Shown: in pieces, positions 1-64,000 of the stretch
Layout of the letters: each line of letters opens with the position of its first letter
How positions within the stretch are numbered: position 1 is the first letter of the stretch
From: an uncultured Acidobacteriota bacterium
GTDB taxonomy: Bacteria; Acidobacteriota; Terriglobia; UBA7540
DNA: 64,000 nt
Assembly (NCBI GenBank): GCA_963804995.1
Contig: CAWDSK010000003.1
Coordinates: 736,001 to 800,000, forward strand
Direction of reading: 5' to 3'
Made by a program: the position numbers and the translations under genes
The notes under the pieces: model-generated
The model's database searches: none
What the model was told of the DNA's origin: nothing
Seen by the model: only the letters and a program-made list of their open reading frames with translations

Positions 1-308
1 TAAGACCTCTTCATGATCGACTGATAGTGAAGCGGGTGGAAGAGAAAGAATCCATCAAAGGTGGGATCATCATCCCCGACTCGGCAAAAGAGAAGCCGCA
101 GGAGGGCGAGGTGATCGCTGCCGGGAACGGCAAGAAGACGGAAGACGGGAAGATCATCCCCTTGGACGTTAAGGCGGGCGATCGCATCCTGTTTGGCAAA
201 TACTCCGGCACGGAAATCAAGATCGACAACCACGAGTACCTGATCTTGCGCGAGGAAGAAGTGCTGGGAGTGATTGAGCACGCGAAGGCTGCGACCGGAA
301 AGAAGTAA
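1..308 (+). CDS. groES: co-chaperonin GroES, copy 1 (5' end truncated by window edge)
   Basis: Frame open from position 3: [45 protein letters not shown]. Confidence 0.97.
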
Positions 309-408
309 GTGCGGCCGGGAATTTGCCGCGGCGATTCGTGCTGGGAAGCGCCGGCGGCGCTGCGGTAGCGAAATTGAAATCATAAACTCCGCCATCCTGA
401 TGCACTAA

Positions 409-2133
<1,725 letters not shown>

Positions 2134-2166
2134 TGTAGCGGCGGGTTTACCCCGCCATTCGCAAGC

Positions 2167-2246
2167 AGGCAGTAGGCAGCGAGCGCTTTGTGCGAGTCCC
2201 GACAGAGTCGGGAAACGCAGTAAGCAGCAAGACTAAGGGCGGGGAG
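2167..2246. repeat. ~80-bp dispersed repeat; inverted copy at 10495-10574
   Basis: tttgtgcgagtcccgacagagtcgggaaa..gcagcaagactaagggcggggag matches the reverse complement of 10495-10574. Confidence 0.85.
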
Positions 2247-2271
2247 ATAGCTTCCCCGCCCTTTTTGTTTT
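2235..2271 (+). terminator. intrinsic terminator after groEL1
   Basis: Stem AAGGGCGGGGA/TCCCCGCCCTT followed by a T-rich tract. Confidence 0.85.
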
Positions 2272-2367
2272 CACATGGCGCGGAAGCTTACGCCTTTTGA
2301 TTTGCTTTTACGGGTCGGCCGCACTAGGCTGTCCTGCATTCCGAACGCGAATACAGGAGAGACAACC

Positions 2368-4392
2368 GTGGAGAAAGTGTTACTTGACGCAGGACCTGCT
2401 GCCGGCGCCTGGAGAACCGTCAGAAAGGCAATCGGCCGTGTCGCCTTGTTGACCTTGCTCGCCCCGATGCTTGGCGCCCTATTGTTCGTGGGACCTTTCG
2501 CCGCTCAAACCCCCGAGCCCAAATACCCCGCCTTGCCAAGTGAAATCCCTGCCAAATTCGAGCCCGTAACGGACAGCTTCGACTACGTCAAGCGCGATGT
2601 GATGATCCCCATGCGCAACGGCGTAAAGTTGCACACCATTATCCTTATCCCCAAGGGCTCGAAGCGCGCGCCGATTCTCCTGACGCGCACGCCTTACAAC
2701 GCGACTAGCCTCACCAGCCACGCCGAAAGCTCCCACCTGGGCCCGGTTCTGAGCGGTTACGACAACGCCATGGAGGTCATCGTGGAAGGTGGCTACATCC
2801 GCGTCGTGCAGGATGTGCGTGGCAAATACGGCTCCGAGGGCGACTACGTGATGAACCGTCCCCTGCACGGGCCGCAGAACCCAACTCCGGTTGATCACGC
2901 CACCGACACCTACGACACCATCGACTGGCTGGTGAAGAACCTTCCGGAATCGAATGGCAAGGTCGGCATCATCGGCATTTCCTATGACGGGTTTCTGCCC
3001 TTGATGCCGCTCGTGAACCCTCACCCTGCGCTCAAAGTGTCCGTGCCCATGAATCCCATGGTGGACGGCTGGATGGGCGACAACTGGTTTCACTATGGCG
3101 CCTTCCGCCAGCAGAACATGTCTTACATTCTCCGGCAGGAAGCGACGCGCGCCTCCGATGTCCAGTGGTGGACGGGCTACTTCGACGATTACGATATGTT
3201 CATGGAGGCCGGATCGGCGGGCGAACTGGGGCGGCAACATGGCCTCGAACAAGTGGGCTTCTGGCGCAAGCTTTTGGAGCATCCCAGCTACGACGCCTTC
3301 TGGCGCGATCAGGCTGTGGACAAGGTGTTGGCCGCCCAACCGCTGAAAGTGCCGGTGATGCTGGTAACCAGTCTCTGGGACCAGGAGGATATTTACGGCG
3401 GCATCGCCGTCTACAAGGCGATCAAGCCGAAAGACACCAACAACAACAAGGTCTACCTGGTGATGGGCCCCTGGAATCACGGCCAGGAAATTGAGGACGG
3501 CAGTGCGCTCGGCCCCTTGCGATTTAACAGCGATACCGGGCTCTATTTCCGCCGCGAGATCCTGCGGCCGTTTCTCGACCAATACCTCCAGGATGCCGCG
3601 CCCAAAGCCAACATCCCACCCGTCGTTATTTTTGAGACCGGAACGAATACTTGGAGACGCTTGCCCGGCTGGCCCGCGGGTTGCGCGAGCGGCTGCAGCC
3701 TCCACCCGACGCCGCTCTATCTCACGGCCGGCCTGAAGCTGAGATTTGCGCCGCCCAATCCAGGCGAAGCGGGGTTCGACGAATATATCTCCGACCCAGC
3801 CAAACCCGTGCCCTACCTCGCGCGGCCCATTCGGCCCATGGGCTACGATGAGGAGCACCCGTGGCCCCATTGGCTGGTGGAGGACCAGCGGGAAGCCTCC
3901 GGCCGCCCGGATGTCGTCGCATTCGTCTCTGACCGTCTCACCGCACCCATGAAGATCAGTGGTCAACCCGTGGCCAATTTGATTGCCTCCACCAGCGGCA
4001 CGGACTCCGACTGGGTGGTGAAGGTGATCGATGTTTATCCGGACGAGGTGGCGGGGCAGCCTAAGCTCGGCGGCTATCAACTGATGGTGTCTGCCGATAT
4101 CTTCCGCGGCCGTTATCGCGAGAGCCTGGAAACGCCCAAGCCTCTTGCCGCCGGCCAGCCCCTGCTTTATCGCTTCAACCTTCCCACGGCAAATCACGTC
4201 TTCCTGCCGGGGCACCGGGTCATGGTGCAGATCCAGTCAAGCTGGTTCCCCCTCTACGACCGCAATCCGCAGACCTTCGTGCCCAATATTTTCTGGGCTA
4301 AGCCCGGCGATTATCAGAAGGCCACGCAGCGGATCTACCACGCGCCCGACCACGCGAGCTTCATAGAGCTGCCTCTGGTCACGACACCCTGA
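2368..4392 (+). CDS. CocE/NonD family hydrolase (alpha-amino acid ester hydrolase / glutaryl-7-ACA acylase-like), exported
   Basis: RTPY, QDVRGKYGSEG, nucleophile motif GISYDG, GPWNHG, QSSWFPLYDRNPQ; GTG start chosen after AGGAG (ORF track starts at 2275). Confidence 0.92.
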   Translation: MEKVLLDAGPAAGAWRTVRKAIGRVALLTLLAPMLGALLFVGPFAAQTPEPKYPALPSEIPAKFEPVTDSFDYVKRDVMIPMRNGVKLHTIILIPKGSKRAPILLTRTPYNATSLTSHAESSHLGPVLSGYDNAMEVIVEGGYIRVVQDVRGKYGSEGDYVMNRPLHGPQNPTPVDHATDTYDTIDWLVKNLPESNGKVGIIGISYDGFLPLMPLVNPHPALKVSVPMNPMVDGWMGDNWFHYGAFRQQNMSYILRQEATRASDVQWWTGYFDDYDMFMEAGSAGELGRQHGLEQVGFWRKLLEHPSYDAFWRDQAVDKVLAAQPLKVPVMLVTSLWDQEDIYGGIAVYKAIKPKDTNNNKVYLVMGPWNHGQEIEDGSALGPLRFNSDTGLYFRREILRPFLDQYLQDAAPKANIPPVVIFETGTNTWRRLPGWPAGCASGCSLHPTPLYLTAGLKLRFAPPNPGEAGFDEYISDPAKPVPYLARPIRPMGYDEEHPWPHWLVEDQREASGRPDVVAFVSDRLTAPMKISGQPVANLIASTSGTDSDWVVKVIDVYPDEVAGQPKLGGYQLMVSADIFRGRYRESLETPKPLAAGQPLLYRFNLPTANHVFLPGHRVMVQIQSSWFPLYDRNPQTFVPNIFWAKPGDYQKATQRIYHAPDHASFIELPLVTTP

Positions 4393-4404
4393 GGCGGAGC
4401 AACA

Positions 4405-4593
4405 AGAGAAAGTCAAAAGGCAAAATGCAAAAGGCAAAAGTAAAGAGCCTGGGTTGGCGGTAGCTGTCCGCTAGACCCTGGACCCCCCTCGCTCCCAGTC
4501 CCTCTCCCCACACAGGGGCGAGGACTGTAAATCCAAATCGCCGCACAACCGGCTTTGACTTTTGCGTTTTGCATTTTGCCTTTTGACTTTCTC
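4405..4593. repeat. long inverted repeat made of GGCAAAA-type heptamers enclosing a CCCTCTCCCC..GGGGCGAGG hairpin
   Basis: gagaaagtcaaaaggcaaaatgcaaaaggcaaaagt (from ~4406) versus acttttgcgttttgcattttgccttttgactttctc (to 4593). Confidence 0.85.
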
Positions 4594-4639
4594 ATGTGGC
4601 CCTGCTGCGTTGCGCTACCCGCTGTTTCGTCCTTGTGAA

Positions 4640-4661
4640 GTATCTACGCATCGTATATACT
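4640..4661 (+). promoter_or_regulatory. putative vapBC autoregulatory operator overlapping a -10 box (TATACT); near-leaderless start
   Basis: Palindrome GTATCTAC-gcatc-GTATATAC; TATACT ends 6 nt before ATG 4668; no SD. Confidence 0.6.
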
Positions 4662-4667
4662 TCCCAA

Positions 4668-4898
4668 ATGGCCATCACCAAGGTTTTTCGCAGCGGGAAC
4701 AGCCAAGCCGTAAGGATCCCCAAGAATCTTCGGTTTCGCTCGCCGCAAGTGGAAATCACCAAGCGTGGGAAGGAAATTGTGCTGCGTGAACGGCCCGCCA
4801 GTCTCGCTGCCGCCTTCGAGCTTCTCGCCGGCCTCTCACCCGACTTCTTCAAGGGGGGCCGCCGCCAACCCAGGCTGGATAAGCGCGCGGGGCTTTGA
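4668..4898 (+). CDS. vapB: VapB antitoxin (AbrB/MazE fold)
   Basis: TKVFRSGNSQAVRIPK; TGA overlaps the vapC ATG (TGATG). Confidence 0.92.
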   Translation: MAITKVFRSGNSQAVRIPKNLRFRSPQVEITKRGKEIVLRERPASLAAAFELLAGLSPDFFKGGRRQPRLDKRAGL

Positions 4899-5329
4899 TG
4901 CGCTACCTCCTCGACACCAATATTTGCATTTACATTGCGAAGCGAAAACCCCACGGCGTCCTGACGCGCCTGGAACGTCTGAAACCGGGTGAAGTGGGCA
5001 TGTCCATCATCACCTATCTGGAGCTGATTTATGGCGCGTGGAAGAGCCAGCACCGCGAAGCGAATCTTTTGCGCATCCAGGGGCTGGAACAGATCATCCC
5101 CGTGCTACCCCTGGACGTGAGTACCGGCCAGCACTATGGCCGGGTGCGAGCCGACCTCGAAAGAAAAGGCTCACCGATAGGCGCCTACGATATGATGATC
5201 GCCGCACACGCACTGACTCTGGGGCTGACTTTAGTTACGAATAACACCTGGGAGTTTCGCCGAGTTCCGCAGTTGATCGTGGAGAATTGGGCGGAGGAAG
5301 AGCAGAAAGCGGAAGGCAGAAGGCAGTAA
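4898..5329 (+). CDS. vapC: VapC PIN-domain toxin
   Basis: YLLDTNICIY, ELIYGA, PIGAYDMMIAAHA, LVTNN; the C-terminus runs into a heptamer repeat. Confidence 0.95.
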   Translation: MRYLLDTNICIYIAKRKPHGVLTRLERLKPGEVGMSIITYLELIYGAWKSQHREANLLRIQGLEQIIPVLPLDVSTGQHYGRVRADLERKGSPIGAYDMMIAAHALTLGLTLVTNNTWEFRRVPQLIVENWAEEEQKAEGRRQ

Positions 5330-5349
5330 GCAGTAGGCAGGGAACGAGC

Positions 5350-5488
5350 GTAGCGCGGACCTCCGCTTTTGAGGTCCGCGGTTCTTAACGCGAAAAACCT
5401 CAAATCCCAATGCCGGGGTTACCCCTGGATTCAGTAATATGGGTCTAATGAAGAACCGCGGACCTCAAAGGCGGAGGTCCGCGCTACG
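5350..5488. repeat. GTAG-type REP doublet (REPIN)
   Basis: GTAGCGCGGACCTCCGCTTTTGAGGTCCGCGG ... CCGCGGACCTCAAAGGCGGAGGTCCGCGCTAC in inverted orientation. Confidence 0.9.
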
Positions 5489-5639
5489 ATTGCTTTTCCC
5501 TCCCGCCGCCACCCGCAACGAATCCCCCTGAGGTTTGACAACCCAAGCAAGGGGCAGTAAATTTGCCTCCCGTATCAGGGGTATTTCCGTTTAGTCGGGG
5601 AGCGCCAATGCCCCCCACACTATCCAAAAGGGCTTATCC

Positions 5640-8384
5640 ATGAAAAAGCAAAAACCGAGGTCGACGGGATTTTCGCGGCGGGATTTCCTTAAGACGGTGA
5701 GCGTAAGCGCGCCAACCCTCAGCCTGATGGCAGGTAATCCTGGTGGCATGGCAAGCGCGTTGCCAGAGCCCCAAACCGGCGACGTCAGCGACAAGTTCAC
5801 ACCCGTTGATTTGCAGGCGCACTTTACCTCCTCCTCCCGGGACTTCGGCAGGCGCGAGGGGGCCTGGGCTCTCGGTGGGGATTGTGCGCAAGACTTCCTG
5901 ATCCGCGTCCCCGGGGGAAAACATCACCTGCAGGGGATTCCCTTTACGCTAGGTCCCGCGGAGGTGGACAGCAAAGGTTGGATCGTCCTGAGCATGACGC
6001 CCAGCCCGACGGCCGTAGCGCGCGTCGAAATCCCCCTCGACCAGAAAGCGCATTATCTCCTCCTCGCTTCCTTCACGGACTTTGATGAGAACGAATCACT
6101 GGGGCCAGGCAAGGACGCCTTCCAAAAAGTGGGACAGCATCTGGCGGACGTGACACTGCTCTACGACGACAACAAAACCCAAGCAGCTCCTATCCGGCGA
6201 CGGTTTGAGTCAAACGGCGTGATTGAGCCCTGGGGGCATGGCAGTTTCGCGGCCCTGGCGCCGGGGAAGGCGCGAGGCACAAAGCTCACAGACCCCTTGC
6301 GCAACGCCATGGACTGGGGAAGGCAGCAGAATGGACAGACGGGTGGTGGCCCGGGCGTGGGGCCCGGGATGGGAACGCTCTGGACCTGCGCGCTTGCCAA
6401 TCCGGAGCCGGAGCGAAACATCCGAGCGGTGCGGATCGAGGCCACGGCGGAAGATTCTCTGGTGGTGTGCGGCTTGACGCTCTACCACCGCCCTCAATAC
6501 CCGCTGCGCTGGGAGCCTCGCGCCGTATACCAGATTACATTGCCCGAAGCTTATGGTCAGGATGAGAAGCGCTGGCAACTGGACCTCAACCTCGGCTGGG
6601 TGGGCCGGACATTCGTTCTGCCGGATTTCCAGCCTGACGTGTGGCTGGCCTCACCTGCCGCGGGTCTCGGCGAAGCGGCACAATTCAACCCCGAGAACAA
6701 GTATTTCTACGTTGAACTCGCCCCCAACGCGGCCGCCACCTTGACCCTTCAGGATACGAAGGCTGGTAAGACTTATACTTTCGACCTCGCCAAAGTTGAG
6801 GCAGCCAAGGAACTCGCAGCCACCGAGGGCGGCGGGCGCATTGAAATCCTTCAGCCGGCCCGCCGATGGATTCACGGCCGCGTGCTGGACCCCGACACGA
6901 AGAAGCCCACGCCCGTGCGCCTCGCCTTCCGCTCCAAGGAAGGGCGTTACATTCCTCCCTACGGGCACCGCGCCGAGATCAATGACGGGCAGTTTCAGGA
7001 CTACGGCGCGGACGTCAAGTTGATGGACACTTCCTTTGCCTATGTGGACGGCACGTTTCTGGTGGACCTTCCTCCCGGTGAGGTTTACCTCGAGATGACC
7101 AAGGGATTTGAGTACCAAGCCGTGCGACGAAAGCTGGAGATTCAGCCGGGGCAGCGCGAGCTGACGCTGGAGATTCCCCGCCTCGCCAATCTGCGCAGCA
7201 AAGGCTGGGTGACGGCCGACACGCACACCCATTATCTATCGCCCACCACGGCGCTGCTGGAGGCGCAAGCCGAAGGATTGAACCTGATCAACTTACTCGC
7301 GATGCAGGGGGGCGAGCTGTTTACGAACTTCGGTGACATCCCGCACGGGCCAGTGGTTTCTGCCGATCGCGAATCGATGGTTTGGGTGGGAAGCGAGAAT
7401 CGGCACCACCTGCTCGGCCACATCAGCCTCACCGGCATCCAGGGGACGCCGGTTTTCCCGCTGTCGGCCGACGGTCCCAGCGAGGCTTTGTTGGGCGAGC
7501 CGCTCTGGTCGAGCCTGGCGGAGTGGGCCGACCGTTGCCGGGAGCGCCAGGGATTGGTCGTGTCCCCACACTTTCCCTATCCCACCGGTGAAATCGCCGC
7601 CGACATCGTGCTCGGCAAAATCGACGCAGTGGAATTGTGGCCGCGCGATGAGCCTACACCGCATGCCACGGCGCTTGAGCAATTCGACACTTTGCGTTAT
7701 CTGGATTGGTACCACTACCTGAATTGCGGTTATCGGCTTCCGGCGGTGGGGGGAACGGATAAGATGGGAGCCTACATGCCGGCGGGGACCAATCGCGTCT
7801 ACGCCTACCTTGGCCAGGAGGAATTCAACTTTCCAAATTTCTCGAAGGCCGTGAGGTCGGGGAATACTTTTGCGACTACGGGGCCGCTCCTGATGTTTCA
7901 TGCCGACGGCCACCCGCCTGGAGCGGAGATTACGCTCGGGGCCGGCGGTGGCACCCTTGAAGTTTCGGTCCACGCGCAATGCTTCGTGCCCTTCCACCGC
8001 ATGGAGATTGTTTACAACGGCAAAGTGGTCGCCGCGCGGGAGGAGCCAGCAGGAGTCCGCACCATGCAGTTAACCGAGAAGGTCAAAGTTCCGGGACCGG
8101 GCTGGCTCGCCGCGCGCTGCGCTTCCCAGTTGGGGCCGACAACCTCGTGGTATATGAAGATCGCCGCCCACACCTCCCCCGTCTATGTGCGGGTGCCGGG
8201 GAAAGAATTATTCTCACCAGAAGCCGCCAACTATTTCCTGCAGCTCATCGACGGGTCGCAATTGTATGTGGAGACGCTTGGCACACGGCCGGAGCCGGAA
8301 GCCTACGCCAGGATTCGCAAGGTTTACACCGATGCGCGAGCTGAACTGCACCGCCGCCTGCATCAGCACGGGGTGCCGCATTAG
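5640..8384 (+). CDS. Tat-exported CehA/McbA-like (PHP-fold) metallohydrolase
   Basis: SRRDFLK signal; ADTHTH, HFPYP, LNCGYRLPAVGGTD, FATTGP, AHTSPVYV. Confidence 0.75.
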   Translation: MKKQKPRSTGFSRRDFLKTVSVSAPTLSLMAGNPGGMASALPEPQTGDVSDKFTPVDLQAHFTSSSRDFGRREGAWALGGDCAQDFLIRVPGGKHHLQGIPFTLGPAEVDSKGWIVLSMTPSPTAVARVEIPLDQKAHYLLLASFTDFDENESLGPGKDAFQKVGQHLADVTLLYDDNKTQAAPIRRRFESNGVIEPWGHGSFAALAPGKARGTKLTDPLRNAMDWGRQQNGQTGGGPGVGPGMGTLWTCALANPEPERNIRAVRIEATAEDSLVVCGLTLYHRPQYPLRWEPRAVYQITLPEAYGQDEKRWQLDLNLGWVGRTFVLPDFQPDVWLASPAAGLGEAAQFNPENKYFYVELAPNAAATLTLQDTKAGKTYTFDLAKVEAAKELAATEGGGRIEILQPARRWIHGRVLDPDTKKPTPVRLAFRSKEGRYIPPYGHRAEINDGQFQDYGADVKLMDTSFAYVDGTFLVDLPPGEVYLEMTKGFEYQAVRRKLEIQPGQRELTLEIPRLANLRSKGWVTADTHTHYLSPTTALLEAQAEGLNLINLLAMQGGELFTNFGDIPHGPVVSADRESMVWVGSENRHHLLGHISLTGIQGTPVFPLSADGPSEALLGEPLWSSLAEWADRCRERQGLVVSPHFPYPTGEIAADIVLGKIDAVELWPRDEPTPHATALEQFDTLRYLDWYHYLNCGYRLPAVGGTDKMGAYMPAGTNRVYAYLGQEEFNFPNFSKAVRSGNTFATTGPLLMFHADGHPPGAEITLGAGGGTLEVSVHAQCFVPFHRMEIVYNGKVVAAREEPAGVRTMQLTEKVKVPGPGWLAARCASQLGPTTSWYMKIAAHTSPVYVRVPGKELFSPEAANYFLQLIDGSQLYVETLGTRPEPEAYARIRKVYTDARAELHRRLHQHGVPH

Positions 8385-8405
8385 GGGGCATCGAGGAGAT
8401 TTGAC

Positions 8406-10322
8406 ATGTCCGCGTCAGGAGGGAACGACCGGTCCGGCCAGGCCCTGGGCATGAACCAGCGGATTTGCCGCCGGGATTTCTTGAATTCCACCCTGCTGGC
8501 TTCCGGCAGCTTGTTGCTGGAATCGCTCGCGCCCACCCAACTTCTGGCGCGCGATGATTGGACGGGATACGGCGGCGTCGGCGACTATGCCGATTCCAAT
8601 GGAAATACCCTGGAGGTCATGCGGGCCGGTCATGCCTTCCGCGACCACGTCTTTGACTCACCTCCGGGAGGCACGATCGACACAGGGGAAGTGTTTGATT
8701 GCGTCGTCGTGGGGGGCGGGCTCAGCGGGCTCGCGGCAGCACTCTTCGTGAAGCAGGAAGGAATGAGGTGCCTGGTGCTTGAAAACCATCCCATTTTCGG
8801 CGGCGAAGCCAAGCGCAATGAATTCATCGTCGATGGCAAGCGGCTGGTGGCTCCGCAGGGATCCAACACTTTTACAGCTCCTTTGCCGCAGAGCTTCATG
8901 GCGAAGTTTCACGATTTGATGGGTTTGGATTGGCGTGAATTCCAGTACCAAACGTGGAGCGGTCCCTCGCCGGAGATTCCCTTGGGCCGGAGCTTTGAAG
9001 ATCCGCAAACTCCCTATGGATTTTACTTCGGCGCTAAATTCGGGCAACGGCCCGGAATGTGGCTGATCGATCCGTGGGTCAAAAAGCTACAGGGCGCACC
9101 CCTCGCCGAGTCAACCCGGGTGGAACTCGTGAGGTACGGCGAGCAAGGCGGGGCCGGGCTGATTTCTGCTGCGCCCTTTGTCACGAGGAGCGGACATCCG
9201 GGTGAAAAACTCAGCGATGAGGAAGCGCGCCATTTGGACAGCATGACCATCGAGCAACATCTGATGCAGAGATTCGGCATCAGCCGCGAGACGATTCGCA
9301 CGTTCTTCATGGAACTGGGAAGCTCACACGGCGCCGGGCCGGATGTCGTCTCGGCTTACTGCACGAAGAACTTCCAGCGGGGAGGAGATACGTCGAACAC
9401 GCACTGCTTCCCGGGGGGCAATGCCGGCATGGCGCGCCACATGGTGAAGACGCTGATCCCCCAATCGATCCCCGGCCCCCGCACCTTATCCGCAGTGTGC
9501 CGCAACCCGGTGGATTTTCGCGCGCTCGACCGGGCGGGGCAAGCGGCACGGATTCGCTTGGGGGCAACCGTCGTAGGCGTTGAGCATGAGGGCGACCCCC
9601 AGAAATCTGGTTTCGTGAATGTGACGTACACGCGCCAGGGAAAAGTTTATCGCCTGAAAGCGCGGTCGGTGGTAATGGCCGGCGGGTCGTGGACCACCAA
9701 GCATGTTGTGCGCGACCTGCCTGCGGCACAGCGCGAGGCCTATGATCAGTTTTTCCGTTCGCCCTGTATGGTGGCGAACGTGGCGCTGCGCAACTGGCGC
9801 TTCCTGTATAAACTGGGGATTTCAAGTGCGGAATGGTTCGACGGTTTCGGCAGCTTCGCGGTGATCCACAAGGTCCCCACTTTCTCCCCTGCTGACAAAA
9901 CCCTGGGACCGGATTCCCCCGTGGTCCTGACTCTAAAGGTCCTTTATCACCATTACGGTTTGCCTCTGGAGGAGCAAGGGAACCTGGGCAGGGCGGAGCT
10001 TCTGGCCACATCTTTCCGGGAGTATGAGCGAAAGATTCGCGAGCAATTGACGGAAATGTTTTCGGCGTCGGGCTTCGACGCGACGCGCCATATTGCGGGA
10101 ATCATCCTCAATCGCTGGGGTCACGCTTACTGTAGCCCTCAACCCGGTTTCTTTTTTGGCAAGGAAGGAAAGCCCGCGCCGCGTGACATTCTGCGCTCTG
10201 CCCCGTTTGGAAGAATCGCTTTCGCCAACACCGACTTATCGGGTTCGCCGGCTAACACCACCGCGATCACGGAAGCCCATCGGGCCGTCGGACAGATCCT
10301 TGATAGAGCTAAGAGCGGTTGA
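8406..10322 (+). CDS. Tat-signal FAD-dependent oxidoreductase, spermidine dehydrogenase (SpdH)-like
   Basis: RRDFLN; VVVGGGLSGLAAA; LENHPIFGGEAKRNEF; FPGGNAG; ILNRWGHAY; FGRIAFANTD. Confidence 0.75.
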   Translation: MSASGGNDRSGQALGMNQRICRRDFLNSTLLASGSLLLESLAPTQLLARDDWTGYGGVGDYADSNGNTLEVMRAGHAFRDHVFDSPPGGTIDTGEVFDCVVVGGGLSGLAAALFVKQEGMRCLVLENHPIFGGEAKRNEFIVDGKRLVAPQGSNTFTAPLPQSFMAKFHDLMGLDWREFQYQTWSGPSPEIPLGRSFEDPQTPYGFYFGAKFGQRPGMWLIDPWVKKLQGAPLAESTRVELVRYGEQGGAGLISAAPFVTRSGHPGEKLSDEEARHLDSMTIEQHLMQRFGISRETIRTFFMELGSSHGAGPDVVSAYCTKNFQRGGDTSNTHCFPGGNAGMARHMVKTLIPQSIPGPRTLSAVCRNPVDFRALDRAGQAARIRLGATVVGVEHEGDPQKSGFVNVTYTRQGKVYRLKARSVVMAGGSWTTKHVVRDLPAAQREAYDQFFRSPCMVANVALRNWRFLYKLGISSAEWFDGFGSFAVIHKVPTFSPADKTLGPDSPVVLTLKVLYHHYGLPLEEQGNLGRAELLATSFREYERKIREQLTEMFSASGFDATRHIAGIILNRWGHAYCSPQPGFFFGKEGKPAPRDILRSAPFGRIAFANTDLSGSPANTTAITEAHRAVGQILDRAKSG

Positions 10323-10350
10323 TAGTCGATAGTTGATAGTTGATAGCAAG

Positions 10351-10490
10351 CGTAGCGCGGACCTCCGCTTTTGAGCTCTTCTCTTGAATAATCGGCAAAT
10401 TTAAAACCTGATCGACTACATCGCCACGCTACCCTCGCTCAAATGACGCACGAAGAACCGCAGACCTCAAAAACGGAGATCTGCGCTACC
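10351..10490. repeat. GTAG-type REP doublet, left arm degenerate; preceded by (TTGATAG)4
   Basis: GTAGCGCGGACCTCCGCTTTTGAG ... AAGAACCGCAGACCTCAAAAACGGAGATCTGCGCTAC. Confidence 0.8.
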
Positions 10491-10576
10491 CTAGCTCCCC
10501 GCCCTTAGTCTTGCTGCCTTCCGCCTTTCCCGACTCTGTCGGGACTCGCACAAAACTGTCGCTGCCAACTGCCCAC

Positions 10577-10777
10577 TTACACATCCACCGGCGTCTTCAT
10601 GCCTTCGTCAAAGCGATTGGTAAGGTTCGCGGTGGCCACGGCCAAAACCAGTTCCTCGATCTGCTCAATGCTAAAAAACTTGCCGAGCGTTTCGAGGTCC
10701 GCGGGTTGAATGGCTGCGGGCCACGCCGTAAGCGGGTAGCGCAGACGTAAGCGTTGTTTGCGTTCGTCTGCGGCCCT
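10577..10777 (-). pseudogene. C-terminal fragment of a carboxymuconolactone decarboxylase/AhpD-like protein
   Basis: Manual translation DERKQRLRLRYPLT..LETLGKFFSIEQIEELVLAVATANLTNRFDEGMKTPVDV*; no clear start, upstream stop. Confidence 0.6.
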
Positions 10778-10837
10778 TCAATGGCCCATGGAATGTCAAC
10801 TATGGATGTTAATGCCGTGGTTGATGTTTCCATGTTA

Positions 10838-10880
10838 AGAACCGCGGAGGAGGGCAAAAGGCGCCCACCTCCGCGCTACC
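10838..10880 (-). repeat. GTAG-type REP (second copy at 32988-33027), followed by (GTTCCCT)n
   Basis: CCGCGGAGGAGG..CCCACCTCCGCGCTAC at both sites. Confidence 0.75.
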
Positions 10881-10918
10881 TGCTTCCGTTCCCTGTTCCC
10901 TGTTCCCTGTCACCTGTT

Positions 10919-11226
10919 CTTGAGTAGATGAACACGATTTTGCCGGGCTCGGGGGTGTCTTCGAGGTCGAGGCCCGTCGCCGCGGCGACTTTACGAAATG
11001 GTCGCGAATGGCTTGGGCGGCGCTGAGTGTGAAGGCTTCGCGGTAGACCTGTCCCGATGTTCTATATCGGGATCAGGCCGTCACCCAGATCCGCTACGAG
11101 GTGGTTTTGGAAGAACGGGCCGCGAGGGTCTTTGGCTGTGCCTATGCACCACTCGCCCATACCGCCACCGAATTTCTGGATGTGTCCCTGGATGTCCGCA
11201 ATAATCTCTGCGCGATTGCTGGGCAT
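10919..11226 (-). pseudogene. disrupted paralog of the hypothetical gene at 40459-40803
   Basis: MPSNRAEIIADIQGHIQKFGG..GTAKDPRGPFFQNHLVADLGDGL; 25-nt palindromic insertion at 11048-11072 shifts the frame; second palindrome at 10976-10989. Confidence 0.85.
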
Positions 11227-11267
11227 AGTTGTTACCCTCCTCGTACCGACGAACTCGATTTGCACTA

Positions 11268-11299
11268 AATCGCAGGGCTACGCTCGCCCTGCGCCAGCC
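11268..11299 (-). repeat. RAYT-end type REP (single)
   Basis: aatcgcagggctacgctcgccctgcgccagcc, matches the RAYT right end 42118-42149. Confidence 0.85.
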
Positions 11300-11316
11300 G
11301 GCCGCAACCGCCCCCG

Positions 11317-11511
11317 TCACCGACAACTGATCTGCCGCCAGCCACAATATATAAACCAAAGGCCGACCAGGGTGGCAATAGACCTACCCAACCATTTCGG
11401 CATTGGTCGCCCCTTTGATGCGACAAACCCCGTGCTGAAGCTGTCCGCGACCAATCCGAAAACTATTCCGGCCACGCCGAGCACAATGAGAAAAATCCCC
11501 TCCGCCATCAT
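11317..11511 (-). CDS. small two-TM membrane protein
   Basis: MMAEGIFLIVLGVAGIVFGLVA..SIATLVGLWFIYCGW; purine-rich RBS. Confidence 0.5.
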   Translation of the reverse strand: MMAEGIFLIVLGVAGIVFGLVADSFSTGFVASKGRPMPKWLGRSIATLVGLWFIYCGWRQISCR

Positions 11512-11620
11512 TGCCCCCTTAGTTTGGCGCACCCGGCGTTGGTGGTGACGTTCACGTATGCACCGCCTCCGGCCGCCACAGGACCGCGACCAACCTCTCC
11601 ATAAACTCCGACGCCGGAGC

Positions 11621-11984
11621 GGGTAGCGCAAAGTCTCATGCTCTCCGAGACTCTGCGGCTCTTCCTCAATTCTCCCGCCCCTCGCCGATATTATGTTACT
11701 ATGCATGTTTATTACTTTGCGAACCGCAGAGTGTGAAAGGACCACACTCTGCGCTACCAATCTGCGTCACCTGCATCCGTCTAGGCAAATTCATACCCAC
11801 GTGACCAATCGAGGGTAGCGCAGAGTCTCACGCTTTTCGAGACTCTGCGGCTCGTCCTCAGATACGCCCTGCTCGCCCACATACCTTTGCAGTGCATGTT
11901 TATCAATTCACGAACCGCAGAGTGTGAAAGGGCCACACTCTGCGCTACCAATCTGCGCCACCTGCATCCGTCTAGGCAAATTCA
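11621..11984. repeat. tandem pair (~191-bp period) of GTAG REP doublets
   Basis: GGTAGCGCARAGTCTC..GAGACTCTGCGG ... CCGCAGAGTGTGAAAGGRCCACACTCTGCGCTACC..CATCCGTCTAGGCAAATTCAT occurs twice. Confidence 0.88.
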
Positions 11985-12019
11985 TTCTCACGGGACGGTC
12001 CCTGGGTACCGACGTCCCC

Positions 12020-12353
12020 GCACACTTCCCCACATCGGTAATCGGCGGTACCAAGTAAGAAGATGAGCCAAATGGCGACTTCGATAATCGCAAATCCGCC
12101 GGACCCCCGAGCCAATCCGCAATCGGAAATCGAAAATCTAAAATTGCCGGACCGCCCAATGCGCCAATTGCCCCCCCCACCGACCCCCAACCCCCGCCGT
12201 GACGCACTTCCCCATATCGGTTATCGGTCGATTCAGGTGAGAAGATGAGCCAAATGTTGATTTCGATAATCGAAAATCGCAAATCACAATTCGCAAATCA
12301 CAATTCGCAAATCACTCAATGGCTTAATGAATCAATGAACCGATGAACCAATC
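12020..12353. repeat. direct repeat pair (~75 bp) plus AATCGMA heptamer and TCAATGAA octamer runs
   Basis: cacttccccaYatcggtWatcgg..agaagatgagccaaatg..ttcgataatcg at ~12023 and ~12205. Confidence 0.75.
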
Positions 12354-14031
12354 ACCCTTGCATCAGGTCCGCCGTGGGCAAAAATCGGGGCGGCCGGCGA
12401 TGTTTGGTGGCTTGCTCGAAGGCGTACGCCAGCTTGATGAGGGTGGGTTCGCTATACGCTCGGCCGAAGAAGGAAATTCCTACTGGGAGGCCGAAGACGA
12501 AGCCTGCCGGCACGGAAATGTTGGGATATCCGGACACGGCGGCGGGCCGGGAACTTTTTCCTGAGTCGTGGTCTCCGTTGACCAGGTCGGTAACCCAGGC
12601 GGGCCCCGCGGTTTCGGCCACGATGGCGTCCAGACGGAACATGTCCATCAAGGCGTCGATCCCCAGGGTGCGAGTCAGCCGCTGCGCCTTGTCGCGCGCC
12701 TGCAAGTACTCGGGGGTGGTGAGGGGACCTAAGGCCTCCGAGGTCAGAAATCTCTCCTGGCCGAAGTAGGGCATCTCGCGGTCCCGGTGTTCCAGATTGA
12801 AATTGATGACCTCGCGCAGCGAGTGCACGGGGGCGCCCGGCCCGAGTGCGGCCAGGTAAGCGTTCAAATCCGCCTTCAGCTCGTAGTGGAGTAAAGTCTG
12901 CTCCGCACTCTCAAACTGGCCCAGGGTTGGAATGTCCGCGGGATCGATGATTTGCGCGCCCGCCTCCTTCATCGCGGCAATCGCATTAGCAAGCAACTTG
13001 TCGGCGCCGTCACCAAAGGAAAAGGTCTTGCGGGCCACGCCGATGCGCGCGCCCTTTAATCCTGCGGGGTCAAGGAACTGGGTATAATCCGCGTGCGCTT
13101 TGCCGCGACTCTCCACCGTCACGCTGTCCTCAGGATCGATTCCGGTCATCGCGCCCAGCAGAATCGCGGCGTCGGTGACGGTTCGCGCCATGGGGCCCGC
13201 CGTATCCTGGCTGTGGGCGATGGGGACGATTCCTCGGCGGCTGACCAATCCCACCGTAGGCTTGATCCCTACCAATCCGTTTGCCGAGGATGGGCAGGTG
13301 ACGGAGCCGTCCGTTTCCGTGCCTAACGCCACCGCTCCCAGATTCGCCGCGATGGCTGCGCCTGACCCCGCGCTTGAGCCGCTGGGATTGCGGTCGAGAG
13401 CATAAGGGTTGCGCGTCTGGCCGCCGCGGGCGCTCCAACCGCTGGTCGATTGGTAGGAGCGGACGTCCGCCCATTCGCTGAGATTGGCTTTGGCCAATAT
13501 GATGGCGCCCGCTGCGCGCAGCCGCGTGACTACGTGCGCATCCCGCGGCGGGATTGATCCCGCAAGAGCCAGTGAGCCCGCCGTGGTTGTCATGCGATCG
13601 TGTGTGCCAATGTTTTCCTTGAGCAGCACGGGAATTCCATGCAGGGGACCGCGCGGGCCTCGGGCGCGGCGCTCCTCGTCAAGCGCTGTGGCGATGGAAA
13701 TGGCGTCGGGGTTGATTTCAATAATCGCGTTGAGAGCCGGCCCGCGCTTGTCAATCTCGTCGATGCGGGCGAGATATTTCTCCGCAAGGGAACGCGCCGT
13801 GAACTTGCTGGACTGCATTCCAGCTTGAAGATCTCGTAGGGTGATTTCGTCAAGCTCGAAAGGTGCGACGTTTTGCTGGGACACGGGCACGGTGGACATT
13901 TTGGCGTCCCACATGTTCGCACCCGAGGGGCCTGGAGTGCGTTGTCCCACCATAAAGGCCATCATGCCCCCACGCAGGAACATTCTACGGCTATTATCAA
14001 AAGTTTGAGGGTAACGATTATGTTGGCTCAT
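12352..14031 (-). CDS. amidase-signature family amidase, Tat-like signal
   Basis: PLHGIPVLLK, NPSGSSAGS, LGTETDGSVTCP, GLVGIKPT; SRRMFLRG. Confidence 0.93.
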   Translation of the reverse strand: MSQHNRYPQTFDNSRRMFLRGGMMAFMVGQRTPGPSGANMWDAKMSTVPVSQQNVAPFELDEITLRDLQAGMQSSKFTARSLAEKYLARIDEIDKRGPALNAIIEINPDAISIATALDEERRARGPRGPLHGIPVLLKENIGTHDRMTTTAGSLALAGSIPPRDAHVVTRLRAAGAIILAKANLSEWADVRSYQSTSGWSARGGQTRNPYALDRNPSGSSAGSGAAIAANLGAVALGTETDGSVTCPSSANGLVGIKPTVGLVSRRGIVPIAHSQDTAGPMARTVTDAAILLGAMTGIDPEDSVTVESRGKAHADYTQFLDPAGLKGARIGVARKTFSFGDGADKLLANAIAAMKEAGAQIIDPADIPTLGQFESAEQTLLHYELKADLNAYLAALGPGAPVHSLREVINFNLEHRDREMPYFGQERFLTSEALGPLTTPEYLQARDKAQRLTRTLGIDALMDMFRLDAIVAETAGPAWVTDLVNGDHDSGKSSRPAAVSGYPNISVPAGFVFGLPVGISFFGRAYSEPTLIKLAYAFEQATKHRRPPRFLPTADLMQG

Positions 14032-14624
14032 TAACGTTTACTTTCGGGCATTAGCGGTTTATTCATCTTCAATCAGGACGCTCGAACCTGCTGGCAACAA
14101 TTTGCGGATGCGTTGCCGAATTGTGCCGGGCGTTCCCTCATTCGCAGAACTTTTAATTTCCCGTGATCGAATCCGCGCAAATCAGAAAGCAATAACGCGC
14201 TAGAATCATTCTACGGAGAATTGTTTTTGAAGCAAGTGGAAGCACAAAACAGCTTCACTCAAATCACACTCCTCTGTTTGCCAACTGCGATAAATCGAAA
14301 TTGCTTTGCGCTGAATTCATTGCGCGACTATCCTGATGACAAGATTTTTGGCGGGTGCAATGAGTTCAGTTAGAATATCCCTCCGACAGGAACTAAAATC
14401 CTCAGACGCCGACATCTCCATATGCTGCCCCAGCGGCGGAGGTCAATAGGATGCAAACCCGCGTGACACCCTGCCGTCCGAGGCAAAAGATTCCCAACTC
14501 AGTTGACCTGATGCCCGCACATGCAGAATCGATTGGCGGCGTACCGTTCGCATCCCATACTGGTGCGTTGGCACTTTTCTGCCGCGGCGCTATTGGCTGG
14601 AAAGCGCGGCCGCATAGACTGCGA

Positions 14625-15140
14625 ATGCTGCATGTGGCCGCCCTACTGGGGGCGCTGGTCCTCACGGGTTGCGACAATGCTCCGCAACCCAACGTCACAC
14701 TGTGGATCGACAACGGCAACAGCACGGCGATTCAAGTCCAGATGGACGGCCGAGGCTTGGCCCTCGTCAACCCGGGCGGACGCCTCCAAGTGCAGGTCAT
14801 CCCGGGCCAGCATCGGCTTCGGGCGATTGCCCCGGATGGAACCGTTCAAAGTGAGCTGCTGAAAACTCTGGGCGCAAACGGAAGGTATGTTTACAACCCG
14901 GGGGGCAAGAACGCATACGCCATTGAAACCCGAACCTACGACGTGTCTCCAGGCCAGTACCTGACCATGCCTAACTTCAAGGACCAGGGAAACCCGGAGT
15001 GGGTGGACGCGGGGCGCATCGACTACGTGTTCCAATCCTTTCCCGACAAAGTCGATATACACTACGACCCGACCGATACGCGCACGGGTCCCGTTTTTCA
15101 AGTCAAACGCACGCGCCTGGACCGTCAGCCGTCAAAATGA
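14625..15140 (+). CDS. hypothetical lipoprotein
   Basis: MLHVAALLGALVLTGC lipobox; start uncertain (ORF open from 14451). Confidence 0.6.
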   Translation: MLHVAALLGALVLTGCDNAPQPNVTLWIDNGNSTAIQVQMDGRGLALVNPGGRLQVQVIPGQHRLRAIAPDGTVQSELLKTLGANGRYVYNPGGKNAYAIETRTYDVSPGQYLTMPNFKDQGNPEWVDAGRIDYVFQSFPDKVDIHYDPTDTRTGPVFQVKRTRLDRQPSK

Positions 15141-15379
15141 TGAAAAATCAAAAGTGGCGCAAAGGGGCGGGCGCGCGGAGAATACTCATCCGCACCGGGG
15201 CTTTTATCGATAACTGATGTGGAAAAGTTTGTCACGCGGGCCTGGAAATCGGTAGCTGAGATTATCGGTCCAACGGCAAAAGAGAATTCGAACCGGGTTT
15301 CATGGAACATTGAGAGCTAGCGTACCGCGGGCCTGGATGGGAGGTCCCCGCTACACTTGCTGAGAGGTTGTTGACCCGC

Positions 15380-15802
15380 ATGAAAGAACAGATCGAAGCC
15401 AACGCAGAAATGGTGATCCAGCAGCTCCGTCCGCTCAGCGGAATCGAATTCGGTTACAACCGCGAGTCGGTGGAGTGGCTGGAGGGTTACATTGAGCGCC
15501 TGCGCCAATCGAATGGGCTGCAAGATGAGGCCACTCGGGAGAAACTCACCAGTGTCTTCGGTTCATATCTCGGAGAGTGCATCGTCAGGTGTTACGGAGG
15601 TCGATGGGAACAGCGCGAAGGGGTTTGGTGTATTGCCTTCGATAGCCGTAATGCCGCGTTCCCTTTCGCCAAAGTTGCGAAGCAGATGCAAAACGGCCTG
15701 GAAGACGGCATGGGGAGCTTTTTCACCCTCATCCCAGTCGTGTTTGCGAAATGCCTCGGCGCGCGGCCGTCCGCACGAAAAGCATGGTGGAAATTCTGGT
15801 AA
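15380..15802 (+). CDS. hypothetical protein (DUF3806-like)
   Basis: YNRESVEWLEGYIE..FGSYLGECIVRCYGGRW..FPFAKV; KAWWKFW tail. Confidence 0.65.
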   Translation: MKEQIEANAEMVIQQLRPLSGIEFGYNRESVEWLEGYIERLRQSNGLQDEATREKLTSVFGSYLGECIVRCYGGRWEQREGVWCIAFDSRNAAFPFAKVAKQMQNGLEDGMGSFFTLIPVVFAKCLGARPSARKAWWKFW

Positions 15803-15886
15803 GAGGACTAGGCCCTGGGTTCATGGTTAGCCAAGCGGTGGCTGACTCGAAATCGAGTTATCAACGCCGCCCCCGGGTGCTGCGCC

Positions 15887-17464
15887 TCAGAGTGTCCTCC
15901 AGGATGCAATCAGACGTTTCAGACGATCGTAGGACTCCTTGGGCTGGAATTTCTCATCCACGAATCCGCCGTTCGGAATAAAAGCGGGGTCCGCGAAATC
16001 CCACCAGGTGATCGCCTCCACCTGGGGCTTGCTGTAACAGAGGGTGTAAAACTGCTCGACCCAGTCCGCCTGAACGTGGGCAGTCCATTCCGCACCATGC
16101 CACACGCTCTGATTGCTGATAGTTCCGGGCGCGGGCTTCGCCGAAGGCACACCGAGTTCTGTGATATGGACGGGCTTCCCGAAGCCAAAGAAGCGCTCCA
16201 ACTGTCGCTCAATCTCCAGCATGTCACGCAGCGGGTTATAGAGCTGAACGCCTACGGCTTCATAGGAAACCCGCGCTTCCTCCAGTGCTTGGTAGTACTG
16301 GAGAGGCGTGCGAATGGGCTGGCGCATCACGCCTTTGTAATTCCGGCCCCGGGCGGAGTACTCACCCCAGGGCTGGCAGCAGTTGACCACCCGGAACGCC
16401 GTAGGGTCAGCAACGCGGACGGTGTCCGCAGCCAGGCGCGTCAGGTCCAGCAGTTGCTGCTGGTCAAAGCCCAGTTCGTTGGCCCAGTCGTGCGCTTCGT
16501 TGATCACATCCCAGGCGTGGATGCGCGAGCGGTGCAGACCGACGCTGCGCAGGATGTACTCCCGGCAGCTCTCTTTGATTTGCTCCCAGGATTTGGTTTT
16601 GAGGAATTCCGGAATGCCCGCGTAGTGGAACCAAACCAGCGGATGTCCCTTGCGAAGGATTTCGGTCCCGTCCAGCTTATCGAGGATCGCGTCCGCCCAA
16701 CTGTAATCCACCTTTCCTTCGACCTTCTCTGTCGTCGCGCGATAGAACGGCACGGTGCCGTAGTTGAGCAGTTCGCGGTACAGGCGGGCATACTCATCCG
16801 ATTTCGCGTACCCAAAAGCGTTGCAGCCAAACAGGAAGCCGGGCCGCTGGCCATTGCGGGCGATGTGGTGTCGCGCCCGCTCAACGGCCGCCATCTCCCC
16901 CGCCCACATCGTTTCGGCGAGGGAGTCATTGGAGTGCCTAGCCCGGGTCTGAACCTCGCCAGCTTTTGCCGCCTGGGCGAGCGCCGCTTCGCCGCGGTTC
17001 AGGCGTTCGGTAACACCGCTCGTGAACGCCACCCCCTCGGCCTGGGCGGCGTTCACATATCGCCGGACGAAGGCCGCGCGGCTGCGCGCGAACTCGTAGT
17101 TGAGCAGCAATTCGCCCGCGGTAGAGGGCGGATAGAGCTCGCCCTCGTTGTCCGCGTAAAGGTAAACCTGGCCGAAGTCCCGCACCGGCAACGTCATCAT
17201 CATCTCGAATTTGCCGTTGGGAAGCACGATGCTGGCCGTGCCGTCGCCGCGCACGTCTGGCAGCAGGTGATAGGGCTGTCCCGCGGGGTCGTTGAGGAGA
17301 AGCGTTTTGAGGTGCTCTCCCTCGGCGGGCCTGCCGTCAGCTTCGAAGGCTCGAACTGCGAGGGGCACGTCAGCTCCCCATGCCAGGCTTACCGTGCCCG
17401 CGGCTGCAATAACTCCGCCAGTTTGCCGGAGCCACTGTCGCCGGCTTAGTTTAGAAGCTTTCAT
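15887..17464 (-). CDS. Tat-exported GH10 (endo-1,4-beta-xylanase-like) glycoside hydrolase
   Basis: SRRQWL; KGHPLVW, WDVINEA (acid/base), VHITELG (nucleophile), ITWWDF. Confidence 0.85.
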   Translation of the reverse strand: MKASKLSRRQWLRQTGGVIAAAGTVSLAWGADVPLAVRAFEADGRPAEGEHLKTLLLNDPAGQPYHLLPDVRGDGTASIVLPNGKFEMMMTLPVRDFGQVYLYADNEGELYPPSTAGELLLNYEFARSRAAFVRRYVNAAQAEGVAFTSGVTERLNRGEAALAQAAKAGEVQTRARHSNDSLAETMWAGEMAAVERARHHIARNGQRPGFLFGCNAFGYAKSDEYARLYRELLNYGTVPFYRATTEKVEGKVDYSWADAILDKLDGTEILRKGHPLVWFHYAGIPEFLKTKSWEQIKESCREYILRSVGLHRSRIHAWDVINEAHDWANELGFDQQQLLDLTRLAADTVRVADPTAFRVVNCCQPWGEYSARGRNYKGVMRQPIRTPLQYYQALEEARVSYEAVGVQLYNPLRDMLEIERQLERFFGFGKPVHITELGVPSAKPAPGTISNQSVWHGAEWTAHVQADWVEQFYTLCYSKPQVEAITWWDFADPAFIPNGGFVDEKFQPKESYDRLKRLIASWRTL

Positions 17465-17517
17465 ATCTCACCTCGTAAGGCCTGCCTGGCGAATACCGCC
17501 GTGGTGACTCGCTACCT

Positions 17518-17930
17518 TCACTTCAAAAAGGGATTCACCGCGCGAACCGTACCATAAAGGCGATGGTGCTCGAAGTCTTCCGATAGCAGTTCGGAAAGGC
17601 CGTAGCATTCGGCATAAGCCCACTCGTGCGCATCGTACCAGGGAAGGTGATACGTGGCCGCACCACGCACGGCCGTGCGTACCAGGGCTTCGTGGGGATA
17701 CAACACTGTAAACTGGGCAAGAAATTCTTCCGCTTCACGGTATGCAGCAGAAGGGGACATCAGAGGAGCCTTGCCGCGCCGCGACCGCGTTACGACAGCA
17801 ACGAATTCTACGATGGCCTGGTGGGGAAGCCGTATCCAGCCTTCCGCCAGCCCCCGTCTGAGCAGTTCCGTGGCAATAGCCTGCTTCCTTGGGGCCGAAG
17901 GATCAAAACGGTAGACAAGGATGTTCGTAA
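17518..17930 (-). pseudogene. PIN/VapC toxin remnant lacking its N-terminus, first catalytic Asp and antitoxin
   Basis: Frame reads ..RLFTNILVYRFDP..KQAIATELL..QAIVEF..WYDAHEWAYA..LLSEDFEH..VNPF; the expected xxVDTN start is missing. Confidence 0.75.
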
Positions 17931-18277
17931 ATAGCCTTGGGAACGGTCAATTGTAACTTGGATGTCACCTTGGCCCTATCCTTACTGTAACAAGGATAAA
18001 ATCCTTGTCAAGCGAGACGGTCTCACCTATTTCAAATGACTCGGCCGGCGGTTAGCTATGCGGGATAAGTCAAGAGGATTTACTCACGGGGCGTTGTATA
18101 CATGTGCAAGTATTGAATTATAAAAAAAGGATTGACACTCCGCCCTTACGTTTATAGTACAATAAGGCTTGCAATCAAATAGGCACGATACCCTACACGG
18201 TCTCCCCGCTCTTGCAGATTTTCTCCTGGGGGAGTGGAGCGGTGGAGAGTCCGGTTTTTGAAATATCGACCCAGGAT

Positions 18278-19087
18278 ATGGCCCAACCCTTTCCCGCTGT
18301 CACCCAGCAATCGACCGTTGTCCTAAGCGAGCAGGCCGGACTGCGTCTCAAACAAATCCGGGAGCGACTAGGACTGACCCTGCGCCAGGTCGAAGAGGCC
18401 AGTCTGGAAATTGCCGACGCCGAGCGGAGTTCTGAATACGTAGTTTCCACCGCGCGTCTCAACCAGATTGAAAACGACGGTTCCCTGCCCAGCATCTACA
18501 AGTTCTACAGTTTGACGGTGATCTACCGGCTCAGCATCGAGGAGATGATGGGGCTCTACGGAATCAATCTGGCCAAAATGGAGCAACACCGGCACGCCAC
18601 CCTGCAAAGCTCGACGCATCTTTTCACGGTGGAAGTGGGGGATCCCACACGGCCCGTGCGGTTTCCGATCCGCTTCGACCCCGGGTTCCAGCCCGATAAG
18701 ACCGCTTTCCTCTCACGCTTGGTCGACCTCTGGGGTGAGATCCCCGCAGGTTTGCTCACGCAACTCGACCTGAAGAAGTATCGCTATGGTTACATCGGAT
18801 TGGAAGACCGCATGATGGTGCCGGCCTTGAGGCCGGGGTCAGTCGTGCAGGTCGACGAAACGCGGCGCCGCATCGCGAACTCGGGATGGCTAACCGAATA
18901 TGACCGGCCCATCTACTTTCTGGAACTCCGCTATAGCTACGAGTGCTGTTGGTGTTACCAGCGTGGGAAGGAAGTCACCATGCTTCCGCACCCGCTCTCC
19001 CCCTGCGGGCCGCGAACTATCCGGATTCCCGACGATGGGGACGTGCTAGGGCAGGTCGTCGGCGTCGCGATGCGGATCGTGCAGTAA
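18278..19087 (+). CDS. XRE-family HTH regulator with S24-like C-terminal domain
   Basis: LKQIRERLGLTLRQVE..RLNQIEN..PSIYK; YGYIGLEDRMMVPALRPGSVVQVD..RPIYFLE..CCWC..PHPLS. Confidence 0.8.
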   Translation: MAQPFPAVTQQSTVVLSEQAGLRLKQIRERLGLTLRQVEEASLEIADAERSSEYVVSTARLNQIENDGSLPSIYKFYSLTVIYRLSIEEMMGLYGINLAKMEQHRHATLQSSTHLFTVEVGDPTRPVRFPIRFDPGFQPDKTAFLSRLVDLWGEIPAGLLTQLDLKKYRYGYIGLEDRMMVPALRPGSVVQVDETRRRIANSGWLTEYDRPIYFLELRYSYECCWCYQRGKEVTMLPHPLSPCGPRTIRIPDDGDVLGQVVGVAMRIVQ

Positions 19088-19546
19088 CGGCCAGAGATCG
19101 GTCTCGCGCAGGATTCTCAACATGATCTCGATATTCTTGTCGAACAGTTCCCGCGCCAGGGGATTGCAATTCTCCGGCGGCAGAATCTGATAGGACTTTA
19201 ACCGCCGCCACACCTCAACCAACCGACCTTTGTCTTCCTTGAGCGACTCAAAGAAATCCAACAAATCTTCAGTCTGCTCTTTCAACGGCAAGGCCACCAG
19301 CTCTTCGAAAACCCGCACGTGACATTGTTGCAAACCCTCGTCCACAGTGGCCGGGGCGTAACGCGACTCCAGTCCGTAGTGGTGATAGCGGCCCGTGTTG
19401 TAGTCGCGCAGAGAGGCAATATAAACCAGCCGGCTGAATTGGGTTCCGAGCGCCGCCAGAGTGCGATCTTCAAAATCCCGCACGAGGCGATCAATTTCCC
19501 GCTGGACGGCTACGGGCTCCTGCTCGCTGTTCTGATCGTTCGACAT
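19046..19546 (-). CDS. conserved hypothetical protein, convergent with and overlapping the XRE gene
   Basis: RTLAAL..FSRLVYIASLRDYNTGRYHHYGL; 42-bp 3' overlap. Confidence 0.7.
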   Translation of the reverse strand: MSNDQNSEQEPVAVQREIDRLVRDFEDRTLAALGTQFSRLVYIASLRDYNTGRYHHYGLESRYAPATVDEGLQQCHVRVFEELVALPLKEQTEDLLDFFESLKEDKGRLVEVWRRLKSYQILPPENCNPLARELFDKNIEIMLRILRETDLWPLLHDPHRDADDLP

Positions 19547-19638
19547 AACCGATGGCCATGGAAAGAAACTTCGCCTCGCGGCGTAAGCCGCCGCGCGTCT
19601 ATGAGGATTATACACATTGAATCCCTTCACGGCAGCTT

Positions 19639-22600
19639 TTACCAAATAAGCTTAAGGCCGAACTGGACCTGTCGGGAAGAGGTGGACGTACTGGTGATGG
19701 CGCCCGCCGTCCCGGAAAGCCCGGTGGGATTCGCCGCCGTGGGTGGGGTAAATACGATGAGGTTGGGAGTGTTGAAATTGGCCCGATCGAGCAGATTGAA
19801 CATCTCCGCCCGGAACTGCAAACTCAACCCTTCGCGAAGGGTAGTCTCCTTCAGCACAGAGAAATCCCAGGTCGCGAGGCCGGGCCCAACAAAGGTGTCC
19901 CTTCCCAGATTGCCATAGAAGCCGCCGGTCGAGGGCGGGGCGATGAAGGCGTTGGGATTGAACCACTGCGCTGGTTTGCCGAGAATGACGGGCCCCGAGA
20001 AATTCGGATTCAAAAACGGCCGCACCGGATTGCGCGTGTCTCCATTGTTCGAGGGGTTGTAGCTGAGCTGCGGGGTGAACGGGAATCCCGCTTGTAACGT
20101 GACGATGCTGCTTAGTGACCAGCCGCTCACCATGCGGTTGCTCCAGCCTTCGACACCCCCGGCGAAAGGTTTGCCCTGCCCGAAGGGCAAGGCGTAAATC
20201 GTACTGATCACGCCCATGTTGCGCACGTCATACGTGGCCGGTCCCCAATCCGCCGCGAGGTCGAAGGGGTTCGAAACCAGTCCCGGCGCATTCCCCGCGG
20301 TGGTCTGATTCACGGAGTCTCCATCGTCGAGCGCCTTCGACCAGGTGTAAACCCCGCGCAAGGAAAGTCCCCCGCTGAAGCGATGGTCGATATCCACTTG
20401 GAGCGCGTTGTAGGAGCTGACTCCTTCTGAGAACCATGTCCAGGTATTCGCCAACGTGGCGTTCGCCTTGGGTGTTCCCGCAGGAATGAAAAAGCTCCCG
20501 GCGGGCACCGGCGCTCCTGCCAAGGGTGAGCCGGCGGGGAACCCCGTGGCAATAGTGACCGGAGGATTGGACGCCGCACTCACGGTGGGATACGTTGCTG
20601 GACACCGCGCGGCCGGGCAGAGGGTGGGGAAGGGTTCGTTCGCGTCCATGCCCAGCAGTTCGTGATAGCCGTGCGAACCTACATAGCCGACGGTCAAGGC
20701 GGTATTGGGAGTGATCTCCTGCGTGACCCGCAAGGACCAGGAAATCAGCGTGGGCGTTCTCAGGTCAGGCTGCACCCCGCCGGGCACAAGTTTGGCGCTC
20801 GCGGGAACTGGGGCAGTAGGATTGATCGGAAGGTGTGCGACCGGCAACGAGGCCAGGCTGTAAGTGGGATTGAACGGTGCGTTCTGATCGGCACGGTAGC
20901 CCAGGGCATCCTGCAGGTCGTTATACATACCAAAGCCCGCGCGAATCGCCGTCTTCCCACGGAAAGGGCTCCAGGCTAAGCCGAGGCGCGGCTGGGGAAG
21001 AAACTTGGCATGGTTGACCGTGAAAAGTGACGCGCCAATTTGGGGTTGTGTGGAAATAACTCCATTCGCGAAGGTGTAGTTGGCGGCGCGGTCATGAGCC
21101 TCATTCCAGCCTGTGGTGAATTCGTCCCGCATGCCCAGCGACAACGTGAGATTAGGGGTAACCCGGATGACATCTTCCGCATACCACGCCCCCAACAGCG
21201 ACCGCCAGTTCATCTCAGTTGGGGTGGGATCGAATAGGAAGGTCGAGGCGGTTCCTTGCAAGAAGGTCTGGAGGCTCGAGAATGTTGCCTGCCCGAATTG
21301 GCTGAGGGCGATAGTTTCGTTGGATTGAAAACGCTGGAACCACACTCCGAAATTGAACTGCTGCCGGCCTCGAATCCACGTCAGACGGTCTTCATAAGTG
21401 AATAGATTTCGGGCGATACTGAGGTTGCTTCCGTTATTGCTGCCGGCCAGACCCAACTGGGCTTGCGGATTGGATGCCGCACTCCCACCCACCACGACAG
21501 CGCCCACCGGCCGTCCCAGAAGAAAACCCGGAACCGTCGCAGCGGGGGTCCCGGGTGTGGGCTCACCCGTAAAGTAATAGCCGGCGCGGGTGAAACCGGC
21601 GCGGGCCGTGTTGAGCAAAGTCGGCGAGAAAACATGCGTCTCGTCCAGGCTGGACACCTGCTCGCGTAGGGTTACGAGGTCGGTGCTGAAAGGATCGAGT
21701 GGAGTGGCCGTGAGGTCGCCGCCATCATCGATGGTATAAACGGCCGCCAGCGTATCGTGCGCGGAGAAAACGTGGTCCAGCCGCGTGGTCCCAAAATCTT
21801 CGCGAATGGATTGCAGCGGGCTGCTGAAGACCTCCGCAATGCCGTTGAAGTCCGAAGCTCCGGCAGAAGGCGTGGGCCAGAGATTGAGCAGCGGCCGGAC
21901 ACTGGCCACGGCAACGGAACGGGAAGCCGCGTCGGGGACAAAAGCTGCGGAGGTTTGGTGGAGAGCTTCGCGGAATCCTTCGTAGTTGGCAAAGACGAAG
22001 GTCTTTTCCTTTTCGATTGGCCCACCGAGCGCGTCCCCAAACTGATTGCGTTTGAAGGGTGGAGCCGACCCCTGATCGAAATAGTTCGGAGCATCGAGGG
22101 CATTGTTGCGCAGGAATTCGAATAGCGAACCGTGCAACTGGTTGCTCCCCGATTGGGTCACGATGATCACCTGCCCGCCGGGACGCTTGCCGTATTCGGC
22201 GCCATAGGTGTCTCGCAGAACGTTAAACTCACGCACGGCATCCACCCCCAGCAACTGCTGGCTGGTGCCTCCCGGCTGCATGTTGTTCTCGGCAGCGCCG
22301 GAGTATTCGACCCCATTCAACAGGAATAGATTCTGCTGCGGCCGATTGCCTGAGACCGCGAAGTTGTTCCCAGTAGTTGAGTTGGAAATTCCAATCCCGC
22401 CAGTCTTCTCGGAAGTGAAGTTGACGATGCCAGGATTGAGGGTGAGCAGCTCATCGTAGCTGCGGCCATTGAGGGGCAGGTCCTTCACCTGTTTCTCACC
22501 CACCAGGCCGGAGGTCTGGTCGGTTGCAGCGCTCACCATGCGAGCCTCGCCGGTGATGGTCACTTGTTGCCGGACGGCGCCGAGCGGGAGAACGATATCC

Positions 22601-22944
22601 ACCGCCGCCTCCTGCCCCACATCGAGACTAATCCCCTTGTGCACGACGGTTTCAAACCCCGGCTTTTCGGCCGTGACTTCATAATGGCCCACGGCAAGCG
22701 CCGGCGCCAGGTATTGGCCGATGTAGTCTGAAACTGTGTGCCGGATCACTCCCGTTTCGGTGTTGCGAACCGCAATGGCAACTCCCGGCAATGCCCCACC
22801 CGAGGAGTCGCGGGTGGCTCCGGAAATCGCCGCTGTCACCTGGCAAAAGCTTTGTACCGCAAAGCCCGGCAGCAGTATCCCTGCCGCCATCATGAGCAAT
22901 ACCCAGCGCCCAAACTGAGATCGCCAACCCAGCCTCAGAAACAT
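19639..22944 (-). CDS. TonB-dependent receptor, Oar-like with N-terminal carboxypeptidase-regulatory domain
   Basis: LPLNGRSY, DAVREF, GSLFEFLRN..LDAPNYF, QFRAEMFN, RQVQFGLKLIW. Confidence 0.93.
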   Translation of the reverse strand: MFLRLGWRSQFGRWVLLMMAAGILLPGFAVQSFCQVTAAISGATRDSSGGALPGVAIAVRNTETGVIRHTVSDYIGQYLAPALAVGHYEVTAEKPGFETVVHKGISLDVGQEAAVDIVLPLGAVRQQVTITGEARMVSAATDQTSGLVGEKQVKDLPLNGRSYDELLTLNPGIVNFTSEKTGGIGISNSTTGNNFAVSGNRPQQNLFLLNGVEYSGAAENNMQPGGTSQQLLGVDAVREFNVLRDTYGAEYGKRPGGQVIIVTQSGSNQLHGSLFEFLRNNALDAPNYFDQGSAPPFKRNQFGDALGGPIEKEKTFVFANYEGFREALHQTSAAFVPDAASRSVAVASVRPLLNLWPTPSAGASDFNGIAEVFSSPLQSIREDFGTTRLDHVFSAHDTLAAVYTIDDGGDLTATPLDPFSTDLVTLREQVSSLDETHVFSPTLLNTARAGFTRAGYYFTGEPTPGTPAATVPGFLLGRPVGAVVVGGSAASNPQAQLGLAGSNNGSNLSIARNLFTYEDRLTWIRGRQQFNFGVWFQRFQSNETIALSQFGQATFSSLQTFLQGTASTFLFDPTPTEMNWRSLLGAWYAEDVIRVTPNLTLSLGMRDEFTTGWNEAHDRAANYTFANGVISTQPQIGASLFTVNHAKFLPQPRLGLAWSPFRGKTAIRAGFGMYNDLQDALGYRADQNAPFNPTYSLASLPVAHLPINPTAPVPASAKLVPGGVQPDLRTPTLISWSLRVTQEITPNTALTVGYVGSHGYHELLGMDANEPFPTLCPAARCPATYPTVSAASNPPVTIATGFPAGSPLAGAPVPAGSFFIPAGTPKANATLANTWTWFSEGVSSYNALQVDIDHRFSGGLSLRGVYTWSKALDDGDSVNQTTAGNAPGLVSNPFDLAADWGPATYDVRNMGVISTIYALPFGQGKPFAGGVEGWSNRMVSGWSLSSIVTLQAGFPFTPQLSYNPSNNGDTRNPVRPFLNPNFSGPVILGKPAQWFNPNAFIAPPSTGGFYGNLGRDTFVGPGLATWDFSVLKETTLREGLSLQFRAEMFNLLDRANFNTPNLIVFTPPTAANPTGLSGTAGAITSTSTSSRQVQFGLKLIW

Positions 22945-23085
22945 GCTTCGCTTCTCCTCATCGGCGCTCTGCCGATTTTAAGTTACCCTATTACCTTAAC
23001 TGTCAGGTCTGCCTGCTTCGCCCAGAACATCGGAAAGGTCACCCCTCCGAAGGAATTCATGATAATACGATTTGAATCATCTTGT

Positions 23086-23103
23086 CCATATTGGAGTATA
23101 TGG
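23086..23103. promoter_or_regulatory. putative operator palindrome upstream of the TBDR
   Basis: CCATAT-N6-ATATGG in an AT-rich divergent intergenic region. Confidence 0.3.
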
Positions 23104-23449
23104 TTATATCCGGTTGTGATGCGCCGAAACGCATCGCGGTGATTGAGGCGGTTGATGTGAATCTAGTGCCCTAGCCCCCCTGGGGGGCAGAAGCGTTGAC
23201 CTAAGCCCTCGTCAACGTCCAACCGACGGCGGTGGATTGAGGCGGGTTCACGAGTTTCCGAATCGGCAACGACTTTAGATCCTATAGACTGAGTCATACA
23301 GACTTGTCGAAAATTCACGTTCCTGTTATTTTAGTCGGGCATTAAACTCATTTTACTTGTCTCGCGAAGCGGAGCGGTTCGGTTGGCCAGGGCCGTCACA
23401 TGGCTTCCGGATTGTTTAGCTGCGCTCACCACAAAGGGGAAAAATAACG

Positions 23450-24916
23450 ATGGTTTCATTTCCGAATCGAGTCGTGTTCGTCGGCTTTGGAGCGGTGGCG
23501 CGCTGCACCATGCCCATCCTGGTCAAGCACCTCAAGATCGATCCCCAGCGCATCACCGCAATTGATTTCGACCAAGTCGACGAGGCCCTGAAGCCCTGGA
23601 TCGCCCAGGGCGTCACTTTCGTCAAGGCTCGCGTAACGCCGGAGAACATGGGGAGTCTGTTGGGGAAGCACCTTTCCGCCGGAGATCTGCTGATCGACCT
23701 GGCATGGAATATTGATTGTTGCGAAATCGTGCAGTGGTGCCATGACCGGGGCATCATGTACATCAACACTTCGGTGGAACTCTGGGATCCCTATGCTGGA
23801 GCCCCCAACAAACACCCGACCGAGCGAACCCTCTACTGGCGCCACATGAATCTGCGCCGGATGATTGCCAAGTGGAGTGAGCCGGGGCCCACGGCCGTGA
23901 TCGAACACGGAGCGAACCCCGGCCTGATCAGCCATTTCACCAAGCAAGCGCTGCTGGACATCGCGCAGCAAGCGCTGGCGGATAAGAAATTCAGTGGGGC
24001 GCAGGCGGAGGAGATCGCCCACCATGCCAAGGCGGGGCAATTTAATCACCTGGCCCGCCAACTCGGCGTCAAAGTCATCCATTGCAGCGAGCGGGACACG
24101 CAGATAACCGACCAGCCCAAACAGGTCAACGAATTCGTCAACACTTGGAGCGTGGAGGGATTCCGGGAAGAAGGAACGACCACGGCCGAGATGGGTTGGG
24201 GCACCCATGAAAAGGAACTGCCTGCCTTGGCCTACGAGCATGCGGAAGGCCCGCGGAGCCAGATTTGCCTCGCGCGGATGGGCATCAACACTTACGTGGC
24301 CAGTTGGGTGCCGCCGAATCATGACATTATCGGTATGATCGTGCGCCATGGCGAGGCCTTTACTATTACCGAGAAGCTGACCGTTTGGGAAGACGGCAAG
24401 GCGGCTTACCGCCCCACGGTGCACTACGCATATTGCCCGTGCGACTCGGCCATCGCCTCGCTCCACGAGCTGCGTGGCTACGACTACCGGCTGCAACCGA
24501 ACATTCGCATCATGACCGACGAAATCATCAGTGGAGCCGATATTTTAGGTGCACTGGTGATGGGGCACCCCTACCAATCGTGGTGGTGCGGCTCCGACCT
24601 CGATATTGAGGAATCGCGCCGCCTGGTGCCGCACCAGAACGCTACCACGATGCAGGTGGCCGTCTCGGTTGTCGCCGCCTGCCTGTGGATGGTCGAAAAT
24701 CCGCGGCGGGGGCTGTGCGTGCCGGACAACCTACCCCACGACTTTGTGCTGGACATCAGCAAGCCCTATCTGGGCAAGTGGGTTTCCGTGGCTTCAGATT
24801 GGACGCCGCTAAAGCACTACTCGAACTTCTTCCACGGATATAACAAGCCACAGCTTGATGCGTCCGACATGTGGCAGTTCAAGAACTTTTTGATCACGGA
24901 AGGCGATGGCATTTGA
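23450..24916 (+). CDS. hss: homospermidine synthase
   Basis: VGFGAV, HGANPGLISHF, HCSERDTQ, EFVNTWSVEGF, HGEAFTI, YRPTVHYAY, NATTMQVA. Confidence 0.93.
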   Translation: MVSFPNRVVFVGFGAVARCTMPILVKHLKIDPQRITAIDFDQVDEALKPWIAQGVTFVKARVTPENMGSLLGKHLSAGDLLIDLAWNIDCCEIVQWCHDRGIMYINTSVELWDPYAGAPNKHPTERTLYWRHMNLRRMIAKWSEPGPTAVIEHGANPGLISHFTKQALLDIAQQALADKKFSGAQAEEIAHHAKAGQFNHLARQLGVKVIHCSERDTQITDQPKQVNEFVNTWSVEGFREEGTTTAEMGWGTHEKELPALAYEHAEGPRSQICLARMGINTYVASWVPPNHDIIGMIVRHGEAFTITEKLTVWEDGKAAYRPTVHYAYCPCDSAIASLHELRGYDYRLQPNIRIMTDEIISGADILGALVMGHPYQSWWCGSDLDIEESRRLVPHQNATTMQVAVSVVAACLWMVENPRRGLCVPDNLPHDFVLDISKPYLGKWVSVASDWTPLKHYSNFFHGYNKPQLDASDMWQFKNFLITEGDGI

Positions 24917-24925
24917 AATCCGGTT

Positions 24926-25140
24926 GTAGCGGCGCTCTATGAGCGCCGAACGGCGGTCGCAGACCGCCGCTACAGTAACCGAGCGGAGACACTACCGCGA
25001 CAGGAATTTGCGGGACATGCGCATCCTGAGCGCGACAAGATCGCGCGATTGATTTGGTGGTACAGTTCGATGTAGAGGCGGCGGCTTTCATCCCGATCTG
25101 ATCGGGACGCCGCCATATGGCGAGATAAACTCGCCGCTAC
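24926..25140. repeat. two GTAG REP doublets between hss and the decarboxylase gene
   Basis: GTAGCGGCGCTCTATGAGCGCCG..GGCGGTCGCAGACCGCCGCTAC; GTAGAGGCGGCG..CGCCGCC..GGCGAGATAAACTCGCCGCTAC. Confidence 0.8.
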
Positions 25141-25183
25141 AACATCAAACTGCACCACTAACATTGACTTGAAGCGATAATCG

Positions 25184-26317
25184 ATGGAACAAAAGAAACT
25201 GATTCAATTGGCCAGGAAGCACGGCACGCCGATTGTCGTCGTGGACCATAAAGTGCTGCGGCAAAATTACCAGCAATTCCGCAAGTACTTGCCGCGCGTC
25301 CAGGTCTACTATGCCGTCAAGGCAAACCCCGAACCTGCGATCGTGCGAACGTTCTACGAGGCCGGAGCCAGTTTCAACGTCGCCAGCCTGGCCGAGTTCC
25401 TGACCGTCCACGAAATGATCAAGGATCTTCCGGCGAAGGAGCGGCAGGACTTCATCTGGGATCGCATCATTTACGCGAATCCGATCAAAGCGGTTGAAAC
25501 GCTCGAGCAGTTGGATCCCTATAAACCCTTGGTCACCTACGATAACTTCGAGGAAATGATCAAGATCGCCCGTCATGCGCCGCACTCGGGGTTGGCATTG
25601 CGGTTGAGCGTCCCCAACACCGGATCGATGGTGGAGCTTTCAAGCAAGTTTGGCGCCTCACCCGGCGAGGCGGTGGACCTGATTGCCTTCGCCCACGATA
25701 ACAAGCTCGTGGTTGAGGGGCTGAGCTTTCACGTCGGCAGCCAGTGCACCAACCCGGGGAACTACATCGAGGCAATGCACCTGGCCGCAAACATTTTTGC
25801 CGAGGCCAGGACGCGGGGCTTCAATCTCAAGCTCCTCAACATCGGCGGTGGTTTTCCTGCCCACTACGACGACGCCATTCCACCCTTCAGGAGACTTGCC
25901 AAAACAATCACCACTGAGCTGAACCGGCTCTTCCCCGAACCGATCGAAATCCTCGCGGAGCCCGGACGTTTCCTGGTGGCCACTGCCGCCACCGCCGTCG
26001 CCCAGATCATCGGCAAGGCCGTCCGCGAAGGCAAACTTTGTTACTATATCGATGACGGCGTCTACCACACCTACAGCGGCCAGCTCTTTGACCACTGCCA
26101 GTACCGCATGAGAAGTTTCAAGAAAGGTCCTACCGAGATCTGCTCCGTCTTCGGCCCCACCTGTGACGCCCTCGATACCATCACCCTGGCCGCGCAGCTC
26201 CCGGAATTGGCTATGGGCGATCTGCTCTACTCCGAAAACATCGGCGCCTATGCCGCTGCCAGCAGCACGTCGTTTAACGGCTTTCCCCCGGCCAAGGTCG
26301 TGCATGTGAACCAGTGA
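25184..26317 (+). CDS. ornithine/lysine decarboxylase, fold-type III PLP enzyme
   Basis: YYAVKANP, SKFGA, SFHVGSQ, IGGGFP, AEPGRF, GPTCDALD, GAY..FNGF. Confidence 0.92.
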   Translation: MEQKKLIQLARKHGTPIVVVDHKVLRQNYQQFRKYLPRVQVYYAVKANPEPAIVRTFYEAGASFNVASLAEFLTVHEMIKDLPAKERQDFIWDRIIYANPIKAVETLEQLDPYKPLVTYDNFEEMIKIARHAPHSGLALRLSVPNTGSMVELSSKFGASPGEAVDLIAFAHDNKLVVEGLSFHVGSQCTNPGNYIEAMHLAANIFAEARTRGFNLKLLNIGGGFPAHYDDAIPPFRRLAKTITTELNRLFPEPIEILAEPGRFLVATAATAVAQIIGKAVREGKLCYYIDDGVYHTYSGQLFDHCQYRMRSFKKGPTEICSVFGPTCDALDTITLAAQLPELAMGDLLYSENIGAYAAASSTSFNGFPPAKVVHVNQ

Positions 26318-26405
26318 TGCCGGGGAGCCGCGTGACTATAAAAGGGGATTTCTAATAACCTTCGGTGTTTCCTCCCGGCGAAAGGGGGGCCCACCACCGC
26401 TTGAC

Positions 26406-27695
26406 CTATCCGGAAACCTTCAGTTTCTTCACCAGAATTTTCGAGTTCCGTCCGCTCTGGTCGTATCGCTCGCGGCGGTCGAGCGGGAGGTCATCGATGG
26501 CGCCTTCGGCAAAGCCGCCCTTCGACTGGAAGTACGTAAACGCCTGCGTCGAAAGTGCGATCAATTCCGTCAAGCCGGTTTCGAGAGCTTTATTCTCGAC
26601 GAATTGAATCAGTTTTCGGCCAATGCCCTGGTTCTCGTGCGAGGGATTAACATAAAGGCTGGCCAGCTCACCCTTTTGTTGCGCGGGATAAACGTGCAGC
26701 GCCACGCACGCCACCGGGTTCTTATCGATTTCAAAGATGTAGTAATCTGCCAGGTTCTTTTCAATGTCGGCGCGAGTCCGCCGGACGAGCTCGCCCGCTT
26801 CCACTGCCTTCTTGGTCAACATCTGGATCGCCCGGATATCTTTCTTCTTGGCCGGGCGGATTTGTTCGTATTCGTTGGCATAAATCAGCGTGCCGATGCC
26901 CTCATTGGAAAACACTTCGGAGAGCAGCCCTTCGTCCTCGCGGCCGTTGATAACGTGAACACGCTGCACGCCCGCGGCGCACGCGGCAGCGGCATGCTGG
27001 GCCTTGGAAAGCATATCCAGCGCAAATCCACCGCCCGCGGTCTGTAAGAGTTTCTGCAAATCCCCCACCAGCATCTGGCGAATGATTTGATCGTTATGGC
27101 GCAACCCGTCCTGCGCGGTAATGAAAATCAGCTTGATCGCCTTCAAGGTATCGGCCACCGCGAGGGCAATGTTATCGGAGTTGGCCCGGTACGTCCTGCC
27201 GTCGCCGTCAAAGCCCAAAGGGGGCAGGACGGGAACAATCCCCTGGTTCAGCAAGGTTTGCAGAAGTTCCGTGTCGACCCGCTCCACCTTTCCGGTAAAT
27301 AGGTGGTCGACGCCCTGGATGATCCCCAGGGGATGCGCAATGATGGCGTTCGGGCAGGCGCCGCGCAGGTCGTTGGCAGAAAGGCCTTCCAGAATCTCGT
27401 GGGTGAGGCGGTTCGCGGCGTCCATGGCCAGCTCCAAGGTCGGAGCATCGGTCACGCCGGTGCCATCGAGGTTGGAGGCCTCGACGCCCTGCTTCTCGGC
27501 GAGCGCCTTAATCTGCGCCGACGCCCCGTGCACCAGCACCACGCGGATGTTCAAGGAACGCAGTACGGCGACGTCCAGCAGGATGTTGGCAAAGTTCTCA
27601 TCCGTGACGATGACTCCATCCACGGCAATAATGAACGTCCTTTCCCGGAATTGAGGGATGTATTGAAGGATCCCGCGCAGGTCTGTTAGCTTCAC
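26406..27695 (-). CDS. argA: amino-acid N-acetyltransferase (N-acetylglutamate synthase)
   Basis: AA-kinase-like domain (VLVHGA, GVTD, TGKVERVD) + GNAT domain (GELASLYV..QGIG); EVFSNEGIGT. Confidence 0.9.
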   Translation of the reverse strand: MKLTDLRGILQYIPQFRERTFIIAVDGVIVTDENFANILLDVAVLRSLNIRVVLVHGASAQIKALAEKQGVEASNLDGTGVTDAPTLELAMDAANRLTHEILEGLSANDLRGACPNAIIAHPLGIIQGVDHLFTGKVERVDTELLQTLLNQGIVPVLPPLGFDGDGRTYRANSDNIALAVADTLKAIKLIFITAQDGLRHNDQIIRQMLVGDLQKLLQTAGGGFALDMLSKAQHAAAACAAGVQRVHVINGREDEGLLSEVFSNEGIGTLIYANEYEQIRPAKKKDIRAIQMLTKKAVEAGELVRRTRADIEKNLADYYIFEIDKNPVACVALHVYPAQQKGELASLYVNPSHENQGIGRKLIQFVENKALETGLTELIALSTQAFTYFQSKGGFAEGAIDDLPLDRRERYDQSGRNSKILVKKLKVSG

Positions 27696-28235
27696 GTTGG
27701 CACCTTGTCAGTTGTATTGTGGCCTGCGGCCAAGTTTAAAATTGGAGACAGTTCCACTTTACACCAAAACGGACCTTTTACGGGCAAGCGGATTGTGAGG
27801 CAGCGAAGGCCCTTCACGATTCCGGTGCTCGTAGCGGCGGGTTTATCCCGCCAGGGGGCGAGGTAAACTCAAGGCTGTCCAGATTAGCGAGCGCTCCTGG
27901 CGTTTGAAGGGCTTCGGTCGCCGCGGCGACAAGGGTTCTGCCCTTCCGGCCCATCGTCCGCATTTTCTCCTCCTCCGCGCCCGCGCTCTCAAAGAGCAGA
28001 AATAAACCAGACCCTAGGCGCCGCGGAAAAACCTGTGTGGATTGACCACCTGCACCCACAGGGGGATAATGGCCGTTCCCCCGCGCTGCGGCAGGGGGAT
28101 GCGCATGCGATTTCGCTCCGCTGTTGTGATCGTCAGTCTGGCAATTGTTACTTCCTTCGCAGCACAATGCTCCACGCTGTCCGCCGGCTTCCAAGAGCTT
28201 GTCTCCTTTAGAATGGAATCGGCAACGGTTTGCAC

Positions 28236-30092
28236 ATGAGACCGAGGCAAAAGATCGGTGCAACTGCGCTGGTGCTCCTCTTGGGCGCTGCGGTTTACGG
28301 CTTGAACCGCACCGCGCGGCCCCCGAGCGCGCCGCGAACCACTGGCAGTACTCCAGGACCAGCGCAAGCTTCCGCCGTTGACCAAACTCCAATTCTCACA
28401 GCGCTCAAATTAGCGCAAATGCCCACCACGGGCGAGGAGCTGTCATTTGCACAGGAGGCTCTGCGAATTGCCGATCATGAGATGGATCTGGCCTACGCAG
28501 CGGCGGAGCACGAGATTGAGGAGCATCCGCCGCGGCTGACCGCCGACGCGAAAAAGATCCAGGCGCGGCTGAATGAGGCGGAAGATGCGCTGGACACGGA
28601 CAATGCGGAGGTCGCGCGGCTGACCGCCGAGGAGGCCAAGGCCTCAGGCTCAAAGAAGGACGCGTTGGACGATCAACTCGTCCTGGCGACCGCTCACCAG
28701 GAGGAACACCAGGATGAAGTCGATGACGCGAAAGAAGATTTGGCCCGTGCGGGTGGCGATCCCAAGGCCCGCATCGAAGCCATGGTCCAAGAACATAAGG
28801 CTTCTTCGCAGGCAGTTGATAGCTTGAAAATCACGGTCAGCACGGCTGTCGAAGAGCGCGGGCTGATTCATCGCTTCAGCCAATGGTGGGTATTCCATCA
28901 GAAGCAGGTTCTCTTGGGGCAAGCGAAGCAACAGTCGGAGTCCACGGCCGCCGCCTTTTCAGCCAGCCACAATGCGCTGGAGGCGCAGCTCGAGGCAGAA
29001 AAAAAGAGCGCGTCGCAATCGGCAGCAACGGCGAGCGCCGCCAAACCTTCCCCCGGCGGGGGGACGCCCGCGAACCTAAGCCCCGAGGATTCCACCGCCC
29101 TGGTGAAAGCGGCAAAGCGGCGCGCGGCGAGCCAGAAGACCCTCACGTCCCTGGATAAGAAAATCGAGGATCAAAAACAACTTGCCGAAAACTATGGAAA
29201 ATGGAGCGGGGTGTTGGCCGCAGAACAATCTGCAGTTCTGCACGCCGCGCTGATGGGCGTCACCGCCATTCTTGTAATTCTGCTCTTTGGAATCCTATTT
29301 GATGTGTGGCTGGAGCGGCTTCTCGGCAAGCTATCGCTGGACCGCCGGCTGGTAGAAACATTGCGCACGGTAACGCGTGTTGCGGTGCAAGTGTTTGCGG
29401 TGCTTTTTATTTTGCTTGTGATTTTCGGGCCACCCGGACAGCTTGGCACATTTCTGGGGCTCGCCGGCGCCGGCCTTACGGTGGCGCTCAAGGATTTCAT
29501 CGTCGCTTTCCTCGGCTGGTTCGTGCTCATGGGGAAAGACGGCATCCGCATCGGCGATTGGGTGGAGATTAACGGGGTATGCGGCGAAGTGGTCGAACTC
29601 GGTATGTTTCACACTGTGCTGCTCGAAACCGGCAACTGGACCGATTCGGGCCATCCCACCGGCCGGCGCGTGACCTTCACCAATAGCTTCGCCATCGAAG
29701 GCCACTACTTTAATTTTTCGACGACCGGCCAGTGGCTCTGGGACGAATTGCAGGTGGTCTTGCCGCCCGGAGAGGATCCTTATCCACTTATCGATGCACT
29801 GCGGAAGAAAGTACTCGAAGCGACGGCGGAAACCTCGAAGCAGGCCGAGCAGGAATGGAAGAGTGCGGCGAGTTCGCATGGCATGAAGGCGCTTTCCGCC
29901 GCGCCCGCCATCAATCTCAAGCCGGTGGTGGGCGGCGTCGAAATCGCCGTGCGCTACATCACCCGCGCCAACGAACGCTACCAGTTGCGCGCCAAGCTGA
30001 ACCAAGCCGCTGTCGAATTGCTCGGCCGCAAGAATGTGGAGTCACCACCACCTCCACTGCCGACGCCCGCAACCGCACCTCCTTCAGATTAA
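28236..30092 (+). CDS. MscS family mechanosensitive channel with long periplasmic coiled region
   Basis: LGLAGAGLTVALKD, IRIGDWVEINGVCGEVVE. Confidence 0.9.
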   Translation: MRPRQKIGATALVLLLGAAVYGLNRTARPPSAPRTTGSTPGPAQASAVDQTPILTALKLAQMPTTGEELSFAQEALRIADHEMDLAYAAAEHEIEEHPPRLTADAKKIQARLNEAEDALDTDNAEVARLTAEEAKASGSKKDALDDQLVLATAHQEEHQDEVDDAKEDLARAGGDPKARIEAMVQEHKASSQAVDSLKITVSTAVEERGLIHRFSQWWVFHQKQVLLGQAKQQSESTAAAFSASHNALEAQLEAEKKSASQSAATASAAKPSPGGGTPANLSPEDSTALVKAAKRRAASQKTLTSLDKKIEDQKQLAENYGKWSGVLAAEQSAVLHAALMGVTAILVILLFGILFDVWLERLLGKLSLDRRLVETLRTVTRVAVQVFAVLFILLVIFGPPGQLGTFLGLAGAGLTVALKDFIVAFLGWFVLMGKDGIRIGDWVEINGVCGEVVELGMFHTVLLETGNWTDSGHPTGRRVTFTNSFAIEGHYFNFSTTGQWLWDELQVVLPPGEDPYPLIDALRKKVLEATAETSKQAEQEWKSAASSHGMKALSAAPAINLKPVVGGVEIAVRYITRANERYQLRAKLNQAAVELLGRKNVESPPPPLPTPATAPPSD

Positions 30093-30245
30093 GCTGACAC
30101 AGTTGTTCGCAGGGTGTCACCCGGCGCTTCCGCGTTAAGGTCACCTGCGAGCGTGGACCTCCGCCGGCCCCATCGATTCGGAGCACTATACCTCCGCGCT
30201 CCTCACTCTCTCCGGACGGGGAGTCGGCACCGAACGTCTCTCCGC

Positions 30246-31391
30246 TCAGTTGGGTTGCAGGACCCAGTGGAGAGCGTTTCCGTGATACAGCTTGCGCAGA
30301 ACGGGTTCGGGGAGCTTAAGGCCTTGATACTTCTTCCCGTCGTATTCTACCCACTCGTCTGTCGCGAAGTACCTCCAATCCCTCAAGTACTCCTCTTCCC
30401 AATGATGTAACCTCTGTGCGGTGTCAGCCCACGGCATAAGACTCAGGTCGGTGCCATAGAGGACGCGATCCTGATATTTGATCAGGAAGGCACGCACCTT
30501 CTCGGGCGCCTGCCTCATGAGATAAATGGTTCGGGCCGCCGTATCGACAGCGAAGTTCGGGTAGCGGTCGAGGCGCTGAGCGATTTCGTCCACATCCACT
30601 TCCATGCTTCCCAGGTGGCAACCTACGACGCGCAATCGAGGGTTGTTCGCCAGCAGGCGATCACGTGCGGCGAGAATGGTTTCCTTGGAAGGGTGATCGG
30701 GGTGGAGGTACATGAACCAGTCCGGGTTAGCCTTGTAGTAGCTGTAGTCTGGATTTGCAGGGTCCAGAGGGCGCCAGCTTGAGGTGGGTTCGGCTATATG
30801 TGCGAACACCGTGCGGTTGTGCGCGACGATATCCGCCCAGATGGGGTTGAAGACGGGGTCATCGGGCATCAGGTAGGTGCCGTCCCGTTTCTTCAGCTCC
30901 ATGCCGATACTCTTATAAATCTTCACCGCGACGGCGCCTTCCGTGAACGTTTCGTTGAGCACTTTAATGGATCGCTCCGCAAACCCAGGCGTCTCAAAGT
31001 CCTGAGGATCAAAAGTGGAGCACCAAGCGGCGCGGCCACCCGTGCTATGCAGGATTTCTCGTGCCGTCTGATGCTGCGGGGGAGCTTCTTCATAGCCGCG
31101 GTCGTGTTTGTCCACGACACAGATATTGAGGATGCGCAGGTTCAGTCGCTTCAAAAATGTCGCGAACGCCGGATCGTTCTTAAAAACGTGGGCGTGGGAA
31201 TCAATGGGCGATAGTGCCGAGAACTTATCCAGAACAGACTCCCCATGCGCCCCTTGTCCAAACGCGAAGTTGCCTGTTCCCATGGCACCAAAACAACAGA
31301 AAACTGTCAGCAGAATCAAAAGCACGTGGAGAGACGGCGCGGCCTCCCATCCTGGACGAGTGCGGCTGGATCCGAATGTGTGCGAGTTCAC
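30246..31391 (-). CDS. amidohydrolase_2 family protein, probable signal peptide
   Basis: IDSHAH, AVKIYK, HIAEP, VGCHLGS, VDTAAR, VLYGTD. Confidence 0.85.
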   Translation of the reverse strand: MNSHTFGSSRTRPGWEAAPSLHVLLILLTVFCCFGAMGTGNFAFGQGAHGESVLDKFSALSPIDSHAHVFKNDPAFATFLKRLNLRILNICVVDKHDRGYEEAPPQHQTAREILHSTGGRAAWCSTFDPQDFETPGFAERSIKVLNETFTEGAVAVKIYKSIGMELKKRDGTYLMPDDPVFNPIWADIVAHNRTVFAHIAEPTSSWRPLDPANPDYSYYKANPDWFMYLHPDHPSKETILAARDRLLANNPRLRVVGCHLGSMEVDVDEIAQRLDRYPNFAVDTAARTIYLMRQAPEKVRAFLIKYQDRVLYGTDLSLMPWADTAQRLHHWEEEYLRDWRYFATDEWVEYDGKKYQGLKLPEPVLRKLYHGNALHWVLQPN

Positions 31392-31567
31392 AGTGACCTC
31401 CAGATGAAGAAGATGAAAAGCTAAATGATCTTATATCACCACTAAAAGCCTGGAGGTAGCGCTGACCTTGAGGTCAGCACCTGCCGACCCTTCCCTCCGT
31501 TCAGGGCAGGCTCTAAAGGCGGGCGCAGGGCGGCGGAGCCGCAAACAAAACGTGGCACGGCCGACCG

Positions 31568-31693
31568 AAGGTGTGAAAAAATACCATTTTCACCGCTGAG
31601 TCGCTGAGACGCAGAGAAATGACCCTTTGTTTTCAAACCTCAGCGCCTCCGCGTCTCCGCGGTGAAAGGTTTGATAGGATTTTTTCACAGCTT
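31568..31693. mobile_element. MITE-like element with terminal inverted repeats and a nested CACCGC..GAG repeat hairpin
   Basis: AAGGTGTGAAAAAAT ... ATTTTTTCACAGCTT; inner TTTCACCGCTGAG ... CTCCGCGGTGAAA. Confidence 0.55.
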
Positions 31694-31856
31694 CACCTGC
31701 CCGTGGCACAACGTCGTAGGCGGGCGCACACCCGGCGGCCAGATGGCACGCTGGTCTCTGGACAGCGAAATTGCGGTTCGGAACGAGCCGGTGGGGTGTA
31801 TACTGGCCTGACTCGGGGTGCCAGAGTGAAAATTCTAGTTGATAACGAGGCGGTTG

Positions 31857-32636
31857 ATGGACGCAGATAAGGACAGGGCAGTTCCCCGATACAGGTTTGG
31901 GATAAGGGGTACGTTGCACTCGCCCATAGGGTGCGCCGGTGCGAATGTTACGGTTCGGGAAATCAGTACACTAGGTTGCCAACTCGATTACGTGGAGGGT
32001 CCGAGGGTTGGCAGCAAGTGCGAGCTGTACTTTGATTGGCAGGGCACCCACATGGGATTTGCAGCCGTGGTCGTGTGCAAAGATGCGGAAGGGCGATTGG
32101 ATCTGAAGTTTCTCTCGGTCGATAAGGAGACCCAAAAGCGCTTGCAGGAGCTTTGCGCCACGCTGCAGACGCCGCCACCGACCTCGCTGCCGAAGAACTG
32201 GGACGCGGCCCGTCTTATCCCGAAATCCGCGGAGGCTCGCAATGCGGCGCGTCCTGCGGCCCTGACAAAAGCACCCCCCACGCTACCGTCCAAGCTGGCC
32301 GAGAAGTCGCGGCGGCAGCTTCCCCGTTATGTGAGCGCATTGCCTGCCCACATCCCGAACCCTGCCACAGGAGCGACTTCCAGCGGCACCTTGATTACCC
32401 TCTCCATTGCGGGTGGTTGCATCAAAGGCCTGGAACTTCCCGAGGCTGGCCAGAAATGTGAGCTTTATACCGATTGGGAAAATAAGCGGGTGCTGCTCCG
32501 GGGTAACGTCGTCTGGAAACGTAAAGAGTGTGTGGGTGTGAAATTCTCACCTCTTGACGAAGAGACGCAGAATTTGCTGCGGCGAATCTGCTCCGACTTG
32601 AGGCTTGAACCGCTCTCGGGTTTCCGCCCTGATTGA
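31857..32636 (+). CDS. tandem PilZ-domain protein
   Basis: Two repeats RAVPRY..EISTLGC..LKF and RRQLPRY..TLSIAGGC..VVW..GVKF. Confidence 0.8.
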   Translation: MDADKDRAVPRYRFGIRGTLHSPIGCAGANVTVREISTLGCQLDYVEGPRVGSKCELYFDWQGTHMGFAAVVVCKDAEGRLDLKFLSVDKETQKRLQELCATLQTPPPTSLPKNWDAARLIPKSAEARNAARPAALTKAPPTLPSKLAEKSRRQLPRYVSALPAHIPNPATGATSSGTLITLSIAGGCIKGLELPEAGQKCELYTDWENKRVLLRGNVVWKRKECVGVKFSPLDEETQNLLRRICSDLRLEPLSGFRPD

Positions 32637-32708
32637 AGTAAAGAGAACTTGGCTGCTTCCAGCCCCACTTTGTGTAGGCTGGGGAAGATCACAGCATGGT
32701 AACCGGCG

Positions 32709-32790
32709 GGCTGGCCCAGGGCTGCGCTCGCCCTGTGATTCTGGTGCGATTAGATGACGTGAATCGCCCCGACGAGTCGGGGCGCCAGCC
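32709..32790. repeat. RAYT-end REP doublet whose second hairpin is replaced by CCCCGACGAGTCGGGG
   Basis: ggctggcccagggc..gattctggtgcgattagatgacgtgaatcgc..gcgccagcc. Confidence 0.85.
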
Positions 32791-33032
32791 CACCTCTCCG
32801 GTAAACCGAAAAACCAGGAGTCCGCCTAACTGCCTTCCATGGATAGAGGCTTGGGCGAACGGTCGTTGCTAAGTTAAGAAGCGCGATCGAGCACCCTGAG
32901 GGTCTTATCGATTCCAGTACTCAACCGCAAGCTTCCAAGCCGCTCGGTGACTTCAGCGATTAAAAGAAAACGCCCATCGTGTTAAGGGCCGCGGAGGAGG
33001 ACTGAAATACGCCCACCTCCGCGCTACCCCGC

Positions 33033-35315
<2,283 letters not shown>

Positions 35316-35439
35316 TCAAAAGAATGTGACGAACTACGAATCCATCCGGGCTTTCCCATTTGCGCCATCGCCGCCGGCCGCGCTCGCTGGCAAGCGCCAC
35401 TCAAGCGGTGTCCATACAGTGTCCACACGCTGACAACAG

Positions 35440-35865
35440 TTAACCGGAAGCTTTCTGCCAAGCGCACTTCGTGCAGAGCCCCCGGAAAATGAGTTCGCAT
35501 TCGCGAACCACCCGCTTACCCAGGGAGCCCGAGGCGGGCCTGGGCACGTCGTGCCACCGAATGTCCTCAACCTTGCCGCAGCGGTCGCAGATGAAGTGGT
35601 GATGCCGCATGCCTTTCGCCTCGAATCGCGCGCCACGGCCCTCGAGGGCCACTTCACGCACCAACCCCGCCAGCAGCAAGTCCCGCAGATTGTTATAAGT
35701 CGTGGCCCTGGAAGAGCGCGGATCCACGCGATTCACGGCTTCGAAGATTTCCGCAGCCGTGGGATGCGTGTTGTGTTCCATCAAGAATGCCATCACGGCG
35801 TAACGCTGCGGAGTGCACCGCAACCCGCTGCCTTTCAGGGACTGTTTAATCGCCTCAGCATCCAT
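35440..35865 (-). CDS. Fur family regulator, PerR/FurA-like, upstream of katG
   Basis: GLRCTPQR, HPTA, ATTYNNL, HHHFICDRCG, C-terminal CTKC. Confidence 0.92.
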   Translation of the reverse strand: MDAEAIKQSLKGSGLRCTPQRYAVMAFLMEHNTHPTAAEIFEAVNRVDPRSSRATTYNNLRDLLLAGLVREVALEGRGARFEAKGMRHHHFICDRCGKVEDIRWHDVPRPASGSLGKRVVRECELIFRGLCTKCAWQKASG

Positions 35866-35872
35866 GAAGGAT

Positions 35873-35903
35873 TTAGACTATTTTTAATGTGATATTTTGT
35901 CAA
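35873..35903 (-). promoter_or_regulatory. sigma70 promoter TTGACA-N17-TAGTCT overlapped by a Per-box-like 15-mer
   Basis: -35 at 35903-35898, -10 at 35880-35875; TTAGACTATTTTTAA at 35873-35887. Confidence 0.6.
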
Positions 35904-35919
35904 GACTTGTGCTTCGGGT

Positions 35920-36085
35920 TGCTGCTGCGAGCAGAAAACTGGCGGATGCCGTATGGCGCGGGTAGCCACAGTCAGTGGTTTCCTGACTGTGGGTTCTTCC
36001 TGACGAGGGTCTCTGGTCGGCCCGGAAGAACTCCGCTTGGTGTTGGGTTGACCGTGAACTGGAAATCTCAAGGTTTGGCGGGCAT
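35920..36085 (+). pseudogene. possible degraded HicA toxin remnant
   Basis: LLRAENWRMPYGAGSHSQW..TRVSGRPG..KSQGL resembles HicA LLxxxGWxxxxxxGSHxQ..TVxGxP..KQAGL. Confidence 0.4.
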
Positions 36086-36157
36086 CCCTCGACAATCGCC
36101 AATCAGACATTTCGTCTGTGTGGTAGACTCATGCCCGTCCCAACCAGGAGGTTTGAC

Positions 36158-37294
36158 ATGCCAAACGACTCCGTTTCTCGCCGAGAGTTTCTGCATAACA
36201 TGGCCGCCGGTTCGACGGGTGCGGCGCTGGGCACGGTGCTTGCCGGCGCGCCCGCGAGCGCCGCCCACCCCGCGGTCGACGCCGAGCCGCCCTTTCCCCG
36301 TACCATGGAATCCTATCCCATCGTCCAGCCCGGCAAGGAAACCGATCGATTCAAGATCGTGAGCAAGTTTAATATGCCCGACTCTTTTGTGGAGCGCATC
36401 CGCGCCCTGTCACCGGGAATCGACCTGAAGACGCATCTTTCCCGCGACGCAATGCTCCGCGAGATTGCGGACGCCCACGTTTTGTACGGGCATTTTACGC
36501 GCGAGGAGTATGACGCTGGCAAGCGCCTGCGGTGGATTCAGTGGAGCGCCGCCGGGGTCGAAGAGATCATGTGGCCTGACCTGATCGCAAGCCCGATAGT
36601 GCTCACCAACATGCAGCGGTACTTTGCACCGGTCATCTCCGAAACCGCGATTGGGCTCATGCTCGCGCTCGCGCACGGCATTGGGCGCTACGCCGTCCAG
36701 ACTGAGCGCCATGAGTGGAAGGAAATTGAGAATTTGAATGAAATCAGCGGCATGACGCTGGGCATGGTCGGCCTGGGAGGGATTGGCACGGAAACGGCCC
36801 GTCGCGCCCACTTTGGATTTGGCATGACCGTCCTCGCCGTCGATCCCAAGCCCCTTCCCAAGCCCGATTTCGTGGCCGAACTGCACTCACTCGACTATCT
36901 GCCGCAGATGGCGGGGCGCGCGGACATTCTGATGTGCGCGGCGCCCCATACGCGGGTGTCCGAGGGGATGTTAAATGAGTCCATCTTCCGCGCTATGAAG
37001 AAGTCGGCGTACTTCATCAATATGTCGCGCGGTCCGATCGTGGATACGCCGGCCTTGGTGCGAGCCCTCAAAGAGGGCCGGATTGCCGGCGCGGGACTCA
37101 ACGTGGCTTACAAGGAACCCCTTCCTCCTGATGACGAGTTGTGGACGGCTCCGAATATCATCATCACCTGCCATACGTCCGGCAATTCGCCCAAGGTGGA
37201 GGGTCGCCAATTGGAACTCTTCACTGAAAACGTGCGCCGCTACGTCGCCGGTTTGCCTTTGCTTAACGTGGTGGATAAACAGCGCGGGTATTAG
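36158..37294 (+). CDS. D-2-hydroxyacid dehydrogenase family protein with Tat-like N-terminus
   Basis: SRREFL; GMVGLGGIG, FINMSRG, GAGLNV..EPLP, ITCHTSG, VVDKQRGY; AGGAGG RBS. Confidence 0.9.
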   Translation: MPNDSVSRREFLHNMAAGSTGAALGTVLAGAPASAAHPAVDAEPPFPRTMESYPIVQPGKETDRFKIVSKFNMPDSFVERIRALSPGIDLKTHLSRDAMLREIADAHVLYGHFTREEYDAGKRLRWIQWSAAGVEEIMWPDLIASPIVLTNMQRYFAPVISETAIGLMLALAHGIGRYAVQTERHEWKEIENLNEISGMTLGMVGLGGIGTETARRAHFGFGMTVLAVDPKPLPKPDFVAELHSLDYLPQMAGRADILMCAAPHTRVSEGMLNESIFRAMKKSAYFINMSRGPIVDTPALVRALKEGRIAGAGLNVAYKEPLPPDDELWTAPNIIITCHTSGNSPKVEGRQLELFTENVRRYVAGLPLLNVVDKQRGY

Positions 37295-37508
37295 ATCGGG
37301 ATGGTGGGTAGCCACGGAGTCGCCGCGGCTGAAAGTCCGCCAATCTTAATGGTGGACGACCCCTTCTGTCCGTGAACTTTTCTCATGTCCGCGGGTGGCG
37401 CATACGGCCCGACGCACTTTGTCCGGATGTATGCGGCCTTGATGCACCAAGTGAGGTGATCACATACATGCCAAAACGCGTCAGGTATCCGTCAGCCGAC
37501 GGATTCCA

Positions 37509-37558
37509 GTGCGGCCTTTCACTTCGTGTTCGCGACAAGAAATATCGTATCGCTGCTG
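37509..37558 (+). repeat. 50-bp direct repeat (second copy 38405-38454), probable Y1/RAYT 5' remnants
   Basis: 44/50 identical by manual alignment; translates FHFVFATRNIV. Confidence 0.6.
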
Positions 37559-37624
37559 GAATTTGGGAAGATCCGCGGAGGAATCCGCCGGCTGGCGGAT
37601 ACCTCGAAGCTACCGGCTTACGGC

Positions 37625-38037
37625 TCAGGGAATCAGCTTAAGGTGTGGGAAACGGCGGAAGTCCTTCTTGTTGAAGGTGGCCAACACCGGGGTTTTGGTT
37701 TCCTCGGCCAGAGCGACAAGATAGGCGTCCACGATTTCGATGTTGTGGGCGCGGTAAATCTCGATACACCGCGAAACCACCCGCGGCTCAAGCGCCGTCA
37801 CGCCCGGAAGTTCTCGAGGAGGGCCTCGAGCAAGCCCGCGATGTATTCCCGGCTGGCCCGGTAGAACGATTCCAAGGTCCAGACGACTTGGGCGATCACC
37901 AGGCTGGGGACGAGCAAGCGCAGGGCGCCCTCGCCCGCCTGCTCAAAAAGCCGTAGCGCCTGCCGCCGATGGGACGGATCATCTCCGAGAGCGTGGCGCA
38001 AAATTACATTGGTGTCCAGCAAGACTTCTTCAACCAT
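37625..38037 (-). pseudogene. vapC: VapC PIN toxin with a frameshift near 37810
   Basis: LLDTNVILR..VVWTLES..ALLE, then shifted LPGV..IVDAYLVALA..ATFNKKDF..LIP*. Confidence 0.8.
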
Positions 38038-38290
38038 GGGCAAGCTCCCGCGCCGTCCTCGCGGCAACCGCTTTCTTCACGCGACGCCGGACTTCCGCGT
38101 CCGAAAGCCCCGGCTGCGGAGAACGCAAAGTTCCGGCCCAATGCACGATGGTCTTCCGCACCGGGCGCACCTTGATGCCGTCTGCCTCCTCTTCAAAGGC
38201 CACCCGGCTGCCCGCCCCCAGATTAAATCGCCGGCGCAATTCCTGCGGCAGCGTCACCTGCCCCTTGACGGTCAGGCGTGAGGTTTTCAT
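38030..38290 (-). CDS. AbrB/MazE family antitoxin
   Basis: SRLTVKGQVTLPQELRRRFNLGAGSRVAF; GTATTAC repeats upstream (38313-38340). Confidence 0.88.
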   Translation of the reverse strand: MKTSRLTVKGQVTLPQELRRRFNLGAGSRVAFEEEADGIKVRPVRKTIVHWAGTLRSPQPGLSDAEVRRRVKKAVAARTARELAHG

Positions 38291-38532
38291 ACACATTTTC
38301 CTCCAGGCTTCGGTATTACCATATCACAAAGAAGTATTACTATCCATCGGTGGTGGCAGCGCGAAGCAGCGGGCAGCGCACAGCTATGCGTATTTTGCGT
38401 TCCGGTGCGGTTTTTCACTTCGTGTTTGCGACCAGAAACATCGTAACGCTGCTGAGAAAACCGAGCCCCTTCGGGGCTCAAAAGTCAAAACTCCTGTTGC
38501 CAGCTACTCAACGGAGAACACCCCGACAGCCG

Positions 38533-38603
38533 GGCTGGCACAGGACGAGCGCAGCCCTCCGATTCTGGTGCGATTAGATGACGTGAAGCGCAGAGCTGCG
38601 CTC
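38533..38603. repeat. RAYT-end REP doublet (degenerate)
   Basis: ggctggcacaggacgagcgcagccctccgattctggtgcgattagatgacgtgaagcgcagagctgcgctc. Confidence 0.85.
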
Positions 38604-38642
38604 TCATCCCGCCCGTCCGTGTCTGATAGTCAAAAGCCTCTT

Positions 38643-38921
38643 CTACACCAGCTCGATCGATACCCGTCGCCCCACCATGGCTGCTGCCCGCTGCAGGCTG
38701 GAAAGCGTGATGTCGTTTTTGGGATCGAGCAGACGGTCAACCTGGGTCCGGCTCGTCTTAAGCAGCGCCGCCATCCGCGACTTGGATATTTTCTTTTTCT
38801 TCATGGCCTGGGCGAGCTGCCACGCCACCACCTCCTTAATGGCCTGAGCTTGCGCCTCTTCAAAGATGCCTTCCTCCCTGAGAAAATTATCGAGGCTCGA
38901 ACCCATATGTTTCTTGCTCAT
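38643..38921 (-). CDS. XRE/HigA-like antitoxin, orphan (no adjacent RelE-type toxin)
   Basis: HMGSSLDNFLREEG..KEVVAWQL..SKSRMA..TSRTQVDRLLDP..TLSSLQRAA. Confidence 0.85.
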   Translation of the reverse strand: MSKKHMGSSLDNFLREEGIFEEAQAQAIKEVVAWQLAQAMKKKKISKSRMAALLKTSRTQVDRLLDPKNDITLSSLQRAAAMVGRRVSIELV

Positions 38922-38994
38922 GGCTCTAACTCCTTATGGATCAGTGTACCTTATAATGTACAGGCGAGCAAGCTCATTAACCTAAAGCTGGGCC

Positions 38995-39075
38995 GGTTGG
39001 CGCAGGGCGAGCGTAGCCCTGCGATTCTGGTGCGTTTAGATGACCTGAAGCGCAGAGCTGCGCTCCGCGCCAGCC
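38995..39075. repeat. RAYT-end REP doublet
   Basis: ggttggcgcagggcgagcgtagccctgcgatt..gcgcagagctgcgctccgcgccagcc. Confidence 0.9.
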
Positions 39076-39145
39076 CGCCTCTGCTACCCTGCTCCGAAAA
39101 ACTGCGCTAGAACCAGGGGGAATAGAAGCGTAGAATAGTGGGGTT

Positions 39146-39628
39146 ATGTCCTTTAAAGTTTTCTTGAGTCACAGCCTCGATCCTGCCGAGCAAGCGCTGG
39201 CTTGGCGGTTGCAAACCCTGGCGGCTGCACACGGCATTGAGATGTACGTGCCACGCCGCGGGTTTACGTTTCCTTCGAGAATGATTGGCGCGGGCGGCGT
39301 TGAGAAGGCCATTGATCGCGCGGACTGTGTTTTGGCGATTATCACTGCGGAAGCGAATGCGAGCGTCCAGAAAGAGCTTAAATATGCTCTCGCAAAACGA
39401 AAGCTTGTAATCCCCATTGTGCACTCGGAAGTGCCGAGCAATGGCCTCGTTGCGCAATTTCCCCGTGTCTTCACATTCTCGCCAGGGGACAATCCGGGAA
39501 AGGTTGAGGCGGAAGTTGTCGAATTCCTGCAACAGCAACACCTCAGTAAGGGAAAACGGCAAGCAGCCGGAGCCCTTGTCGCAGCGGGCCTCGCCTTGCT
39601 TCTACTCTTCTCACTTAGCGAAAAATAG
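39146..39628 (+). CDS. TIR-domain protein with C-terminal hydrophobic segment
   Basis: KVFLSHS, AIDRADCVLAIIT, SVQKELKYA (candidate catalytic Glu), KLVIPIV; C-terminal GALVAAGLALLLLFSL. Confidence 0.82.
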   Translation: MSFKVFLSHSLDPAEQALAWRLQTLAAAHGIEMYVPRRGFTFPSRMIGAGGVEKAIDRADCVLAIITAEANASVQKELKYALAKRKLVIPIVHSEVPSNGLVAQFPRVFTFSPGDNPGKVEAEVVEFLQQQHLSKGKRQAAGALVAAGLALLLLFSLSEK

Positions 39629-40122
39629 TGCGTATTGCCGTCGTAGACAGTTCCCCGCTCATTTACCTCACGCACCTCGGCCTCGCCGCAGAGCTATCCA
39701 GGTTTTTCGATGTCGTTTATGTCCCGCGAGTAGTTCATGAGGAAGTGAACAGGAAGGGCCGATTTCGGTATCGCCTTAAGAAACTGTACCAATCCGGCTG
39801 CTTTCTAAGATGCATGGCAGCGGACAGGACAAATGTCCGCTTACTGATGGCTCAATTACACGAAGGCGAGTCTGAGGCTCTTGTTCAAGCGGAGGAAAAG
39901 GCCGCTGAGTTCTTCATCGGTGATGAAAAGGATGCACGTGAGATTGGCAGGCTCAAGGGATTTAAACCTGTGGGAACAGTCCGCCTCCTGGCGCGACTGC
40001 ACCTTGAGGGTCGAGCCACGGATCCCCTAGCCTTGGTGCGAAAGCTCCGTCGAGACCTCAACTTCCGAGCTACTGAGACCGTAGTGAACGAAGCAATTGC
40101 GATGGCTTCCCAACCCATCTGA
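39628..40122 (+). CDS. DUF3368/COG2405-like PIN-domain protein
   Basis: VVDSSPLIYL, VYVPRVVHEE, LHEGESEAL, IGDEKDAR, GTVRLL; GTG overlaps the TIR stop. Confidence 0.82.
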   Translation: MRIAVVDSSPLIYLTHLGLAAELSRFFDVVYVPRVVHEEVNRKGRFRYRLKKLYQSGCFLRCMAADRTNVRLLMAQLHEGESEALVQAEEKAAEFFIGDEKDAREIGRLKGFKPVGTVRLLARLHLEGRATDPLALVRKLRRDLNFRATETVVNEAIAMASQPI

Positions 40123-40154
40123 AAGAGGCTTACACCGAGCAGGCGGTCACGGAC

Positions 40155-40235
40155 GGCTGGCGCAGGGCGAGCGCAGCCCTGCGATTCTGGTGCGATTAGA
40201 TGACGTGAATCGCAGACCTGCGCTATGCGCCAGCC
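40155..40235. repeat. RAYT-end REP doublet (best-conserved copy)
   Basis: ggctggcgcagggcgagcgcagccctgcgattctggtgcgattagatgacgtgaatcgcagacctgcgctatgcgccagcc. Confidence 0.92.
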
Positions 40236-40458
40236 CGCCAGTTTCCGAACAGGCAACGATATAGGATACCCTCCGGCGTCTCAGAGGATCCGTGTTGGAC
40301 GAGAGCCATTTTCCGTGATGGTGACTTTTCAGGCGGGATCCGACGTAGCAGTGAAACCTCGTGAGCGGCCACAACTTGCAGTTGGTCGAGCGAAGGAGTT
40401 TGTCGGCGAACAATCGGAGAGCACATTCCGAGTGGGCGGACTTGAAGGAGTTGGGCGA

Positions 40459-40803
40459 CTACGCGGCGCTTCGGCGGAATACGGGATGGTCTTGGTGAAT
40501 CTGGGGATGCGCGGGGGCGGTTTTCCGATAAATGAACACGATTTTACCGGGCTCGGCGGCGTCTTCGAGATCGAGTTCGAGTCCGCAGTCATTTACGAAA
40601 TGGTCGCGAATGGCTTGGGCGGCGCTGAGTGTGAACGCTTCACGGTAGATTAGGCCATCACCCAGGTCCGCTACGAGGTGGTTTTGGAAAAACGGCCCGC
40701 GCGGGTCTTTGGCTGTGCCCACGCACCAGTCGCTCGGACTGCCACCGAATTTCTGAATGTGCTGTTCGATCTCAGCGATAATCTCGCCGCGATTGCTGGG
40801 CAT
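40459..40803 (-). CDS. hypothetical protein (intact paralog of 10919-11226)
   Basis: MPSNRGEIIAEIEQHIQKFGG..WCVGTAKDP..KIVFIYRK; RBS GGGAGAGG; degenerate REP at 40846-40877 upstream. Confidence 0.75.
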   Translation of the reverse strand: MPSNRGEIIAEIEQHIQKFGGSPSDWCVGTAKDPRGPFFQNHLVADLGDGLIYREAFTLSAAQAIRDHFVNDCGLELDLEDAAEPGKIVFIYRKTAPAHPQIHQDHPVFRRSAA

Positions 40804-40887
40804 GGTTGTGGCCCTCTCCCGGACCAACTGACTTGATTTGCCCTAAGTCGCAAAACTGGGCTCGTTCTGCGCCAGCCGGCTACTCGA

Positions 40888-41388
40888 TCACATCTTTATG
40901 GGCGGCGAGTATATTATTACCTCGCCTGGCCTGTCGTAAGGAGGGAATGCGCCGTAGAGTTCCCGCTTGATGACTCTTTTCGCGTCGAAGTAGATATGAA
41001 CCGAGTATGTGTCGGCGCCGTGGGCCCCTCCGGTCACAAGCATAAAGGTTCCCTTTTCCAATGTTAGCTGTGCTCCTCTCACATTGAAAAGGGTCGCATA
41101 GGCATCCCAGGGAACCGCCAGTGCCTTCCCATCGACAACAATGGTCATGTCCTCAACAAAGGAGGCCTCATTGTAGCCGTCCTTTAGAAACACGGGAAAA
41201 CCTGGATCGGACTTGTTCAGCAGGATGGTGCGGAATGTAATCTGTACCTTCTTGCCTCCCAGCACTGCCTGCAGAGAAGCTTCGCCCGACTTTGGGATCT
41301 TCACTTCGTCCGGCGCAGCATGGGAAAAACCGGTAGCCAACAAACAGGAAATGACAACCGTAAGCAGAGTACGCGCCGGATAGTTCAT
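40888..41388 (-). CDS. secreted hypothetical protein
   Basis: Signal peptide MNYPARTLLTVVISCLLATGFSHA; GGAGGT RBS. Confidence 0.7.
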   Translation of the reverse strand: MNYPARTLLTVVISCLLATGFSHAAPDEVKIPKSGEASLQAVLGGKKVQITFRTILLNKSDPGFPVFLKDGYNEASFVEDMTIVVDGKALAVPWDAYATLFNVRGAQLTLEKGTFMLVTGGAHGADTYSVHIYFDAKRVIKRELYGAFPPYDRPGEVIIYSPPIKM

Positions 41389-41490
41389 TTCACCACCTCC
41401 AAATCACGAATTCCACTGTTTCCGATGGACTCTAAAACGTTCAAAGGCTCAACTATGCAACCCTGCGAATCACCCATTGTTTTAAAGGCG

Positions 41491-42150
41491 GGCTGGCGCA
41501 GAGCGAGCTCAGCTCTGCGATTCACGTCTCTGACCCTACCCGCCGATATAATTATTATGCCGATCTATGGACGCCATTTCGAGCCCGGCCAGTTGCAGTT
41601 CATCACCACCAGCACTTATCGCCGCAGCCGGCTATTTACCTGTCAGCGCTTCTGCTGGACCTTTGTCGAAACTCTCCGCCAAGTCCGCCAGGAGACCGGA
41701 TTCCTCCTGATTGGCTGGGTGTTAATGCCGGAACACTTTCACCTGCTCCTTAAACCCCAACCCGCCGAGCAAATCGTCCGCTTCATGCAGGAGCTCAAGA
41801 AGCGATCCGCGCAGCAGATTATCGCCGCCCTTGCCAGGAATCAACACCAGCCCACGTGCCGCACCACGCTGGCCCGGCTGCAACTGCCCCCCACCGTCCA
41901 CAGTGATTCGCACTATCGGCTGTGGCAGAGGCGCTATGTCCCGTTTAACGTTTTCACGGAGAAAAACCGCTTGCAGAAGCTCAACTACATGCACGGCAAT
42001 CCGGTAAAGAGAAGGCTGGTGAGCTCTCCCGATCAATGGCCCTGGTCAAGCTTTCGATTCTATTATCTGAATGATTCGTCCGTCTTGAGCATGGACCGGT
42101 TGAGTTGACTCGCACTAAGTCGCAGGGCTGCGCTCGCCCTGCGCCAGCCA
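41491..42150 (+). mobile_element. RAYT element bounded by inverted GGCTGGCGCA hairpin REPs
   Basis: Left ggctggcgcagagcgagctcagctctgcga; right tcgcagggctgcgctcgccctgcgccagcc. Confidence 0.85.
41557..42108 (+). CDS. rayT: REP-associated tyrosine transposase (Y1 HUH)
   Basis: FITTSTYRR, WVLMPEHFHLL (HUH), LWQRRY, YMHGNPVKRRLV..WPWSS; TATAAT 4 nt before ATG. Confidence 0.92.
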   Translation: MPIYGRHFEPGQLQFITTSTYRRSRLFTCQRFCWTFVETLRQVRQETGFLLIGWVLMPEHFHLLLKPQPAEQIVRFMQELKKRSAQQIIAALARNQHQPTCRTTLARLQLPPTVHSDSHYRLWQRRYVPFNVFTEKNRLQKLNYMHGNPVKRRLVSSPDQWPWSSFRFYYLNDSSVLSMDRLS

Positions 42151-42155
42151 GCCCG

Positions 42156-44346
42156 TATCGTTATCGTCGGATTCGAGAAGGAGGATGACGAAATTTAGTG
42201 GGGGGGGTGAAAGCACCGGGGCGTCCGGTAGGAGCGAATGGAGACGCCGCAGGGCCGCCAGAGCAAGTCAAAAGGCAAAGCGCAAAAGGCAAAAGTCAAA
42301 AGTGAGGCGTCCCCTCCTGAGAATCCCGCCCCCCGCGCAGTGCCCCCGACACTCCCCCCTATCGTTATCGGCGGGTGGGGCGACGAACGTGAGAGATTTT
42401 GAGACCGTCGAAAACCCTCGGCGAAAATGGGTTGGCTGCGCCGAAGGCGCTTTGGGAGTGCGGCCGCGAAGCTGCCGCTTTGGTGCGAACACGGCCGCGC
42501 CAATCAGGACTTCAGACGCAAGTTGCAACATTCGGATGCAAAATGGGCGGAGAGACCCCTCATCCGGCTTCGTCCCTCCGCCACCTTCTCCCTAGGGAGA
42601 AGGAACGAAGTCGCGGGGCGCGCGATCGCGCGCTGTAAACCCTGGGCGGCCGCGAAGCTGCCGCTTTTCTTTCCGCCCGGCGGGTTGCTGTCCCGGCTGT
42701 GGCGCGCGGCGGGAGCAGAAAGCGGTAGCTCCGCGACCGCACTCCGAAAGCGCGTCGCGCCCTCGAGGCCACGGTGATGAGGGGAAGGTCATCAACCGAT
42801 CGCGAAGGCGATGACACGCCGCGGAAGGTCGCTCCGCCGGTGCCGCCCTCTAGGGAGGTACTACTTCGGGAACGAAAATTTAAGCTCGCGGCCCATTTCG
42901 AAGACGGGCTTCTTGCGGCGCTTGATGAGTGTGGCGTTTTCGGAGAGGGCGGAAACCAGGATGGGCATGGCGATGGTCGAATCGCATTGCACGCTGACCA
43001 TGCTGGCGTCGTGCGCGATTTTCCCCCAGCTTTGAGCTTCTTCGAAGGTGCAGCCGGAAAGCCCGCCAAAGTGCGGTGCGTCAATCACGACCTGAATGGC
43101 ATACTTATGGCCTTCGGTCGATTTGCGCAGGAAGGCCGCGGTGACTTCCGTCTGCTGCACAAAGTTTTTCGGCGTACCTCCTCCAAAATAGACCACGCCG
43201 CAGGGTCGCAAGAGCAGGTCAAAAGGCAAAGCGCAAAGGCAAAAGTGAGGAGTCCCCTCCTGAGAATCCCGCCCCCCGCGCAGTGCCCCCGACACTCCCC
43301 CGTACCGTTATCGGCGGATTCCAGAAGGAGGATGACGAAATTTACTGGGGGGTGAAAGCACCGGGGCGTCCGGCGGGAGCGAATGGACACGCCGCAGGGC
43401 CGCAAGAGCAAGTCAAAAGGCAAAGCGCAAAAGGCAAAAGTCAAAAGTGAGGAGTCCTCGCCTGAGAATCCCGCCCCCCGCGCAGTACCCCCGACACTCC
43501 CCCGTATCGTTATCGGCGGGTGGGGCGACGAACATGAGAGATTTTGGGACCGTCGAAAACCCTCGGCGAAAATGGGTTGGCTGCGCCGAAGGCGCTTTGG
43601 GAGTGCGGCCGCGAAGCTGCCGCTTTGGTGCGAACACGGCCGCGCCAATCAGGACTTCAGACGCAAGTTGCAACATTCGGATGCAAAATGGGCGGAGAGA
43701 CCCCTCATCCGGCTTCGTCCCTCCGCCACCTTCTCCCTAGGGAGAAGGAACGAAGTCGCGGGGCGCGCGATCGCGCGCTGTAAACCCTGGGCGGCCGCGA
43801 AGCTGCCGCTTTTCTTTCCGCCCGGCGGGTTGCTGTCCCGGCTGTGGCGCGCGGCAGGAGCAGAAAGCGGTAGCTCCGCGACCGCACTCCGAAAGCGCGT
43901 TGCGCCCTCGAAGCCACGGTGATGAGGGGAAGGTCATCAACCGATCGCGAAGGCGATGACACGCCGCGGAAGGTCGCTCCGCCGGTGCCGCCCTCTAGGG
44001 AGGTACTACTTCGGGAACGAAAACTTAAGTTCGCGGCCCATCTCGAAGACGGGCTTTTTGCGGCGCTTGATGAGTGTGGCGTTTTCGGAGAGGGCGGAAA
44101 CCAGCATGGGCATGGCGATGGTGGAATCGCATTGCACGCTGACCATGCTGGCGTCGTGGGCGATTTTCCCCCAGCTTTGAGCTTCTTCGAAGGTGCAGCC
44201 GGAAAGCCCGCCAAAGTGCGGTGCGTCAATCACGACCTGAATGGCGTACTTATGGCCTTCGGTCGATTTGCGCAGGAAGGCGGCGGTGACCTCCGTCTGC
44301 TGCACGAAGTTCTTCGGCGTGCCTCCTCCAAAATAGACGACGCCGC
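42156..44346. repeat. tandem duplication, 1145-bp offset (42156-43201 / 43301-44346): repeat mosaic + 3' third of the DHS-like gene
   Basis: Near-identical blocks; ORF-track pairs are offset by 1145. Confidence 0.93.
42861..43201 (-). pseudogene. duplicated 3' fragment of the deoxyhypusine-synthase-like gene
   Basis: GVVYFGGGTPKNF..KFSFPK, 14 nt differences from 44006-44345. Confidence 0.92.
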
Positions 44347-45043
44347 TATTGGGTGAGTCGCTGGCCAGGTGCGCGGTCTCCAGCACATCGCCGATCACAT
44401 CAAAGGTGAACTGGTTTTTGCCCTCATAGCGGTTTTCGGCGATGCCGATGCCGATGGAGGAGTCGCTCACCGCCGGGCAATAGAGGGGGACGCCGGCCTT
44501 GTAGGCGGCGGTCACGATGCCGTCTTCTTTGGCGCGCCGGGAGAGGTCCTTGCCCAACAGGTTCAAGAACTCCCGCGTCGTATAGGGCCGCGACTGGTCA
44601 AGTGTCGCCGCGAAGGCTCCAATCATGGCGTCGGCTTCGCGAAACTCCTCCTCATCGGCCAGGGTGTCATACATGCGGTCAATCAGGTTCTTCTGCAAAT
44701 GGACGTCGTCGATTTTGGGTGAACACTGAAAGTGCAGGCGGCCCAGAGTCTCATGAATGTCGTGGAAGAAATTGGCGCCGGTCGAAACCAGGCAATCAAT
44801 CAGGCGGTTCTTGATCAGATATACCACCAGCCGCCGCATGCCGGCGGGCACCATGGCGCCCGATAGGCCCATCATGATCATCACCCGGTCGCCCAGCATC
44901 TTTTTCCAAATCTGATAGGCAGTGGCCAGGTTGCGGCCCTGGAAGGAAATGCCCTGCATCTTTTCGAGTAATGCCGCGACACTCTTGCCGGCGTCGATCT
45001 TCAAGGGCCGGGTCGGTGTGGAGAGAATTTCGTGTTTGCGCAT
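44006..45043 (-). CDS. deoxyhypusine synthase family protein (SpeY/homospermidine-type)
   Basis: SGAMVPAGM, VSTGAN, YCPAVSDSSIG, GGGTPKNF, GGLSGCTFEEAQSWGK. Confidence 0.92.
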   Translation of the reverse strand: MRKHEILSTPTRPLKIDAGKSVAALLEKMQGISFQGRNLATAYQIWKKMLGDRVMIMMGLSGAMVPAGMRRLVVYLIKNRLIDCLVSTGANFFHDIHETLGRLHFQCSPKIDDVHLQKNLIDRMYDTLADEEEFREADAMIGAFAATLDQSRPYTTREFLNLLGKDLSRRAKEDGIVTAAYKAGVPLYCPAVSDSSIGIGIAENRYEGKNQFTFDVIGDVLETAHLASDSPNSGVVYFGGGTPKNFVQQTEVTAAFLRKSTEGHKYAIQVVIDAPHFGGLSGCTFEEAQSWGKIAHDASMVSVQCDSTIAMPMLVSALSENATLIKRRKKPVFEMGRELKFSFPK

Positions 45044-45119
45044 GACACCCCTTGGGATTCAAGCTCTTGCGGCTGGGACTCCGAGCAGGGCTCAGGAGGG
45101 TGGACGGAACCACGGTCCA

Positions 45120-45674
45120 TCACTCATCGACCCCCAGCAAGATGGCGGCGGAAAGCACGGTGGTCCACAGGCCGCGCTTGTCCCCAATGGCGGATTGGGT
45201 GATTTCCATCGTCCGGACAATCTTGTTGGAAATCTGGTAAATCTCCTTCTTCTCATTCCAGCTTCGATCCGGATCGAATTCGACGCCGAGCGTGGTGGCC
45301 AGCATTTCGGCCGCGAGCTCTTCCGCGTATTCCCCCGCCACTTCTTCGGTTTCTCCATAGGAATGATGCTCGGAGAGGTAGCCAAAAGTGTTGCGGTCGG
45401 AGGGAAGGGCGATTCCAATCGAGGCGGCAATCAGACGGTGCGGTTCGCGCGTGGAGTTCTCACTCATCACCACGAACGTTACCTGGCCGGGCCGCATCTC
45501 CTTCACGCCCTCGGAACGTGGAATCAATTTGCAACGCGGAGGAAAGATACTGGAAACCCTCACCAGGTTGCAAGCCGCAATGCCGGCGGAGCGCAACGCC
45601 AGCTCAAAGCTGGTCAGCTTCTCGCGGTGCTTCCCTACACCTTTGGTGAGAAACATCCGTTTGGGTACGAACAT
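45120..45674 (-). CDS. pdaD: pyruvoyl-dependent arginine decarboxylase
   Basis: [19 protein letters not shown] (self-cleavage), [17 protein letters not shown]. Confidence 0.93.
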
Positions 45675-46259
45675 TCCTGTTCCTTCCTTCTCCGGGTGGT
45701 TACGGGCTTAATGGCTGAGGGCTATCAAGTCCGGTCCCAAGGATGGATTCTACTGTATCAAGCGGGAATTTTGTACCGTAACAAAAAACGAAGAAAAGTG
45801 TCAACGGACTTTTGGACGTGTCCCAGTTTGACGGAGAGGCAGCGGCAACCGATCTGGTCGGGACGCCGCCCTTGCGTAGAGGCTGAGGCATTTATCCCGA
45901 TCTGATCGGGACGCCGCCATCCAGCGAAGTGGGACTGTCCCACATGTTGCTCTCCGCGCACCATAGCGCGCGAGGTCCCACTTAATTTCCCACCTTCATG
46001 CGTTTTTTTCCTATGACTTTTCACATGCGGATCCGCCAAATTAAGCTCATAGATCGCCGCTACCCCAAATTGACCCCCTAGCCAGTTTACTTGACAAGAT
46101 TGTTAGGAGGTGCCGATAATCCCTTGGTTTCGGTGTACCGGCCGAAAGTTGTTCCTCCACGCTCCTGGCCAAAACTCTTCGCAGGCGGCGCCCGAAACTC
46201 TAAGAGGTATGAGCCCTACATCCCAGCACCCTAAATATCCTCAAGGCGAGGCGTATCAT

Positions 46260-47273
46260 ATGACCTTCATCCTGAGAGTGGCGAGCATTATGGCTTTAGT
46301 CATCCTCCTGCCCCCTGGCTTCCTAGCCGGCGCCGATCAACCGGTGAAGTTCGAGAAACATCCGGATTCCATCGCAGTCCTCATAGGCGGAAAGCCCTTC
46401 ACAACATATTACTTTGGCCCGCAATCACCCAAACCTTATCTGCACCCCTTGCGGACAGCGGAAGGAACTATCGTGACCCGCGGATTCCCCATGCGCACGG
46501 ACATTCCTGGCGAGAGCCGGGACCACCCGCACCATCGCGCCCTGTTCTATACGCACGGCGACATCAATGGCATCGATTTCTGGGGCGAGGGCGAGGCGAG
46601 CAAACAGCAGCAAACCGCCAAGGGTGTGTTTTACTCCACCAGTAAAGAGCTACCCAAAGGCCGCACGGTGTTCCGCAAACTCGACGAGTCGAAGGGTGGC
46701 GCCGACAGCGGCACACTGCGTGCCACTTTCGATCTGGTCGGGCCCGACGGCAAAACCATCGGCAGCGAAATCCAGGAATATACTTTCCGGGGCGATGCCT
46801 CCACGCGCATCATCGACTGCGCGTTCACCACCACCGCCGATCACGGGATTCCACTGAAAATGGGCGACACCAAGGAGGGCACCTTTGCCATTCGCGTGGT
46901 GAAGGGGCTGGAGAAACCCAACGGCAAGATGCTGAACTCAGAAGGCAAGGTGGGGGAAGCCGATATCTGGGGCAAGCGCGCCGATTGGGTGGATTACTCC
47001 GGCGTGGTGGCGGGGGAAGCACTTGGCATCGCTATATTTGATAATCCTGGGAATATCAAGCACCCCACTTACTGGCATGCCCGCGATTATGGCCTGTTCG
47101 CCGTCAATCCCTTCGGCGAGCACGACTTCTACAACGACCCTAAGCGCGATGGCAGCGTCACGATTGCGGTTGGCCAGTCGCTCACTTTTCGGTACCGCGT
47201 GCTCATTCACCACGGCGACGCCGCAGAGGCCCAGGTTGCCGAAGCGTACCGGCAGTACGCTCAAAACAAGTAG
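46260..47273 (+). CDS. exported PmoA-like (DUF6807-type) sugar-binding/unknown protein
   Basis: Signal peptide; KPYLHPL, DHPHHR, GDTKEG, WGKRADWVDY, WHARDYGLFAVNPFG. Confidence 0.75.
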   Translation: MTFILRVASIMALVILLPPGFLAGADQPVKFEKHPDSIAVLIGGKPFTTYYFGPQSPKPYLHPLRTAEGTIVTRGFPMRTDIPGESRDHPHHRALFYTHGDINGIDFWGEGEASKQQQTAKGVFYSTSKELPKGRTVFRKLDESKGGADSGTLRATFDLVGPDGKTIGSEIQEYTFRGDASTRIIDCAFTTTADHGIPLKMGDTKEGTFAIRVVKGLEKPNGKMLNSEGKVGEADIWGKRADWVDYSGVVAGEALGIAIFDNPGNIKHPTYWHARDYGLFAVNPFGEHDFYNDPKRDGSVTIAVGQSLTFRYRVLIHHGDAAEAQVAEAYRQYAQNK

Positions 47274-47327
47274 GCACAAGCCAGCCTGACCTTAGCGTGC
47301 GCGCATCCCAGTCCCTGCGAGGTGCTT

Positions 47328-48140
47328 ATGGATCGTCTGATCAAAGCTCGCAAAAATGGAAACTTTCAACAGATCGTCGCACCAGGCACGATGCGATTCC
47401 TGGATTTTGCCACCCTGCAACTAGAGAAAGGTGACCACCACTCGCTCTCCACAGGCGCGCGTGAGTACGTGCTTGACCTCTTCTCCGGCGTCGTTACCTT
47501 GACGGTCCGCACCGTGGGAAGAAGCAAAGAGATTTACAGCCAGATTGGCAAGCGTGCGGATGTCTTCTCGGGGCCGCCGCTGATGAGCTACCTCCCGCCC
47601 AACTCGCAGGTGGAGATCAAAGCGGAATCGCAGGCGGAAATGGGGCTGTTCTCCGCGCCATCGAACTCCCAAGCCCCGGCGGCGCTACTCGAAGGCTCTA
47701 CTGTCGTCGCCAAGCAGGTTGGCCACGATAACTCCCTGCGCACCGTCTACTCGGCGCTGGCCAATAATGTACCGGCCGAGCGTCTCCTGGCCGGCGAAAC
47801 TCTCAATCCACCCGGTAACTGGTCAAGCTTCCCGCCCCACAAGCACGACCGCTCGAACCCACCGAAGGAAGCCGTGCTCGAAGAGATTTACTTTTTCCGC
47901 TTCAAACCGGCGAGGGGCTTTGGCTTTATCTGGACTTACACAGCCCCTGATGATCCCCAAGGTTTCTCCAACGTTTTCGTGGTCGAGGACGGCGACACGG
48001 TCCTCCTGCCCAAAGGCTATCACCCCTTGGTGGGCGCTCCCGGTTACGAACTGCACTACACTTGGGTCCTCGCGGGTGAAGAGCGCCGTTACGGCGCCTG
48101 GGCTGAAGATCCTCGTTACGCCGGGGTGAAGAACCCGTGA
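47328..48140 (+). CDS. iolB: 5-deoxy-glucuronate isomerase IolB (KduI/IolB cupin)
   Basis: GNWSSFPPHKHD, LEEIYFF, PKGYHP, APGYELHYTWVLAG. Confidence 0.88.
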   Translation: MDRLIKARKNGNFQQIVAPGTMRFLDFATLQLEKGDHHSLSTGAREYVLDLFSGVVTLTVRTVGRSKEIYSQIGKRADVFSGPPLMSYLPPNSQVEIKAESQAEMGLFSAPSNSQAPAALLEGSTVVAKQVGHDNSLRTVYSALANNVPAERLLAGETLNPPGNWSSFPPHKHDRSNPPKEAVLEEIYFFRFKPARGFGFIWTYTAPDDPQGFSNVFVVEDGDTVLLPKGYHPLVGAPGYELHYTWVLAGEERRYGAWAEDPRYAGVKNP

Positions 48141-48150
48141 CCCGCGCCCA

Positions 48151-49536
48151 TTGACAAGTGAGCCGGGCAAATCGCACGCCCTAAGGAGAATTGTGCACCT
48201 CCCATCCTCGGAAACAGAATCTGCCCCCAGCCCCACCCATCCACCAACCTCGGCACGCCCCTTCCAAATCCCGCACCTACGTTGGGTGATTTGCGGGGTG
48301 CTGTTTACCGGCACACTCGTCAACTACATCGACCGCGGCACGATTGCCATCCTCGCCCATCATCTGCAGCAGCTTTTCCAATGGAAGGAAAGCGACTATG
48401 GGTGGATCGTCTTTGCGTTTCAGTTGTCCTACGCCATCATGATGCTGGCTTCCGGAGGTGTTATTGACCGGCTCGGCACGCGGGCTGGATACGCGCTGGC
48501 CATGACCTGGTGGTCACTTGCCGCCATGGGCCACGCCCTGGCCCGGGGAGTCATGTCCTTCGCCGCGGCGCGCTTCCTGTTGGGAGCGGGAGAGGCGGGC
48601 AACTTCCCGGCTTCCATCAAGGCGGTGGCGGAATGGTTCCCCAAACGGGAGCGTGCCCTGGCCACGGGGATTTTCAACTCCGCGACCGCAGTAGGCACAG
48701 TAGTTGCCTATCCGATAGTGGGCTGGTTGTTTCTCAAATGGGGCTGGCAGGCAGCCTTTATCGGCACGGGCGCGCTGGGTCTCGTTTGCCTCACCCTCTG
48801 GCTGGGGATTTACCGTCTGCCCCGGCAACACTCCTGGCTCACTCCGGCCGAACTGAAGCACATTGAGACCCAGCATGCTGACGAGAAGGAATCAGAGGGG
48901 CAAGCTCTTTCGTGGGGGGAGGTTCTCAGCTTTCGGCAGGCGTGGGGATTCGCCCTGGCCAAGTTCATGACCGACCCGATTTGGTGGTTCTACATTTTCT
49001 GGCTGCCCAAATACCTGATCGAAATCCGCCACTACTCGATCGCGCGGCTGGAGCTTTTTGGCGCCATCCCCTGGCTTGCGGCCGTCCCGGGATCGATTGG
49101 AGGCGGGTGGCTCTCCGGATACTTGATTCGTCGCGGCCGTTCCATCAACTACTCTCGCAAAACAGCCATGTTGATATGCGCCTGCCTGATGCCCGCCGGC
49201 GTTCTGGCGGTATTCGCGCACAGCCCCTGGGCAGCGCTGGTGTTTGTTTCCCTAGCCACGGCAGCGCACTCAGGGTGGTCAGCGAACGTCTACACGCTGG
49301 CTTCAGACATGTTTCCGAAAAGGGATGTGGGTTCGGTGGTAGGGCTGGGCGGAGCCGCAGGAGCCTTCGGAGGAATGATCATCGCGCCGGTGGCGGGTTA
49401 TGTCCTGCAATGGTTCCACACGTATGTCCCACTCTTTATAATCGCGGGGGTCATGCACCCCCTGGCAATTGTACTTTTACAACGGGTCATACCGCGTATT
49501 GAAAGCATCACGCCGGCTACTCCAGCCCTCACGTAG
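48151..49536 (+). CDS. MFS transporter, ExuT/hexuronate-like (start uncertain)
   Basis: NYIDR, GEAGNFPASIKAVAEWFP, DPIWWFYIFWLP, SANVYTL. Confidence 0.88.
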   Translation: MTSEPGKSHALRRIVHLPSSETESAPSPTHPPTSARPFQIPHLRWVICGVLFTGTLVNYIDRGTIAILAHHLQQLFQWKESDYGWIVFAFQLSYAIMMLASGGVIDRLGTRAGYALAMTWWSLAAMGHALARGVMSFAAARFLLGAGEAGNFPASIKAVAEWFPKRERALATGIFNSATAVGTVVAYPIVGWLFLKWGWQAAFIGTGALGLVCLTLWLGIYRLPRQHSWLTPAELKHIETQHADEKESEGQALSWGEVLSFRQAWGFALAKFMTDPIWWFYIFWLPKYLIEIRHYSIARLELFGAIPWLAAVPGSIGGGWLSGYLIRRGRSINYSRKTAMLICACLMPAGVLAVFAHSPWAALVFVSLATAAHSGWSANVYTLASDMFPKRDVGSVVGLGGAAGAFGGMIIAPVAGYVLQWFHTYVPLFIIAGVMHPLAIVLLQRVIPRIESITPATPALT

Positions 49537-49555
49537 AGAATGCGAGCCCGCTGCT

Positions 49556-49993
49556 TCAGGCAGCAGTCCCCCGCTCCTTGAGCTTTTCAACTTGGATGTG
49601 GGCGCGGATGAACCGGAGCAGGTCGCTGGGAGCCACTGGCTTCTCCAAGTAATCCACCGCCCCCATCTGCATGGCCTCCAGGTAGCAACTCATTTCGATC
49701 GACCGCGTCACCACCAGGACAGCCCGGTGACGGTCCAATTGGATCGCGCGGTCCAGCACGGTCCGCCCTTCGAAAGCCGGGCCGCCCTGGCTGACCAACA
49801 CAAAATCAACAGGCTCCGCCCCGAGGCATTGTACGCCGGCTTCAAAGGAAGTGCAGGCGGCAACCTCGAAGCCCTGGCCCTCCAGGATCATGCGAAAGAA
49901 ACTCAGGTCTCCCGCGTCCTCATCCACCAGCAGGACTTTTCCCGACTGCCGTGCAAAATCGATGGCTCGTTGAGTGAGGGTGTCGCTTGACAT
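49556..49993 (-). CDS. single-domain response regulator, atypical (no clear phospho-Asp: VLVSQ)
   Basis: VLLVDED, EAMQMGAVDYLEKP. Confidence 0.8.
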   Translation of the reverse strand: MSSDTLTQRAIDFARQSGKVLLVDEDAGDLSFFRMILEGQGFEVAACTSFEAGVQCLGAEPVDFVLVSQGGPAFEGRTVLDRAIQLDRHRAVLVVTRSIEMSCYLEAMQMGAVDYLEKPVAPSDLLRFIRAHIQVEKLKERGTAA

Positions 49994-51072
49994 AGGAGTT
50001 CTCCGTGCCGTTTCTGTGACCCTTTTTCGAAGCCGGTGGAGGAGACATCTCGCCTTGCGGAGAGGATTCCTCCTGCTACCTTGATCAGAGTAAGGGTTAC
50101 GTCAAGTTGTGTCAGTTCCTATAGTCTTCTTAAAGCGAGGAAACTTTCAGAGCCCTTCCGGGGTTGAGAAGGTAACAGCATCTTTGTGAGGGAACAGGAA
50201 TCAGCACAGTACCGGGTAGTGGAGAGTTGAACAGACCCAGGAGAAGCTTCCAGGTGATCCCGATTTTCAATCCTTAAAAAACGTAACTTCCGCGATGCCC
50301 GCGCAGGCCCAAGTGGAGATTGCCCATGGGAGGACCAAGCCTCCTGATGACTCCAGATTGTCGGTGGGTACAACTGACGATGAGCCCGCGCGGGCTCGCT
50401 CGCGGCGGTGGTCTCGCCTGTGACCCCACCCACAGGGTCGAAACACACCGGGAGTGCTCCGGGCGAAAAACACTTTCTCATGGCTTGGAACAGGCGAAGA
50501 GAGTAATCTTTTTATAGGTAGTTGTCAAGACAATTATTAAGTGAATACCCTTCACACGTGGCGTAGATCAGATTGATGCAACTCATTGAATCTACATGGC
50601 TAAACAATTATGACCCAAGGGTGCTGATGCAAAGTTCAACACCAACTGACAACTAGTCTACCCTGTCCCCATTAGTCAGCAACTCTTGCCATGATTGCCT
50701 CCCTCCTTGCTTGCCTGGATGGCTTTATCTCCGCGCGGCAGGGTGCTCAGTAACCTGCCGTGCGAAAGAAGATGGGTCGCCGGCCGGCGCTATTTGCCGC
50801 CAGCCGTCCAACGCGAATGGACCCCAGCGGTCTATTCGCGCCGTCGTTCGGTCAAGCTGAGAGGCTCTCGTTTGGCGTGCCCAGGTGTCACATCAGTGAG
50901 AATTGAAGAGGTGGAAGGTAACATCAGGAGCGCAACCGTATCTAGTTGAGGGGAAAAGCAAGGAAAGTTGTCATCGGCTACGGTACGCGAGGATTGAGTG
51001 GCTAGGTTTCTCCTCTTGACCTTCCGGCGAATTGCGATATGCTGCCGCAACCTCTCGCTTCTGGACGGCTGA

Positions 51073-52350
51073 GTGAGCAATTCAAGTGTTTCTGTTCCGG
51101 GTATTGGCGACGCGCGGGCCGGTTTGCTGCCCATCTCGAACCATCGCCGTTGGGTTCTGGTCGGCCTTCTGTTCATCGCCTCGTTCATCAATTACCTCAA
51201 CCGCGCCACGCTCTCCGTGGCCTTGCCGCTGATTTCGGTCGATCTCCATCTCGGCCCGGAGACCAAAGGGTTGCTGCTTTCCTCCTTCTTCGTCTCCTAC
51301 GCCCTCATGCAGATTCCCGTGGGCTGGTGCGCGGACCGTTTCAACCTCAAGTGGCTTTACGCGGGCCTGTTTGCCGTATGGTCACTCGCCTGTGGTCTGA
51401 CCAGCCTCGCGGGCAGCCTGGGAGTGTTGATTGTGCTGCGCATTCTGCTGGGCATCGGCGAATCCGTATACCTCCCCGGCGGAACCAAGATCGTCAGTGT
51501 GCTGTTTTCCTCCCGGGAACGCGGCCTGCCCTCCGGGCTGTTTGATAGCGGCACGCGCGCGGGAATTGCCCTGGGCGCGCCGTTCATCGCCATGCTGGTA
51601 GTGCATTACGGATGGCGGCGCATGTTTGCGCTGGTGGGTTTCACGGCCGTGGCCTGGCTCCTGCCCTGGGTCCTGCTCGCTCCACGGAGACTGCAGACTC
51701 CGCCGGGCTACACTGCCGCCGCGCGCGCTCCGGCCGCTTCCCCGCCCACCCGGCGCTTCCACCTTAACCGTAACCTGCTGGGCATCTGCCTGGGCTTCTT
51801 CTGCTTTGATTATTTCTGGTACCTCCTGGTTACCTGGCTGCCCGACTATCTCGTGACCGTCCGCCACCTCAATTTGCTGAGCGCCGGTATGTATGCGTCG
51901 CTCCCCTATTTCATTTTTGGGGCCGGTGAACCTATCGGTGGCTGGATTGCCGACCGCTTGATCCGACGCGGCTGGGATGAAACCCGCACGCGTAAAGGCA
52001 TCGTCACAGTTGCCTTCATGACCGGACTCCTGCTCATTCCCGCGGCACGCGCCGCTACGCCCTCCGGCGCCCTGGCGTTCATTGCCGCCGCCTCTCTGGT
52101 GGGACTTTCCAGCGGTAACCTGCTGGTCATCCTGCAATGTTGCGCGCCGCCTGACGAAGTGGGCACCTGGACCGGCATCCAGAACTTCGGCGGCAACGTG
52201 GGTGGCATCCTCGCGCCCCTTGCCACCGGCCTCCTCATCGCCCGCTCCGGATCCTATCTTCCCGGATTTGCGCTTGCCGCGTTTGTCCTGGTCGCCGGTC
52301 TGCTGGCCTACTGGTATATCGTCGGCGAACTCAATCCGCACGCGGACTAA
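51073..52350 (+). CDS. MFS transporter (anion:cation symporter-like)
   Basis: NYLNRATLS, RILLGIGES, ERG, WLPDYL, GIQNFGGN. Confidence 0.9.
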   Translation: MSNSSVSVPGIGDARAGLLPISNHRRWVLVGLLFIASFINYLNRATLSVALPLISVDLHLGPETKGLLLSSFFVSYALMQIPVGWCADRFNLKWLYAGLFAVWSLACGLTSLAGSLGVLIVLRILLGIGESVYLPGGTKIVSVLFSSRERGLPSGLFDSGTRAGIALGAPFIAMLVVHYGWRRMFALVGFTAVAWLLPWVLLAPRRLQTPPGYTAAARAPAASPPTRRFHLNRNLLGICLGFFCFDYFWYLLVTWLPDYLVTVRHLNLLSAGMYASLPYFIFGAGEPIGGWIADRLIRRGWDETRTRKGIVTVAFMTGLLLIPAARAATPSGALAFIAAASLVGLSSGNLLVILQCCAPPDEVGTWTGIQNFGGNVGGILAPLATGLLIARSGSYLPGFALAAFVLVAGLLAYWYIVGELNPHAD

Positions 52351-52475
52351 CCCACGGAATTCACTTTAATTGTAGCAACCTGCCCAAACGCACACGGTTA
52401 AAACCCGGACTGCCGCGCCATCAAACTTACCCTAGTCGCCGCAGCCGAATAGAATCTATAATGGAAGTTCCACTT

Positions 52476-53180
52476 ATGACTTCCCCTTTTCCTCTTCCTG
52501 GTGCAGTGATCTTCGACATGGACGGCGTTCTGATTGACAGCAACCCCTTCCATCTCCGCAAATGGGTTGATCTGCTGCGAGAACACGGCATCCCCTTCGA
52601 CGAGGAAGCACTTCCCAAAATCATTCTGGGGCATCGTAACGATTCGGCTTTCCGGCGCTTTTTCGGCGCACAGCTTACGCGCGAAGAGATCCGCATTCTT
52701 AGCGGGGAGTTGGAAGAAAAATTCCGCAAGGCGTTTGGCCCCCACGCTCAACTGCTCCCGGGCTTGCAGCGGTTCATGGACGAATGCCGGGCGAACGCCG
52801 TCCCCATGGCCGTGGCTTCTTCCGCCATGACCAAGAACGTCGAGTTCGTCGTCACTCGGCTCGAACTGGGCCCCTACCTCCAGACGATCCTGACCGGCGA
52901 TGAAGTGTCGCACGCCAAGCCTGACCCGGAGATCTACCTCAGAACCGCCGCCAAACTTGGGCTAGAACCCTCCAATTGTGTGGCCTTCGAAGATTCTTTC
53001 GTGGGTATCGAGGCCGCCAAGCGCGCCGGCATGAAGTGCATCGGCATTGCCTCAACTTTTCCCGCGGAGGACCTTCGCCGCGAGACTCACGCCGACCTGG
53101 TCGTCCCCGGGTTTGAGGTGGTCTCGCTCCCGACCCTGCGCCAGCTTTTTAATGGTGCCGGCGGCATGCCCCAACGTTAG
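52476..53180 (+). CDS. HAD family phosphatase (beta-PGM-like)
   Basis: FDMDGVL, VASS, KPDPEIY, FEDS..G. Confidence 0.92.
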   Translation: MTSPFPLPGAVIFDMDGVLIDSNPFHLRKWVDLLREHGIPFDEEALPKIILGHRNDSAFRRFFGAQLTREEIRILSGELEEKFRKAFGPHAQLLPGLQRFMDECRANAVPMAVASSAMTKNVEFVVTRLELGPYLQTILTGDEVSHAKPDPEIYLRTAAKLGLEPSNCVAFEDSFVGIEAAKRAGMKCIGIASTFPAEDLRRETHADLVVPGFEVVSLPTLRQLFNGAGGMPQR

Positions 53181-53259
53181 CCCTGTGAACCGATCGGGAC
53201 ACATTTCCGGAAAGCGGATATGTTCTCCAGTAGAAATCCGTTCCAGAAGCGCACTTACA

Positions 53260-53368
53260 GTCCCGGCCTACAGCAATTCATCACCACCAGGATGGGCTAA
53301 CAGCTCTTACCTGCCCCTTCAGGGCATCGCAGACCCCCAAGAACCGGGGTCTGCGCCAGCCAGCCCGC
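53260..53368 (+). mobile_element. RAYT relic: N-terminal codons fused to a right-end REP
   Basis: cccggcctacagcaattcatcaccacc (PGLQQFITT versus RAYT PGQLQFITT), then tcgcagacc..ggtctgcgccagccagcccg. Confidence 0.65.
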
Positions 53369-53500
53369 TACTGCTTCGCTTTCGATCCTTGCTTCCGTCA
53401 GCCGTTTGTTGTCCCTCGCCCACGGCATCAAGCATCCAGGTCTCAGCGCGCAGGCCCCAAGCGTCCGGATTTCAGATTCCAGATGTCAGGATTTCAGATT

Positions 53501-55157
53501 TCAGTACGGCGCGCCGTAGCGCACCACCGTCACGGTGAGGTCATCGGATTGCGGGGCAGCCCCCACAAACTGTTGCACGCTGGCCAGGATTCTGTGGCAA
53601 ACCTCCTCAGGCGACAGGCCGTTGCAGGTTTCAAGCAAGGTGTGGAGCCGGGCGTCGCTGAACAGTCCGCCGATGGAGTCACGCGCTTCTGTGACGCCGT
53701 CGGAGGTAGTCACAATCAGGTCACCGGGCAGAAGCTGGACACAGTCCACCTGAAAGGGGATGTGCGGAAAGAGTCCCAAGGGGAAATTGGAAGAATCGGG
53801 CCGGTCGATTCCGCCCTGGTAGCGCAGAATCAAGGGCGGAATGTGTCCGGCGTTTACAAACTCGAATAAGCCCTGAGGATCCAACACGCCATAGAGGACA
53901 GTGGCAAACATTTCCATGGGCGTCCGGTCGCACAGGTAATCGTTGACGTGGGCGAATAAATCAGCCATCGCTGGAGCACCGGTGGCAACTCCACCGAAGG
54001 CTCCCTGCAAGCTCGCGGCCATCAAAGCGGCAGGCAGGCCTTTGCCGGAGACATCCGCCAGGGCGAAGCCGCAGCGGCCATCGGGCAGAGGCAGGAACGT
54101 CATAATAATCGCCGCCCACAGCTTCGGTGGGTATGGTTACGGCATGAATCTGAAAGTAATCGCTCTGGGGCAACTGCCGGGGCAGCAGGCCCTGTTGGAT
54201 ATTCCGCGCCAACTGCATTTCGTGCCGGATGCGTTCTTGTTCGCGGGCCAGGCGGAACAATCGAGCATTCTCAATCACCGTGGCGCCTTCGACGGCGAGG
54301 GTTTGCAGCACCTGCCGGTCAAGCCCCGTCACGGCAGCGGCGGACGAGCGCGCTTCCAGATACAGCAGACCCAGCAGCTCAGGCGCAGCGCCCACAAAGG
54401 TTTCACCCGTGGAATCCGACACGGGTAGTTTCTGCAGGGGGACCGCCACAATTCCCCGCGCCCCGGTGCGGATCAAACCGGTTTCCGCCGCGACTTGGCC
54501 CGAGGCTTCTTCCTCCAGAACCACTGCTTCTTGCCCCGACGCCGCCACGCGCTCCACGACGGCGTGCGAATAATCCGTGGCCTCGGGCGCCAGATAGACG
54601 CCTCCCTTGCCGCGCGCCAGGCGTAATTGCAGGTCGCCCCCCTCTTCTCTGAGAAACAGCAGACCGCGATCGGCGTTGGTAAGTTGCAAGGCGGAATCCA
54701 CCAGCGCCGTCAACACCTCTTCGAGGGCCGGGGCGCGCAACAACATTTGCGCCATTTGTAAGAGCAGGCCCAAGTGATGGAGTTGCGGAGCGGAACTTTG
54801 GACCCGGGCCTTTTCAAATTTTTCCAGCAGGCCCGGCAGCACGGCTTCCTCTACGCCGAAAATCAACGCGTAGGCGTCCGTCACGCCCAGGCTGATCTGG
54901 TCGCCGGATTGCAGCCGGTGCGGCGCCGTGATCTTCTCGCCGTTGACGAACGTTCCGTGACGGCTGCCCACGTCTTCCAGGAAGTAGCCTTGGTCGTCTC
55001 TTGCAATGCGCGCGTGGTGGCGCGATATGCGGCTGTCAAGCAGCACCAGGTCGTTGTTGCCCTGCCGGCCGAGTGTGAAGGGAGTTCGCGAGAGTTCGAT
55101 CTCACGCTGGTTGCCAAAGGCGTCGCGGACCGTAAGACGTGGAACAGTGCTGGGCAT
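53501..55157 (-). pseudogene. FHA-GAF-PP2C (SpoIIE/RsbU-type) phosphatase with a 1-nt insertion near 54098
   Basis: FHA (LGRQ..SRHHA..GTFVNG); ARNIQQGLLP, VGGDYYD, then shifted FLPL..ADVSGKG..NAGH..SDGVTEA..QSDDLT. Confidence 0.85.
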
Positions 55158-55498
55158 GAGTTTGGTCGACCTTTGAAGAGCGCACCCTATTATATCAAAC
55201 ACGGCAATGGCCGCCTATGGCCCAGCAGTGGTCCGGCCTCTTTCACCCGTTTCCCCCGGGACCCCCCCTGACCGCTGCGATGCCATCTCCCGAAATCTCA
55301 TTGCAATTTCTGGACGCTTGCCGCATCATCGATAGTTTCTTTTGAGCACCCTATTGATCCTAGTGGCTGTTTGAGAGACCGTACCGCGACTTGACAGCGC
55401 GGGGCGCCGTAGCAATAGAGGGTAAGTAACAAAACGAGTCCATCTCAGTCGCCAGGAAGTTTCTCAGCAAGCAGTTGGAAATCAAGGAGGCACACAAA

Positions 55499-56824
55499 GT
55501 GAGTGGCATACCCGTAAGCATTGACGAACCCAAAGGCAAGCTAGGAGTCCTGATACCCGGCATGGGCGCCGTGGCGACGACATTTATGGCAGGCGTGGAA
55601 GCCATCCGCAAGAACCAGGCTGCGCCCATCGGCTCACTGACGCAGATGGGAACGATCCGGCTGGGCAAGCGCACCGACAAGCGCACCCCGCTCATCAAGG
55701 ACTTTGTCCCCCTCGCCAAGCTGGATGACCTGGTCTTCGGAGGCTGGGACCTGTTCACGGACAATGCTTACGAGGCCGCCCTCCACGCCGGTGTTCTGGA
55801 GCGCCCCCACCTGGATTCCGTGAAGGCCTTCCTCCAACGTATCCGCCCCATGCCCGCGGTCTTCGAGCAGAAATTCGTCAAAAACCTGCACGGCGAAAAC
55901 GTGAAAAAGGGCAAGAACAAGATGGATCTGGCCGAGCAGCTCATGGACGATATCCGGAAATTCAAGAAGCAACATCGCCTGGCGCGCCTGGTCATGATCT
56001 GGTGCGGTTCCACGGAAATCTTCCTTAAACCCCGGCCGGTGCATCGCACTCTTGCCGCCTTTGAGAAAGGCTTGCGCGACAACAGTCACGAAATCGCCCC
56101 CAGCATGATTTACGCCTACGCGGCGCTCAAACTCGGCATCCCCTTCGCCAATGGGGCGCCCAACCTGACGGTGGACATCCCCGCCCTGATGGAACTAGCT
56201 CTCCAGAATCAAGTCCCGGTATGTGGCAAGGATTACAAAACCGGCCAGACGCTGATGAAAACCATCCTGGCTCCGGGCTTAAAGGCGCGGCTCATCGGTC
56301 TGCACGGATGGTTCTCCACCAATATCCTCGGCAACCGGGATGGCGAAGTGCTGGACGACCCTGCTTCCTTCCGCACTAAAGAAGAAAGCAAGCTTTCGGT
56401 GCTGGAATACATCCTGCAACCGGAGCTCTACCCGACGCTCTACAAGGGCTTCCACCACAAAGTGCGGATCAACTATTACCCGCCGCGCGGCGACAACAAA
56501 GAAGGCTGGGATAACCTCGATATTTTTGGCTGGATGGGCTATCCCATGCAGATCAAGATCGACTTCCTTTGCCGCGATTCCATTCTGGCCGCGCCGCTGG
56601 TACTCGACCTGGTTCTGTTTATGGACCTGGCACAACGTTGCCCGGAAATGGCGCGCAAGGGCGTGCAGGAGTGGCTCTCGTTCTACTTCAAGAGTCCCAT
56701 GTGCGCTCCCCACCTCTACCCGGAGCACGACCTCTTTATCCAGCTTATGAAGCTGAAGAACACGCTGCGTTACCTGCGCGGTGAGGAGCTGATCACCCAC
56801 TTGGGATTGGAGTATTACGACTAG
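55499..56824 (+). CDS. ino1: myo-inositol-1-phosphate synthase
   Basis: GSTE, ANGAP, GKDYKTGQT, STNILGNRDG, GDNKEGWD, CRDSILAAP, FYFKSP; AAGGAGG before GTG. Confidence 0.95.
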   Translation: MSGIPVSIDEPKGKLGVLIPGMGAVATTFMAGVEAIRKNQAAPIGSLTQMGTIRLGKRTDKRTPLIKDFVPLAKLDDLVFGGWDLFTDNAYEAALHAGVLERPHLDSVKAFLQRIRPMPAVFEQKFVKNLHGENVKKGKNKMDLAEQLMDDIRKFKKQHRLARLVMIWCGSTEIFLKPRPVHRTLAAFEKGLRDNSHEIAPSMIYAYAALKLGIPFANGAPNLTVDIPALMELALQNQVPVCGKDYKTGQTLMKTILAPGLKARLIGLHGWFSTNILGNRDGEVLDDPASFRTKEESKLSVLEYILQPELYPTLYKGFHHKVRINYYPPRGDNKEGWDNLDIFGWMGYPMQIKIDFLCRDSILAAPLVLDLVLFMDLAQRCPEMARKGVQEWLSFYFKSPMCAPHLYPEHDLFIQLMKLKNTLRYLRGEELITHLGLEYYD

Positions 56825-57393
56825 GCCTTATGGGAGCCCTTGGTGGGAGCAAACGCCCCGGCGGGCAGCTCCGACAAGTATTTTCCCAGAATTGATCCGA
56901 CCGTGGTGAGCAGGGCCAAATCTGCCTGAGTAAAATCGGGACCCACGGTCTCCTCGGGTCGCACTTTCCGGCTGACTTGGAGCACCCCGACCACTTTCCC
57001 TTCCACAATCATGGGTGAGCTCATGATTTTTTGAATGGGCGCTGCCTTCTCCTGCGCAGAAAGATTGACGGCTTCAAACACCGTCGGGTGTTTGTAGCTG
57101 GGGAAGTTGTTCACAATCTCCCCGCGTTTGTCGCGGATGGTCTTGGTGGCCAGGGAGTGTGTAGTGGTAAGGGGAATGGCGCCCATCAGGGCAAGTTTGG
57201 TGGGGAACAGAAAACTCAGAATCTTCCCATCGGCTGAAATCCGCAGGATAGCGACTTCTTCCTTCTTGGCCTTAAAGCCGTTGGAGATCTGCGCCGCCAG
57301 CCGATGCAGATCCTGCTCAGCGGGAGGGGTTCCTGCCTTGCGCAATTCATCCACCAGCTTAGCGACAACGAGAACGAGATCCATTTCCACCAT
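56821..57393 (-). CDS. GAF-domain protein
   Basis: IQKIMSSPMIVEGKVVGVLQVSRK..FTQADL. Confidence 0.75.
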   Translation of the reverse strand: MVEMDLVLVVAKLVDELRKAGTPPAEQDLHRLAAQISNGFKAKKEEVAILRISADGKILSFLFPTKLALMGAIPLTTTHSLATKTIRDKRGEIVNNFPSYKHPTVFEAVNLSAQEKAAPIQKIMSSPMIVEGKVVGVLQVSRKVRPEETVGPDFTQADLALLTTVGSILGKYLSELPAGAFAPTKGSHKA

Positions 57394-57573
57394 TGCGCTT
57401 TGCTCCCCCGAGGATTATTACGGCAGGTGGGCATTATACCGAACCCCCTACCGGCAAGCAATCACGGTATGCGCTAAAATTCGCAAGCTTGCGGGCTCTC
57501 CCCATGGCCCTGGCGCCCAGAATACGTTTGACAAAACCTTCCGCACCTCCTGATAATTCCCCCATCTTCACTT

Positions 57574-58821
57574 ATGAGAACTTCACGCATGGGAAAACAT
57601 CCGAGAATCTCCGCCTGGCTTCTTTTCTGCGCTTGCATGGTGGGTTCACTCCCGATTTTTGCCCGGCCACCCGCCAACGCGGACGCCGTTGCGGAGCGTG
57701 CCCTGGCGCATGCCATCATCATCGACACTCATGCTGACACTCCGCAGGCGATGCTCGATCAGGACTACGACCTCGCCGACCCTGCCAGCCCCTACATGGT
57801 CAGCATCCCCAAGCTGCGCGCCGGGCACATGGGCGCTGAATTCTTCTCGATCTGGGTGGACGTCACCTGGCCCAAGCAGGACCTGATCCGTCGCGCCCTC
57901 GACCTGATTGACGTCACCTACCAGCAGATCGCGCGCCACGCGGATGCCCTGGGTCTGGCCACCACCGCAGACGACATTGAGCGCCTGCACCGGGAGGGGA
58001 AAATCGCCATCCTGATGGGCGTCGAGGGGGGACACGAAATTGAAGGCGATTTGCACGCGCTCGACATTTACTACCGCCTGGGCGTGCGCTACATGACCCT
58101 GACCCATACTGCGTTCGATGAGTTAGGCGATTCCTCGGGTGACTCTCCCAATTGGAATGGGCTCTCCCCCTTAGGTCGCGAAGCTGTCCAGCGCATGAAT
58201 CGCCTGGGCATGATGGTGGACATTTCGCACGTCTCCGACAAAACTTTTTATGATGCGGTGGCAGTGAGCCGCGCCCCGCTTATTGCTTCGCACTCTTCCT
58301 GCCGTGCCTTGTGCAGCGCGCCGCGCAACATGACTGACGATATGATTCGTGCCCTGGCCAAGAATGGCGGGGTCATGGACATCAATTTCTTTTCCGGCTT
58401 CCTGACACAGGACTACGCGAGCGGCTTCAAAAGCATCGAAAAGGAGATGAACGCAGCGATTGCGGAGGCCCGCGCGCGTTACGCTCGTGAGGGTAAACAG
58501 CTCCCTTACGTGGAAAGGGTGAAGATTGAACAGAGCCTGACCAAAGATTTACCGACGCCCAGTTTTACTTCCATCGCCGACCACATTGACCACGCCGTCA
58601 AAGTGGGTGGCATCGATCACGTAGGTTTGGGCTCCGATTTCGATGGCATTGAATCGGCCCCGCGGGGCATGGAAGATGCTTCCAAAATTCCCGACTTGGT
58701 TCGCGAACTGGCGCGGCGCGGCTACAGCGAAGAGGACCTGGTGAAAATCCTGGGCGGCAATGTGTTGCGCGTTATGCGTCAGGTGGAACAGAGGGCGCGT
58801 GCCCTCGAAACGGCCCACTGA
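57574..58821 (+). CDS. membrane dipeptidase (peptidase M19), exported
   Basis: IDTHAD, GVEGGH, YMTLTH, DISH, ASHS, RNMTD, GLGSDFDG. Confidence 0.93.
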   Translation: MRTSRMGKHPRISAWLLFCACMVGSLPIFARPPANADAVAERALAHAIIIDTHADTPQAMLDQDYDLADPASPYMVSIPKLRAGHMGAEFFSIWVDVTWPKQDLIRRALDLIDVTYQQIARHADALGLATTADDIERLHREGKIAILMGVEGGHEIEGDLHALDIYYRLGVRYMTLTHTAFDELGDSSGDSPNWNGLSPLGREAVQRMNRLGMMVDISHVSDKTFYDAVAVSRAPLIASHSSCRALCSAPRNMTDDMIRALAKNGGVMDINFFSGFLTQDYASGFKSIEKEMNAAIAEARARYAREGKQLPYVERVKIEQSLTKDLPTPSFTSIADHIDHAVKVGGIDHVGLGSDFDGIESAPRGMEDASKIPDLVRELARRGYSEEDLVKILGGNVLRVMRQVEQRARALETAH

Positions 58822-58958
58822 GAGATGGGCCACGGACGGCTCGATGGGATCTTTGGATTTACCGCTGCCAAGGTCACGACCGCGCCCAGAGCGGATCGCA
58901 TCGCGCGTGAAGCGGTGAGGGCACTGTTTGTCGTGTCATTAAAATTCCGGGAGGACGC

Positions 58959-59665
58959 ATGAAGAAACAGATTATTACGATTCTCCTTGCCGCGCTCGCC
59001 TTGGCGCTAAATGCCGCCGTGGCCCAGCAATCCCCCCAAACAACGACGAAGAAATCGACTGCGGCCACGACGAAAAAGACTGCGACCAAACCCAGCGCCT
59101 CGCTCCTCAACCCCGCTTCCCTCAAAGACCAGGCTCCGCCCTATTTCAACGCCAAGTTCTCGACGACCAAGGGCGATTTCGTTATGGAGGTCCGGCGTGC
59201 CTGGGCCCCACAGGGTGCCGACCGTTTTTACAACCTGGTGAAATACCACTTCTATGACGGCGCCGCGTTCTTCCGTGTCTTGCCGGGATTCGTGGTGCAA
59301 TTCGGTATCAGTTCTCAGCCCCAGATCAGTCAGGCTTGGGAACGCGCCGTCATCCCTGACGACCCGCCTTCCCAAGGCAATACCCGGGGGATGGTGACCT
59401 TCGCCACCGCCGGCGCCAACACCCGCACCACGCAGGTTTTCATCAATCTGGGTGACAACTCAACCCTCGATCATATGGGCTTCACTCCCTTCGGGAAAAT
59501 CACCAGTGGCATGGATGTGGTCGATCAATTGTTTGCCGGCTACGGAGAAGGCGCACCCAACGGAAGCGGTCCCAGCCAGGATCGGATGCAAAAGGAAGGC
59601 AAGACCTACCTCGAAAGTATTTCCCGGAGCTGGATAAGATCAAGACCGCGGAAATAGTGCCCTGA
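58959..59665 (+). CDS. exported cyclophilin-type PPIase with apparent frameshift near 59617
   Basis: WAPQGADRF, FFRVLPGFVVQFG, RTTQVFINL; the expected tail YFPELDKIKTAEIVP* lies in another frame. Confidence 0.85.
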
Positions 59666-59697
59666 GGCACGGGGCGCCGCAGCGCAGCCGCAAGGAG

Positions 59698-59821
59698 GGC
59701 TGGCGCAGGGCGAGCGCAGCCCTGCGATTTAGTGTGGATCAAGCATGCTCAAGACAGACGAATCATTCGCTGGCTCCGGTGATCGACGTGGATCGCATAG
59801 CTGAGCTCGCTATGCGCCAAC
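59698..59821 (-). mobile_element. non-autonomous RAYT derivative (both ends + last RAYT codons)
   Basis: Reverse complement contains gaatgattcgtctgtcttgagcatg (RAYT NDSSVLSM) + right REP; the other end matches the left REP. Confidence 0.85.
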
Positions 59822-59873
59822 CTGCCAGATTTGACGTTGCCAGGAAATTACAATTGGAATATCAGGAGAAACC

Positions 59874-60404
<531 letters not shown>

Positions 60405-60421
60405 AGGAGGAGTAAGCAAGT

Positions 60422-60504
60422 GTAGCGCGGACCTGTTCGTTAGGTCCGCGGTTTTTTGCTCTCAATATTGCGTAGCGCGGTCCCCCGCCTTTGGGGTCCG
60501 CGGC
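60422..60504 (+). repeat. two GTAG REPs; the first can act as a terminator
   Basis: GTAGCGCGGACCT..AGGTCCGCGGTTTTTT; GTAGCGCGGTCCCC..GGGGTCCGCGG. Confidence 0.75.
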
Positions 60505-60692
60505 TCTTCATTTGAAAATTCCTCCAATTCCGAACCCGGGCGGCCGCTTCGCAACGATAAATTTGCTTGCTTGGCACACGAAGAACCGCCCTGAGGGATG
60601 GGGGCACTCCCTGAGTCCTAACGTCAAGCCTATCAGGTCGCTACGGGAATTAACTTTAATTACTAAACTATCCAGTATATGCAAGATGGGAC

Positions 60693-60727
60693 TTGACAAA
60701 GTCAGTTAATTAACCTACCCTGGTTAA
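60693..60727 (+). promoter_or_regulatory. putative sigma70 promoter of groES2 with operator-like inverted repeat
   Basis: TTGACA-N17-TACCCT; TTAACC-N6-GGTTAA spans the -10. Confidence 0.5.
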
Positions 60728-60904
60728 GGAGATGAGACTCTCTACTCCCACCTTCCAGGTCATCTGAACTAAGTCAGGTAATCTGCAATCGCACCTCTTA
60801 GGCGAGATCCAAGGAGGTCCCCATATTTGCCCGTAGCGCTTCCTTATATCAGAAGCCCAAGACCCATCATTCCATACTGAACTACGCGTGAGAGGAGACT
60901 CAAA

Positions 60905-61222
60905 ATGAATTTTAGACCGCTACATGATCGAATTCTGATAAAGCGAATTGAAGAGAAGGAAACGGTGAAGGGCGGAATTATCATTCCGGACACCGCCAAA
61001 GAGAAACCGCAAGAAGGCGAAGTGATCGCCGTCGGAAACGGGAAGATGACCGAAGAGGGGAAGCTTGTTCCCCTGGACGTGAAGGCGGGCGATCGCATTC
61101 TCTTCGGCAAGTACTCCGGCACAGAAATCAAGATCGACAACCAAGAGTATCTGATCTTGAAAGAGGAAGAAGTGCTGGGCGTCCTGGAAGGCAAGGCAGC
61201 CGCCGCGAACAAGAAGAAGTAA
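60905..61222 (+). CDS. groES: co-chaperonin GroES, copy 2
   Basis: [27 protein letters not shown]. Confidence 0.98.
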
Positions 61223-62998
<1,776 letters not shown>

Positions 62999-63032
62999 CG
63001 TAAGGCATCAAGTCCCCTAAAGGAGGACTCCA

Positions 63033-63860
63033 ATGATCAACGTTCGCAGAGTGATAGTTTCAGTTTTAGGGACCATGCTGGTAGTGGCGCCCATGATTCG
63101 CTCGCAAGGCGTGAAGCCGCCTGAGGCAAAGGCGATTGTTACACAACGGCTGGGGATCCAAGAACTGGGGTTGCAGCCCCGCAGCGGTTTCGACGGTTGG
63201 TTGCAAGCCGCCGCTGTTTCGGCGCCGGCGACGGGCGCACCGGATCTTTCCCGTTACCGGGATTTTCAGTTTGGAGAGACCCTGCCGGCACTCGCGAAGC
63301 AAGCTGGCCTGAAACTGTCTGACGCGAAGCTGATCCATGGACGTCCGGCGGTCATGCAGGAACTGGAGTGGCAGATCTGGCTCTCAAGCGGTTCTTCAGT
63401 GCAAACGGACCCGGTTAGGACTATCCTGTTCAGCTTTTACAACGGGGAGCTCTCTCGCATCGTGGTCACTTACGATCGGGGTGAAACCGAAGGGCTGACC
63501 GCCGAGGACCTGATCGAAGCGATTTCGGCCAAGTACGGAACTGCCACCCAGCCCGCTAGCCCCGATATCTCCTTCTCTTCAACTCAAGTCTACAACGATA
63601 CCGAAGTCGTCATCGCGCGTTGGGAGGACTCCCAGTACTCGTATAACCTGTATCGTTCCAATTACCAACCGACTTTTGGAATGATGGCATTTTCAAAAAG
63701 ACTGGATGACCTGGCCCGCGCGGCGACCGCAGAAGCCATCCGGTTAGATGCGCAAGAGGCTCCCCAGCAGGAGATTCAGCGTCAAAACACGGAAGACGAG
63801 AAGAACCGTGAATCGCTGGAAAAAGCCAGGCAATTGAACAAGCCCAACTTCCGTCTTTAG
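63033..63860 (+). CDS. secreted hypothetical protein
   Basis: AGGAGG RBS, signal-like N-terminus, charged helical C-terminus. Confidence 0.7.
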   Translation: MINVRRVIVSVLGTMLVVAPMIRSQGVKPPEAKAIVTQRLGIQELGLQPRSGFDGWLQAAAVSAPATGAPDLSRYRDFQFGETLPALAKQAGLKLSDAKLIHGRPAVMQELEWQIWLSSGSSVQTDPVRTILFSFYNGELSRIVVTYDRGETEGLTAEDLIEAISAKYGTATQPASPDISFSSTQVYNDTEVVIARWEDSQYSYNLYRSNYQPTFGMMAFSKRLDDLARAATAEAIRLDAQEAPQQEIQRQNTEDEKNRESLEKARQLNKPNFRL

Positions 63861-63909
63861 CTTTCAGCGACGGCTCGAAAGATCAGCGCTTCCGGCCAGC
63901 CAGGAGGCT

Positions 63910-64000
63910 GGCCGGCGCAGACTGAGCTTAGTTCCGCGATTCACATCTCTAACCCTGCCCACCGATATTTCTCTTCTGCCGATCTCTGAACGTTATTTCG
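63910..64000 (+). mobile_element. left end of a second, degenerate RAYT element (runs off window)
   Basis: Colinear with 41491-41580 (gcgattcac.tctct.accct.ccc.ccgatat..ccgatct.tg.acg..atttc); ATG changed to CTG. Confidence 0.75.

Follow-up and report, generated by a model that had tools for sequence, protein, structure and literature searches.

Integrons are built from an IntI integrase, attC sites and cassette arrays, composite transposons consist of two miniature elements that bracket a module, and IS91 and ISCR elements, members of the HUH family, capture adjacent genes by a one-ended, rolling-circle process. REPIN-RAYT systems, or REPtrons, are reportedly treated in papers by Bertels and Rainey (2011), Ton-Hoang et al. 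(2012) and Corneloup et al. (2021). The retention of RAYTs and REPINs by bacteria still calls for an explanation; PMC3333891 suggests gene capture, proposing that such a unit could sequester flanking genes as IS91, ISCR and Helitrons do, and examples are few. Its Figure S7, on captured flanking genes, may bear on the novelty of the arrangement reported here. The full-text literature, which mostly does not cover subscription papers, yielded no report of REPIN-delimited toxin-antitoxin (TA) cassette arrays.

The array described here lies in a 64,000-nucleotide stretch of DNA, the window, from a genus of Acidobacteria that lives in peat and soil. A preliminary description had placed repeats, genes and an intact RAYT at positions that a repeat search, Pfam and NF047646 confirm. 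The parts, including those identified in the present analysis, are as follows:

37482..37618, + strand: R2a REPIN copy 1, GTAG-type doublet (nhmmer 114 bits, model 14-144)
37625..38037, - strand: vapC (PIN; Pfam PIN on both halves, frameshift giving 79 + 58 aa)
38030..38290, - strand: abrB/mazE-type antitoxin, 86 aa (PF04014 3e-10, TIGR01439)
38368..38454, + strand: R2a REPIN copy 2 (nhmmer 82 bits, model 1-87)
38529..38617, + strand: R1 REPIN 1, degenerate (repeat family D4)
38643..38921, - strand: higA-like HTH antitoxin, orphan (Pfam HTH; in the 99/99 clade of R2a-linked copies)
38991..39079, + strand: R1 REPIN 2 (repeat family D4)
39084..39093, + strand: putative right-terminus remnant of a GTAG-type REPIN (motif match)
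39146..39628, + strand: TIR_2 protein, 160 aa, hydrophobic C-terminus (PF13676 8e-8)
39628..40122, + strand: PIN-like protein, 164 aa (PADLOC PDC-S70 3e-22; PF20698 weak)
40151..40239, + strand: R1 REPIN 3 (repeat family D4)
40459..40803, - strand: hypothetical protein, 114 aa (no Pfam match)
40820..40880, - strand: RAYT 3'-end stub with a single R1 arm (arm 40846-40880; repeat family D11)
40888..41388, - strand: predicted secreted protein, 166 aa (signal peptide by eye; no Pfam or NCBIfam match)
41487..42153, + strand: R1 RAYT unit (arm 41487-41522, ORF 41557-42108, arm 42113-42153)
10925..11303, - strand: second unit of stub, R1 arm and hypothetical gene, truncated and broken (sequence match)

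Two REPIN families, R1 and R2, contribute to this array. Both are inverted REP doublets with a 4-nt foot that fold into a hairpin, and both are intergenic and dispersed. R1 corresponds to the ends of the window RAYT itself and is present genome-wide with 120 arms in 94 elements; R2a is a second, distinct REPIN of the GTAG type, ~145 bp long. The three R1 doublets (38529-38617, 38991-39079 and 40151-40239) share one orientation, as had been noted before, and the two that were folded gave z about -4.7 to -4.9. R2a copy 1 has lost its left foot and retains a complete right end (right terminus 37610-37618; fold z -4.9), while copy 2 consists of the left arm, with a GCAG foot that is also seen after vapBC in L023 and L024, and the core, without a right arm. 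The preliminary description had taken these two copies for remnants of Y1 coding sequence, but they match no Pfam family at E<=0.1, and their best E-value against the 17 Y1 proteins of the genome is 0.13. As both are R2a REPINs, its further claim that one RAYT-end repeat bounds every unit falls too. The putative remnant at 39084 sits between R1 REPIN 2 and the TIR promoter; its motif, first spotted by eye, has a subsequently computed chance of ~7e-4 for 15 start positions. R1 REPIN 2 starts 3 bases past the AG that, in metagenome locus L146, marks the start of an R2a copy. Rfam matched nothing across 36-45 kb of the window, and a promoter and terminator scan stayed at chance level.

Among the genomes of the genus, R2a stands at the joints of TA rows that differ in order and chromosomal position; R2a is the real cassette joint and so likely carries and shuffles these TA genes, in the manner of an integron but without its enzyme. 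What precedes higBA is vapBC in the window and L021, phd-PIN in L032, a DUF433 pair in L049 and a PIN_3 unit in L023; what follows phd-PIN is vapBC, higBA, DUF433 or others. Modules recur twice within one genome in two cases (higBA in G018, vapBC in G005). The left half of the window array has the same order as in the relative G005, overprinted by R1. In a tree of 23 higA rows, one 99/99 clade unites 9/9 R2a-linked copies with the window gene and one copy that retains part of the spacer, and none of the other 12 rows has R2 nearby. The window higA is sister to the spacer-joined copies rather than placed within them, and its left joint differs.

For the flanks, we compared 54 distinct full-length R2a copies with 19 copies of R2b, a sister of R2a with the same arms. 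R2a has 46 types of left flank versus 8 of right flank, while the flanks of R2b are unique on both sides in 19/19 copies; unique flanks on both sides, as in the movement of a precise doublet, were thus found for R2b, nearly so for R1, and not for R2a. AG begins 46/54 full-length R2a copies, and the left terminus is sharp. The right-hand DNA is in some copies a ~75-bp spacer that leads to the 3' third of a 357-aa gene, and in others consists of TA modules, which join this spacer/gene backbone at various points; the spacer, which forms the right flank of 34/54 copies, may belong to the element rather than the cargo. A metagenome scan with the left arm alone led to the same modules behind R2a. 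A TA gene was found within 400 bp of 54/68 R2a copies, and at 34/44 R2a loci versus 3/14 R2b loci, against a baseline of 7% of this genome's repeat-bearing intergenic regions with a TA gene within 600 bp; the TA list was compiled by hand, nine loci had initially been chosen via module matches, and, since the genomes are kin and the copies share ancestry, the counts overstate independence. Cargo lies on the strand opposite to R2a in 62 cases and on the same strand in 35. Pairs of R2a are direct in 24/24 cases of the genome set. One inverted pair is known from locus L158.

It is conceivable that recombination does all of the sorting. RAYT would then merely spread R2a with a fixed tail, and RecA or homology-facilitated illegitimate recombination at the 145-220 bp repeat would swap, duplicate and import modules. 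This agrees with the inner joints, where the left module's arm variant is kept (seven joints right of phd-PIN retain the module-linked variant, and the right side varies), with deletions at short direct repeats (loss of the left hairpin, loss of higB and a core-to-gene fusion), and with the same tail terminating many arrays. We nevertheless consider it unlikely that recombination accounts for everything, given that R2b copies, whose arms are those of R2a, have no flank in common, that vapBC, higBA or phd-PIN occur at new sites behind lone R2a copies whose left end is fresh and intact, and that solitary R2a, the expected anchor, is almost absent (3/54 right-flank singletons). Two other ideas on R2a ends were set aside: left-truncated copies as products of RAYT cuts, for which hairpin loss between short direct repeats fits better, and inactivation of inner feet, since the contrast between inner (4/17) and outer (17/29) intact left arms rests largely on one inherited variant.

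R1 behaves differently from R2a. The adjacent RAYT scores 111 bits against NF047646 (cut-off 80), has an intact HFH motif and Y-x-H-x-NP (YMHGNP), and is flanked by R1 arms at 41487 and 42153. It is not single copy and is mobile as a unit: a second R1 RAYT unit at C2:467408-468074 (95% aa) has the same ends and different neighbours, units with the same ends occupy other sites in relatives, and RAYT units are multi-copy in this genome, which has 14 Y1 matches. The left flanks of R1 REPINs are unique in 16/16 cases, and the right flanks nearly always; 8/94 R1 elements are near TA genes, no closer than other repeats. R1 elements form 21 neighbour pairs within 2.5 kb versus 2.9 expected genome-wide (maximum 11 in 2000 shuffles), and five of the 21 lie in the window array, making it the densest R1 cluster of the genome. 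The sole passenger demonstrated for R1 is the hypothetical gene, of which four copies in this genome have the RAYT 3' stub and the arm in common; in the array, this piece abuts the gene's ribosome site after CC, and the copy at 10.9-11.3 kb was confirmed to recur beside a different gene. The tree of the four R1-linked copies is weak (69/85), and no R1 arm was detected by HMM upstream of the gene in 26 mapped loci of relatives, two of which reach a contig edge. By eye, L251 has a degenerate R1-like stretch; in L247, R1 lies downstream. The 114-aa product is possibly GIY-YIG-like: it has an Atlas match of 0.95 to a cluster in which 14% of the members are GIY-YIG. Across 200 further genomes of the class, the predicted secreted protein has just three homologues, all of them distant.

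The preliminary description had seen in the adjacent RAYT and R1 a possible integron-like, HUH-driven platform on which all units were captured in place. The density of R1 here, the R1-hypothetical unit with its CC joint and another row of co-oriented R1 hybrids, at C5:603-609 kb and including parDE and higBA, would suit such a platform. It is nonetheless very improbable, as vapBC and higBA are linked to R2a in relatives, the TIR-PIN pair, whose PIN gene is PADLOC PDC-S70, lacks an R1 arm in 4/4 relatives' loci, the RAYT unit itself moves and has other gene neighbours elsewhere, and R1 flanks are unique. Capture and shuffling at REP-type repeats thus stand mainly for R2a, and for R1 only with the hypothetical gene.

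More of the R1 layer, indeed most of it, is accounted for by a hot-spot pile-up, in which dispensable DNA collects REPINs that transpose over short distances and into one another, a strand preference orients them, and no cargo is moved. The genome is crowded (a repeat in 1690/4271 intergenic regions; 156 TA genes of seven families), R1 is locally clustered without TA enrichment and is found inside R2a elements (L133, L162 and L108), and REPIN clusters beside RAYTs and insertion adjoining REPINs are reported in PMC3116915. As an explanation of the whole array, this is improbable: it cannot yield identical repeat-to-module joints at many unrelated sites or a single clade of linked higA, and is contradicted for R2a. 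A lagging-strand bias seems an insufficient, if conceivable, reason for the co-orientation (GC skew too weak; 25/38 arms one way). The adjacent RAYT unit and the R1 REPINs likely landed on the older array later.

R2 arms match RAYTs of a different clade, 29% identical to the adjacent RAYT. Autonomous RAYT units of this C2:304788 clade have AG-..-GTAG termini, matching R2, R2 arm loops occur in L194, L195, L198 and L202, and relatives' RAYTs carry R2-like arms. The RAYT at C2:304788 is intact (NF047646, 113 bits), but its stems differ from R2, and none of the 17 Y1 loci inspected in this genome has a RAYT with exact R2 arms. R1 runs from GG to CC and has a CTGG foot (of 64 arms, 81% and 86% show GG), while R2 runs from AG to CT, with a GTAG foot. 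In PMC8266576, a GTGG foot gave cleavage at CC, and both sets of ends fit the guide rule described there.

Our preferred reading, which we hold with moderate confidence, is a layered array: older R2a joints moved with downstream DNA by a RAYT acting in trans, modules were swapped, and R1 landed later. On the lower strand, a RAYT of the GTAG clade would make an exact cut at the CT closing the left arm; its cut on the opposite side would be inexact, so that downstream DNA would be carried off in a one-ended, ISCR-like capture. Where a module lies between two direct R2a copies, exchange within the repeat, through RecA or through strand transfer by RAYT at CT sites inside it, could excise or re-sort it. 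With the hypothetical gene, R1 has done likewise on a small scale. TA pairs would predominate because they are small and addictive. According to PMC3333891, TnpA-REP cuts far from REP and exchanges strands in vitro. In a scripted junction test, AG was not enriched outside the repeat (right ends 3/56, left ends 1/37, background 5.5%; an X-drop variant was too strict for use). The test did not support several AG joints that had been spotted in the spacer by eye. Distal joints without CT/AG excess and inner joints resembling in-repeat exchange argue against a pure HUH mechanism, and the former also suit the recombination-only explanation.

In the window, both toxins are broken, probably by decay after capture. 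The vapC region, 413 nt versus 411 in the intact relative L022 (136 aa in relatives), is 2 nt longer and shows an apparent frameshift, either real or an assembly error. The antitoxin described earlier as an orphan is one indeed: the Gp49-type toxin gene of higA, present in relatives, is deleted near 38939, leaving a promoter-side remnant at 38940-38987. As to a pre-insertion allele, the region that follows deoxyhypusine synthase varies, and 0/10 relatives have the window's cargo at this place. No public run matched more than 10% of the stretch's words, so that a search for close strains gave no empty-versus-filled alleles; the four runs compared showed scattered pieces of relatives only. Neither circles nor activity were seen.

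The sister REPINs, R2b alone and R2a with cargo, form a matched pair with the same arms and two behaviours, which, together with the candidate enzymes, makes the capture idea directly testable. R2a may supply part of the very large TA load of these Acidobacteria, though only 7 of its copies are present in this genome. We tentatively extend this to RAYT-REPIN pairs in general as integrase-free, HUH-driven capture and shuffling systems, in which a REPIN without a precise far end would act as a one-ended vector, and in-repeat transfer by RAYT would build and re-sort TA and defence arrays. If true, REPINs would gain a concrete role in accessory-gene flow, and a short, cargo-dragging DNA end with a 173-aa HUH enzyme would be interesting as a tool.

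As in integrons, direct hairpin repeats separate one- or two-gene units, the cargo is TA-rich, and units are reordered at the repeat among genomes. Unlike in integrons, cargo occupies both strands and keeps its own promoters, and distal joints are imprecise; the absence of IntI noted earlier was upheld (best TIGR02249 match 78 bits versus a cut-off of 265 in a 92% complete genome, none on the window stretch), and a pattern search for attC boxes (RYYYAAC ... GTTRRRY) found 0/52 full R2 copies and 0/3 R1 doublets. With IS91/ISCR, R2a shares one sharp, fixed end, a variable far end and the carriage of neighbouring genes, but here a non-autonomous REPIN forms the end, and the candidate enzyme is a Y1 RAYT of 173 aa acting in trans; Pfam identified no IS91/ISCR transposase among the array's genes. 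Modules between two direct copies, often with mutated inner feet, recall composite transposons, yet many R2a units have one repeat only. The closest likeness is to REPIN-RAYT systems, as described in PMC3116915, PMC3333891 and PMC8266576: an HUH Y1 enzyme between its own hairpins, clusters near the RAYT, and dispersed inverted doublets with a 4-nt foot and ends fitting the guide rule. Unlike there, the R2a lineage nearly always has downstream DNA and separates shuffled TA modules genus-wide, and RAYT units are multi-copy and mobile here, versus single and domesticated in PMC5581495. By these features, the locus belongs with the REPIN-RAYT systems, with capture as its probable mechanism.

The two stretches flanking vapC/abrB in the window, preliminarily described as Y1 remnants, proved to be copies of a second doublet, the REPIN family R2 with its GTAG foot (fold z -4.9). 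As coding remnants they were ruled out, with no Pfam match and a best E of 0.13 against 17 Y1 proteins. R2 divides by its core into R2a and R2b, which have their arms in common.

C3:736001-800000 of the genome G000: the window
Window 37482-37618 and 38368-38454: R2a copies
Window 38529, 38991 and 40151: doublets of R1, the REPIN family of the RAYT ends
Window 41557-42108: the RAYT
Window 32705-32793, 59691-59831 and 63900-64000: further R1 copies and, at the window end, the start of another RAYT-like fragment

Our R2 sample comprised stronger matches only, from 60 regions and 17 pattern-search loci, less nine and then two further duplicates; among 185,579 species genomes, the exact degenerate pattern matched 18 stretches, all in Terriglobia or Acidobacteriota MAGs. 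Toxin-antitoxin (TA) genes lay within 400 bp of 54 of 68 R2a copies (34 of 44 loci) versus 3 of 14 R2b loci (Fisher 3e-4, overstated since the genomes are kin; the TA list was compiled by hand, and nine loci were first reached via module matches). Neighbouring R2a pairs were direct in 24 of 24 cases in the genome set, and one inverted pair occurred in the metagenome set (L158). That these rows are a mere pile-up of repeats seems improbable to us.

With identical insertions merged (78 to 73 copies), the 54 full-length R2a copies, including 41 metagenome loci (43 minus two duplicates), had 46 left-flank types versus 8 right-flank types; 46 of them started with AG. The commonest right flank (34/54) is a spacer whose continuation is the 3' third of a hypothetical 357-aa gene, a backbone that the TA modules meet at varying points; the 19 R2b copies had unique flanks on both sides. 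Pfam, NCBIfam and PADLOC gave no match for the 357-aa family (L112 678-1748; P0001-P0012), whose 3' third R2a elements bear. Ever-new neighbours at a sharp RAYT-type end, and shared but variable DNA opposite it, point to one-ended movement with cargo: R2a would be driven by a RAYT and take cargo along. In PMC3333891, TnpA-REP cleaves at a distance from the REP and exchanges strands in vitro, and capture of flanking genes is proposed.

The same TA modules (higBA, vapBC and phd, named in part after Pfam labels) stand behind R2a in different orders and places, also at two sites within one genome (higBA in G018, vapBC in G005):

vapBC, then higBA: window and L021
phd-PIN, then vapBC: L027
phd-PIN, then higBA: L032
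DUF433 pair, then higBA: L049

A tree built from 23 higA genes (L128 was too short and excluded) groups the nine R2a-linked copies, the window gene and one copy with a spacer remnant in a 99/99 clade; the remaining twelve have no R2 nearby. A second array in G000 (C3:1386158-1387300) reads R2a, phd-PIN pair, R2a, a unit found in several relatives. At inner joints, seven of them right of phd-PIN, the left module's arm variant stays constant and the sequence to its right differs, indicating exchange inside the repeat, by which RecA or a RAYT could re-pair modules. Far joints showed no AG excess (3/56 and 1/37; background 5.5%). Recombination by itself is a possible but doubtful account of these joints and flanks. 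Weighing the one-ended flanks, the inner-joint exchange and the absent AG excess together, we give guarded preference, from sequence comparison, to a model in which a RAYT spreads R2a together with cargo and modules are exchanged inside the repeat. More than one REP family uses the vapC-side joint: in L023 (about 9870-9900) the exact place of R2a is taken there by another GTAG REP.

A candidate enzyme belongs to a second RAYT clade (C2:304788; 29% identity to the window RAYT) with AG-..-GTAG ends and, in several members (L194, L195, L198 and the decayed L202), R2 arm loops; exact R2 arms were absent from the 17 Y1 loci examined in G000. R1 (CTGG foot) ends in GG..CC and R2 (GTAG foot) in AG..CT, which fits the guide rule of PMC8266576, where a GTAG to GTGG change shifted cleavage to CC.

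G000 (7.55 Mb, 9 contigs, completeness 92%) holds 14 Y1 transposase matches, 156 TA genes in 123 loci (seven Pfam searches) and a frequent repeat in 1690 of 4271 intergenic regions. The R1 doublets, single R1 arm, RAYT and genes lie where previously placed. R1 is the window RAYT's own end, the short doublet being both arms plus stubs of the unit's leader and tail. The unit also moves alone: C2:467408 bears a copy that is 95% identical and shares its ends, and relatives have others elsewhere. The 120 R1 arms (94 elements) cluster locally, with 21 neighbour pairs within 2.5 kb versus 2.9 expected, five of them in the window array; in 16 short doublets every left flank is unique, as are 14 of the right flanks. 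TA genes within 600 bp of R1 (8/94) are about as frequent as in repeat-bearing regions overall (124/1690) and more so than in repeat-free ones (103/2581). A second co-oriented row, which lacks a RAYT, lies at C5:603-609 kb (L170): four hybrid repeats, in which an R1 arm is combined with another REPIN, stand between a 169-aa gene, a racemase-like gene, parDE and higBA.

One gene is a real R1 passenger: the RAYT 3' stub and arm precede four copies of the hypothetical gene (two in the window, one each on C8 and C2), joined after CC, with different DNA beyond the arm, which bears out the reported recurrence of this unit. A fifth, near-complete G000 copy lacks the arm, and an HMM found none upstream at 26 mapped loci in relatives. 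The gene (40459-40803, possibly GIY-YIG-like) has 10-12 matches in each of three genomes of the genus, is multi-copy in several, often sits among short tandem-like repeats or close to RAYTs, and may move independently. TIR-PIN is complete in three relatives and partial in one, in defence neighbourhoods, with homology stopping at the gene borders and no R1 arm at these four loci. Its TIR protein ends in a hydrophobic tail and is coupled to a PIN of PDC-S70 type (39146-40122; L028-L030); the two, adjoined in relatives by restriction-modification genes, make a candidate defence pair. For the secreted protein, 200 other genomes yielded three distant homologues. An integron-like capture platform bounded by R1 and its RAYT, as the preliminary description proposed, appears very unlikely.

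The left half of the window array has the L021 order (R2a, vapBC, R2a, higBA). Its higA unit stops at the AG where R2a starts in L146, the R1 doublet beginning three bases further and a probable GTAG-type terminus surviving just past it; in L133, L162 and L108, too, R1 is found within R2a elements. These features suggest an older R2a array overprinted by R1 and its RAYT. The window higB is deleted (separately also in L023) and vapC is frameshifted in the assembly. Beyond, at 42152-44350, about 1.15 kb is duplicated in tandem (97% over 1050 nt), the 3' end of the deoxyhypusine synthase gene being repeated there among copies of another repeat family; repeats related to these flank the second R2a array (C3:1387.6-1388.8 kb); one gene region stands in two diverged copies (3-2080 and 60914-62954; 73-84%), 60.9 kb apart.

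For comparison we drew on PMC5581495, PMC8266576, PMC3333891, PMC3116915, 10.1101/279083 and 10.1101/2024.07.17.603846. A full-text literature search found no such REPIN-RAYT TA arrays in print. Integrons, ISCR elements and composite transposons, with their general properties, supply the other terms of comparison: the R2a array resembles an integron array and ISCR capture in its working but is neither an integron nor ISCR. It belongs with the REPIN-RAYT systems, from which R2a deviates in that its flanks do not show precise movement at both ends.
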